From positions 636,141 through 700,140 of the forward strand of contig NMRA01000098.1 in the NCBI GenBank assembly GCA_002633005.1: a DNA stretch of 64,000 nt. The letters are read 5' to 3'. Below are positions 1 to 64,000 of this stretch, in pieces (positions within the stretch are counted from its first letter, which is position 1; the number at the start of each line of letters is the position of its first letter). The notes under the pieces were generated by a model, which did no database searches, was not told where the DNA came from, and saw nothing but the letters and a program-made list of their open reading frames with translations. Source of the stretch: Phoronis australis. Lineage: Eukaryota; Animalia; Phoronida. The position numbers and the translations under genes were made by a program.

Positions 1-99
1 TTACAACTGTATTATTAATGTTATGTTAATAAATGTATAGTTCGCCAACACCTTGTTAGTTTTTATAAACGGTAAATGATCCACAAACGTGAGTTTGTG

Positions 100-272
100 A
101 AAAAAATTGACACCGAGTGGGATTTTAAGAGGAAGTTTTCCGAATAAACGCCCACTGTCTGGACACTTGACATCTGAAGTCGAAACACCAAATAAACGTC
201 AATGGGCGTTTATTCGTCATAAACGCCCATGGAAGTTTTATCGAGTGGGCTTATCTACGGAAAATCCCGTTA
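100..272. mobile_element. Right end of a pogo-like element (same family as 49478-51171)
   Basis: aataaacgccc motifs and gggcttatctacggaaaatcccgtTA match 51030-51173. Confidence 0.75.
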
Positions 273-1058
273 GTGTCCAGGCTAGGTTACTACACATCTT
301 GTCTAGGTTTCCACCGTAAAAATATCGTAAGGTTAGGTTACCACTGGTTACTGAGTATAATGTCAAAGTTAAAGATTCACGAAGACATATTAACAATATT
401 TAAACTGGAGATGATTTACAAGTGAGAGAAAATAGCATAAATTTTACTGTGGTTTTTATTGAAATTGTGCGTCTTAAATGTTGGTACAATGCGGTTTATT
501 GAACATTCGAGTATTGCGCGTACTCCATTTTCACGTAAAATGACGTAAGCTGCTGAATAACTCAGTGGTTGAGGCGACGCCTGTCGTTACACGAAACCTG
601 AATGAAGCGTGTTCAAATCCGGCCTCGGATTCCCGCCAAAAATGTTAATCAACACGCATTGATTAACAAAATCGGTTGTAATGGCTATGGTTATGCGGCA
701 TAACTATCCCTTAAATGACGATAAGTTGCATACATTACGCACTAATTGTTTTGTTCACACACGCAATGATTTCACTAAGTATCCGCCTTCGTAAATTACC
801 CTGGAAACCGCTTTCCTTTGAATGTAAAGTGACGCAATTGGCGAAAACAAAGTCTGAATAAAATTCACACGTTCAGTGAACAGAATTACCCGAATTTATC
901 TCATACAACACTTCAAGAATTTTTCGGAAATTTTTCGTCAAAAACACTTCTCTTTTCTTGCAAAAATGTGCCTTTCTTTTGAAATCATACCCCAAAACAA
1001 CTCCAAAATGTTTTAGTCATGAAACCGATTATGCCTTTTTGAAGAATATTGATGAAAA

Positions 1059-1353
1059 CAGTGGCGGATTTGGATACCATAAAGAGGGGCGGGGCCAACA
1101 TGTTGCCTCGGGAATTGGGCAAAGCGCGATTGTATTTGCAGCACAAGCCCGAAGTTGCGGGAACCTTGTTCGAAAGATTTACCGGTGGGCTAAAAAAAAA
1201 AACGGGAACGCCGCAATCTAGGGCACCCCTTTCTCAACGTCCTAGTTCCTTACTCAATATTTCCTCGCGCTTCACGCTGTTGCTGTTCCATTTTTGCTTG
1301 ATGCAGCCAAGGGGGAGGGACGGACCCCCTGAGCCCCCCTAAGTCCGCCTATG
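1059..1353. mobile_element. MITE, CAGTGGCGGAT...TCCGCCTATG family, 5-bp TSD GAAAA
   Basis: TIRs plus GAAAA at 1054-1058 and 1354-1358; homologous to 10074-10386. Confidence 0.85.
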
Positions 1354-1598
1354 GAAAACAAGATAACGACGACAAAAATGATGACTTTCTGTGATCGTGA
1401 TGAGGAAGGCACGACCACCGTAAGGTTGAACTGTGCATACGTGTACCTTTGCATGAAGAAGCTGTCTATTCCTTCCAAAAAAACATGACGTTTTTATTTA
1501 TGTTTACCACAACGGCCTGACAAACGAAGCGTTTCTTTACAGCTGCTCGTTAATCAGGACAAGCTCGAGTTGAACACTTCCAACTCAAACAGATCAAA

Positions 1599-1599
<1 letters not shown>

Positions 1600-1661
<62 letters not shown>

Positions 1662-1810
1662 ACTGCTATTGCTACTGCTACTTCTGTTGAAACAAAGACG
1701 ACAATATCGACTCTGATAATATAATTGTAGCAGTAGTGGTGATGATGGTGGTGGTGATGATGGTGGTGGTGATGATGGTGGTGGTGATGATGGTGGTGCT
1801 GATGATAATG
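1600..1810. repeat. (CTG)20 microsatellite followed by a (GATGATGGTGGTGGT)n repeat
   Basis: Direct reading; explains the polyA/polyH/polyS ORFs. Confidence 0.95.
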
Positions 1811-4214
1811 TAGAAATAGTAATGACAAATATCACAATAATAGTAACGCGAACGATTAGGACAATGCCAATAATGAAGTTTCGTTGCTACCATAAAATAT
1901 TGTTAGTTATACGTTTCAAGATATACACGTAGAACAACCTGCAGCAGATTCCATTTCTTTTACGCAGCAATAACTCATTTTTCATTGGTGAAACAGGGTC
2001 AAACTGACAAATAGAAAATAAAGCTCCATTTACAAGCACGAAAAACTCATTAACTTCATAAACAGCATTTCATCACTTTTAATGTACCCGACAAATATGA
2101 TTTCATTATAAGTACGGTGAAACGCAACGGCGTCATTTTTTGGCATCTTGAAATGTACAGGGTGGTAGGTGAGCACTGCAGGAGCCAGGGGATCCCAAAT
2201 CACCAAGCCCACAGTTTATTGCCAAAATGCTGGGACGATTTATTACGGGAGATTGGGGAGGCAAAGCTGACGTTACACGTCTTTAATGGGGAATGTGTGA
2301 TATCGTTTTCTTCTGCTGCACGTGAGTGCAAATCTACACACGGTATCGCCACCTGTTTTATGCTTCTGACTACGCTACCGCAAAAGCTCATTCGGCGGTA
2401 TAACTTCTTTGTTTCATGACAAAGCTGCGTTTGATTTATTAGCTTGTTTCATAAGAAATCTAAATGGAATGCACTGATCAGATACTTTTGACTCACCCAT
2501 TTAAGATGTTCGTCATTTGCCTGCATCAGGTTTTGTGCGATGGAACGGGTATAAATTTCTGCACTCTGTCGTATCTGCGCAATACTTCTACCGTTATACA
2601 CATATCGAGGCTGTGTATTAACAAGCGACGCTGTGAAGTTTCAGAAACTCACCATGAAACATATGGTAAGCTGAAGAAGGTACCATTAAAGTCGCTTATT
2701 TAAAAAAAAAAACTTTGACTGTAATAGATTTGACCGTATAAGCAGCAATATATTCCATTAGTGCCTTGGTTAGAACTGCTCTCCTCATGATGGCATATAA
2801 AATATTTCTAAATGTCATTTTGCTTTTATTTCCTCCAACTTCTTACTATTAAAGTCAGTTACAAATACATTGAAGGCGGCGGAAGCAGATCGTCACCCAC
2901 ATTTTCAGCGTCGCTTGCTGTATAAATGTAACTGCAGTTCTTATTTCTCACGTTTCACACTACTTATCATAAATTATGACCTTATGTCACATCCAGCGTT
3001 TTCATCGTTTCATTAAAAAGTTCACTTTGGAACCTCACCCATGTTGTCTTCGCATTATTAGGTAAGAAATTTATTGCATCAACAAACAAGTACAAAAACA
3101 AAATGTAATTCAGCTTACCACCTTAAAAATATTACTACTGGACCATATGTAAAAGTTATGCCTGCTGCAACAGAACGACCACTTCTCCTGGAAGCGTTCA
3201 GGCGTAACTTTTTCCAGGTTGCGATATTGACAAATTTCACGCAATAATAATTGAAAACTAGGTTTAGCATTTTACAACCGGTGCTTATGATAATGATATT
3301 GTGTTGAGCAGAGAATTAAATTGACAACTTCCAACCTACTGGTTTGGTTAGAGGGTTATTACACTGATCTATCATCCACGACAAAAATTGAACAAATGTA
3401 AGTCTAAAACTGTTTCTTTCTTTCTTTCTTTCTTTACTTTGCTCACGGAAAGAGCACAAAAGCTGCTGGCGACTAGCTTTATGCAAATAAGAGTTTGCCG
3501 TCTTCAAATTCACCATTTGTTCAATTTTTCTTCAAACATTTCCTTTCGCGACTGGTCTTGTTAAGTTTCAAAGTAATTCAAAATGAAGGTAAATGTGCCA
3601 AGAAATTTATCTACCCGATGAGTGAGGAGGAATTTCTCGGATTATATGTGTGTTTACATATTTATGTTTATTATGTAGATAACGTAATGTTTAATTAACG
3701 TAACGTAAGGTATTGAAATTTTTAAATCAGGAGTTATACTGTTGGATATGAGATGTCGCAAGGCGGGAGTACACTGTAATCTTTCAGGGGAAAGGTCCGC
3801 ATAAGTCCTAAAATCGGCATGCTGACGACGTTTCCTTCTTTATTTCGTTGGTCATGTCCGTAGTCCTTCCCCCTCCTCTTAAATCAGCTTATTAGTTAGA
3901 ATACGTTGATGTCTTCCGAACGCCAATCATAAGCCGGTGGTGGTTTTCAAAAGAAATTTGCAATGCTGTACATTCGCTGTTGTAGCCAGACCTTCTGCCT
4001 AAATTATAAAGACATCCCTTGCTAAAAGTTAGGCGTCCTTTACAAAACGACATGTCCCTAATTATAGAAATCTGACGTTTAAGCAATGCGACTTGAAGTC
4101 TACAAAGGACTATTCACTTTTAAATTTCGTTCACCGAGTCCCTAGATACCATGCAGTACACAGATTGGCCTTGTCCTAGTCAGTGAGAAACTCGGTGTCT
4201 TTCCCGACTCATCC

Positions 4215-4535
4215 CAGGGGCGGATCCAGGATTTTGAGTTAGAGGCGGCCAGGGTACAAGAATAACCAGAATTTCGTCACATATGCGCGCCCAGCCTAAA
4301 ATGTAGGAATTCCGGAGTCTCAAATATTTGCGTTTGCGGATCTTATTACTAAAAAAATATAAAAAATAATATAAAAAACGGTAAACGGGGTTTGCTCAAG
4401 GCCTATGCATTGTGCATTCGCACCCCGAACCCCCTGGGTGCTCGCATATGCTAGTCAGCAATTCGCACCCCGAACTCCCAAATGGTATCTGGGAGAATTT
4501 TTGGGGAGGGGTATGGCCCCCTTGCATCCTTCTGC
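4215..4535. mobile_element. Truncated CAGGGGCGGAT-family element
   Basis: Shares left terminus and internal sequence with the 7180 and 43320 copies; no right TIR seen. Confidence 0.7.
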
Positions 4536-5724
4536 ATAGTGATTTGTGTAGGCTTTTGTTGAATTGAATGACGCCAACAGTTAAGGCTTGTTATCGGAAA
4601 TACAGAAATGTGAGTGAATAATGCAAAAAGACTTCGCGCATCGACCCACTTCATGGAGAAAAGCACAACCGTTATATTTTATTCATGAAGTATTGCAACT
4701 ACGAAAAGTAAGATTTTGTGTACAAAATTTAAGTCAAATTGTTACATTGGGTTTCTATCTGTAGCACCCGTGACACTAATTCACAGACAGCTTACATGTC
4801 TATCTGAACAGCTCCATAATTTTGTCTTGTCTAAGCCACGTGTACACAAAGACCCGGTATTAGGACAATTTAAAGCACTGTACACGTGGCGTAATCAAAA
4901 GTCAAATAAGTTGAAGTGACTTAGCACCCGTTGAGTCTTTTTCCTGCGAACAGTTTATAGATCTGGGTTGATGTATTCCGTGAGCTCATACCTCTCGCCA
5001 AAAAGATAGATCACAGACGACCACGCTAATGAAAGGCGAGCGTTTCGCAAGCATGCCTGGCAGCGTAGCCTAAAAATGGCGGACCCTGATGCGATTGGTC
5101 GGTGAGTGGTCATGGAAAACACTTGACTGTTTCAGTTTCATAAGCGTAGATTTCTCGCCGCAAGTGCTTCGCGAGTGTCTTGGGTCTACGGAACGCAGCT
5201 ATGCGTGACAACCTTTAAAACCATCTAGTAATCAAATGAGTCATTGTAAATGAATAGTAAACATATAAGGGTAGATCCTTTGCATAAAATGTAAGTTACA
5301 TGGACCGAGAGAGAGGGTTCTGTACCTGCACATGTCCGATCTGGGACCAGTCTTTATTTGGTTTATTACTAATGCTTCTCTTCTACGATTTCTTCTTCCA
5401 TTAGCTTGCCTTGATTTCGTTGTTTCGATATACTGCCATTTCGTGTTCGTGGACCTGGGTCTTACCTCTGTACTCAATTAAATTGAGAGTCTGCGTTCAC
5501 TCTGAGGTGGAAATTAAATCCTGTACCCAGAGGTTTATCGGTTATGCAGCTTGCATATGGTCAATTCGTTTGTGAATAGCGACATCGGTCGCTCCAGGTG
5601 GCTTCAAAAGTAATATTCCCATCCGGGCAACATCACTTCGTAACGGAGGTCATCTGATGATCATACTGTTTTCCCCAATCAGAAGTCATTACTGGTACTT
5701 AAATAAGTTTTTGGCCACAATAAG

Positions 5725-7165
5725 ATTAGAAACCGGACGATCGCCGCACAAATAAAAAAAGTTCATGTTCAATTCACCGTTTCGTCTTTTTCATTAGACA
5801 TCATCAGGATCATATTTATAACAATTTAGGACAACAAGTGCCAACATACAGCTCAGGTAACATCCGTAGAGTGAAGTGAGAGATACATAGAATATAATCA
5901 GTAGCTGGTTATCCCCATAGTTGCAGGGTCACTGAGCTCTGCATGTTATTCAGAGAATCAGTAGCATGCTGGTTCTGAATGGCCAGTGACTATTTAATGT
6001 ACAGTAACTCCTTATTAGGTTCTCTGCAGATAATACAAACAGAGTTGACTTGGTGATTGTAGCTAATACAATGCCTATATATGTTACTTTCCTCTGAGGT
6101 GTGATGTTCGTTCAACTTGTCACAGATGCGTTTCTGTGTGAGTCCTATGTATACATAACATTGCTCGTTCAATAAAGGGATGGGTGATTTCAGTTTACAC
6201 AGCATATTGGAAAGTTTCCGAAGAGGTTTGAAAACAACTATCAGTTCAACTGCTGGGTCTATGCAATGAATAAGGCGAGACGTTTCAATTTTATACTATT
6301 TGGCCCGATGTAACCAAGAGAAAAGAAAACTTTCTTTTTCTCGGGTCCAATAACATCTACCTTATCTGCCTCATTCATTTTTGAAAGGAAGTGCCTTTTA
6401 CAGCTATTCAGAAAATTCAGAGGGGAAACCATTGGCACGCAATAACTGGAAAATCATAGCTACGTCACTATCAAAATTTAAATTGGTGGAGCATATTCTC
6501 CAGGCACGATGTAACAAGCAATTGACTAGACCTCTCTTGTACTGGATAGGCACAAAACTATCACATTTAAGATACACGGATGTAACAACGGTGCTATTCT
6601 CACGTTTAACCAAGACATCTAGAAAAGGTAAACACGACTAGCGCTCAGATTCAATGGTGAAGTTGATGGACGGATGCATTTTGTTCATGTGATTAAAAAA
6701 GGTGTTGAGTGAGCTCTTGGACGAAAACACAACAAACGTATAGTCACATACCTACGATAAAATTGTGTGACAGGCTGAAAGAACATCACACCTCATAGAA
6801 AAGTAACATATATAGGCATTGTATTAGCTATAATCACCAAGCCAACTCCGTTGGTATTATCTGCAGAGAACCTAATAAGGAGTTACTGTACATTAAATAG
6901 TCATTGGCCATTCAGAACCAGCATGCCACTGATTCTCTGAATAACATGCAGAGCTCAGTGACCCTGCAACTATGGTGATGACCAGCTACTGACTATGTTC
7001 TGTGTATCTCTCACTTCACTCTATGGATGTTACCTGAGCTGTATGTTGGCACTTGTTGTCCTAAATTGTTATAAATATGATCCTGATGATGTCAAATGAA
7101 AAGACGAAACGTTAAATTGAACATGAACTTTTTTATTTGTGCGGTGATCGTCCGGTTTTTAACAT
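5725..7165 (-). mobile_element. Penelope-like retroelement remnant (RT thumb + GIY-YIG endonuclease) flanked by ~300-bp inverted pseudo-LTRs
   Basis: Fragments KRGLVNCLLHRAWRICS...LLRANGFP and YIGLTQKRICDKLNEH; ~5730-6035 is the reverse complement of ~6855-7160. Confidence 0.88.
7075..7126 (+). ncRNA. Putative minimal hammerhead ribozyme motif in the PLE pLTR (mirror copy on minus strand ~5765-5812; partial at ~33972-33985)
   Basis: CTGATGA-t-GTC-aaatgaaaa-GAC-GAAA-cgtt: both core boxes, stem II and a palindromic AACGTT stem-III region; stem I pairing is weak. Confidence 0.5.
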
Positions 7166-7179
7166 TACCGGTACACTTC

Positions 7180-7427
7180 CAGGGGCGGATCCAGGATTTT
7201 GAGTTGGGGGGAGGGGGCAGGGAACAGGAATAACCGGAATTTCGCCACATGCGCGCGCCCAGCCTAAAGTATAGGGGTGCAGGGGTCTCGAATTTTGGGG
7301 TTTGTGGACCTTATTACTAAAACAACAACAAAAAACGGTCAACGGGCTTTGTTCAAAGCCTTCCAAATGGTATGTGGGAGAATTTTAGGGGGCCATGGTC
7401 CCCTTGGCCTCCCTAAATCCGCCACTG
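7180..7427. mobile_element. MITE, CAGGGGCGGAT...ATCCGCCACTG family, 5-bp TSD ACTTC
   Basis: TIRs plus ACTTC at 7175-7179 and 7428-7432; truncated relatives start at 4215 and 43320. Confidence 0.85.
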
Positions 7428-7860
7428 ACTTCTGTCGTGGATTGGCTCAAACGCTATGCGAGAAATGGAGTTATGAGGTTGAGTTGACCGTGTACCTGTG
7501 GAATATCACGTATTGCTAGAAATTTATGTACTTTTCATTCATGTCGTCGGAGATCAGGTGTCGCTGTTTTTGAGATCTGACCAATTACAGGCCGCGGAAA
7601 TCATATCCCTGACTGACGGTATTAGAATTAAACAAGGCGAACATACGATGGCTGTATATCAAAGGGGGTAATAACTTGACAATTTATTGCAAGGCGAACA
7701 AATCAGGGGAAAGAAGCACCAGTGGTAATATAAGAATACAAAAATAGATTGACCTATCAGACTTTGGCCTCGGGGGCACATCGCTCTTCTACGGTCCATG
7801 TGACGATGTGACGTAATACCACACTCGAGTATGTATTCTAAACAGCTGATACCATTTCAC

Positions 7861-9647
7861 ATGCAAGTTCCAGTGGCTGCTGCTCTTCTTGGGTCTGCTA
7901 GTAATAGTTCACACGCAAGCAGAAGACACCGAAAAACAACCTATGGAGATCTCACAAGAAGAAGACGACAACGGAATCCTGGGGGTTGAGAGAGAGATAG
8001 ACGAACCTGAGGATGACGTAGAAACACAGGACGTTGAGAAAGAAGTGGAAAAATCAGTCGACGAATTACAAGACGATGGCACCGACGAACAAGTTAACCT
8101 GGCTGGGCGACAATCTAGCCAGCCTAAACCAGATTTCTGCAACGGCTGTCGAAAAATACAGCGCCTGGTCAAGAGAGGTCCTCACCCAAATCTCTATGGT
8201 TTCAGCCACTGTTACGTAATAGGAGAAGCTGCGCTGTGGACGAGTAAATGCCGCTTTCCGGGGTAAAAAATACATTTTAGCGTTGTTATAAACGCAATTT
8301 TATTTGTCTTTCAATTCTCCTTCCCGGTGATTAAAACACATATCACAACTTTTCTTATTCATACACTAATCTTTTCTCCATTCTGCGTTTTTTCGTTTGC
8401 ATTCACGTAATAGGGGATTGAGGGGAGCCCATCCCCCAAGATTAGGCCCGCAATGGTGAAAAACAACGCAAAACGAGAAAAGATGTCCGGCACGGAAGCC
8501 TGTTTTGTGATTGATCTGCCTCTCTGTCGAAGGAAATTAAATTACACGAAAGTTTGTAGACCAAAACATGTAGCTTAATGCATTATCTTCCATTACAAGC
8601 TTTCGGGGCTCTGTTTCAGGACAAGTGACATAAGATTAGTAGGATCACATCGACATGTATGTGCACTAGAAAACACTAGTTTTTAACTGTCAGTGAAAGT
8701 ATATATTTACTTTAAGTGCAAAGCCTGTACAAAGAGATGTTTGACTCGTACCAATCTGTTATTAATTGGGTCACGTGACCACAATGTTTTTTTAGTGAAA
8801 TTTAGCGAAAAAGGAAGGTACAACATGGATAGCAAAACTGCGGTGTCAATAACGTGCTCAAGTTATATTTGATGTAAATGTTCAAGGTGCAAAAGTGGAA
8901 CATTTTAAGAACAATTCCTATGAGCTCTGTTGAGAACAGTGCATCAAACATAGTATATCTGAAAGTGTCATATGAATCCGATCAGCCATTTGTGAGATAT
9001 GATGTTCCGAAGTCAGCCAAAATTGGTCATTTTTATAGGGTCCTGCATATTGACAGATAAAATTATTTGGTTTTACGCTTCACATAAATATTTCTGAAAA
9101 ATAATTAGAATTCACTTTATCAAAAAAAAAACAAAGTATCTGAGAATATATCCATACCTGCTACTCGATAAAACAATTTGTTGAAATTATTTCCAGGCAG
9201 TGATGTGATAATAATTAGATGACTAAATCTAATTTGGTAATTGTGAAGCAGGGGCGTAATACCACGTGATAAGTCACTTTTCATGAAACGTACCCGGTAA
9301 TCTAGATGACAGCCATTTCTTGTATTTTGATTGGTACATATCTAGATTCAACAGTTTGTTTGCCAGACTAGTTATATCAGCATAGTGCGAGACAAGTACT
9401 TTGTAATATTTCTCGAAGTTATAAAACTAATATGGTAAGAGAGCCGCTGCCAAATGCTTTCAAATTCTATTCCAGACGTCGCTGCCGCGCCTATTGTACC
9501 ACCTACAAACAAGGAAAATGTTACACAGCGGAAAGATCAATTCGAGTTGGTTCGAGATGCTACTATTACAAAGGCAGAAGACTACCTTTTGGGTTCCCGA
9601 GAATGTTGTGGTTGCGCGTTCATTGCTGCGGCTGTGTGTATAAATGA
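7861..9647 (+). CDS. Two-exon secreted Cys-rich cationic peptide precursor (macin/CSab defensin-like; candidate antimicrobial peptide or toxin); exons ~7861-8262 and 9476-9647
   Basis: Hydrophobic leader KFQWLLLFLGLLVIVHTQA, D/E-rich spacer, then R/K/C-rich domain. GG|gtaaaa donor at 8263 and ttctattccag|A acceptor at 9475 are both phase 2. AATAAA at 9835-9840. The ATG at 7861 is 1 nt out of frame. Confidence 0.72.
8660..9080 (+). repeat. Dispersed repeat in the intron of the peptide gene; related to ~22130-22600 and ~51850-52080
   Basis: Shared gtcacgtg..aaatttagc and ctgaaagt.tcat.tgaatcc.atcagcca blocks. Confidence 0.6.
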
Positions 9648-10073
9648 ACTCTCAAATGCTTTCATCGCGCAGTGTGAACGTGGTAATTATAAACAAAAGT
9701 GTTTACAATAACTTCCTTGACTTTGCTGTTGTGGAAATTCTGATCGCCAATATGGTATCGTAATTTTGTGTTGTAACCCGTGCGGATTCAGCCACTTTTT
9801 ATGCTGAAGTCACTCGCGCTGTGTAACTTAAGAAAATAAAAAAATGAAATGTGCTGTAGGAACACTTTCAAGATTGATTCAATTTATTTATCGGAAGCGA
9901 CAGCTTTTTGCATTCGCTTATGGCTGGTCACCTGTGTAAGAAGTTGTCAGCATACATTCTCATGCAAATTCCAAGTCGCAATCTATTGAGTGTTTATGCT
10001 TGAAAGTATACGTTTTGTAAACTGCATGCGATGAACACTGATCACCACAATCGCTCTGTGTTGTGTGTGGACC

Positions 10074-10386
10074 CAGTGGCGGATCTAGGATACCATAAGG
10101 GAGGGGGGGGCCAGCATGTTGCCTCGGGGCCAGAATTGGGCAAAGCGCGATTGCACAGGCGGCCCGAAAGTTGTAGGGGGCCGGGGAAAATCTATAGACT
10201 AAAAAAACGGGAACGCGAACCCGCCGCGATCTGGGTTCTGAGTCGCCCCCCCCCCCTTCTCCACTACCGGTCCTAGTTACTGAACTCAATATTTCCTCAC
10301 GCTTCACGCTGTTGCTGCTTCATTTTGCTTGCGGCAGCCAAGGGGGGGGGGGGGTCCCTCTGCCCCCCCCCCTAAATCTGCCTATG
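10074..10386. mobile_element. MITE, CAGTGGCGGAT family
   Basis: Same termini and internal sequence as 1059-1353; flanks tggacc/tggtcc (imperfect TSD). Confidence 0.8.
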
Positions 10387-12554
10387 TGGTCCAACTTACG
10401 CATAGGACCGGACGAAGATTCAGACTACGCATACCCGAAGCAAAGGCGAATGCAAACGGTCGGAATTGTCGTCTGCGTGTGCCTTATCCTGTCAACTGGC
10501 ATGCGTTCCGTACAACCATGAAACTCGCGAAAACATAAGATTTCGCACGATATCGCCATGCATTACAAGCGAATCACGTGATCCAACTATCTTCATTTCA
10601 CTAGCAAAATCCTCGAGTCTAGAGAACGCAACCCTGAAGATCATTATTTAGACTTACTGGTCGCAAGTCTCCGTTTAGACTCCGCAAAACTGTCGTAAAG
10701 TTATGTCGTAATGAAACAGACCTCACAATACCTTCTTTAACCCAGGTTTATATTATTGTTTAACAATACATTTGACAAGTAGATATAATGTAACAGATAG
10801 GTGGGTATAATTTGTTAGCATTTCACATCGTTTCAGTTACAGCCTCTTGTTCTTTTAAGGGCAAGTCAGCTTTGGACGATTTTCCCTCCAGATTAACGTA
10901 GTCCTGAGTAAATGCTCGCTTGTACTCCGTACTAAAATAAAATGATAGAATTACAAATACACACTCAATTTTAAGTGTTGATATTAATTAGTGTTCAATG
11001 TAACAATTAAGCTAGCACAGGCCAGTTAAACAAGACCAGCGTTGATTCATGACAACGGTTTTGCAGCTGACAAGCATCAAAGGCAATCTTCATTGGAAAT
11101 ATGTCAGTTTAATGAGAACATTGTAAACATTCGTTCAAATGATCCCTTTAAAATTCCCGTATTTTCGACAGCGCTGATACAGCCTAAACGGTGCATGGCA
11201 CTCAGGCGTAAGTGTCTGTCTAAAACCCCGTCCACACGATTGCGTTTTCACAAGAAGAACCATACTCATCCACTAAAACGACAAACCAAGTTGTAAATTT
11301 AAAACATTCTCCAGAGTACTCATTGCACTCGTTTGGACGCCGATGCAAAAACGCAACATTTCAAAATCATAGACGCCTGTCAGTGACAATGGCTGGTTCC
11401 TCGCCAAAACACTAGATGACTGCTGTCTCTAAAAAAGCCTAACTCAACCACTGTCACATTTTTGTTACAGGGGCGGAGCCTAGTGATAGTCGCGAGTTTA
11501 AATCCCATTGCACGAGAACATAATATCAAGCAGTGTAGCAGCCTCATCCTCAAGCCTCAAATGGCTAAACCGATCCACGCCATCTTGAGGCTTGGGGACG
11601 AGGCTTGGGGACGAGGCTGGGAGTGTAGTAGAATATTAAACTCCTTGATAATATCTAGGCGCGAGACAACACCGTAGATAAAAAGTTCAAGCATATATTC
11701 TGGGCAATGAGATGGCAATTTTACGTGTCAACAGTGCTGATTGACATGAAAGGCAATCAGGTTTTTCAAAACAGTCTCTAATTTCTTGAGGCTGTGGAAG
11801 TCTTGATTAAGGTGTTCTTGAAAACACAAAAAGTTGGGTTTTAGGTCATATTCGTGTAGAGGGAAAACAATGTGAAACGATCGAGGACAAAAAATGAAAG
11901 AGCAGAATAACAACGCTATCGCGTGGACAGTGTCCAAAGCTAGCTTGACAGGCGTAAAATGACGCCGCAGTGTCAAATTCAAATCCGTTTTCCAGGCGAG
12001 TACAACTTGTGCCCGATCACAATGCGGAAGTGGACGGAAAAGCCGGGTCCTGCGGAACGGCATCAATTAGAAACTAATTACTTTAAAGCTGCTTTACTTG
12101 CGTTTTGCGAATAAGACTCTAAAATTCAAATGAAACCGAATTTATGGTATGTTACATATATGGTATACCAAGAAGTTCCCAAAGTCATGTCCCCTTGCAT
12201 TTTCCAACAACAATCTCGGAACTTTTATTGGGTCCCCAAAAAACTTGAAACATTGCCAATCAATTGGATCGCATATCGAAAGGAGACTCTGGACATGAAA
12301 CGAGCGTAAAAGTTGCCAAGGTTTTGTAGAATAGCTAAGTTCAATTAAAACCAACAAATTACTGATTATTTACAGTCAATCGTCATCAAAATGAAAACTA
12401 CCACAGGTCATTTAGCTATAGTGTCAATTTGCTTCGTGTAAAAGGCACCCGACTGTGTCTCTACATCCTGCCTCTTATACAACGCTTGTATTATAAACCC
12501 CTGTTCCGTCCAAGAACCACACTTTTCACTGACAACTTACCACCAAAATTTGTC

Positions 12555-12588
12555 TCAACTTATTCTTTGAGAAGATAAACAGTGATGT
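12555..12588 (-). CDS. SLC22 putative last coding exon ([10 protein letters not shown])
   Basis: Pyrimidine-rich acceptor tctttctaaacccag, phase-2 compatible; followed 14 nt after the stop by a GTAAGT donor. Confidence 0.6.
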
Positions 12589-15500
12589 CTGGGTTTAGAA
12601 AGAACTGCTGACAGTATGTGAGTGCTCGACACTAGGCTCGTTACATGAAGTGACACGCCGTGACAAGCCTCAACTCGAGCACCAACACCAAACATTCCGT
12701 TGGTTTGAAGCCCTGTAATCACCTCCAATTTGACTAAGGAACAATTTGAGACCAATTTCATGTGTTCTAAATCAGATTTTTTTTTGCAATGAAAGGCAGG
12801 TTTATTGCCGCCTTAACTGTCATACGTACGTTCCGAAACTTTCACCATCAGTCAACGTTTCCGGTAGACGCATTCGGTTTGTTTCTGGTAACAGAACACC
12901 CAGAATACCAGCCACTAAGGGAAGCGACCCCATCAGGACGGAAGAGAAACCAAACCAAACATACTTGTCCTACAGCGAGTAACACAATCTTCATAGTCGG
13001 ATGATGAACAAGAGCAACGCTGAGCGTTGAAATGCGCCCACGCCTTCACCGCAAAGGGTGTGCTTCTTAGGGGCGTTTATTAGTACGATAAAAATGGTAA
13101 TTAGACGGCACAGAATACATTAAACATTGTAAGGTGTCGTCTCTCAAAACTATTTGCCATACTTCATGAAAATATGTCTAAAAACTCTAAATATACAAAG
13201 ACAAATGAAAAAAAAATGCCATGAGGAACCACAACAGTAGTCGATTCCGTCCATCTGTTGTCAAGTCAACAGGTGCAAATGCAAAGTTTCAACAGCATTT
13301 TGCAAGGGGTTTAGAAGATACAGCCGAAAATCCACGTAAGTCATGCTCTTGTTGGTTGAAACACATCTGCCAATTTCCATAATGACCCTCTGCGCGGTTT
13401 GGCAGATACAGAAGCAGACGTCAAAAACAGACTCAAAAGTAATTAAAATAGTCACAAGTTGGTGTAGAATACATGTACGTCGAATACATCACAGAATGAA
13501 AATGTGATGTCGTCTTCATACTAGAAACTTGTTTTCAAAATTTTCTGAAAACGTATCAAGGAACTCTGAACTTACAGAGACAAATGTAACAAGAGTAACG
13601 CGGAGATCATGAAAAGGAATGAAATGGCTTTAGTTGAAATGTAAAAAACATTTTGAACTAAAACCTTATTTCTGAAAGAGCAAATCGCTGTTAATAATCC
13701 CTTTCATGAATTTTTGCTTTTTATGTTATAATTTTTGTTAAAACAGTATTCCGTCATTGACGGACAAAAATCATCTAAAAACGCAAACATGTATAAGTTA
13801 CTTTTCTCAATTTACAGAAACTTGGAACAAAGCAGAAGGGATACTTCCTTTTTAAGTAGTTATTTTTTATACTTTGAATGTTATTCCGGGAATATGAAGC
13901 CTATAGACCCTTCATATTGTTTCTTACTAGATGTATAAGCTGAGGCGCGAGAAGGCTTCCCACTCTGGCGCATGTGGACCCCGTACCAAGGGCAACGTTG
14001 CGAACCACAGTGGGGAATAACTCGGCGGTAAACACGTAGACTACAGCGAAAGCAGCGCTACTCCCAAACTTTCCGATGTTTGACAACACAACTACATACG
14101 TCTGGAGTCCTGAAAAATGTGAAATCTCGCAGTCACACAATTCGCAAGACGTTGGAAAAAAATGAAATGTGCAATCTTCCGGCTTTGAACTTTTATAGAA
14201 TGATCAGCAACAAAAATATTTAAAAAGTGTTAAAATCGCTCAATAAACGAAGCAAACAAAAGTAGAAAATTGAGAAGCACTGCTAGGAAGAAATAAAAGT
14301 TTATTTTACCTGGATTATTTAGCCCAGGTATTGAAGCTAGCAAAGAGATCCCGGCCAGAAAAGATGTTGCCAACAGAATCCATCGACGACCAAACCGGTT
14401 GAGAACGAAACACACCATAATGCATGCTGGGATTTCCATCAAGGCGTTGATCACTGTGTTGACGTATACATTGCCACCGAGCGAGCCCGTGTTGTAGGAC
14501 AAACCATAGTAGACAAAACTGCAAACAAACCTGGAAACCGCGAGCTGTTTACACAAAGAGTACGTCGAAAGAATGTGGCGTAATTGTCAAGCCATTGTTG
14601 TAATCGTCAACGTCACTCGCTCACCGTGTTACCATCACCGCTTCCACCATCATCACCACCACCATCACCAAGACAATCACCACCCCCAACAATATCACTA
14701 CCATGATCACCACCAACACCACTACCACACCATCCTCACCAACACCATCGCCATTACCATCACCACAAAAATCAGTGCCATCACCACCACCACGATCACC
14801 ACCAACACTACTGCCACCACCACTACCACCACCATCATGATTACGACCACTACCAACACCGCAATCATCATGATCACAATCACCACCCCACCGCCATCAT
14901 CAAGAGCATTATCATCATCATGAAGTTCGTGATCGTCATCACTATCACCATCCTTACCAACGTCATCACCACCACTCATCCGTATAACTATCACCATCAC
15001 CGTCGTCACGATCACTGGCCACCAGCGCAAACTTACTGTTGTTACGACATCACCAAGTCGGGCCATCACAATCGTTGATCACCATAAACCCAGTCATTTC
15101 CAAGTGAGCTGCGTCATGCTGCTATCATTACAATTTTATGCAATATGGTGATTTGGATATTATGGTCTTGTACATCTTCTGCACACGAAAACGTATATAC
15201 CGTATTCACGCAGTCGCCATTTTCAAAGTGAGCCACTTTTTAGGTTTTAAAAACAATGCATTTTGCGCTTAAATACAGCGCAAGGCACGATTGTTTTCGC
15301 ATAACTCGTTATATTCATGTCTCAAATGCATTGTTTTTTAATTATAAGAAGAAGCTCACTACTAAAATGGCGATTGCTTGAATAGTCTATGTGAGTACTC
15401 GAATAACCTACCCTGGAAGCCAACAAAAGTTGTGACATTATGTGTGGCTATTACAAATCAGCGCGTTGATATGTTGTTAAGTAAGATTTATTAGTCTTCT

Positions 15501-18500
15501 CACACGTGACATGTCGCTCACATGATGTGATCAGTTAAGTCTGATAAGATCTCTGTCACTATCAACAGGGGCTTTCTACTTACCAAGGAGACGCTCTAGT
15601 CCACCGAGCTATCGGGATCAAATGTTGATTACAGAAATCCAATCGGACATACAGGAGGCATGTTACTCAAACTTGGAGTGCATATACATGTACACAAGGA
15701 GAACACCAATTCTTACTTACATCATGCAGTTAAAAATATGTCCCCCTGGTGGATTATTGGAGAAATACGGTTGAAAAAGTTGGCGTGAACTCTGCCAAAA
15801 TACTTAGTTACACCCCCTCCCCTCTTGGAGATATGAAGTAGCAGAATCAAGAGCTTGCGAGGGTCCGTAAAGTCACGTGGATACGTCGCTACGGGTAGTG
15901 TATTTCCCTTAAAAGTAGTTTTCTGACATGCTCGTCCAGTGACCAAGACAACCTTCTAAACAGTATTTTCGTTAATCCTGCGTTTCTATGATGACACATA
16001 CCAGCAAAACGACATTATTAGCAATCGTGTCCTCATTCGTGGACGGCCAAGGATGTTCAGCAACGTTGCTCTTTCGTTATGTTCGATGTCGTACTTTTCC
16101 TGAAATAGTTCAAAATCGACAGTGTACTTTAGGACTCTGTTCAGTCAAACACAGTTCAGAGCAAAGGGACATGTTACCTCTCCATCTTCGCACATATTTA
16201 ATTTAATATTCCTACATGTAGGCGAATAGTACCACTCAGCACCATCTGATTAGGGTCACTTGGTGGTAGCATAGTCCCGCTCATCGTCATCCTTATAAAT
16301 ATGAATACATTGTATGCTAATCAACACCTTTTTGCCGAAGTCAGAGCCACCACAATGAATGTTGTCCTCTTCATCGCTTGTCATCACCGTCGTTACAATC
16401 CATCACCAGTATAGCAACCAGTTGTCAGTGGCATTGATGTATGCATGCAAGAAGGCTATTCTATATGAAACACAAAGCAATACACAATCCGTACTCATGA
16501 AAAAGTGTGAGTGCTTCAGCTATTTATCGCATGACCGAATGAGCTGAAAAAGTTGCACAAAACAATGATGTCCGTGATGAAGTGAATCTAATGTGTGTCA
16601 GAATAAATATTGATTAAGTAATTAGTAAGAATAGATCCATTTTAAGTTGCCCAAAATTTGTGCATATGTACTTTTAAATCATGGGGTCAGACTTGTTGAC
16701 ATGTATTTTAACGTCAAAATCTATTTTTAGATGGTGTTTACAACTTTGGGTTCTGGGGTCAAAGTACTCTAGAGATTCTAGAATGTTCTGAGAACAAATT
16801 GTAACAGCCAATAATACGAGTGGATATGATCATGTGGTTTTTATTAGCCAATCACTAAATAAGTAGAATGTTATATTATGGGCTGAAATCAGCAAGATAA
16901 TCAGATGCGCTATAGTAGTTGAAGCGTAAGGACTTGCTACAGTGTACAGAAGCAGTTGTACGACAGAGCCATCTCGTGGAAGATTCTAGAAAGGCATCTT
17001 GGCAAGGGCAAGGGTTAACGAACCGGAAGTTAACTAAGAGCTTGTCACTTGCATTGTGGGTAGTAAGATACTACCTGAAGTGTTGCGTCATCAGCCAGAG
17101 ACTGTGACCAGCAAGAAGAGTCGCGGGTAGAAGAAATTGCCTGCAAGTGTTGAATCACCAAAGACGGTGACCAGCAAGTACACTGTCGCTATACAGTGTG
17201 TGTAGTTCGAAGATTCACCAACAGGACAGACATCCAACAAGTGGAGAGTCCTAGCTTGGATAGCAGATAAGACATTTGATCGTTTGGTTGTTTGATTAAA
17301 GTAATCGTTAAAGAGGGCGCTAGCGTAGTTTCTCTTTGTAGTTGATTGCTTAATTAACAATAGGTTTCATTTGTCTAATTAGGGGTTATCATATAATAAA
17401 TTAATTACTGGATTTGATTATTCACTCTCCATCTACGCACAACTTTAAAGCATAGCTACCTTTTAAACAAACCCACACAGACAATCGTCTGACAATGCGT
17501 TTTCGGCTTCTTGCAACATAAGCTCATTAGTGCACTTGATTTATTCCGACGGTTGATTGGTCTGTAAGCCGGAAGTCGTCATCCAGAACCAATCAAATGT
17601 CTTAGCCGGCTGGCCAGGGGAACCGGCGAAGTGAATCAAGTGCAGCCATAGTATTAGTCGAAGTCATCTGGTTACATAGCCTGCTAACAATTCTTGTCCG
17701 TTAAACGGTTGATTAGATTATTGATACAATTCAATACCTTTAAGACTGATTCATTAAGAGAACATTTTTTCTTTTTGCTATGTTACCTTTTTGTAAAACT
17801 TCTGCAGCTCTGTTGGGAATGGTTTGTTATTTCTTTTCGCTATGGTTCTCATTATAACTTCCGCTTCCGCTGGCCTATTTTCAGCGTAAAGCCAACGAGG
17901 AGATTCAGGGACCAACCTGAAATCAATATCATAACCACAAAATCGGAATTACAGAGCGAGTGGATGAACACCAAATAGGTTTTACAGACAGTGGCAATTT
18001 TGTATCAGTCTCACAAAACACCCAAACAACAATAGTAGTGTGGACCAAGAGATTAGTGGAAATTGTATTAATTCACTATTGCAAGAAACTGGATCAAAAA
18101 CATTTACGCTTTGTAATGCGCTGCGTGGCCCAGGCCTACGTTACTTGTACAACTAATCGCCCAGTTCAAGCCTCCAGCGCATACTCGGTGCCGTGCAAGC
18201 TGAAAATACAGCAAGGTTCCTAATTGTACTGCCTTCCGAAAGTTCCGTTGACTAGCTGTGATGGGTGTCGATTCAATGCTGTACGTCTGTTACGAACTAA
18301 CAACGCAGTACATGCGGATAGTGAGATTTTAAATGCATTGCCCTTACCCAGCGGAAGTTAACATGGAGTCATAGAATAGAATTATTTGTTTTAGTGAGGG
18401 GACCAATCTGTCCCCTTGTCAGTAAGGACCAGGCCTCGTTACTAAATTATTCGACATCCTTTCTAAGACTAATCATGAGCAAGAATAAATTGAAGCCGTC

Positions 18501-21500
18501 TAGTCTTATGTTATGGCACTAGTCGGTAGACGCGAGTGTAGTCCTCATATTTGAAGTGTAGTTAAAGATTCATGCTAGTGCAGCTCCATTAATATCAAAT
18601 TCATTCCCGGTGAAAGCGGGAAGCCTGTATTGAACTGACTGACAAGTTAACTCAGATACCTAGTTCTAGTTAACGATTTTGGCCTTTGATGCCTCGGAGT
18701 TTACAATTTGAACACCTCAAAGCCACTATACATCAAGTTCTCGTGTCAAATACGACCTTCTTCACGAGCGTACTTGTTCATGTAGAAAAGCGTAAAATGT
18801 TGCGTTTTTATCATTTACTTGAACTGAAATTGGTGACATTAAAATGACTGAATTTTCTGAGGCGGCCACGTTTCATGATGAATCGTCAATAACAAAGTCG
18901 CGGCCACTCTTACGAAAAGGCTGTGGTTTAAAATTATCTCACCAGATATAGCTTAGCAGAAAAACAGTAGGCATCGCCACCGCCAGTTGGAGGAAAAAAT
19001 GATCCCTCACGAAGTAGGCAATTCCACACAGGATAGCAAAACCGGCGGCAAACCAACATGCGACCAGTGCACCCAAGTACATCCGGTATTTCACACCAGC
19101 TATTTCCATAACTGAAAGAACAAGAACAACGCAGGGCGTTGAAATGCGGCCACCAATGTATGGCGAAGGTGTGCTTCTAGGGGTGTTTATTTGGAACATA
19201 ACAATGGCCTCTAAATGGCGCAAAATACGTCGAATACATCTGAAAACTGGTATGTGTCATCAAAGCTATTTACCAAATTTCATAGAAATCCGTCAAGGAA
19301 CTTCTGAGAAACCGAGAAGAACGAAAAAAAAATGAAATTGCCACTAGGAGGCTACAGGTGCAAAAACATAACTGCCACTAAGCGGCGCCACAGTAGATGA
19401 AGTCGTAGGAAAATCCTCGTCAGACGTCCTCTTCACAGTAGAAACATTCATGCCAATTTCCAAAACGCTCCATAGAGTGGATTGGTTGACAGAGGGGCAG
19501 ACGCCAAATAACAAGACTCGAAAACAGTAAAAAATGGCCATAGAGGCGCACAATACCACAAGCTAAAACAAAAACCGGAGGATAGCGTCAACTCACAAAT
19601 AGAAGCCTATCTGCCAAATTTTATGAAAATCGGCAAAGGACCTTTGAAGATACAAAGGTAAACGTAACAAACTAAAATTGCCACTAGGGGGCACACCAGT
19701 AGTCCGATCCGTCGGAAAGTCGTCGTCCTCTGTTGTCAACTTTATATAAATACACTAGCAAAGTTCAACAACGATCCTGTTGAGCGTTTAGGAGATACAG
19801 CCATGAGCGCAAAAAACAAACAAAACTGCCACTAAGAGGCACAACATTAGTCCAAGTCGTCGGAAAATCATCGTCAGCAGCCCTCTTCACAGTAAGAACA
19901 TATATGTCAATTTTCAAAATCATACCTAGTACAGCAGTTTGGTTGATGGAAGGGCGGACGCCAAAAACAGACTAGAAAACATTAAAAATGGCCACTAGGT
20001 GGCGCAAAGTACTTCGAATCCGTCCGAAAACGGGAGGATAGCATCACCTCACTAATAGATGCCTAACTGCCAAATTTTATGAAAATCCGTTGAGGACCTC
20101 CGAAGATACAGAGGTAAGCGTAAAAAACTAAAATTGCCACTAGGGGTCACACCGGTAGTCGGAGAGGTACGAAACCCGTCGTCGTCCTTCGTCAGCTTCA
20201 TAGAAACACATCTGCCAAATCTCACCAAGATCCTGTGAGTGGTATAGGATATACAGCTGCGGACGCCGGACCCCCGGACAGAGATGATAGCAATATGCGA
20301 CCCGACATACAAATATGTGGGAGCATAAAAATCATTCTGCGCTCCGACCAGCTTCGGGGGTTTAAAAANNNNNNNNNNNNNNNNNNNNNNNNNNNNNNNN
20401 NNNNNNNNNNNNNNNNNNNNNNNNNNNNNNNNNNNNNNNNNNNNNNNNNNNNNNNNNNNNNNNNNNNNNNNNNNNNNNNNNNNNNNNNNNNNNNNNNNNN
20501 NNNNNNNNNNNNNNNNNNNNNNNNNNNNNNNNNNNNNNNNNNNNNNNNNNNNNNNNNNNNNNNNNNNNNNNNNNNNNNNNNNNNNNNNNNNNNNNNNNNN
20601 NNNNNNNNNNNNNNNNNNNNNNNNNNNNNNNNNNNNNNNNNNNNNNNNNNNNNNNNNNNNNNNNNNNNNNNNNNNNNNNNNNNNNNNNNNNNNNNNNNNN
20701 NNNNNNNNNNNNNNNNNNNNNNNNNNNNNNNNNNNNNGGGGGAGGGAAGATGGGGCGGAGCCAGGAGGGAAGGCGGGAAGGGGGGAGGGCGGGAGGGAAG
20801 GCAGAAGGGATCGGTGGATGGATGGAGGAAGGAGGGATGGAGGGGAAAGGGAGGGAAGGCGAGAAAAATATATTTGATTCAGAATAAAAGACAAGAGTAA
20901 ATGGAAGGAAATAAACCACATATACAAACACAAAAATTTGCTGACGTGGCATTTTCACTTAAACAAGAACAAGCTCAATTCTGCGTTCAGATTGGTCTTA
21001 CTTAAAACGAACGACACCGTTATACACCCTGCAGTCGCGTTGCCAGCGAGAAACCGCAGAATCACGAATGGCACATAGTGTCCGTACTGTGACGTCAGCG
21101 CTGCAGACAGGGACGAAAGAATTTGCAGGACTATCGACGCCAGTAGAGCCTTTTTACGACCATATCTAGAACAGTAGCATTGTTCACAGTTATGTTTTTT
21201 ATTTATACAAATTATAGTTTGCTCTTTAATATACCTGAAATACCTGACAGTAAACGCATAAATGCGTGAAGGTAGGTTACATTTCTGTAATTTAGGAAAT
21301 ATTCTCGTTTTCATGTTTTTCGATTGATAGAATTCATTCTGTATTCCAAAGTGGGAAGTTATTCAAAGCCCCAAAAAACTTTCAAGGAATCATTTCCTAA
21401 TCATAAATACTTACAGAACCAGACTGACTCCACATATTTCGTAACATGTTAACTCTTTCATTCAAATACTGTTTCAAAATTTCCATCTCTATGATATATA

Positions 21501-24500
21501 TGCGCGCACGCGCTCAAGGAAGTCGGACTGGGTGCAGCTTTTAAATCGCCATTGTTTTACATACAACAAAGCTCAAAGGTCACGTTTTCCATATAAGGGA
21601 AATGTGCTTGGTCTATGCCTTGTTATACAGAATAAGCACTGACGTAGAAAAGAGCAAATATGTTTCAACATGAAAATAAGTTACGGAAGCAGAGAGGAGC
21701 TGGAACCACCGCAAACCAAAATTCAAATACATACAAAATAAACTGACAATGTCAAATATTGTTTCAATTGCAAACTCAGAGGTGTGATGTCCATTTTGAA
21801 GATAATTCAAAAGCTGTTGGGAATTAAAAAAAATGATTTAATGACCAATACACTTACATGTCTGATATGGTCCCAAACGTAACAGCACCTGTCAAAAATC
21901 CCGTCATGTAGATGGACGATGCGAGAGCCACTAGATATTCTTTATTGCAAACTAAATCCCACTGAAAAAATCAATACACAATGCCAAGAAATTTACACTT
22001 CTGTAAAAGTCCATTTTATCTTTTAACATTCAGAATTAAAATTTTTAAAACAATCGACTAACGATACCGTCATTTTGTGTTTAATCCAGTTATTTTGTAT
22101 TCTTGGGGACCTTATCGATAAGCTCGTGTATGAAAACTAAAAACATTTTTTACTAGAAGTAGAAAATCTGTAGAATTTACTTTTCACTTTATAGCATTCT
22201 TTCATGGACTGGATCACGTGAAATTTAGCAAAAAAGAAAGGAACTTTCCAAGTCAAACAACAACATCAATAATATGACGAAATTAATTTTGTTTGATCGT
22301 GATAAATCTTCAAGAAGAGACCTTAAAAATCACGATTGTAAGTTTTCTAAACTATCATAATTAATTTCCGTTTTATGCAATTTATATAATTTTTTTCAGA
22401 CAAAAAAAAGTTAAACATAAAATATTTGATAACAGCTCCTGCAATAGTGGATCATTTAATAACAATTCTATAAAGTGTTTTAGAGAGCAACGCATAAAGC
22501 ATAGTAGCTGAAAGTTTCATTTGAATCCAATCAGCCAATGCTGCGATACGATATTCCGAAGTTGGCCAAGTATGAACATTTTTCTAGGTTCATACATTGC
22601 TTTAAGTTGTAACCGAGGTACACGTATAAGAAATGCATGCGTTCCTGAAGCTCAAGCGAACCACAGGACTGGATCAAGATTCAATCGCCTTTGCATGAAG
22701 AATGTTTGAGAGAAGACACGGGTTAGTCGGTAAAGAGGAGGTTTCAGAAAAGTGTCTATCGACCGTTTTACAAGCAATTACCATAATGCTAACATTCTGG
22801 ACAACCAAGTGCGATCACCAATGGGCTAACACAGTATAACCACCAGTTACGTTATCGCAATGTAGTCTGACCATGTTAAAAAGGCAGATTCAGCTGTCCG
22901 ATTTTGGGGCCGTTCAAGTGCGATTTTTTAAGACAGTGAAATAATGTCTTAGACGCATAAATATGTCTTCGTTGACGATTTGGACCAATGTCTTTTAAAA
23001 GTTTGTAATGACGTCTACATCGAGCTAAAGAACGGCCACGGATTACACACCACACTTGAATCGCGCGGCGGTTACCCAGCGACGCTGCAACATCCGTTTT
23101 TGCGCCATGGGCGCTTCTCATGTTACTTGTTGGTGCCTTGCTTTTCATTGTTTTCGACTGTATTCCCTGCAGGCTTATTCAACCTTCCAATACACGGGCG
23201 AGGTGTAACTGCTGTGCTGTAGGTTTCAACTCCTGTGACAGAAAGTGGGGTAAACTTGAGAAGTATTCCGTTGATGCGATATTTTCCGAGAGGATTCCTA
23301 TAATGAGTCCGACATTTCTAAAACGAAGACAGTGAAACAACGCGTTTTCCTATCTCCAGGACAAAGGACCGTCTATTAGCAACAGCTTCATAAAGCACGT
23401 TCATTTGAAACTGTTTTATACCGTAGAGACACAAAACATGGCTGAGTATTGACCCTCAAGGTTTTAGGTTTTCACTCTCAAACATATGGGTGTGTGTATG
23501 GCTAGAGAATAAAGTTCGTTATTTCATGCGCACAAGCTGAAAACCCGCACGGTTGATCGTGATAGCTCATTTTATGAACCGAGCGCAATCTCCAGCACAC
23601 ACAAATTGGCAGTTCAAAGCCCCGTAGAAACCACTTCTCAACTGATAAGGCAGGCCCAGGAACAACTTGAGACTAGTTTTATAGTAGTAGTCGATCTGAA
23701 TCGAAAATCAAATATTTATACAGAGTGTACGTCTTCAAGCCGGGTAACGGGAGTGACAAGGGTATACAGCACTTACGCTTGCCGGAATCTGTCACAGATT
23801 CTCGAAAAAACGTTTTAATTTTCACTGAATATACCCACTTTGATGTTAACTACCTATGGAATGATTCTCGAAAAAAGGCTCTGATGTGAGCATACAAGCT
23901 TGAACTCTAGTAAATCAATGAGTGGGCCTTGCTTGCTTATTGCGGGTGTGCAGGTATGTTTGACCTGAAATCATTCATTGAGTTCATACTCAAGTCACGG
24001 GGCATCTTCGTCTGACTAATTAATGTCTTGAATACAGTTCAGTTTTTAAGGGTCATTTTCATATCAGTTTTACTCACTGTAGCAGTGATTTTGCCCCTCT
24101 TTATTTTTCCACGTCTGTCTTTCCAGAGACTACATTTTTGTTCTATTTTCGCTGTTACATCATGCAGTTACTTACGGCGTAAATGTCGTGATTAACTTCC
24201 GTCGAGAGAGACAAAATGGGGTAAACTCTTTGTGTTATGGTGCACAAATATTGGGCTTCAGTTGGAAATTGTATGCATCAAGTTCTGTAAACGTGTTTTA
24301 GAACTAACAGGTTTGTTTAAGTGACTTTCAAAAAATCACTCGTATCTGTGAAGCTTAGTGTATGGGTGTGTGCGTGCGTGCGTTCGTGCGTGCGTGCGTG
24401 CGTGTGTGTGTGTGTGTGTATTTGTGTTCGCATAAAATAATTTACTGTTTTCAACTGTTTTTTTAATAATTCATTTGTACAATGTTTACATGTTGCCCAC

Positions 24501-27500
24501 ATAGTTTTTTGTTAGTTCGATTTCTAAGCAATGAATTTTATCTGTAGTGTGAAATAAAATTTAAAAAATGAAAGGTTTACCTGTAAAAAATCTAATCCAA
24601 TACATGTACTTTGCGTTGCTGAGAACGAATTCAGGGTGTACGATAGAATCATTACGCACGAGCATCGCATCTTACACATGAACCATTTACGAACTTATGA
24701 ATCATGCATACGAACCCATGAATCATGCATTCGAACCAAAAAATCACGCATACGAACGAAAATCATTTGCACGAACCACACAAATCACACATACAAACAC
24801 AAATAACGAGCATCCGAATCATATGCACAAGCCACCAACCGATAATAAGTATTCGTGCATGTGATTCGATGCTCGTATGTGTGATGTTGTGTTCGTATGT
24901 ATGATTTATGTGGTTCGTGCCCACGGTTTTTGTTCGTATGCGTGATTTTTTTTTGTTCGCATGCTGTATGATTCATGGGTTCATATGCATGATTCATAGG
25001 TTCTAAGAAGGTGCGTGCGTAAGATGCAATTCTCCTGGGTATGATTTTATGTTACCCCTGGCATTGTATTTGCCAATTTTCCCGCTCTTGCCGGACTATT
25101 TCACTTTACACTTTTCCCGCCATCCTGCCACACCATCAGCGAGTCCCCCACGGCGACATTGACATATCACATACTACTCTAATTTCAATGCCCTATTAGA
25201 CATTTACGGGTCCCGTAGAATAAGTGGAGGGGCGGGCCCGTAATCAAATGCTCATGCAACGATCATCTCAAAGCAACAGCAAAATATGAGTAATTTTAAC
25301 TTTTGAGACAGAAAGAAATTGAGACGGATTCTACATGTCGCGACAATGTGTCTATTGGGCAACTTTAGCTGTTGGTCGAACTCGACGGTTTTAGTGTATT
25401 TCACACGCTGCTAATCAAGGGACCCGCGCTTGTTCCAATTATAATATCAACAATGGTACCTTTGTCAAATAAATGCCTTTCGAGCAAATTTAAGCTTTGC
25501 ACATTTTGCTACTCTGTACCTTAAAAACGTCAATCAAACTGCAAATTCAATGAATTCTTATCGCCTTGGCGAGTCTCTGCACTGTTGAAAGCCAGTCTTT
25601 TTTATGTGCACGCTTGCGCTTTGAGTAGCAATACGACACTATAACATTGCTAACCCAGTGATGCCTCCTACCCTTGACCCTACAAATATTGAAAATGGCG
25701 GGGCCACACACAAACTTCCAAACCGAGGTCGCATCATCGGAGGCAGCGCTTCCAAAGGCGTAGAAACATGTGTACGTTCATGATACTGGTGCCTCCAAAA
25801 TGCTGTGAGGGCGGTGCCCCAAAAAGCGCGGAGCCCATAGAATGGGCAACTTCTCCTATGTTGCTAAACCGGAAACGGTAATTTTCCACGCAACATAGCA
25901 CTATTTTCCCGTTCGACTAAACAGAAAAAAACGGGACATTCCACGGGTTTTTACAGGCAACCGCAATTGCTTATTCGATTTAAAAAGCGCCATCGAGCGT
26001 TTTGAGTATATCGTCTCCCGTTCTAGAAAAAAAAACGGTCTCGGAACGCTTTTAATTTGTGTGTTGAGACGAACATTTCACCCTTGCGTTTTTGCGAAGA
26101 CGTCCATGTCCCGCTTGTTAGACGGAAGTCCCACTTTTCAATCCAGTTGTCCCGTATTTTTATTCTCGAATGTTGACAACTATGGAACAGGTTTTCCTTT
26201 GTCTTTTTGTCATGAATATTGTTATTTTCCAGAGTCCACTTTCTTTAGTAACATAGCAATCGTAAAAATGTGTTCAATGTCTCTTGTTTACAGTGACACA
26301 CGCTGCATGAATCAGAATCACTAATTTTTACTTTCTGAAGAAATTAGTATATTTACAAACTACTATGGAAAATCCTATGCTGCAACCTAAGTAAGGATAT
26401 ATCCACAGTACATTTCAAACCCACACAAGTAGTAGTAGTAATACACTTTATTCACTTTAAGTCAAAAACACAATAGATATTGGCCATTTTTTTCAATCAG
26501 AAAGCCTTTATCTGCAAATTTCGGATAAGTAGTCGGAATAATTAGTTTATCACATTTTTGTAAATGTCACTGGACCCTGAATTTTTCTGAAGAACTGCAT
26601 GAAACGGCACCCAAAGTGTATAAGTGTGGATGAATTCATGACTAAATTCTTCACAGGAAATGTGAGGGAGACATATATTCTAAAATCTTTGTCTTGAAAG
26701 GATAGAAATCATTTGAATCTTTGAAATTATTTCCCTGCTGGTTTCATTAATCATTTACATAACCTCTCTGGTTCATTTCCTTTTTTGTGATACTATTTCA
26801 CCCTTGATGTTTAGAATTAAAAATATTTTTGAACCTGTCAGGTGTAGGAAATGATGATTAATTATGAGGGAAATGACGATTAATTATGAATTATTTTTTT
26901 ATCGTTTGCTTCTTCTATAATCATACACCATCAAGAACTGATGAAGGGCTTTGTATTGACATGACTTTTAAGCAATTCGGTTGAAAAACGGCGGACTTGT
27001 GAAAAGTTCTAGTGACAGTAAATTCCAGCAATAACCAACACTGGCGAAACTAACGAATGCAAACAAATGTCACGCATACACGGAGCAACCTCACCAGCGC
27101 AAGATCGAAGTTGGCATTCCAGGGTTAGAGTTCAATTATGAAACGGATTTTAGGGTAAGTTAGTTCGGTCGAAACTTAAGGCCAAAAATGTACAGCTCCG
27201 AACGTACCCCCCACCTAAAATGGCCGCCGTAGTGAGACAGCTGACTTGTGCGTTATGGGTACTCACTCAACTGTAGTCAAATCTGATGGGGTCATCGTGG
27301 AAACCCCCGCCCATTTTTTTAAAAAATGATTGAAAAATTATTAGTAATTGAAGTAAGGCAAACATAAATAGGGCTTAAATTTATTAAATGAATATTTCGA
27401 CTGATGAAACTCATCATTTGCTCTGAATTGTGAATGTAAAGAAACGAGTATGTTTAACTAATGGACATGGGGTCAGCAGTGTCATAAAATAAAAGCTAGC

Positions 27501-28684
27501 CACTCGACTATGTCAAAAGCGCAAGTGCGTGTGCAGCTATTTATTTGTGATTTGTTATCATTAATCTAAAATTGAGTTGTCAAGCCGCTTTGTTAAACCA
27601 AAGATAAAGTAGTCCTCACTGAGATCAAAACCAACGAGAAGTGTTCATTCAGCCTTACAACATTTGTGCTCCAGGAAAACAGCTTCTTCGCAACAAGCTA
27701 GCTGTATTTCCTTTCTCACGAATCACAAAGAAGGACTCCATTTTTAAATGGGAAGCTCGATCGCTAAAGACTAGTCATGGTTTGTGAGAAAGAAGCGGGA
27801 AACCAACTTGCAAAAAATGACCGCAGTGCGAAAGAAAGAAGACATTTCTTGTGAGAACATTGCACGCGAAGATAACACTCATAATAATGGAAAGGGCACC
27901 TCTTGTCTTTGAATTATAATACATTTTCCACGAGTCGGCTCACCTAGAACCGCAAGTAAAATGACGTGGGTCCGCTCAAAATAGTTCAGTACAGGGACAG
28001 TTTGTGAGGAAGGAAGCACAAGAAGTTATCAAAAGCGAAATGGTCGCTTGGTATTGCTTCTGATGTCCGATATTTGACGATAATGCCATACATTTTTCGC
28101 ATATGACAGTGTCAGTGGTTACACGTGGAGTAAAATAAAAACCAAAATAACACGCGACATCAGTAGTGGACTTAGGGTAAATGCATACAGAGCATGTATG
28201 TGGATGACGGCAGCTCACCGCCACTACCTTTTTTTCCGACATGGAACTAAATCCTATGAGTCTATTTAAAGTTGAAGTCGGTATTTCTTAGTCTTACCTT
28301 ACTACGTATAGTACTGGTGTAGCCGCTAACATCATATTCCCATTTATCGCACATCGTGAGCGACAACGAAGATTCGTTCTCGTATACCATATAACCCGAC
28401 ACAGTGCCATTTCCAACCTCCGTGTAATTTGAGTTATAATACATACACTGTCGCACAAATGCGTCACTGATGTTAACTGGCGTCAGAACACTGCCGCCAG
28501 AACTCGAATCCGTTGCATGTTTACCGGAACACCGATGCTCATGCTGTCCGCCAATAAATACCATTAACAAAGTTTGCCATCCGCACGGAATGTAACCAGA
28601 ACCAAGTATAATGAATAGAAGAATCTGATAGTTTCCAAATCCCCCGATCGTAGCGAGCAATTGATCAAAATCGAAGTTTGACAT
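12555..28684 (-). CDS. SLC22-family organic cation/anion transporter (MFS), 10 coding exons: 28684-28298, 21961-21858, 21165-21002, 19111-18943, 17916-17787, 16099-16002, 14530-14310, 14109-13928, 12969-12830, 12588-12555 (1629 nt, ~542 aa)
   Basis: Hand-spliced with GT-AG boundaries and matching phases at every junction. Family motifs: [57 protein letters not shown]....[16 protein letters not shown]. The last small exon is the least certain. Confidence 0.95.
12830..12969 (-). CDS. SLC22 exon 9
   Basis: ctgtag|[46 protein letters not shown]|gtacgt. Confidence 0.9.
13928..14109 (-). CDS. SLC22 exon 8
   Basis: tttcag|[34 protein letters not shown]...[14 protein letters not shown]|gtaag. Confidence 0.95.
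14310..14530 (-). CDS. SLC22 exon 7
   Basis: ttccag|[21 protein letters not shown]...EIPA...RFGRR...|gtaaa. Confidence 0.93.
14630..15085. repeat. CAC/CAT low-complexity tract in an SLC22 intron
   Basis: Direct reading. Confidence 0.9.
15197..15390. mobile_element. ~195-bp MITE in an SLC22 intron
   Basis: tattcacgcagtcgccatttt...gtgagc mirrored by gctcac...aaaatggcgattgcttgaata. Confidence 0.65.
16002..16099 (-). CDS. SLC22 exon 6
   Basis: tttcag|[33 protein letters not shown]|gtatgt; phases fit both neighbours. Confidence 0.88.
17787..17916 (-). CDS. SLC22 exon 5
   Basis: tttcag|[29 protein letters not shown]...YKK|gtaac; hallmark PESPRWL; absent from the ORF track. Confidence 0.93.
18943..19111 (-). 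CDS. SLC22 exon 4
   Basis: tttcag|MEIAGVKYR...[11 protein letters not shown]...SYIW|gtgag. Confidence 0.93.
19119..20368 (+). mobile_element. Helentron-associated (HINE-like) element with tandem core repeats; related truncated copy at ~13007-13640
   Basis: Starts AACAAG..caacgc..gcgttgaaatgcg in both copies; recurring aaattgccactagg and ctgccaaattttatgaaaatc subunits; 3' hairpin and GGGGGTTTAAAA end. Family assignment is inferred. Confidence 0.55.
20369..20737. other. Assembly gap (N run) in SLC22 intron 3, bordered by a GA-rich tract
   Basis: Run of N. Confidence 1.
21002..21165 (-). CDS. SLC22 exon 3
   Basis: ttctag|[14 protein letters not shown]...LRFLAG...SFVL|gtaag. Confidence 0.93.
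21858..21961 (-). CDS. SLC22 exon 2
   Basis: tttttcag|[34 protein letters not shown]|gtaagt; absent from the ORF track. Confidence 0.93.
24362..24420. repeat. (GT)n/(GCGT)n microsatellite
   Basis: Direct reading. Confidence 0.9.
24631..25060. mobile_element. Palindromic MITE built of ~21-bp subrepeats
   Basis: CAGGG...CCCTG ends; gaatcatgcatacgaacccat repeats on the left arm are mirrored on the right. Confidence 0.7.
26050..26950 (+). repeat. Dispersed repeat also present at ~51540-52500
   Basis: Shared ttttcaatccagttgtc, atgaatattg.tattttccagagtccac and atctgcaaatttcg blocks. Confidence 0.7.
28298..28684 (-). CDS. SLC22 exon 1 (start, TM1, Cys-containing extracellular loop)
   Basis: [20 protein letters not shown]...HRC...C...[15 protein letters not shown] followed by GTAAGA donor, phase 0. 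Confidence 0.95.
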
Positions 28685-28989
28685 GTTTTTCTTAATTCAG
28701 CAGAGAAAATCACAAGAGACGTGAACCAAATGCGGGCTGTTCGAAAGTGTAGAGCTATAAATCTGACAAGTCGCCTAATAAACCGGTTTACTGTTGACCA
28801 GGCAAAATGTTTCAGCGAGGTCATTGATCAGTTGAGACGACGTTTGTTCATTCACCAGACAAATACATGTACTCGTGTAAGGTGGTTGAGCAACGTTTCA
28901 CTAAAGAAATTATTTTCACTGTCACAGTAGTAGGCAACACTCAGCCTCTCAGCAGGCTGGCTAGGGGCTACAATACTCACCATTGCTTT

Positions 28990-29609
28990 CTGTACTAGTC
29001 TCCTGGGTTACAAGTCTTCTGGAAAATTTGGCTGGGTCTGCTGGGAATCTTCCCAGAAGTTCCTTTGAAATTTGCATTCTGCTCATTTTCTGATCCTGAG
29101 TTAACATTCTTGGCACCCATCGTGCACTCAGCTTACTCATGCCCACATCTTCACTCAAAATTTTAAAGACGGACCCATATTGCTGATGCCAACAGTGTTT
29201 TCCAAATGTTGAACAGTCATTCGCCTGTCTTTCATAACCATCGAACGAATGAATTTTCTGCACATTTTCACTGGAGGTCATAATTAGGGACGTCCTGGAC
29301 GAGGGTCATCTTCAACGCTCTCTACCCCTCTTGAAACAAGCTGACCACTTTTTTTACGGTGGCGTAGCTCGGGTTTCATTCCTTTTTTACCCAAAATACT
29401 TGACGGCTCTCGTCTCCGTTATCTCCATGCTGCTAAATGTGTTATCGTCTGTTTTTTGAAGCACCGCCACTTAGCGGCAGTTGACCGTACTAATTCAGCA
29501 TGAACGCAGTAACTGTTTTAAAAGATGAAACTTTACTGTGATGAGAAAAAATTTAACATGCGTCCCTGTTTTCTTGGTGAGGCCGAGAACTTATTGAACG
29601 AGCCTCGTA
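28990..29609 (-). mobile_element. Mariner transposon 5' remnant
   Basis: 5' TIR TACGAGGCTCGTTCAATAAGTTC; DDPRPGRP and KLSARWVPRMLT (WVP motif); truncated before the full DDD domain. Confidence 0.88.
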
Positions 29610-29964
29610 CATACCCTCTATGAAGCATGTCTACGGCGACTTTGGCGAAGATTTCCAACTCACATTTTTTGGTCGTCGTTAACTTTTTTAGCGCTCACGA
29701 ACACCAAAAAGTAGTTCAATTGACGTCACCAGAGACCCTAGAGGGGGGAGACGAACCACCGAGCGAAATCCCATTGGACGGCCCGTAGCGGACATTGTTG
29801 TTTCATGGACCGTAGAGACGTATAGCGGGCGTGTGTGCAATAAACAAATATGGCAACATATGATGGCTCTAGTCGGTAAAAACGCAATGGTGATTTTTGC
29901 AATGCCTGCGGCTGCAGTAACAGTTAGTCGAAAATTCGTCACTTATGCTTTTTTTGCTTCCCCA

Positions 29965-32900
29965 CAGCACCCCGGCCAACCCGCGATCGAGAACGTCCGA
30001 AAAGCGATCGAGAACGAAATTTGGCGCTAGAAGCGAAGCCAGGCAAGGTGAGTAAATGTGATGAATTTTCGTTGTTTTTACTTCCAATGTGAAAACAGAG
30101 ACATGACTTCAAGGCGTAACACATTTAGGAAGGGCAGGTAGAGGTTTAGCCTAGTGTCTCTCCCAATTATTTGAGAAAAGTTACGTTGACCGAGGCATCG
30201 CTTAAGCCGAAGGTAATTTGTATGTCATTTTGGCAAATTGCCGTTATTTTTGGCACTAAATCAATAAACTGACCATGGAGTTATGAAGAAATGACGTGTG
30301 AAAATATAACGCAACGCTTGTTTTTTGTAGTTTTATCAGAATCTCTGATTTTTTGACGCTTTTCTGTTGAAAGATGCGATCGAGAACGCAACGATTAGCG
30401 ACAGGGAACACATATTTGTGTCTGTTTACGCGATCGGGAACGCATTGTGGTGTGTCGAACAGTAACGAACTTTTTACTTATAAAACGTGAAAAAGGTTAC
30501 AAAATAAGTGTGGTGCAATGAATTAATCACATTTTGTGTCGTTAGTGTGTTACTTTCGTATCAAAACTGAACAACAACATAGCATATTTCCATTAAATTG
30601 CCATGTACATCAAGCATAATTTTAGTTTCACAAACGAATTTATTCTCATTTCAGGAAACAAGTTCACTGTTATTGTGAGGCGAGCTTCAACGAACATATT
30701 ACCCACGACGTGAAGGTACACCCGACTAGGGTTTTGAAAAGTAGGCCTACAGACCAAGCATCTACTTTTAGAACAAATCACTGAGAACAAGGGTTTCTAA
30801 ACTGAAGACTCACCCAGGAGTTGTTCCATGTGGCCTGTCAGCCAGGGGTGAACAAATTGTTGCAGCACCGAGATGAAAGCGAGTGTAGAAAATTCTTGTA
30901 AAATTGTGACAGCAAAAGGAAAAAAAAAACAAATAGCTAGTGAAGTCAAAGAAACATCGATACAGAGATGAACAGATTGACTTGTGGCACCGTGTGGCTT
31001 GTATGTACGTTGTGTTTGACTCTTCTGTTTTGTAGTCTTGGTCCGAAGTTCACTTGCATCATCAGTTCATGATCTCGAGTTTAATGTGACATTGAAAAAG
31101 ATTGAGAGTTGTAATACACATACTATATTGTGATTTTCTCAAAACGTAGTCAACATATGTTGTCATTAGCGTCACTTCAACTATTGTACACAATAGTGAT
31201 TTACACAGAAAATCAACAATATTATAGCATTTTGTTGATGAACAAGCAGTGAAAGGCATTCTGTTCGGTTAGGAACGTTGAATGCGCAACGCAGTGCGAG
31301 AACGCGGTCCAAGGATAATACTAGTCTGAAGGAGGATAATAGTTTTATTACATACTCTTCTACTGATACTACTGAGTCTGTTACAATCCATGCGATCATT
31401 CACTTATATAGTAACATACATGAATCATAACAGGATATACTGAACAAACATGTTTACTACAATTTCTCATACTGGGGGTGTATTACGTAACACTTAATTC
31501 TCTGAACTACTCCTTCACATGCACTCACTCAGATATGAGATCATACTCTAACACATTTCTCATTAATCTTTTATCACACGTACCTCAAAATTGGTCTTAC
31601 AGAAATATATAAATTTATTTATATAGGGAAATCAACAAAACAAATCCATTGAACATTTGCAACGAATTAATTTTGGAATGTATTAGACTAAATCATCTCT
31701 GAATCATAGACAATGTATTTAGGACTGATTGATAGTATAATAGTTTCTTACAGGAAATCAACAACAATATGAAATTAATTTCTACAATAATCATAGACAT
31801 ATATTTTCATTTAAAATACTCATTGGTCAGAACAATTGTATGTAAGTATTGCCCAATGACACTTAGTATGGCCGTTTAAATCTACCTAAACACTGTTAAA
31901 GATCCTTTTGAAATAACACAAATATGGAAAGAAACTTGAGGAAAAATAGTTCAAAACAAAACGTCAAAATACAATCAGATCAGACAACTACCAACCACAG
32001 ACTTTGTAAATCTGAATAAATTATAGTGACTTAACAACCTTCAGTACTGGACTTAATGATTTCATTCATGACGTTTCTGCTTGCTATGCCTGTAGAAGGA
32101 GGCATACTGTTCATGCATGGCATGCCACATTCACCACAAAAAGGAGTGTCCTCGAGCTGTGACGCAGTGTCGCATCAGGCTTACTCTTTTCGTGAAACGT
32201 TGATCAAAGATAGGACGCTGAATCGACCTAGTTCCTAAGCACGATGCTTTATGCTGTGTTTTACTATATTGGCAAAAAACTCTTGACCCATGCAATGCGT
32301 CAATCACAGCGCTGGTAAAGGTCTTGATTTGTTGTAGTGTCACTGTATTTTATTGCCACGTGGTCATACTAAGTCGATTTCTTAGTTCCTGAACGAGACT
32401 CCACAACACACACACACACACTCCGTTATGACATGCAGCAGTTGTACAATCTTTGGTTGTACTACTCTTTTTTGAAGGCGTGGGCGTTAACACCCTGAAG
32501 GACTCGTCGTGTGGCTACAATTCAACTGAAAAAAATCAAAAGCATTCAGTTATGTTTGTTAGGCTAAATCTCACTTAGATATAATGAAAAAACGATGAAA
32601 TGTAATTAATAATTAACCCATCAACTAATTCACGGGGTCCGTATTATTCTAAAATTACTGACATAATACCGTAGCTTTAACGACTATTCAGGCCAATGCA
32701 GAGGAAAAATGTACGTTCATGATCGCTTTTTGCGTTCACGATCGCCATAGAGAATTAACGACATCGTTCCCGATCGCCGTCTCACACGATACCTGCTTGT
32801 ATTGGTAAATATCTCAAATTGTTTCACAAATCTTAACTAACAAAGGTGTCACCAGGGACGATAAAACTAAAAACGTCCCACGTCTCTTCATAAGAACCCT

Positions 32901-33210
32901 GGAATTGCTAATAACAAGTAGAAATTGTCGATTTTACGAGGCGCAAGGCATTTTACCGAAAGCCATTGCTTTCTGAGCTCTTTATTTTGAAAAATAAGTG
33001 AAAGCCAAGTATTATTTCATATCCACAACAAAGGTTACACTCTGACGCTTTTCTGTGTGTAACAATCGTACCAAAGTGGCCTCTATATAAGCAGAAAATG
33101 ACACTTAAACTTACCGGGTACGTGACTGTCGTCTGCCATTTTTGGCGCAAGGTCTCGTTCTCAATCGTCTTCCGGGCGCACTCGATCGCGGGTTGGCCGG
33201 GGAGCCACTG
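29965..33210. mobile_element. 3.2-kb TIR element with subterminal GCGATCGAGAACG repeats
   Basis: CCCCGGCCAACCCGCGATCGAG at ~29970 and its reverse complement at ~33181-33202; motif repeats point inward from both ends. Confidence 0.8.
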
Positions 33211-35052
33211 ACAGATTATGATACACTGTAGATGATGTTCACGATTGAAATAACGGATGTTTTTGCGTGAAACTGTTGCCAGTCAACCAGTGAATGAGTG
33301 GGTGATTTGAACTTAATGTCTTTAGTGTTCCCTGCATTTGATCGCTTATACAGAAAAACATCGTAAATTGTTTGCATGAGTTTTGGAACTACTGATAAGT
33401 TTATTCTATGCCCATTGCTTTCTTTCATTTCTATGCAGTCCTAATACATTCAAATCTAAAAAATAATTTACTATTTAATTGCTAATTTTAATATTGCTGC
33501 ATTATCAAATGTTTGTTTTTATCTATTGTTTATTCTTCGTTTATTATTATTTATTTATCTTTATATATTTATTTATTTATTCATTGTTTTTATTTATCCG
33601 CTGTTACTTATTTAAATTATTACCTGTGATCCCATACAGTCAACCTTCTAGCTGTCGTTGGTCAATAATCTATATCATATGATCATGGTATGGACTTCAG
33701 TGCATAATAAATATTAACAGTATGGTTTGGTAACCTGTTTGATAATTTTCAATAGGAAGTGTCTAAGGCAATGCTCTTTAAAAGCATATTGAGCCTTACA
33801 TCGGTGGCTACTTCGTTAGTATGTGTATCACCTTGGAAACCCCGTTACACTCAGTGACGATATGGTTTGTTTTGACACGGGTCTTAGAACATCAAGTCAG
33901 AAAAAAGGTGTCCATGTTATTTACTTTGAAGTTGGCCACTTTTACCTGCTGATGTCTGCTCAATATTCTTTGGACATCATCAGCGTAATTATTTACAAAA
34001 GACAACAAGTGTCAACATACAGCTCTAAAAACACAATGCCTGTTGTTTTTCTCTGAGGTGTGATGTTCTTTCAGCCTGTCTCAGAGGCGCTTCTGTATGA
34101 GTCCGATATAGAATTCCTTACAGTTGTCACATTCAACCTTATAAGCAACATTGCTATTGTTCAATAAAGGGATGGGTGACTTCAGTTTATACAGTATATT
34201 GGAAAGTTTCCAAAGAGGTTTGAAAACAACTATCAGTTCAACTGTTGGGTCTATGCATGAATGAGGCGAGATAATTGACGTTTCAATTTTATACTACTTG
34301 GCCCGGTGTAACCAAGATAAAAGAAAACTTTCTTTATCTCGGGTCCAATAACAGCTACTTTATCTGCCTCATTCATTTTTGAAAGGAAGTGCCTTTTACA
34401 GCTATTTAAAAAATTCTGAGGGCAATCATTGGCACGCAATAACTGGAAAATCCTAGCTACGTCACTATCAAAATTTAAATTTGTGGAACGCATTCTCCAG
34501 GCACGGTGTAATCAGCAATTGACTAGACCTCTCTTTTATTAGATCGGCACAAAACTATCAAATTTAAGATAAAGCCAGAAAAACTGGGCTTACGATACAT
34601 AGATGTAGCAATGGTGCTATTCTCACGTTTAACCAAGACATCTACAAAAGGTAAACATGTCTCGTCAGTCCTCAGATTCACTGGACAGGTGAAGTTGATG
34701 GACGGATGCATATTGTTCATGTCATTGAAATAGGTGTTGATCAAGTTCTTGGATGAAAACATAACAAAGTATTGTCAACATACCTACGATAAAAATGTGG
34801 TTTGCAATCCGGTGGACAACCAGCCAGAGCCTCAGTCTCAAGATTGTACATGGAAATATTAGCTAACACTGGTCCCAGGGGTGAACCCATGGCCATTCCG
34901 TCAGTCTGGTCGTAAAAGTTATCATCAAACAGAAAAGGGTCCTGTTTAACTGCGATCGTGAGTAACTTTCGTAATTGGTTGCGAGTCAAAGTTTAAGGAC
35001 CTTATCAGTATCAATGTACAGTTTGTTAAGACACAATTCAAAGACTTCATCC

Positions 35053-36066
35053 CAGTGGCGGATCTAGGATATCACAAGGGGGGGCCCAACATTTTGTCCG
35101 TCTGTAAACATTTGCGCAAACTGAACCACGATTGTAGATGCGCATAGCACCGAATGGGGGGAGGTCGGGAGGGGCGTTTGCCCCCCTCCCGCCCAGGAAA
35201 TTTTTCTGTTTTGACCTCTAAATATCAAGTATTTTCCTTGATTCCTGAAGTATTAACCAAGAAAAAAAGGCAAAAATAAAACACGGAGAACGTGTCAAAC
35301 AGGAAAAACTGCAAGTACCAAAGACTCGAACTCACAACCTTGTGCATAGAGTGCGCGTGCGTTACCACTACACCACCACGACTTAACTACCAAACTCAAA
35401 TTAAGAGACCTACTTGTTTATGGTCCACAGCGTTTGCGCGCGAAACCTACTTGTTTTTGTAATGCTTATTACACGTTTTGTGCCATCAATTCTTAACAAA
35501 TTTGTCGTATTTAAAATAGTCTTAAAATGCCCAAAAGACCAAATCCGTTTTTCGTGTTGGCAATAATGACCGGGGATTGCTTTGGAAATCGTCTTAACAT
35601 AAGGTTTGACAAAGAGAGTATTGCGAGTTTCTGAGTGATTCACTAAGGCTTCTATTAAAATTCCCATCTTACCAGCAGCTTCTGTTTTTTTATCGTCACT
35701 CAGGTTCCATTTTCTTTAAAAAATGAAGTAAATTTTCTTCATTGCACAGTGGAGCAGACGACGGAAACTGAGTCGTAGTGCGCAGCGCCACTGCCGGTCG
35801 CCTGGGATATCGCGGGAGAGCCTATACTTAGCCATAGTTCGTTACGAATGCGCCGTGTTCCGAATTTGGCACTTGAAATTGGATTTGAGCCCCCCCCCAA
35901 CACTAAAACTGCACACATTTAAATCTTTTTTCATCCGTATACTTTTAATTACCGGGGTTAATTAATAAACTCAACATTTCCCTACGCTCTTACTGTTTTA
36001 TTTTTTTTGCGGCAGCCAAGGGGGGGGGGGCCGGGCCCCCTGGCCTCCCCCCTAAATCCGCCTATG
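35053..36066. mobile_element. 1-kb non-autonomous DNA element (CAGTGGCGGAT family) inserted in the PLE RT, 5-bp TSD CATCC
   Basis: CATCC at 35048-35052 and 36067-36071; removing the insert restores the RT peptide NVPVDEV. Confidence 0.88.
35315..35392 (-). pseudogene. tRNA-derived sequence inside the MITE
   Basis: Minus strand reads GTCGTGGTGGTGTAGTGGTAAC...GTGAGTTCGAGTC (A and B boxes). Confidence 0.55.
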
Positions 36067-37054
36067 CATCCACAGGTACATTAGTAAAGAGGCTGCAAAC
36101 ATCTAGACTACACATAAAGGATACATCACTAAGTGCCCGGACTTCATTAACAAGCTGAGAAGAATCTTTAAGTGTGTAGTTATTCTCACTGATAGGTCTG
36201 AGAATTTTAACTAGGAATTTGGCAAGCTCATGAGTGTGTGTTCCCACACAGGACACAATAGGTCGCAGTGGTACACCATCCTTGTGTGTCGGTATAGACG
36301 TGCTAGCTGTGACCTGCATGGTCCTATGCGATTGTAAGTGTCCTGGGCTAATGCACCTGTCCGTTTAAGATTATATAAACACTTCTGTAGGTGTTGTTCG
36401 CGCTTAACTGTCGGGTCATGATCGAGCTTGACGAATTTAGAACTGTCCTTGGCGATGCCATGTAGCTTAGAGAGGCGGTCAGTCTTATCCATGATCACAA
36501 TACCGTTACCTTTGTCAGGAGGCGCGATGGTGATGTTTTGACGTTGTGACCGGGAAGGCAAAGCCTAGTACTCATCCAGTGTGAGATTCTGAAGTTGGTT
36601 ACTGTTCTAACCATAGATGTAGCGACAACAACATGTTCCACCAATATAAATTTTGATAGTGACGTAGCTAGGATTTTACGGTTATTGCGTGCCAATGGTT
36701 ACCCTCTGAATTTTTGGAATACCTGTAAAAGGCACTTCCTTTCAAAAATGAATGAGGCAGGTAAAGTAGCTGTTATTGGACCCGAGAAAAAGAAAATTCT
36801 CTTTTCTCTTGGTTACACCGTCCAAACTTGAAACGTCAATTATCTCGCCTTATTCATTGCATAGACCCACCCGTTTAACTGATAGTTGTTTTCAAACCTC
36901 TAGTTGGAAGCTTTCCAACATGCTGTGTAAACTGAAGTAACCCATCCCTTTAGTAGCAATGTTGTTTATAAGGTTGAATGTGACAACTGTGAGGAATTCT
37001 ACATCGGACTAACACAGAGACGCCTCTGTGACAGGCTGAAAGAACACCTCAGAG

Positions 37055-39290
37055 AACACGAGAGAAAAATTTCACTGAATTAAAATATCGTTTTTATGGA
37101 AATTATGCGTCTTACTTTTCATATCGTATAAATGTCGGTGCAATGCACTTTGCTGAATATGCAATTGTTGCGCGTGCTCATTTAAGTATTCTATTTTCAC
37201 GTTGGAAGACGTCAGCCGCTGAGTGGTGTAGTGGTAAAGTCGCCGACTCGAAACTCTTGACGCCCGGGTTCGAATCCCGCCAAAATGATATCTCACTAGT
37301 GAGATAACTTTATGGGTTATTACACGGTTGTATCTGTCATTCAAGGCTAATATTGTGGTATAAATATAGATTATTACACGGCGAAGTCGTTATCCCCCGT
37401 TATCTAGAGCCCCAGTGGATTTTGGAGAATTATCGCCCGAGGGGCGTTAGCCCCGAGGGTGATAATTCTACAAAATCCACGAGGGCTCTAGATAAGGGGG
37501 ATAACGACTGAGAACATGCAATAATCTATTAATAGCACATACTGAACGAGAAACATTGCAATGAATCGATCTACCTTTCTCGACTCGTCTCGGCTTTGTA
37601 ACTACTTTCTATGTCAGAGGCCCGGGGTCGGAGGTAGTGGCCTTTTAAGAAAATCCGAGACATTTTTGTAAAATAATGCTTTTACTCAAAACCAATTGAA
37701 AAATAAAACAAAATAGAAATAAAGTGAATTTATGAATTAAGGTTTAGCAACTGTTATAGCTTACTACACATTTTATCACGCTAAGCTTCGACCGGGAATA
37801 GTCTGCTAAAGTAGGTTACCACTAGTAACTGACTATAATGCTCAACTCAAAGGATCCCGACCACACGACACCTGCATTCAAATTGGAGATCAGTGATTTA
37901 CAAGTGGGAGAACATGAGAGAAAAATTTCACTGAATTAAAATATCGTTTTTATGGAAATTATGCGTCTTATTTTTCATAGCGTATAATTGTCGGTGCAAT
38001 GCACTTTGCAGAACATGTAATTGTTGCGCATGCTCATTTAAGTATTCTATTTTTACGTTCGATGATGTCAGCCGCTGAGTGGTGTAGTGGTTAAGTCGGC
38101 GACTGGCAACTGTTGAGGCCCGGGTTCGAATCCGGCCTCGGTTTCCCGCCAAAATGTTATCTCACTAGTTATCACACGGTTGTATCTGCCATTCGAGACT
38201 AATATTGTGGTATAAATATACTTATACCACAATATTAGCTGATCGCCGACTTTACCACTACACCACGCAGCGACTGACGTCATCAAGAGTGAAAATAGAA
38301 TACTTAAATGAGCACGCGCAATAATCGCACGTTCAACAAACCGCATTGTACTGTACTTATACGCTATGAAAAATAAGACACATAATTTCCATAAAAACGA
38401 TATCTTAATTCGGTGAAATTTTTCTCTCATGTCCTCTTACTTGTAAATCGCCGATCTCTAGTTTGAATGCGGGTATCGTGTCGACTTCGACTTCGCCATG
38501 TAATAATCTATATTTATACCACAATATTAGCGTCAAATGGCAGATAAGGGGGATAACGGCTGAGAACATGTAATAATCTATTTATACCACATACTAAACG
38601 AGAAACATTGCAATGAATCGATTTATCTTTTCTGACTCTCCACGGCTTTGTAACTACTTTCTATGTCAGAGGCCCGGGGTCGGAGGTCGCGACCTTTTAA
38701 GAAAAGCCCGGCTATTTTTGTCAAATAATGTTTTTACTCAAAACCAATTGAAAACTTAAATATTATAGAAATAAATTGAATTTATAAATTAAGGTTTACC
38801 AACTATTATAGCTTAAAACACGTTTTTTCACGCTAAGCTTCGACCGGGAAATCATCGTCTGCTAAAGTAGGTTACCACTGGTAACTGAATATAATTCTCA
38901 AGTCAAAGATCCTGACGACACGATACCCGCATTCAAACTAGAGATCGGTGATTTACAAGTAAGAGGACATGAGAGAAAAATTTCACAGAATGAAGATATC
39001 ATTTTTATGGAAATTATGTGTCTTAGTTTTCGTAGCGTATAAGTACAGTACAATGCGGTTTGTTGAACGTGTGATTATTGCGCGTGCTCAGTTAAGTATT
39101 CTATTTTCACTCTTGATGATGTCAGTCGCTGCGTGGTGTAGTGGTAAAGTCGGCGACCAGCAATATTAGGGTCCCGGGTTCGACCCCGTCCTCGGTTTCC
39201 CGCCAAATCGTTATCTCACTAGTGAGATAACTTTATGGGTTATTACACGGTTGTATCTGCCATTTGAGGCTAATATTGTGGTATAAAACC
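37055..39290. repeat. Array of ~750-bp tRNA-like-containing repeat units (direct and inverted) with long palindromes
   Basis: Units ~37490-38220 and ~38540-39290, partial 37055-37370, inverted 38222-38500; hairpin 37385-37509; diverged copy at ~325-660. Confidence 0.85.
38074..38143 (+). pseudogene. tRNA-like sequence inside a repeat unit (other copies ~37218-37281, ~39128-39197)
   Basis: A-box TGGTGTAGTGG, B-box GGTTCGAATCC, acceptor-like GCTGAG/CTCGGT; anticodon stem poorly paired. Confidence 0.65.
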
Positions 39291-42170
39291 GTGTAATAAG
39301 TTCAAATCACCCAGCCCATCACTGGTTGGCTGGCAACAGCTTCATGCAAAAACATCTTTTTTTCAATCGTGAAAATCGTCTATCTTAATCAGTGGGGAAG
39401 CGAAAAAAAGCAAAAATCGCCAATTTTCAATTAACTGTTGCTGCAGCCGTGGGCAGTGCAAAAAGCACCGTTGCTTTTTTGCCGACCGAAGCCGTCGTAT
39501 CTTGCCATATTTGTTTATTGCACATACGTCCGCTAAACGTCTCTACGGTCCATGAAACAACAATGTCCGCCAGTGGCCGTCCAATGGGATTTCTCTAGAA
39601 GATTTGTCTCTTTCTCTACGGTCTCTGATGTAGCATGGGAAGATAGCCAGTGGAATTCGTATGATTTGTGTCCCTTGGACTTATTGTTCGTCAACAGGCG
39701 GGCTTTCGCGTAACTTCCTCAAAATAGCAAAAGCCGGGTGAGCAAAGTTTGAGTCAACCGCAACAGATATTCATAGATAAGTTTAAATTAACTCTGACTT
39801 ATTGTCTCCAGAGTCATAATATGTATTCATTATAACTAAATCTGAATATATGCATGTTTCATCCGAATTTATTCGCTGCATTTTGAGATTAGTAACTTTT
39901 ATGGGAGTGTACTATCTTCTGTGTATACCACATGCGATGTAATTGCCGATGTCACCAGTGTGACATGAAATGACCGATTAATATTTCTAGCGTATCGGAC
40001 ACCGGCTACCGTCAATGGTGGCTGACGGTAACCTGACCATGGTTGTCTGCTGTAAACAGGCAAGATTTCGGGAGGTATTGTCATGCATAAAAAGTGAAGA
40101 AAGTGGTAACACAAACTTCACTTACGAGTGTCTTGCGTCCACGAATCTAGTAGCTCATCCGTGACAGTGCCATCTAGAATGTGACACCGTACCATTCAGA
40201 TTATTCTGGGCATATCTGCACATCTCCTGGCTCTAGTCTAATCGGTTTATAATTTACGTTCTTGCGATTATGTAGGACACTAGATGTGCAATATTACAAG
40301 AACTATTATCAGGGTTCGAATTGTTTGTTTTAAACCCATGAAAAGCTTTATTCTTGGTTTGTACCTCAAACAAAAATGCTTGAGAGATTAGTTCTAGCCC
40401 TGTTTATGACCATTTTATGAGAGTTGGGGTGATGTCCAGCAGTCACATGTGTGGCGAAGACACATTAAACTGGGTAATTAACAAGATGTATGCCCAAAAG
40501 GAAATTTAAAGTTAGCCAAACTACTTTTGGAGATCTCAAATTAGATGTATATTATGCAAATTTACGGTATTATTTACCTGCAAATAAATTTCTTAAAATT
40601 CACTGACCACAAAACATGGGTGGAAATATCGAAATAACCTACATGAAGCGTCGGGAACGAAGTTATCATGAGCAAAAACACAAATTTAAACAGCATTTCA
40701 AAAAATGGTGGCCATTAATTGCAGAAATTATGCAAACTTATCACATAACAACCTGCAGAATGAGTTCATTGAGAAACAAAACACTGGTGCACATATTAAT
40801 ATAATTACCCTGTGGTACCTGATACCAGCAGCAGTGAGAACACGAAGTAGACTTTCAATTATGCCTACCTTAATTTGCATACCCTATGCAAATTTTCAGT
40901 GAATTCACTTCCGAATTAGCTAGATTAAATTCCCTCAAGCATGGGGAAAACATCAACATAATCTATATGCAGTGCTTGGCAACTAAGTTACAAGCAAATA
41001 TAATTCTTCATAATGTCGGCCTTAATTTGCAAATTTAAAAAGATTTTCAAGGTTGTCCTGATGACAACTTAGCTGAAATTCTCCAGGTGTGCAACCTAGA
41101 CATCAAACGAACAAAAAACCTTAGTTTAAACTAATAAACATTTCTATGTACTCATTATGTGGCTACTGGACGAGTTATGTTGTCCACAGGAAAGTGTCGC
41201 TAAATTTTTGAGCGAAAATTACGTCAACAGGTAGGCCAGCGGTCTTTCATACCCAAATATCACTAGTACTTGATCATATTTTTGTCTTGTATCCCGGGAA
41301 TCCTCCATTAGCATTACTCCGTTGCTAATAGAAGGCCGATGCGAGTCAAGGCCACGTTTGTTTTGGCATCGGTGATGACGACCGCTTGCTTGAAGCCCCT
41401 TGTGGCACCGTCTTTGAAGACTTCTGTTTTTGTTCATGTTTTAGAGGGAACAATTTTAGTTGTTGAGGACGCATGGCTAGCTTGTCTAATTACGCACGAT
41501 GAAACGGTTGCTGTGAAAGGTCAACATGATTTTTTCCAGTTCTACAGTGTTACGTCTATCGATAAAATTACTACTTCCAATAGGTTTGATTTACCAAATT
41601 TATCGAACGACTTATTATAGATGTAGGTACAGTATCTATTGGCAGACCTGTGCATATTAACTCAATCGACAGGACTTAGTCACTCTATCGGTAGAGTTAT
41701 TTCCTCAATAGCTCACTTGCGGGTTTCCAGTTAGTCAATGTGACGTCACTGGAAGTAGGGCAAAACCCGTCATATTGGCCTTGTTTTGCCCCGAGTCTTT
41801 GCTACACAAACAAAATCTGTAACGGACTGAAGTTGGAACTCGACCCGGTTAGGCCTGAATGCCACAGGCATACAGGGGCGATAGTATATCCCAATAAAAA
41901 GTTCCTTATTTCAAAATAAAGCAAATAAAATAAAACCAAACATGCATATGTGCACATGGGGTTATGATTAACATATACCATGACTCTAGATACAATTTAG
42001 TCAACGGGCGCCATTTTGAGAAATTTAGGTGAAATCACGCCTGTTGACGAACAGCAAGTCCAAGGGACACAAATCTTACAAATTTCACTTGATATCTTCA
42101 CATGCTATTTTGCAAGTGTCACGCGCCAGGTCACGCGCTTCGATCAGTCTCGCGCTAGCCTTTGCCTCAT

Positions 42171-43931
42171 AGACCCTATTCACGCGGCGGCCATTAAGAT
42201 CCAAAGCGGGGCTCACTGCGATAAACAAAGCGAAAGTAGACATTGCGTGAGTTAAATAGCCGGTCTTTCGAGTCCAACCTGGATATCAAATTTTAACGAT
42301 GTGTCGACAATTAACTACAGAGACGTAGAAAATTACATTAGAGAACAAGTTAACGCGCCAAAGAGTTGTCTGACGAAAGGGTTTATTTTTTTTCGGAAAA
42401 CTAGGTTCGAAACATGAAAAGTAAATATGACAAAAATTGCGGCGATCGTAGTGTTACGGATTAGGTATTATGCTGAATGCAGAGTTACGTTTTTTCTTGT
42501 AAATTGTTGATCAAAATACTTCCGACGCGGGCCAGGTCATCTGCTCGTATTGTTGACGAGTTGAAGACATATTCGACAGTGGTGTCTGTCATGTGCAGTC
42601 ACATCTGGTTTAATTTGTTGATCAAGAACATTAACATCAAGCATAGCCTGATCCTATGCACTCACTGGGACTAACAGTTGATTTGTCATTGGTCTGAAAG
42701 AATAATTGATGTTATTAAATATATTTTTATTAAAATAAAAAACCAGGTTCATAATTGAAAATAAAAATTATTTGACCATCAATGCTTTCTTGGTTGTAAT
42801 AATTCTTACGTCTATTTCATGTGTTAGATTTCAAATATCAATCTGGACCAAGTTGAATTTTAAAATTAAAATACCTGATTCGTTCGTCCAAAACATAACA
42901 TCGTTTTAGAACTCAATTTCAGTTAACTGGACAATGCAATCATAGTTATCATGTTTCTGCAGAAGCCTCTTTCATCCGAGGGGAACGGTGCCAGTGCCTA
43001 CCGAGAGGCGATTTTTTCGCCGAGTGAGGGCGGGAACAATCTACCTCCCGATCACCATCAATAGCACCCCCGCCCTATTGCAAGCTCTCATAGGCTCTGC
43101 CTCAATTTAAAGTAGCCTTTTGTGCTCTTAAAAATTGTCACCTGTGTGGTTACAGGTGATGTGAACTAGTGGAATTTTTATCAGTGCCTCGTGGGGGAAA
43201 TTTCGCGTGATATTTCAATATGTTTGAGAGGGGAATAGGGCCGATATTGGGTCCCAAATTTGAGGGATTGAGGGCTAAGTCCTTTTTGGAAAGAAAAATT
43301 ATAATGTTTCAACCCGTAGCAGGGGCGGATCCAGGTTTTTCAGTTAGAGGGGGCAGGGCACAGGAATAAGCAGCATTTCGGCAGATGCGCGCGCCCAGCC
43401 TAAACTCTGGGATGCAGGGGTCTTGAATTCTTGGGTTTGCGGACCTGTTGACCAAAAAAAAAAATGGTAAACGGGGTTCATTCAGCGCCTACATGTATGC
43501 GTTGTTTATTCACTCCCCAAGACCCGCCCTGGTTGCGCACGTGTGCTAGTCAGCAATTCGCACCCGAACTCAAAAATGGGATCTGATACAATTTTAGTAG
43601 TCATGAAAACACAGCCTGGCTGGCCCATTCTCCGGTCGTTACTATGATGCGTAACAACTGACCGACAAACATGCGACAAAATATGATCTAACTTTTCGAA
43701 AACATTTATAAATTTTACACGGTCATATTTTCCTTCGTCGCGGCAACGACCCAACGCTTTCGAATTTCAACGTCTTTAGAGATTGTGAAGAAGACAGTTG
43801 CGTGTCCGTATTTTTTCTAGCCGTTGGCGGAACAACACGGTCTGAAACACAGAACTATGCTGATAAGCTAACACAGCTATCGTAGCGAGCCTAGTTTTGG
43901 AATGCGCCTCCTGTCGGCGTGAATAGGGTCT
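42171..43931. mobile_element. Non-autonomous TIR element, AT-flanked (ISL2EU-like by termini)
   Basis: AT|AGACCCTATTCACGC ... GCGTGAATAGGGTCT|AT; contains a nested MITE fragment at 43320. Confidence 0.7.
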
Positions 43932-45394
43932 ATACTCACCTGACTCAATAAAATAAATTGTGGTTATTTTTGCTAACTAATAAGAAAGGCATATTTTACA
44001 GGCTACTTTGTAATTGGTGAAGATGTACCATTATACATGTTGACATACGCTGTTATAAATAGCTAATTTGTACAACTTCCAAGGTTTGTGCTAAAACGTA
44101 GAAGGACTATTCTGTGAATTGCCCATTCAGTTGACCCCACACTCTGCTGAAAAGCAGTTAATGATTAAAGAGGCCTAGAACACGATGAAAAGACTAAAGT
44201 GGAATTATGAAAGCGGCTCTCCGTCACTGAAACAAAATTCAATCTTTTCACCAGTTATTTTTCAGGGTTTGTTCGTAAATTTTTAATTTCTTCTGATATC
44301 GGGGAATTTTCTTTTAGTTTCAAATTTAAAAAACGATCTGATTACTGCTCGCCACTCTCATGAGGCAAAGCATTGTCTCCTTATTTGACATGGCAAGAAA
44401 TAGACATAGACATAGCACATTTTCCTTACACGGAAAATGTGACTTGTGACCTCAAGCGACTTCAACCAACTGACAGGGAGATTATAAATTCTGAGTTTTT
44501 CCTTGATGCGTATTTCAAAAATCGTGAAATTTGTGATTCTTTTCTTGAAATTTCCTCACAGGGTCACATGGGAAAGTGAATTAATCTTTACTAGACGTTG
44601 TGAGATGGTACTTTCGTCAGGAATTGTTTAAATGACGTTTTTGACAAGCTATCGCTTACCTTGCCTCTTTAAATTGGTTTTTTTGTTTGAAAATTCAACC
44701 GTTCTTCAAGCTGCGATTGTGTGCAACAATATGTTTTCGACCTTCCACCGGCGTTCGGCAGGTGCTTAAAATAGATATTAAATTAAAGCTAACGTTTCAT
44801 GATAAAATATATCTTTCAATTCATAAACTGCATATAACAAAACTTTTTATCCCACCTTGCCTTCGACCCATGCAAGATAAGAAACGCCCAATTCTGTCAC
44901 ACATTTCCGTTATGAGTGCGCCCACCAGTTCCACTCGCAAGACTTGCATTTTTAACTAATTTGAAGTAACGAAAAGAAACGCATGTGCCTAATATTCGTT
45001 TAAAGACTTGCGATAATGTTTTTGTCCTTCCACTTACGATGAAGAAACATCAGAAATGATGTGGCAATCGACTTTGGGATCCGCCGTTGTATTTCAGTTT
45101 TTATCCGAAGCGATCAGAGACCGGCGCATTTGCTGCCCGTTTGCGTTCTCAAGACCCCCATCCCGAAGTGGTTTATCATCAGTAGCTTCTGTGTTCGATG
45201 TTTCGTCACATTTGAGAGAAAAAAAATGCTAAAATTTCCTCATCGCTGTATTCCATGTCGGGACAAGCTTTGTGTGACCGAGTATAACATGCCTGTTTCA
45301 CGGACATGTCGTCATCATAGCCCTGTATTCAGAATTGACTCTGCCGAAGTGGGATAAGATCATTAACTGAATGGCTTCCCTAACAGGGGACTTT

Positions 45395-47265
45395 TGGGGG
45401 CAGAGAAAATTTCTCACTGTACGTGCTTTGTTTATCAGGACACATCTTTTACACTCTGCCGAAAACTGTATGTAAAGAATGACTTTTATTCTGTCATTTC
45501 ACATCAACAGCTCTACAGATGAACGCAGAAATTTTACTGTTTTCTTATATTTTTGGCCCTTTCACTCCTACTGAAGAGAAGGTAGGCTAAGAAAAAGGGT
45601 AAAAGCACAAAATTTGCACTTTTAACTCCAAAACCACCACTTACCTACCAATGCACGACATAAGCCAACATTAAAGTCTGAAACCAAATGGCCAACAAAT
45701 TCCAAAAGTGTGGTCCAAAAGTACTGTCAACCAACTACTCAGCAATACACAAATGCAACAGGAGGCTGAAGAAGAGTGTAGCTACAGCCGACCGAGTACT
45801 TTTTCTCACATGTTCGCAAATGCAAACACACCACATTCACTAATCCTACATGCAACGCCTACCTAACTGACCCTAGGCCAGGTACACCCTAAATATTAAT
45901 ATTTTGGCACCCCAATCGTCCATGGCAGCAGCCTAACTGTTCAGTGTCACATTTTCAAATTGGCGCTCTCTAGAGTAAAGAGAGCACGAAAGTGACAGTC
46001 GATTGATCCCGATTGACCACATGATGCAGAGGAATGAATTCCACTGTCCGCCCATCCCATCGTTGATATTTTCTCAAGTTTAATAGTCAGGATATGCTAA
46101 CTGTTCTTACTTTTATACTGTTTGTTTACCAGAGTTAAATGAAGCCAGTAAAACGAACTCAGTCTAGTCACCACAGTCGACCTTGTTATTCAAACGTTGG
46201 CACAAGCCTGTGACTAGTCTGTTACTTTATGCAAGTGTCTGAAACGATTTTTGTATGTAAATCACATTGATGATTTTAACCATTTATTCCGATGTAAACC
46301 AGCCGGCGACGGCATGTCTTCGCCTTTCGCCAGTGCTGGTCTCGCTGCGCACCCGCCTACATTGACTGCAGCTCCGACACCGTCAAAATAATTTCTGTAA
46401 CATTTTGTCAACAATTTTAATAAAAACTGTCCCTAGTTTGGTTTTGTTAAAGTTAAGGTCTGCTTTCGATTACTTTATCCCCGTTTGCAAGCTAGTAAAA
46501 GGCACTGCTCCAGTGGCACAGCTGGCGTTCTTAAGCCTCAGGGTTCCTAAATGAATTATACTTCCGGTTTCGCGGTTAGTTCGAAATGGCAGCGTGTTTT
46601 TCGGGACAAAATCGTGACACTGAACAGTTAGACTGCGGCCGCGGCCAGTTTGCACTCCGAAATGTTAAAATCTAAGGGTAGGCCAGGCTTGGGGGCATTT
46701 TTAGTTAGGTATTGTATGTAGGCCAAGTCAGAGAATTTGGTTTGTTTGTAGTTGTGAACATGCTGGGAATTAAAAAAGGCCACTTTCTTGGCTGTAACTG
46801 CACTCTTCTTCAAGATGGTGGCCCCCTGTTGTAGTTGTGCATTGCTGTGTAGCAACTGAGAAATTGGCCGCGATTTCAGGTAGCCCTCAAACAAGCCAGA
46901 TTTGCAAAAAAAATACTAGTTGGTTGACAGTACTTTTGGACCACATTTTTGGAATCGGTAGGAAATTTGCTTTCGGAATCTAATATTGGCTTTAGTCTAG
47001 CATCAACAGGGAAGTGGTGGTTTTGGGGTGAAAAATGCCAATTTTGCATTTTTATCCTTATTTTTCTTAGTCTAGCTTGGTTTCCACTGGGTGTGAAAGG
47101 GTCAGAAATACAAGAGAGAACAAAGTTTTTGTGCTCATCTGTAGGGCTTGTGATGTGAAATGGCTCAAACTATTTCTTTATTTGCATGCAGTTTTGGCAC
47201 AGTGAAGAGTCCATTGACGAGTGTTCTTATAGGCAAATCCTTGTGAGAACTCTTCAGTGCCTCCT
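45395..47265. mobile_element. Foldback-type element with ~550-bp diverged inverted arms
   Basis: gtggtccaaaagtactgtcaaccaacta (~45710-45737) is mirrored at ~46918-46945, and taactgttcagtgtcac (~45934) at ~46614. Confidence 0.8.
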
Positions 47266-49477
47266 TAGTGGTGCGGTTACTTAAAATTTCTTTGATTACG
47301 AATTGTGTATTGGTACTGTGTATTAATAGGCACTGCTTGATTCCTTATAACTTCTTGTAACCATTTAATAAGGGTTAAAATGTGCGCTACTAGTACTTTA
47401 ATTAAGTTCACTAATTATTTTATCTTTTTGACACCGGCTAGGACCAAAATTCTGCCGTTTTGTCAGTTGTAGCCACTGGCTTTGTCGCGGATATTTGTTC
47501 GTAGTGGGGAATGTATGGAACGTACTGTCTGTGTTACGGTTGCCCAAAGCTGTAATTGAAAAAAGTACTTTACTAAAAAACGACTTTCTTCCGCGGCTAA
47601 ATCTTACTCCCGCGGACTGGAAAATCTTTTCATCTTTCGGCCGCCGTACTTATCCCTTGATATTTCAAAAGGTTTGCCTTTTTCGTAAGGCATTAGTACT
47701 TCCCACCGCACAGCAGAGGAAAATTGCCAGACAGTATTATAACATCAGAAAAGGTCTTAAAAACGCTGTTTATACCAGTACATTGAAACCTCCCTCCCCC
47801 TAGATTTTAACCTTGTGGCACTGCAAATTGGCCGCAGCTGACACCTGATAGCTGTCTGACGGTTTAGTGAATTTCAAAATGGTGCGATTATTTCGAAAGT
47901 CAGCTTTAACCGCACTGTGCAGACATTAGCTGACTTGGGCAATGGATTCATGAAGTTCTATTCTTTATGGAAAACGTCTGTTAAAAAACAATCTGTCAGC
48001 TACGTCTCCTCGTAGCAAAGTAACTCTCCTTATTTGGAATGGCAACACGAAGCACATTTTCCTTATATGGAAAATGTGATCTTTGATCTTTGATGTAATC
48101 AAAACAACGGTGATTTTAAGTAGCTACCACTCTGATTTCTTTGACCACATGTGGCTAATTTGAAACTGCATTGTGATGAAAGAGTCGATATTTCGCCTGT
48201 GTTTCAAAAATACTGAATCTGACGTTTTGTTATAGAAATTATTGCGATATTCAAAGTGAATAACCGTTGCGTTAGCATCTCCAAGAAGTAGCGTCGCCAC
48301 AATCTGTTCAAAAGTTATATTTGTATACGATTTTTTGGTTCCATGCCACTTTACGAAGGACCAATTACTCCGTTTACATGTACTCGTAAGTCAATTCAAA
48401 CATGGAATGGAAATATTGAGCTTCTTGGGTATTCTTAAGCCATGAGCCTAATCTATGCATGTCATATTCATAACAGTACAACAGCCATTTTAAACAGGTT
48501 TGATGGCAGCACAGGAAAATACACAAATAGAATATACTAACCTTGTTTTCATTTGGTTTTGCTTGTTTGGACATACAGTGTATTTCCTGTCTTTTCCTCT
48601 TGCTCAGGCTCTTCAAGTACATGTACATAAAACAATCAAATATAATAAAGACGAGCCGGCTCTTCCCAATTCTAAGAGTGTCGTCAATTGTTGAAGAAAC
48701 AGTTGTTTAAAATGACTTCTATATGTATTTTAACGAAATCTTTACCTTGTTCTGAGACGCGTAACATTTCCTCGTCCCTTGAATAAGTTTTTACGTGCTC
48801 CGACAAAACTGCCTACTACACACTACTGAATGAACAAGAGTCGTCTGTGAATGGCGGGCAACGTTTTCAAGGAACCAAACCTTCTCAGAATGTGCAACCG
48901 AATTTAGTCCTTCTCATTGCTGATTGCTGGTGTGTTTTATTTTCTGTTGAAAGGAGGTTTTTAGGCCCAAATTGCCATAAAGTCTCGAATAGTCACAACT
49001 TAAATTTAAATTGTTACAGCTAACCAAATATTAGCTTTTCAATACATTTAAAAATATGTATATTAAACAGCATCCTAAACCCCTCACTTCTCCACAAAAT
49101 TCACACTATGCACGAGAATGAGAAGTAAGCAATTTTCGCCTGCTGGCAATTACGAGCATTAGGTTCAGCATCGACTTATGGTATTCATATTTTAATCCAA
49201 GACAGGCGTTGTCTTGCAGGGTGAAGCCAAATTAAATTATAATAAATTAGAAACACATGGAGCAAATACAATATCAGATACTGGTCCATATTCGTAATAA
49301 GCTTTTCAAGCAGCTTTTTAACTCATGTCTTCATTTCCAGTTTAGATTTAAAATAGATGCTGAACGAAAATCTGTAGCCATTTTCGACACAAGCTATTGA
49401 ACTGCGGGTTACCAGTTTTTGAATAAGAGATCATGTAACGGAAAAGTATTGGCAAGTATAGATGAAAATTTTACTTA

Positions 49478-51171
49478 CCTGGGCTTTCCGTAGATAAGCC
49501 CCTGGGCGTGTATTCGGAAAGTGAAAAATTTCAGGCATTTTAGTAACACCAATAAACGCCCGGGCGTTTATTGGGAAAAGGGGTGTGTGTAAACGGAAAG
49601 TCATAATTTTGGCTACGTTAATACCAGCATGATACCTGATGTGTATTTTTGTAAGTGAAACAGCCCTTCTGGGTGAAATTGGTAGGCCTAGTCCTTAAAA
49701 GGTCTGTCTGTTGATACCTGTTAACAACGTTAATTGTGTAGCACTGACTTATCAATTTTTGCAATATATGCCCAACGCAAGGGCGGCGCACCATAGGGGG
49801 CTGGGGCCTATAGCCCCCACTTTTTTCAGTGCTACACCGCACATGGTCTATAGGCGGTGCACCACAGGGGGCTTAGGGGCTTTAGCCCCCACTTTTTTCA
49901 GTGCTGCCCCGCACATGCAGCGGGACAAGAAAATTAATGTACAGACACTTCTAGACCTCCTTGTGGCAAAGTTGATAGCACCCAAGGACGCGTAGTAGAA
50001 AATCTTTGAACTTCGGCTTGAATACTCCCACCACGTATTGTGCACTATAACACATTCGAGCGTGTGGAATTTCGGGGTCTAACGGAGCTTAACACACGTT
50101 GCTACCAAGCTTATTTTGACGACAGTCTTCAACCAACTAGCTGGCCGGTTACGTCATAAGCCCCAGTATCGCACAAAGACATTGTCCGGCGGTCACGTTC
50201 AGTCTGCGGCGGCGGTCCTGTTTTGTGGTGGAGCGGTGATGTTTTTAGGTGCGTCTGTCCCATTTTTGGTGCGGCGGTCCCATTTGATTCCGTAGATCCT
50301 GTTTTGTGGTGAGTTGGTCCGATTTGGAGGACCGGCGGTCATGTTTGGGTCTGGCGGTCATGTTGTTTCTCACCCGTGTATCAGTATTGGCTTAAACGAA
50401 ACGGCGAGAAAGAATACACCCCAAAAGGATATCACAGCCCCCTCATCTTACCAGAAATTCCTGAAATTTGTATCTTCAGCCATGTGGAAAATCCCGCAGG
50501 ACATCATTATCAAAGCATTCGAATGTTGTGACATAGCTGCTGATGGGGAAACGGTCTCTACCGTATTATTCGACCCTGCCTCCCGTTCAGTAACGCTAGG
50601 ACCTCGCTAAAAAGCAAGACTTCGCGAGATTACGTGAGATATTGCCGTGCATTTTAAATGAGAACACGTAACTAGGTTTTAGCTAGGTCCTAGCGTAGGT
50701 CCTAGCGTCTACTGAACGCACGTTCGGATTCGCGAACACATGATATACAACGCGGGTATCTAAGGGATGGACGGCAAGTCGCGCGATCCCTTCAGCGACT
50801 CGGAGGTGGAAAGACATTTGGAGGAGGAGCTGGATAAAAGCATTGACATGACTGAATATAAGTAGATTAAGATGTTTTCTTTCTGACTTTTTATCTAAAA
50901 CTGTTTTTAAATTTAAAAATTTTATAATAATAAATGCATAGTTCGGCAACACGTCATTCGTTTATATAATTGATAAATGCTCCACAAAACTGACTGTGAC
51001 TAAAAGTTGATGCTAAGTAGGCTTTTAAAGGAAATTTTCCAATTAAACGCACCACTATCTGGACACTTGACACAAGAAGTTGCAACACCACATGGGCGTT
51101 TATTCGGCATAATTTCCGAATAAACGCACATGGGTGTTTCATCGGGTGGGCTTATCTACGGAAAACCCCGG
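49478..51171 (+). mobile_element. Pogo/Tigger-like (Tc1/mariner superfamily) deletion derivative, TA-flanked
   Basis: TIR CC(T/G)GGG(C/T)TTTCCGTAGATAAGCCC at both ends with TA; remnant APSSYQKFLKFVSSAMWKIPQDIIIKAFECCDI resembles the pogo transposase C-terminus. Confidence 0.75.
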
Positions 51172-52579
51172 TACATACGTGTTTACGTAGCTTACGGAAA
51201 AATGCTCTTGCATAAATTTGCGAGCGTGAGTGTATTTGTGCGTGTGTTGTATTGTATCTATATTAATTCATTTGCCTAGCGTTTACTTGTTGACCGGTAT
51301 AATTACGTAAAATTGATTTCCGAGTGCCGATGTTATCTTAAATATTTATCTATACTCATGATAAAATGAAGTTTTTATGGTAAAGCATTCCAATACAATA
51401 TTTTACGTTACTGACAGCGTACTTGCCAACTGTTCGGTTTTGGGCGGACTGTCCACTGTTTGAGGTTTTCCCGTCATCCCACTAAAATGTCTCACTTTTG
51501 CGGCAACAAAACGCTGTCTTTTTATTTTGCGGCAAGCATTCCACCCTTGCGTTTTGACATAGACCCAGATGTCTCACTTTTAATCCGAATGCCCCGCTTT
51601 TCAATCCAGTTGTCTCGTTTTTAATTTTTGAATGTTGATACCTACAGCAACAGGTGATCAAATTAATATAGTCTCTTTGTTATGAATATTGCTATTTTCC
51701 AGAGTCCACCTTGATTAGTAACATGACAATTGCAAAGTGTGTTCTAATGTCTCTAGTTTACGGAGACACCAACTGCGATTTATTAGTTTGTAAAGAAATT
51801 TGTTTATTGCTCAATTCATAATATATAAAGGTCATGTAGGACTTTTCTGTTAAGTCTTTGTATTTTGCAAAATGTTTACAAAACTACCAATTTTAACTCG
51901 GCAAAAGTATATATTTTCTGATAGTAGAAAGCTTGTAGAATACAGTGTTGGTTATTTTACTAATCTGACATTCATTGGGTCACGTTACCACGTAAAATTA
52001 AGCTAAAACCAAAAGACACATTGATACCGAAAGAAAAGTGTCAATGACATAATCAAGTTTTATTTGATAAAAATGTTACAGTTTTATAACACGTCATTTC
52101 GTTTTCTTTTTGTGCAACTGTGAATTTCTTCACTGCTAACAGTATAATCCACAGTTACACAACAGTTGCTAGCCCATTTTGTTTCTATCAGAAATCCATA
52201 TCTGCAAATTTCGCATAGACAGTGGAAGTAATAAGTTATTCACGTTTTTGTAAACATTGTTGCATTCAGAATTTTTAATGAAGAATGAAGTAGGACCAAA
52301 CGACACCAAAGGTTCAATTGATATGTAAAGATGCATAATTTTGGACGAATGCCTGACCAAATTATTAATTTTTTTTCTTTATCCGGTTGCAATATTTTGC
52401 ATCATCAAGACTGCTCCAGTCATTCATATGATGTATACCTATCTGGTCCATTTACTATTCTATTAGTATCAGAATCTAAATTAATAAGTTATTTGATATT
52501 ACAAGTAATTAACTAGTTAACTAATCAGCCAACTAGTAGATGCAGGACTTCATTATTACATTCATTGTTATTTTTCCAT

Positions 52580-53150
52580 ATTTTGGAAACACTATTAAGA
52601 CCCCGTGTTGTCCAAGGAGTCGGAGCATTTATCAACAGGACTCGTAGATGGTATTGCTTGGCTTCATCAACGTGTCCGATATTAGTGCACATGTGCAGAG
52701 GTCGGGAAAAAGGCGGGGAATTGGTGCGATGCAATTTCGGTTCCAACACAAGTTTTATAAATTTGTACCTTTATGAAGCACGGGAAATCCCGGGTCCTTT
52801 GTAAACCCTTCGGTATTTTTGTGTAGTTGGACAAGGTAACCTTTCGGCAGTTCCGAATTCTTAAAGTGAGGAATTTTGTCAGAAAACGCACCCTTTCGTG
52901 GTGAAATAGTCTCCCTTCTGATCGCTACGTCCCGTATACTCCTTCTAACAGTTATTCCTGTCGATTTCAAAAACGCTAGTGTCTTGCTTGAGAATCAAAA
53001 TCTCGTGATAGTCCTCAAGATATCGCCGTGTATTTTCGAAGAGAGCAGTCCTCGGGATTTTACTGTAGCTAGATGTTTCACGCGAACTCGACGTTGGTAA
53101 ATATAACTTGCAATGTGGTTGTGGGAATAACGGAAATGGCCTTAATGCAG
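52580..53150 (-). mobile_element. Possible highly decayed Helitron Rep fragment
   Basis: LTKFLTL...RKVTLSNYTKIPK and YHLRVLLINAPTP loosely resemble Helitron LTAFF..N...Y.EIP and YYLRLLL..V.GP motifs in the right order. Confidence 0.3.
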
Positions 53151-53603
53151 TGTACATGTATATTTCAAAACCCCAGTTACTGGAAGGTCTAATGATTGCA
53201 TCATCACTTTTGATGTCTAAGTTACGAAAAATTTTCCACTCAGGAAATAGAGCGATTGGGGAACAGTCAAACGTTACGTAACAGAACCGAAGGAATATTT
53301 GAAAGTGTCACATTTTCAACGTAAATTGCATTATTCGATCGATTAAAAGCATCATGAAATTTGCGGATAACATTTAGAAACTAAGTGACAACTGTTTGCT
53401 TTTTCCTGACCTTAGTTTAATCAATAACTATATTGGTTTGCAACAAGTAAATAAAAATCTGAAACTTAACTTTTTGAGTGAATACAGTGAATTACATAAC
53501 GTTATCATTATGTAAGCCCATATTACGAAATAAATGTCGACTATAAATAAGTCCAACAGCTTTTAACATTTTATTGTGTTGAACAGCAGTACTACTCATC
53601 ACT

Positions 53604-55118
53604 ATGAAGAGGCAGGGTGAGATGGAGGGTCCCGATGGCTTGCTTACCAACTTCGCTCGGAGCACCTCAGCACATGGCTTAGCCCGCATCCCAGGCACCT
53701 CCCAGCCAATGCAACGCGCTGTATGGGCACTCTTGGTGACGGCCTTGGCAGCTGCTCTCATATCAGCGCTTGCAATCGTCGTTTCCGTTTACCTTCAGTA
53801 CCAATACACCGAATTCGCAAAGAAAGTGGCACGCCCTAACATCAAGTTTCCTGTCATAACAGCGTGCAACAAAGTTCCTTATGGTCTACTCCAAACAGAG
53901 CAAACTGTGAATGAGTTTTTTAGGTCAATAGGGTTGGACGAGCCTACATGTCAAAGTGAAATTTCACCAGGATTGAATGATCCCATAATATATCGTAGAA
54001 TTAGCGACGCCGTTAGACCTAGAGTTCTGTACGAATACAACTCTAAAGTAATGCAAGTCTTAGGACAAAACTTGGACGACTTTATGGTGACGTGCGCCTA
54101 CCAAGGACCACCATGCTTTATTTACAGTAACTTCAGCACGTCTTTATTCAAAGACCCTTACCACTATAACTGTGTAACGCTGAAAGTTCCAGACGAAGTT
54201 CAGGTAAAAGTCAACGGTCGTGGAGCAATGGAGCTCGTGTTTTTCGTGGGGGACAACAAAACGTCGCTTCAAGGTAAACATGTGGACAAACTGGTTACGG
54301 ATGGAACAGTTGGTATAAAATTAATAATTCATGCAGAGGGAATGCATCCCAAATGGGCTAAAACACTAGACGTGGCACCTGGCCATTTGGCCAACATCGC
54401 TGTACGACCGCGCGAAATTTACAGATTAAAAGCACCGTATGCCAGTGATTGCATAGAGAATCCACCAGATATATTGGCTGCCAGCACGAACACTTCCTAT
54501 ACTTACTCGAAAGAGCTGTGTACATTGAAATGTTTCAACAAGCTTGTTGCGGACGCCTGCGACTGCATTCCCGAACCTGTCGTGGTGGATAAATTTGGCT
54601 TAGACTACCCGTATTGCGGAGAGTCTCCCTGCAATTATTCGTATATTTTAGATAAAATTAAATGTCACACGAACCTAACAGAGAGATTACATGAAGGTAT
54701 GTTGTCTAACCAGTGTCCAGAGTGCAAGTTGCCATGTGAAGAATTGACTTATGATACTGATATGCATCTTTCAAAATGGCCTTCGAAGTTTACGTCAAAG
54801 ACCATCACGAAATATATTTTAAAGAACCACGTGATTCCAAGAAACATTGAGAATGATTCTAGTGCTCTAGATTCATATGTTCAACAGAACTTTTTGAAAG
54901 TGGTGATCTACTTGGAAGACCTTCTTACAGTTGAGCAAACAGAGCAAGAGTCGATGAACTTAGCCCAGCTTACGTCTAGTGTAGGTGGCGCCATGGGTTT
55001 TTTCTTAGGGATATCAATTGTTACTGTGTTTGAGTTCATAGACCTACTAGTCAAGTCTGTACAGTCATTGTTTAAGAAAAAAAGCGTGGACAAAGTGTTG
55101 CCATTCCACAGCAAATGA
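53604..55118 (+). CDS. DEG/ENaC/ASIC-family (amiloride-sensitive) sodium channel subunit, single coding exon, 504 aa
   Basis: STSAHGLARI (HG motif), TM1 RAVWALLV..., FPVITACN, Cys-rich thumb (C..KC...CDC...CPECKLPC), SKWPS, TM2 SSVGGAMGFFLGISIVTVFEF. Confidence 0.96.
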   Translation: MKRQGEMEGPDGLLTNFARSTSAHGLARIPGTSQPMQRAVWALLVTALAAALISALAIVVSVYLQYQYTEFAKKVARPNIKFPVITACNKVPYGLLQTEQTVNEFFRSIGLDEPTCQSEISPGLNDPIIYRRISDAVRPRVLYEYNSKVMQVLGQNLDDFMVTCAYQGPPCFIYSNFSTSLFKDPYHYNCVTLKVPDEVQVKVNGRGAMELVFFVGDNKTSLQGKHVDKLVTDGTVGIKLIIHAEGMHPKWAKTLDVAPGHLANIAVRPREIYRLKAPYASDCIENPPDILAASTNTSYTYSKELCTLKCFNKLVADACDCIPEPVVVDKFGLDYPYCGESPCNYSYILDKIKCHTNLTERLHEGMLSNQCPECKLPCEELTYDTDMHLSKWPSKFTSKTITKYILKNHVIPRNIENDSSALDSYVQQNFLKVVIYLEDLLTVEQTEQESMNLAQLTSSVGGAMGFFLGISIVTVFEFIDLLVKSVQSLFKKKSVDKVLPFHSK

Positions 55119-56029
55119 CCATATCCAGGGGAAGGAAATGTCGAATTCAGTTTGGAGTTGAGGGTGATATATATCTATTCAGGAATACACAGAACTTACA
55201 AGGAAAATAATGACAAATCCAGAAATCGCGAAGCATTATGTCTGGGTTATAGACTGTACATAGATGAAAGTAGTATACATAGAACTATATTCATGTAAGT
55301 AGTATCTAATGTAAGTATTCAAATATTTAGACATGTTATTACAAACATATTAAAAACAAAAACACATGTACAGATCAGGGCCATAGGAAACGGGGGGAGG
55401 CGTGTCCCCAAAATTTTCAGCGTAGAAGCTTCTGCAACAGTACATTTTGATTGGAAGTGAAGTTTTCACAGAATTATAACGAAATTGAACAAGCTGACTT
55501 AGTCATCAGAAAAACACCATAAAAACTTGTGGATCAGTTAGCTTTTATTTCGCCAAAGAATCGTTTCCCGAGACTGCAGAACAAGACTTGATGCTAGGCG
55601 TCGTTGGCAAAGTGAAGACCTCGGTGTGTTTGGTAAGTGTTACATTATATTAAGCAGTAGCACGTGCAGTTCTAAGCTCAAACTTTGGTGTTCAGTGCAT
55701 TGTTCGACATGTCGACCACAATGGAGGTAATATATTGCGTTTTTTAACGTTTTGCAGTTGTTTTTACTTTTCATTGTGATTGTCGGACGTTATAGCAGGA
55801 AACTGGAGTACATTTCCATCAGTGGTCACAAACTCTGTATTTTGCATTGCCTTGGAGAACTCGTGGCGTTGATTGGATACGACATTTAGAAAGCTGGAAG
55901 TCTATACAACTCGTACAGTAACCTTGTAACACAAGATGTTGAATCCCCACTTTCTAACATCTAGTTTGTTGGAAAATGCTCGGATCGACGAGTTCGTAAA
56001 ATGCATCCTTCCCGAATCTCACCAGTCAA

Positions 56030-58815
56030 CACACGAGCCCATTCGCATATCTGGGACGGCAACTGTTTATTTAGAGCCGCTTCTCTTTGCATAACTGGTA
56101 TAAGTTTGTTTTTTCGTAATAGATTTTTGACTTTTACTTTAGTCGATATTACATAGGCAGCGCAGAACTAAAATAAGTGGGTGGGCTATATTCCCTCAGC
56201 ACCCTATCCGGTGCGCCGTTTACGCCCATGGGCGGCGCACCATTGAAATAAATGAGGGCTATAGCCCCCCCCAGCCCCCAATAGTGTGTCGATTTTAGTG
56301 TTTGTTTTCTGCTTAATGTAAACGACAACTCACACGGTCGGTCTAGAAATATAATGAATTACCCGTCGTTAAAATAGAAGTCAAACTATACCTATTATTG
56401 TAGAACCTATCTGGGTTGTGAGTTACCGGCTAATTCAAACGTGCACCATGTTTTAAATGGTGATGAAGCATATATACTACGATAAATATTTATTTTGTGA
56501 CAAAAACTTGCACTATGGCGAAAAACGCGGGTCCAGTATTAACGCTCATTCCCTAAATTTAAAGAGTTTAAGTATTTTCAATGAAAGAACTGGGAGTGAA
56601 AAATTGAAAAACGGGCCAAAAACTCACAGTTTATTTGTAGTGCAGACTACTTTCTCCAACCGTGGTATTCATGCATAACGTTAACCACGTTTACTCAACT
56701 CCAAGGATGGAAGATTTGATCGTTTGTACAGGAAGCAGTTATTGATTTGACCTCGGTGATAATACACGTACACCGTTTGCATTTTGGTCTCAAATTTTGT
56801 TTGTGCACCGTATTTCCTGAAAGTATTAAACAGTGGCTGTAGTACATTGACAAAACAGAATTTGTGAAATACTTAAGTAAGTCCCATAGTGTCGCATTAC
56901 AATGTAGAAATCAGAAACGTATTTCGTTTTCTTATGAAACGCGAGTAGTAGCTCAGTGAAACATAAGAATATGAAACACAGAATTCCTTCTTTCATAGCC
57001 ATAAAAGTTAAAGAAATATATTGAAAAAAAAAATGTCATTAAAAATATGTTATAGGCTTTACTGTACTACTAAATGTCAAATGAACCAAAGTTAAAATTT
57101 GTCTACCGGATGGAGAAGCAAAATGTCACCCATTAGCGGAGTGCGTGTTTAACAGCTGCCCAAAAATACAAAACATGTTCTTACACCAACGCACCGCGTC
57201 ATACTGAGGTTATGAAGCCCCTTCTCGACATGCCTGTATAGTTAGCCAAACACAAATACTAAATTGTACGCAACTTAACTCAGCTAAATTATATTTTAGG
57301 AAAGTAGAAACTCCGTAGAATTTGATTTTTGATTTCACACCAGTCCGCAACTAAATAGGTTGCTTGACATTAACTTTTAGGAAAATTTAGCAAACAAATA
57401 AGGTACATTCTGTTCATCAAACAAAACAACAGCGTCAAAAGCATGCGCAAACGTCATATGACATAACTGTTCAAGATAAAATCTCAAAAACGCTGTTACA
57501 ATTTTCTAAATTATCGTTTCATTTTCGTTTTATGCAACTTTAAAATGTTTTCATAAAAATCTGAAGTACTATTTTGATAAACCCTGGAACATTTTAAGAA
57601 GAACTCCCAACATCGTGTTGGAGAACACTGTATCGGAATTTGAAAGTGCAATGCAAATTCGATAAAACATATTTGAAGTTGGCGAAAACTGAAGCTTTCA
57701 TTAGGTTCAACATAACTTTAAAAGCACAAAATGCAAATCTTAAACTATGAAAAAAATTTGTGACAAGTTTTCGGTTTCCTAGCTGAAAACTAACCTGAAA
57801 TTGTGCAAACAGTAATGTAAGGTTCTCGACGGCGGATAAAAATGTATGTGTCTTGTCCCTTTGAAACAACTATCATCCCGTACTTTGTTCTGTGTATGAG
57901 CGCATTTTTGGCATTTGTCATGAAGTTGGGATGTGAAATGGGCAAAGTCCAATGAAAGCCACTAAAATCGCTATTTTGGGAAGTCGAAATTACGTCTATA
58001 AACTCATTTTTGGGATAAGACCCAGTTACGAATTTTTTGACATTACCCAGAATTTCAAAACCTTTCTAAAATTTCGGATGGCCATATTTTAAAAAGGCAA
58101 CTAATCTCTTGATACAACCGTGCAGTTGCTTAATTTTTATTTATAGGTGACGAATCCCTCCACCTCACACTAAGGCTGCTGACTGCAGCAGAGCTCTTCA
58201 TTCACCCTGACTTTTATGTAACGCACCCACATGTTGTTGCTGCTACTTAGAAAGAAAACTGTATATCTTGGGATTTTTCAAACATTATTCACTGTGGTAA
58301 TATCTCAGCAGGACGGTCTTGGAGACATTGTAAACGATGTTAATGAAGCAACCACTGTAAGAGAGGCAAAGCATCTGTGCCACGATGAGAGTAGTCTCAT
58401 GGTTGTCATGGGTCTGTCATCTGTATTGAAAATGCCAGTAACAAGTGTATGTCCTCACGTAGGAAACAGTATTCAACCCCTTCATGGGGAAATCTTACCA
58501 TGTGTATTAGGAAATGCTTCATGCCGCAACAAATATGCAGTTTTCTTGTGGTCTAGAGATAGAAATCTTGACAACCGACCCGGCGCGATTTTTGAACCAA
58601 ATCATGTCGAGCCAGTTAGAATAAAAAGCACACGCCCTGTACCTGAGTTTCAAATGAATAAAAAAGATTTTGCGACGCTAAGGAAGCGGCATGCCTTCTT
58701 TAGGGTAAAATCCGTACCTGTAACCAGTAACTCAGTAACGGTCGAAACTCACTTAATAGGCGACGCATCACGCACTAAGCCAGGAGGTGTTTCAGCTTGC
58801 AGTATGAAAAAGTAA
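56030..58815 (+). pseudogene. Vertnin-like OTU cysteine-protease domain, two exons (..56097 | 58147..), disrupted
   Basis: DGNCLFRAASLCITG|gt...ag|DESLHLTLRLLTAAELFIHPDFY, LSSVLKMPVTSVCP, FLWSR, FEPNHVEPV; phase-1 splice is compatible; stop and frameshifts present. Confidence 0.75.
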
Positions 58816-59027
58816 CTGTAACGTTCATTTATCTGAAACATTAAACACAGAACTATCGGACGTCCTGGAGTCCAACAGCAGCTGTACTTCGCAGCTAGCA
58901 ACCAGCACCACTGAAAAAGCCACATTAGTCACAGATCCACCTGACGCGAACGCTGGGACTCGCATATCTGGTACTATAGAACCATCGAGCCAGTCACAAA
59001 AGCTTTATTGTAGCTCTTCAGCACCAA

Positions 59028-60970
59028 GTGAAAACTCCCACATTCACCAAAACAGTTCTTCAGGGTCGGCTCACACAATGCAAGAAAAACGTAGTTTTCA
59101 AGACATTCCCGAGCATCCCGACCAACCTTCAAATCACGTCTTTCCAAAACGAACTTTTGGCAACAAAAATCGTGAATTTTGTGTCACATATATGCAAAAG
59201 CTTATCACATGGGTCTGCTGCCTTCAGCAAAGTAAGAGCATCATTTGTTCTTACCGGTTACACCAACTGGAGCAAGGCTACTGGCAAGACGTCTGGCTTC
59301 AGGAAGCATGAGGAGTCTGAGTGCCATAAAGACGCAATGGAACACACCCTGATACTGAAGTCGTCTGTCAAAGATATTGGGGAACAACTGTCAACAATCC
59401 GTGGAGAGCAAAAAGGGAAAAACCGCAGAATGTCCCTTAAAATATATAAAACATGAGTTTTTTGACAAGACAAGGTATACGGTTTAGGGGTGACGAAGAT
59501 GAGCAAGACTCCAATTTTATTCAACTGCTCCATCTAAAAGAAACAGAAACAGATCTTTTAAAATTATGGTTGTCGCAGAAAACAAATAAATGTACGTCCT
59601 CAGACATTCAAAATGAAGTGATCAAACTGATGGCTTTAAACGTTCTCCGAGAAATAGCGTCGTGCATTCGCGTCAGTCCCAATTTTAGTATATTGGCAGA
59701 CGAAACTACTGACGTGTCTAATAGCGAACAACTCTCGTTTGCATCCTATGGGTAGACGAATCATTACAACCCCATGAAGATTTCATCGGGTTTCGCCGCT
59801 TGGAATTGTTGGATACCTAAACAAGTACATCACTTCAAAAAGATACACTATGTTGCGAATGAACTTGTCTTTAAGCAGATGTCGTGCTGTGATGGTTGCA
59901 GCACAATGAGTGGGTCCAATAAATAGAGTCTTTGTCAACATTAACGAGGAAGAACATCGCGCCCCGTACACACATTGTCATGGCCACGCGTTGAATCTTG
60001 CTTGCTAAGATAGTATTACAAGATGCAAGTTGATGGCAGATGCTTTAGCCACCACCCACGAAATTACCAAACTGATGAGAAAAATCTCCCAAATGTGACA
60101 CACAGTTGAATAAAATAAGAAAAGCGTTGCTTGACGACAGAGAAGTGGGTAATATTGGCAACTGTGTCCAACGAGATGGACCGCGAAGGCTGACGCTCTG
60201 AATCGTGTGATAGGTAACTGGGATTGTTCACAGGAACTCCGGTCCTGGGGAGTCCAAAATTGCAATGGTTCCGAAATGAAAGCACGGATACGTGGAATTC
60301 AGTTCCACGTGACACAGTTTAGTTTTTTTTTTTTACGGTTTAGTACTCACAGGGAGCCTGTTTATACATGCTGACAGGCTGAGTACAACTTTACAGATGT
60401 CAGCGGCTCAAAATATTACTAAAATGAGATAAGAACGGATGAGAAACGACGGAGAATTTAAAAACGTCTGAGATGAAGTCGTTGCTGGTGCAAAGGATCG
60501 TCACGTCAAAGATCCTGGTCTCCCTAGGCGCAATAGAAAATCCGCTAGATACGAAACGTAGTTTTCTTCGATCCCAGAAGATTATGATCAAGGAATTTAT
60601 TTTAAAGCTCTTGACAATATCAACCCATCATTACGGGACAGGTTTGATCAAGAGGGTTACAAAATTTACATGCAGTGTTAGGAGCTGATAGTCAAGGCGG
60701 CAAAAAGGGGAAAACTTTGAAAATGAATACCAAGATGTTATCAGTCTTTGTGAAGACGATTTTGATTCAACACTGCGCTGTCACCTGGCTACGTTTGGGG
60801 CCAGTTATGAGCAGGAAGGTAGTCAAGAGGTGACATTGTCTTTTGTTGTGGATCATTTGCAGAAATTATCAGCCGGACAAAAACACTTGATCGCAAGCGT
60901 TATTAAACTAGAAAAATTCCTATTAGTGATGCCTGCAACAAATGCCAGCAGATAACGATTGTTTAGTGTT
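59028..60970 (+). pseudogene. hAT (ZMYM1/DUF4371-type) transposase pseudogene
   Basis: FPKRTFG, GYTNWSKA..FRKHEESECH, RQGIRFRG, SNFIQLL, TSSDIQNE, FSILADETTDVSNSEQL, HCHGHALNL, CPTRWT, VMPATNAS; many stops and frameshifts. Confidence 0.9.
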
Positions 60971-63900
60971 ATAAGTTAAATTTGGTGGATGTGGCAAAGG
61001 ATTTTGTACAAAGAAGTCAACTACCAAAGGCACAATTCGGAATTTTTACCACGTTAGACTTAGCTGTAGTCCGAGTTCCTGTGTACAGCAGGCTAACGTC
61101 GACTGATTTATGTTGAAGTGTGAACTAGATAAAAACACCTGTAATTATTTCAAATCTTCATTCTTACTGAGTAATTGTAGGGACAGTATGTATATTGCTC
61201 CAAAATATTCCAGTCAATCTTAACATAAAATTTACTCTAACAATTCAGTATCTGTTACTCAGAGGTATTGTTCGCCGAATTGAGATATTAGCTCCTGGAT
61301 GTAAGCGTTCTCTGAGTCACGGTACAACCACGTGACCTACACATCCATTTGTACCCCTTGTAACCGCGAAAAGACAGGTTCCACATTCATGATTTAGGGG
61401 CTGCCGTTGATTGAGATGAGACGCAGATGCGCCTGATATGGTTACGTGAATGTCTCAGCTAAAAAATTGTCTCCTTTTGGACATCCTTGGCACTTATAAC
61501 GTAAAACCTCTGAATTCTTCCAGGCTAGTAATATAATCAATTTAAATCAGAACAGGTACTGGCACGACCTATGTATATCTTGACGTCTTGCACTGCAAAG
61601 CAAGAGGCCGGATATGTGGAGACTAGCGGTGAATATAACAACATTTCAATTATAAGGGTGTTGAAACGTGTTATAAAGAAACCTTCAGTACCTACGGGGT
61701 CATCCTGGCAAAGTACGCAAGCAAAAATCCATAAAATCGCATTTGCCATGATCTAGAGCCGACTGGCACTCTGGCATTTTAGATTTACCGCGAAGTTAGA
61801 AGTGAGATTCATTCAAAAACGGTTGACTGTCTATTTCACTGTATAATGTGTGTTTGATGTGGACTAAAACTTGGGTAAACATGTATAGTACAACTGTTAC
61901 GCATTAAGGAAACTGGGACACGAAGCAAAAACATTTACATAACATTTCGAGTGGGAATACTAAGTAAGCCTCCGTCGGGCTCGGCGAAGTCGAAGACCAA
62001 TATCTGTTTTAGCATAATAAATTACCCGTTATTTCCGGTGGCGAGTGACAAGTAAAATAAGGCTTCGTTTATTGGGTTGTACCGGTACGCTCGTTGATTA
62101 ATCTATTGTTGGTCGGTTATAGCAAAAAGGAGGATTGATGAAACGGCGCGATGTACGTATACAGGTTAGGATAGTAAGATGGTAAAGTTGTTCTGTTTAC
62201 CTTTTCATGCCCAAAAAGCTCTGGGATCCCGGTCTATACATAGAACTTGGAAATAGACGGCAGGGAATCTCCTCTGATTTTCTAATTTCGCACGAGCTTC
62301 AACATTGAGTTAAAAATGCTTGTGGTTTGATAAAGAAATTGCTTAATTTGGCAAAAAAATGTTGAATCACAATAACCCCTTGAGACTGTGAACGTTTCAT
62401 CTTCCATAAAGCCGTTTTTAGTGGGCATTGTAAACACCAAACTTTGCAACGAAGACTGTTCCTTGTGCCCAAACATACGTTGTGATTCTTCAACTTTCCG
62501 CTGCAGCTGGCACAGTTCTAGGCAATGGCGAATGTCATATTTAAAGCGGCATTTCCTCTCAGGGTACGGAACATTACGAAACCGATTACCTAATGTGGCT
62601 TGATCGATTTTTCGTTTTTAGGCAGCTAAATATTGACAAAATGATATGTCATGGCTAGAGCATTCCACTGAACTCGGTCGATTCATTCTATGCCCTGTTT
62701 CCTACTCTCGCCACACTTCGCCCTTTCACGTTAGGATTTAGGCATCTCGTGATATCCCGTACCGTGATAGGATTTCATTTCCGTTACCAACAAGAACAAC
62801 GAATTCATAAAACGCTCAGATTGTATTGTGGTTGGCCAACCCTAAAACGACCAATTAAAAATGGTGGGCACTCTAATCTGCCAGGACGGAGTAGTCGTTC
62901 TGGTAGTAGTCTTTCCGGGTGGAATACTAATCTTCACTGGAGAAATCACACTTTTTTCAATGTCCTAACTGAGTCACCGTACTTTTCGGTAATCCACATA
63001 AATTTCATATTTTGCCAGCGGTTATTTTGTTTCGGCGGTAATAACGGAAAAAGCAATTTCGGTGACCCCACAGTTTTTGACAGATGTTTAGGAGTCAATG
63101 ACCAAAATACGGAATACGAAAATTAAAAAAGAAAGTTCAAGGACTAATTGAGATATAATTTATTACCATACATTGAGACCATAGACCCATAGTACAGGTT
63201 ACAACAAATCATGAGGTAAGATACATAATACTCAATCACTAAATAGTACTACTGTTAACCATGGTATCTGTCTCCGGCAATCTTTGCCTCCAAGCTGTAG
63301 CACAATAAATATACTTCATTTTTAAGCATATAGTAGGTGACACCAACTAAACAATTTCTTAAATTTATATTTGTTAGGATAACACCAACACTAGACAGGG
63401 CGAACAGCTGTTTTTAATTGAGAGTACAAACTGCACACGCAGAAGAAATGTCGCTAGCTCCTCAATCAAACTATTGCCCTCACAGAAGAGACACAGGCGA
63501 AACATTCTATCAATCTGTGCAAGTCGGGCAATCTTAAAAGGGAACTGTATTTTATTCTGAATAAATTCTGGATAGTTTTCTATGAATTGTTGATTAATTT
63601 CACAAATAATTCAACTCCAAAAATTAAACTTATGTTCTCTAACGACGCTCAAAAAATTACCGGCTTGGAGCGCTGCTTAGTCTCGTGACGTATTTGGCGG
63701 GGGCAAAGTCACTGTCCTGTGTTAGCGTGCAATCAAGTAGCGTTTTTTATATTGTCGGAATAAGAAATTTTAGTGTGAAATTTCGGGTCACAAGGGATAC
63801 CTGTTTCAGCCAAGGCAACACAAAGTGATACCTAGTCATCGTCATCGTCAGACGAAAATTTGCCGGTGTAACTGGTGTCAGTGACTGTGCAATGTGGACT

Positions 63901-64000
63901 CTAGCCATCCAGTCAGCCAGTTGTCAGCCAATACTCCGGCAGCTCTGTAAACTTGAAGGGTTGGTAAGTTACCGACTGTACCTGTATGAAGACTATCGTA

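What the first reader, a model, noticed from the sequence alone, without database searches (positions are those of the whole stretch)
7861..9647. Hidden two-exon precursor for a cationic 11-Cys macin/defensin-like peptide with a long acidic pro-region
Seen in sequence: two unrelated-looking ORFs join through a phase-matched GT-AG intron (8263-9475) into ~190 aa. The order is a leader (M)KFQWLLLFLGLLVIVHTQA, a ~60-aa D/E-rich spacer ending LAGR, then QSSQPKPDFCNGCRKIQRLVKRGPHPNLYGFSHCYVIGEAALWTSKCRFPGRRCRAYCTTYKQGKCYTAERSIRVGSRCYYYKGRRLPFGFPRMLWLRVHCCGCVYK*. Established: CxxxC...GxC...CxC is the CSab/gamma-core signature, macins (hydramacin, theromacin) carry SRC...LW..C upstream of it, and anionic propieces neutralise cationic AMPs and toxins. 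Inference: this may be an undescribed, enlarged macin-like AMP or toxin family. It has an odd Cys count (possible dimer), a possible pyroGlu N-terminus after R, and an internal KR site that could release two peptides.
Basis: partly seen in the sequence, partly recalled or inferred. Interest (0 to 1): 0.85.

Follow-up and report, generated by a model that had tools for sequence, protein, structure and literature searches.

The report
Orphan three-exon cationic defence-peptide precursor
An invertebrate animal gene, spliced from three exons and expressed in some samples but not others, encodes a 192-residue protein with no relative found, which is predicted to be secreted and to release a strongly positive, 11-cysteine peptide that likely acts in host defence, but whose cysteine spacing is not that of a macin.

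Summary
The gene is real, but it has three exons, not two. RNA reads splice a missed first exon (2599-2665, ATG 2654) to 7868 and join 8262 to 9476 (258, 60 and 0 reads in three runs). The 192-aa product has a predicted 22-aa signal, a 63-aa pro-region (net -21) and a 107-aa tail with 11 Cys (net +19). No homologue was found in any collection, but only single exons could be searched, which lowers sensitivity. The macin label fails on spacing: gaps 12-6-3-7-12-22-1 against 6-14-3-9-6-8-1. The block C-x6-C-x3-C-x7-C(GxC)...CCxC fits a CS-alpha-beta or a beta-defensin order equally loosely, with an oversized hairpin. A Spaetzle/neurotrophin knot fits the spacing but misses its marker residues. 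Folds of the exon halves were low-confidence and matched nothing. Best reading: a lineage-restricted host-defence peptide held quiet by a charge-balancing pro-region (0.5). Fold, cleavage sites, dimer and activity are untested. The scan's index showed no earlier finding of it on other DNA.

The parts
2550..2555 (+). TATA-like box (TATAAA), about 45 bases before the main 5' read end
   Evidence: sequence; function not tested
2599..2665 (+).
   Evidence: 133 molecules end at 2599 in X6 and 13 in X7; joints to 7868 and 7874; loose ends before 7867/7873 read exon 1
2666..7867 (+). Intron 1 (5,202 bases, GT-AG), holding dispersed repeats and the out-of-frame ATG at 7861; second in-frame acceptor ending at 7873
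7868..7921 (+). Exon 2, rest of the predicted 22-aa signal peptide (cut predicted after TQA)
   Evidence: hydropathy 3.46 in the best 11-residue window; the -3/-1 small-residue rule is general knowledge; SignalP not run
7922..8110 (+). Exon 2, 63-aa acidic pro-region (26 D/E, net -21), ending in a single Arg
   Evidence: boundary inferred
8111..8262 (+). Exon 2, first 50 aa of the predicted mature region (4 Cys, net +6): CxxC with an amphipathic stretch, KR at 8171-8176, first Cys of the C-x6-C-x3-C block
   Evidence: helix 7-22 in a low-confidence model
8263..9475 (+). Intron 2 (1,213 bases, GT-AG, phase 2), inside the cysteine array; holds high-copy repeat remnants at about 8730-9320
9476..9647 (+). 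Exon 3 coding part: 56 aa, 7 Cys (CxxxC, GxC, lone Cys, terminal CCxC), net +13, stop at 9645-9647
9648..9860 (+). 3' UTR with AATAAA at 9835; end approximate (an X5 contig runs on to 10149)
   Evidence: read depth falls from 133 to 5 between 9624 and 9900 in X6

Best explanation
This is an intact, spliced, expressed three-exon gene whose 192-residue product is predicted to be secreted and cut to release a strongly cationic, disulfide-rich peptide that likely acts in host defence against microbes. Shown: the exon structure, the transcript, the sample-specific expression, the charge layout and the cysteine array. Inferred: the signal peptide takes it into the secretory pathway; the acidic pro-region (-21) would mask the mature part (+19) during storage; a protease would cut at the single Arg, at the KR, or at both; the freed Arg- and aromatic-rich peptide would bind anionic microbial surfaces. 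The core is likely defensin-like (C-x6-C-x3-C-x7-C with GxC, ending CCxC) with a greatly enlarged hairpin. Whether it is wired as a CS-alpha-beta or as a beta-defensin fold is open. The eleventh cysteine would be free or link two chains. It is not a macin by cysteine spacing.
For: Splicing and strand. Expression: about 1,700 near-identical reads of 12.75 million on 7700-9900 in X6, about a fifth of that depth in X7, none on the exons in X8. Charges and composition: 14 Arg, 8 Lys and 16 aromatic residues in the mature region. Anionic propieces balancing cationic mature peptides are described for alpha-defensins and cathelicidins (PMC4571063, passages). The first three gaps (6, 3, 7) fall inside the avian beta-defensin consensus, and 6-3 is also the spacing of several bivalve CS-alpha-beta defensins (PMC5116183 supplement) and of big defensins (PMC2958110). 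The block was matched by 76 of 20,000 shuffles; with the terminal CCxC held fixed, the beta-defensin order came up in 18 and the CS-alpha-beta order in 143 of 20,000. All 11 Cys are unchanged in the allele of run X5.
Against: No activity data and no homologue with a known function. The shuffle patterns were written after seeing the sequence, so they overstate significance. The strict CS-alpha-beta and strict beta-defensin patterns both fail: the stretch from GxC to the terminal cysteines is 34-35 residues, against 5-6 in avian beta-defensins and at most 18 in the table rows seen. The gene looks single-copy at 80% DNA identity and the X5 allele differs by one conservative residue, whereas defence peptides often come in diversified families (general knowledge). 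PMC5116183 states that a CS-alpha-beta array cannot tell a toxin from an antimicrobial peptide. Tissue and treatment of the RNA runs are not given, so immune induction is unknown.
Confidence: 0.5

Rival explanations
1. It is a strongly diverged, enlarged macin: eight of the cysteines keep the macin order C1-C7, C2-C6, C3-C8, C4-C9 and it aggregates and permeabilises bacteria.
For: Eight Cys can be laid on the macin order (45 of 20,000 shuffles). Short motifs said to be macin-like (LW..C, SRC, W before CxC) occur in order, but those motifs are recalled, were fitted afterwards, and could not be checked against macin sequences (one search found none).
Against: Gaps 12-6-3-7-12-22-1 against 6-14-3-9-6-8-1. 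Of 33 macin rows in the table, 28 have a first gap of 6 and 27 a second gap of 14, and the C7-C8 gap never exceeds 11. The LW..C motif lies one cysteine before the CxxxC, which by recall is out of register with macins. Macins are listed at 54-78 aa. The 16 leech macin genes examined have one exon. The exon-3 model puts a strand, not a helix, on CxxxC (low confidence).
Confidence: 0.1
2. It is a diverged Spaetzle/neurotrophin-type cystine-knot signalling ligand: a single-Arg cut would free a 107-aa knot (C10 or C13, C47, C54, C66, C102, C104) that dimerises through C101 and acts on a Toll- or Trk-type receptor.
For: Domain length 107 against the 106 of Spz C106 and 102 of mosquito Spz1C, whose interchain Cys is residue 94; Spz is cut by a trypsin-like protease (PMC9427763). 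An extra Cys beside the fifth knot Cys marks some Spz and invertebrate neurotrophins (PMC2772990) and would explain the odd count. The gap of 11 between C54 and C66 equals that of the neurotrophin consensus motif. Gaps 36-6-11-35-1 resemble Drosophila Spz as recalled (36-6-13-30-1; not checked by a call). The exon-3 model is all beta.
Against: Only 4 of 9 specified positions of the neurotrophin consensus match; no Gln in the 8 residues before C47 and no Pro in the 9 before C102. With the terminal CCxC fixed, the knot spacing arises in 1,306 of 20,000 shuffles. The segment after the first Cys is strongly amphipathic and modelled as a helix, where a knot has a strand. Four more cysteines are left over. 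Expression is high for a signalling ligand (inference).
Confidence: 0.1
3. It is a defensive toxin or deterrent in mucus or epidermis that acts on predators' or competitors' membranes or ion channels rather than on microbes.
For: The same signal / acidic pro / Cys-rich layout and both defensin-type folds are used by animal toxins (general knowledge; PMC5116183 for CS-alpha-beta). Expression is sample-specific.
Against: No similarity to any toxin family in Pfam or the PDB. No sign of a duplicated, diversified family.
Confidence: 0.13
4. It is a non-defence secretory protein, such as a cationic tube, adhesive or gamete-surface component, whose acidic pro-region prevents early aggregation.
For: High, on/off expression between samples; single copy, conserved between the individuals sampled; no relatives outside the lineage.
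Against: No repeats, and no Tyr-, Ser- or Gly-rich low-complexity sequence of the kind usual in structural secretions (sequence; general knowledge). The defensin-like cysteine block is rarer than chance.
Confidence: 0.12

Closest known systems
Macins (hydramacin-1, neuromacin, theromacin, mytimacins)
   Same: Secreted, cationic, Cys-rich; eight Cys can be placed in the same order (CxxxC, GxC, a Cys in the hairpin, terminal CxC).
   Different: Five of seven gaps differ; 107 aa and 11 Cys against 54-78 aa and 6/8/12 (10 in theromacins); a 63-aa acidic pro-region; no sequence similarity detected.
Beta-defensins and big defensins (trans-defensins; Tt-BigDef, Cg-BigDef1; big defensins reported in phoronid transcriptomes, PMC7203481)
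   Same: C-x6-C-x3-C start, a later CC, signal + prodomain + mature layout, a dibasic site, three exons with the ATG in exon 1 and a phase-0 first intron as in gastropod big defensins.
   Different: 34 residues before the CC instead of 4-6; five extra Cys; the second intron is phase 2 and inside the Cys array, not the conserved phase-1 intron before it; no hydrophobic N-terminal domain of the big-defensin type recognised.
Mollusc and arthropod CS-alpha-beta defensins (for example Crassostrea gigas defensin)
   Same: C-x6-C-x3-C, GxC and terminal CxC in order.
   Different: Hairpin of 35 residues; more than twice the size; helix at CxxxC not seen in the low-confidence model.
Spaetzle / neurotrophin cystine knots
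   Same: Prepro layout, about 106-aa C-terminal domain after a single Arg, terminal CCxC with a possible interchain Cys.
   Different: Marker residues (consensus G, D/E, Y/W, S; Gln; Pro) absent; four surplus Cys; helical N-terminal segment predicted.
Myticusin (Mytilus coruscus)
   Same: A large Cys-rich lophotrochozoan antimicrobial peptide of like size (104 aa, 10 Cys) listed with no homologues among known AMPs (PMC10608444 table).
   Different: Precursor described as signal + mature + C-terminal extension (PMC11767717); its cysteine array was not seen, so no direct comparison was made.

Membership tests
Macins | Cysteine gaps 6-14-3-9-6-8-1 (C1 to C9) | tested here: not met
   12-6-3-7-12-22-1 against 33 table rows; pattern with tolerance not matched
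Macins | Mature peptide of 54-78 aa with 6-12 Cys in even number as a rule | tested here: not met
   107 aa and 11 Cys, or 85 aa and 9 Cys if cut at KR; range from PMC10608444; PMC5116183 allows that some may have nine
Macins | Fourth disulfide C1-C7 | not testable with these tools
   C34 and C79 could form it by order only
Macins | CS-alpha-beta fold with an extra N-terminal helix | tested here: inconclusive
   Only exon halves folded, pLDDT 59 and 54; no fold match
Macins | Profile match | tested here: inconclusive
   No Pfam defensin or macin hit on either exon; the domain is split by the intron; that Pfam holds a macin model is recalled
CS-alpha-beta (cis) defensins | C...CxxxC...GxC...CxC in order | tested here: met
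   C47, C54, C58, C66, C102, C104; 104 of 20,000 shuffles match the relaxed pattern
CS-alpha-beta (cis) defensins | Short hairpin between GxC and CxC | tested here: not met
   35 residues; at most 18 in the rows seen (parts 4-5 of 5 of the table); strict pattern fails
Beta-defensins | C(4-7)C(3-6)C(7-10)C(5-6)CC (avian consensus) | tested here: not met
   Gaps 6-3-7-34: first three met, last not
Beta-defensins | Pairing C1-C5, C2-C4, C3-C6 on a three-stranded sheet | tested here: inconclusive
   Exon-3 model is all beta but low-confidence and lacks the first Cys
Big defensins | C-X6-C-X3-C-X13(14)-C-X4-C-C | tested here: not met
   First two gaps met; then 7-34 or 20-21
Big defensins | Phase-1 intron just before the Cys-rich domain | tested here: not met
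   Intron 2 is phase 2 and lies after the first core Cys
Big defensins | Prodomain ending in KR or RR, then a hydrophobic N-terminal domain | tested here: inconclusive
   A KR lies 22 residues after the acidic block; 24 residues follow before the first core Cys; no profile match
Spaetzle / neurotrophins | Six knot cysteines, with an extra Cys beside the fifth in covalent dimers | tested here: inconclusive
   A mapping with gaps 36-6-11-35-1 exists, but arises in 6.5% of shuffles once CCxC is fixed; ranges partly recalled
Spaetzle / neurotrophins | Neurotrophin consensus [GSRE]-C-[KRL]-G-[LIVT]-[DE]-x3-[YW]-x-S-x-C | tested here: not met
   4 of 9 specified positions; spacing matches
Spaetzle / neurotrophins | Conserved Gln before Cys II; Pro before the terminal cysteines in all Spz | tested here: not met
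   None in those stretches; features from PMC2772990; their offsets from the cysteines are recalled, as the figure was not seen
Host-defence peptides in general | Antimicrobial activity of the mature peptide | not testable with these tools
   needs a bench assay

The most novel reading that the evidence does not exclude
The mature domain is a strongly diverged Spaetzle/neurotrophin-type cystine knot: a protease-activated, covalently dimeric ligand in a lophotrochozoan, a group from which PMC2772990 recovered no Spz gene in 2009. It would be a candidate endogenous Toll-type ligand that sequence searches have missed. A less bold novel case, an antimicrobial peptide with a cysteine array not matching any described family, has a probability near 0.5 and would merit about 0.5.
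Probability: 0.1. Interest if true: 0.75.

Novelty: new variant of a known kind. Interest (0 to 1): 0.42.

Why it matters
Lineage-restricted cysteine-rich defence peptides are common in marine invertebrates, so one more orphan is not a surprise by itself. This one is well expressed, has an array of 11 cysteines that fits no family tested here, and likely comes from a little-studied group for which the paper searches found almost nothing on antimicrobial peptides. If it is active, it offers a new scaffold from a marine animal. Its array sits between CS-alpha-beta and beta-defensin patterns, which are held to be of separate origin (PMC7203481), so a disulfide map would be informative. The corrected three-exon model makes the precursor directly testable.

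Full report
Observation. The window is animal-type DNA of about 40% GC with dispersed repeats. The proposed start is wrong. The ATG at 7861 is one base out of frame with the hydrophobic leader and its frame closes after 42 codons. Reading upstream showed a TATA-like box at 2550 and an ATG at 2654 followed four codons later by a GTAAG donor. Laying RNA on 2000-10400 confirmed it. Exon 1 (5' ends piling at 2599) is joined to 7868 in 318 reads of X6 and 49 of X7, and to 7874 in 128 and 13 reads. The 8262/9476 joint is in 258 reads of X6, 60 of X7, none of X8, and in one X5 contig of depth 1,259. About 11-13 million reads (18-19% of each run) were read per run. All junction reads lie on one strand, as expected for a + strand gene in a stranded library. 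X8 covers the repeats as deeply as X6 and X7 but not the exons; no housekeeping control was laid, and tissue and treatment are not given. DNA contigs of X1 and X2 match the window over exons 2 and 3 without differences and lack the joint; they may be the source of the assembly and are not independent.

Anatomy. The precursor is 192 aa (190 from the minor acceptor): a predicted 22-aa signal peptide, a 63-aa pro-region with 26 Asp/Glu (net -21), and 107 aa with 11 Cys, 14 Arg, 8 Lys and 16 aromatic residues (net +19). Cysteines lie at 10, 13, 34, 47, 54, 58, 66, 79, 101, 102 and 104 of the mature region. Two cuts are possible: the single Arg before Gln1, which has no basic residue in the seven positions before it, and KR after residue 22. 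A cut at KR would leave an 85-aa domain with 9 Cys and a 22-aa piece with CxxC, whose residues 9-23 have a high helical hydrophobic moment (up to 1.0). The count stays odd either way. The X5 allele carries one silent change and one Arg-to-Lys change in the coding part that its contig covers (8082 onward), and keeps all 11 Cys (codons read by me).

Relatives. None was found. Every query was a single exon, and the cysteine array is split by intron 2, so these are weak negatives. At 80% likeness the DNA depth over the exons is flat (43.7 and 44.2 in X1, like other contigs at 42-49), which points to a single copy; one bin over the signal exon is higher (55.9) and was not resolved. Earlier scan notes call the genome a horseshoe worm's or a lophotrochozoan's, and one says echinoderm. 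My only check is the neighbouring channel ORF at 53583-55118, whose best solved relatives are FMRFamide-gated sodium channels; that family and a sister branch with phoronid genes are spiralian (bioRxiv 10.1101/2022.03.23.485451, passages). This fits a lophotrochozoan but does not prove it.

Is it a macin? PMC5116183 (passages; supplement 1, search and parts 4-5 of 5) gives the macin array as 6-14-3-9-6-8-1, with the C1-C7 bond as a possible defining trait. Of 33 macin rows, 28 have a first gap of 6 and 27 a second gap of 14. On the same order this peptide gives 12-6-3-7-12-22-1. Only the CxxxC and CxC gaps agree. Macins are listed at 54-78 aa (PMC10608444, passages), and 16 leech macin genes are single-exon (PMC12109416, passages; its supplement gave no motif hits). 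PMC6780910 (passages) describes the macin fold and mode of action. Membership is not met.

Other readings of the array. The block C47-x6-C54-x3-C58-x7-C66 with a later CC fits the first three gaps of the avian beta-defensin consensus (PMC4571063, passages) and the first two of the big-defensin consensus (PMC2958110, passages). The 34-residue last gap fits neither. Big defensins occur in phoronid transcriptomes, and gastropod genes have the ATG in exon 1 with a phase-0 intron as here, but the conserved phase-1 intron before the cysteine domain is absent here (PMC7203481: passages, first part and section 9). In 20,000 composition-preserving shuffles the relaxed CS-alpha-beta order appeared 104 times, the macin order 45 times and the relaxed beta-defensin order with GxC 9 times; both strict patterns fail on the real sequence. 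These patterns were chosen after seeing the sequence. A third reading is a Spaetzle/neurotrophin cystine knot. It would explain the 107-aa length, the single-Arg site and the odd cysteine in a terminal CCxC (PMC9427763, passages; PMC2772990, passages and parts 4-5 of 11; PMC2586362, passages). Tested, it is the weakest: 4 of 9 consensus positions match, the marker Gln and Pro are absent, and with CCxC held fixed its spacing arises in 1,306 of 20,000 shuffles against 143 for CS-alpha-beta and 18 for the beta-defensin order. The alignment supplements of PMC2772990 could not be read and may bear on this.

Structure. Only the halves could be folded, without alignments. Exon 3 gave an all-beta model at pLDDT 59, with a strand over CxxxC where CS-alpha-beta needs a helix. 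The exon-2 part gave two helices at pLDDT 54. No fold search gave a significant match. The fold is open.

Mechanism. The best-supported account is a stored-and-released host-defence peptide (0.5). Shown: gene, splicing, on/off expression, charge layout. Inferred: secretion, masking of the cationic part by the anionic pro-region as proposed for alpha-defensins and cathelicidins, proteolytic release, and binding to anionic microbial surfaces through a defensin-like disulfide core with a long Arg- and aromatic-rich hairpin. Against it: no activity data, no family expansion, and strict family patterns not met. Rivals are a defensive toxin (0.13), a structural or gamete secretion (0.12), a diverged macin (0.1) and a cystine-knot ligand (0.1).

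Novelty and score. Paper searches on macins, phoronid antimicrobial peptides and toxins, and lophotrochozoan Spz (listings and abstract starts only, unless cited above) showed no description of this peptide; the library lacks most subscription journals. It is a new variant of a known kind: a prepro, cationic, cysteine-rich secreted peptide with an array that matches no family tested. Interest 0.42.

Noticed in passing
window 53583-55118 (+): Intronless 511-codon DEG/ENaC channel ORF (Pfam ASC, E 1e-59). Best solved relatives are FMRFamide-gated sodium channels (E 7e-33); no protein at E 1e-40 among the 7,995 candidates scored, so it is a divergent member.
   Followed up: partly
window 7867 and 7873: Two in-frame acceptors six bases apart change the start of the signal peptide by two residues, in a ratio of about 2.5-4 to 1.
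   Followed up: yes
window 20958-21362 (-): Exon-sized match to a major facilitator transporter (E 2e-5), beside an assembly gap at 20369-20737.
   Followed up: no
window 34744-34992 (-) and 59450-59752 (+): Transposon remnants: a reverse transcriptase fragment and a DUF4371 fragment.
   Followed up: no
window about 4226-4520 and 7180-7420; 5880-6010 and 6870-7000: Two copies of a dispersed repeat and an inverted pair of another repeat inside intron 1 (read by eye); reads from other transcripts pile on them.
   Followed up: no
window 7848-7921: DNA depth in X1 rises to 55.9 from 43.7 over the signal-peptide exon; it may be a short piece of another contig, possibly a related leader exon elsewhere.
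   Followed up: no
window 2188-2196: A kB-like palindrome about 400 bases before exon 1; 8 such sites occur in the window, so it may be chance.
   Followed up: partly
window 19364-20257: A 456-base tandem duplication at 78% identity.
   Followed up: no
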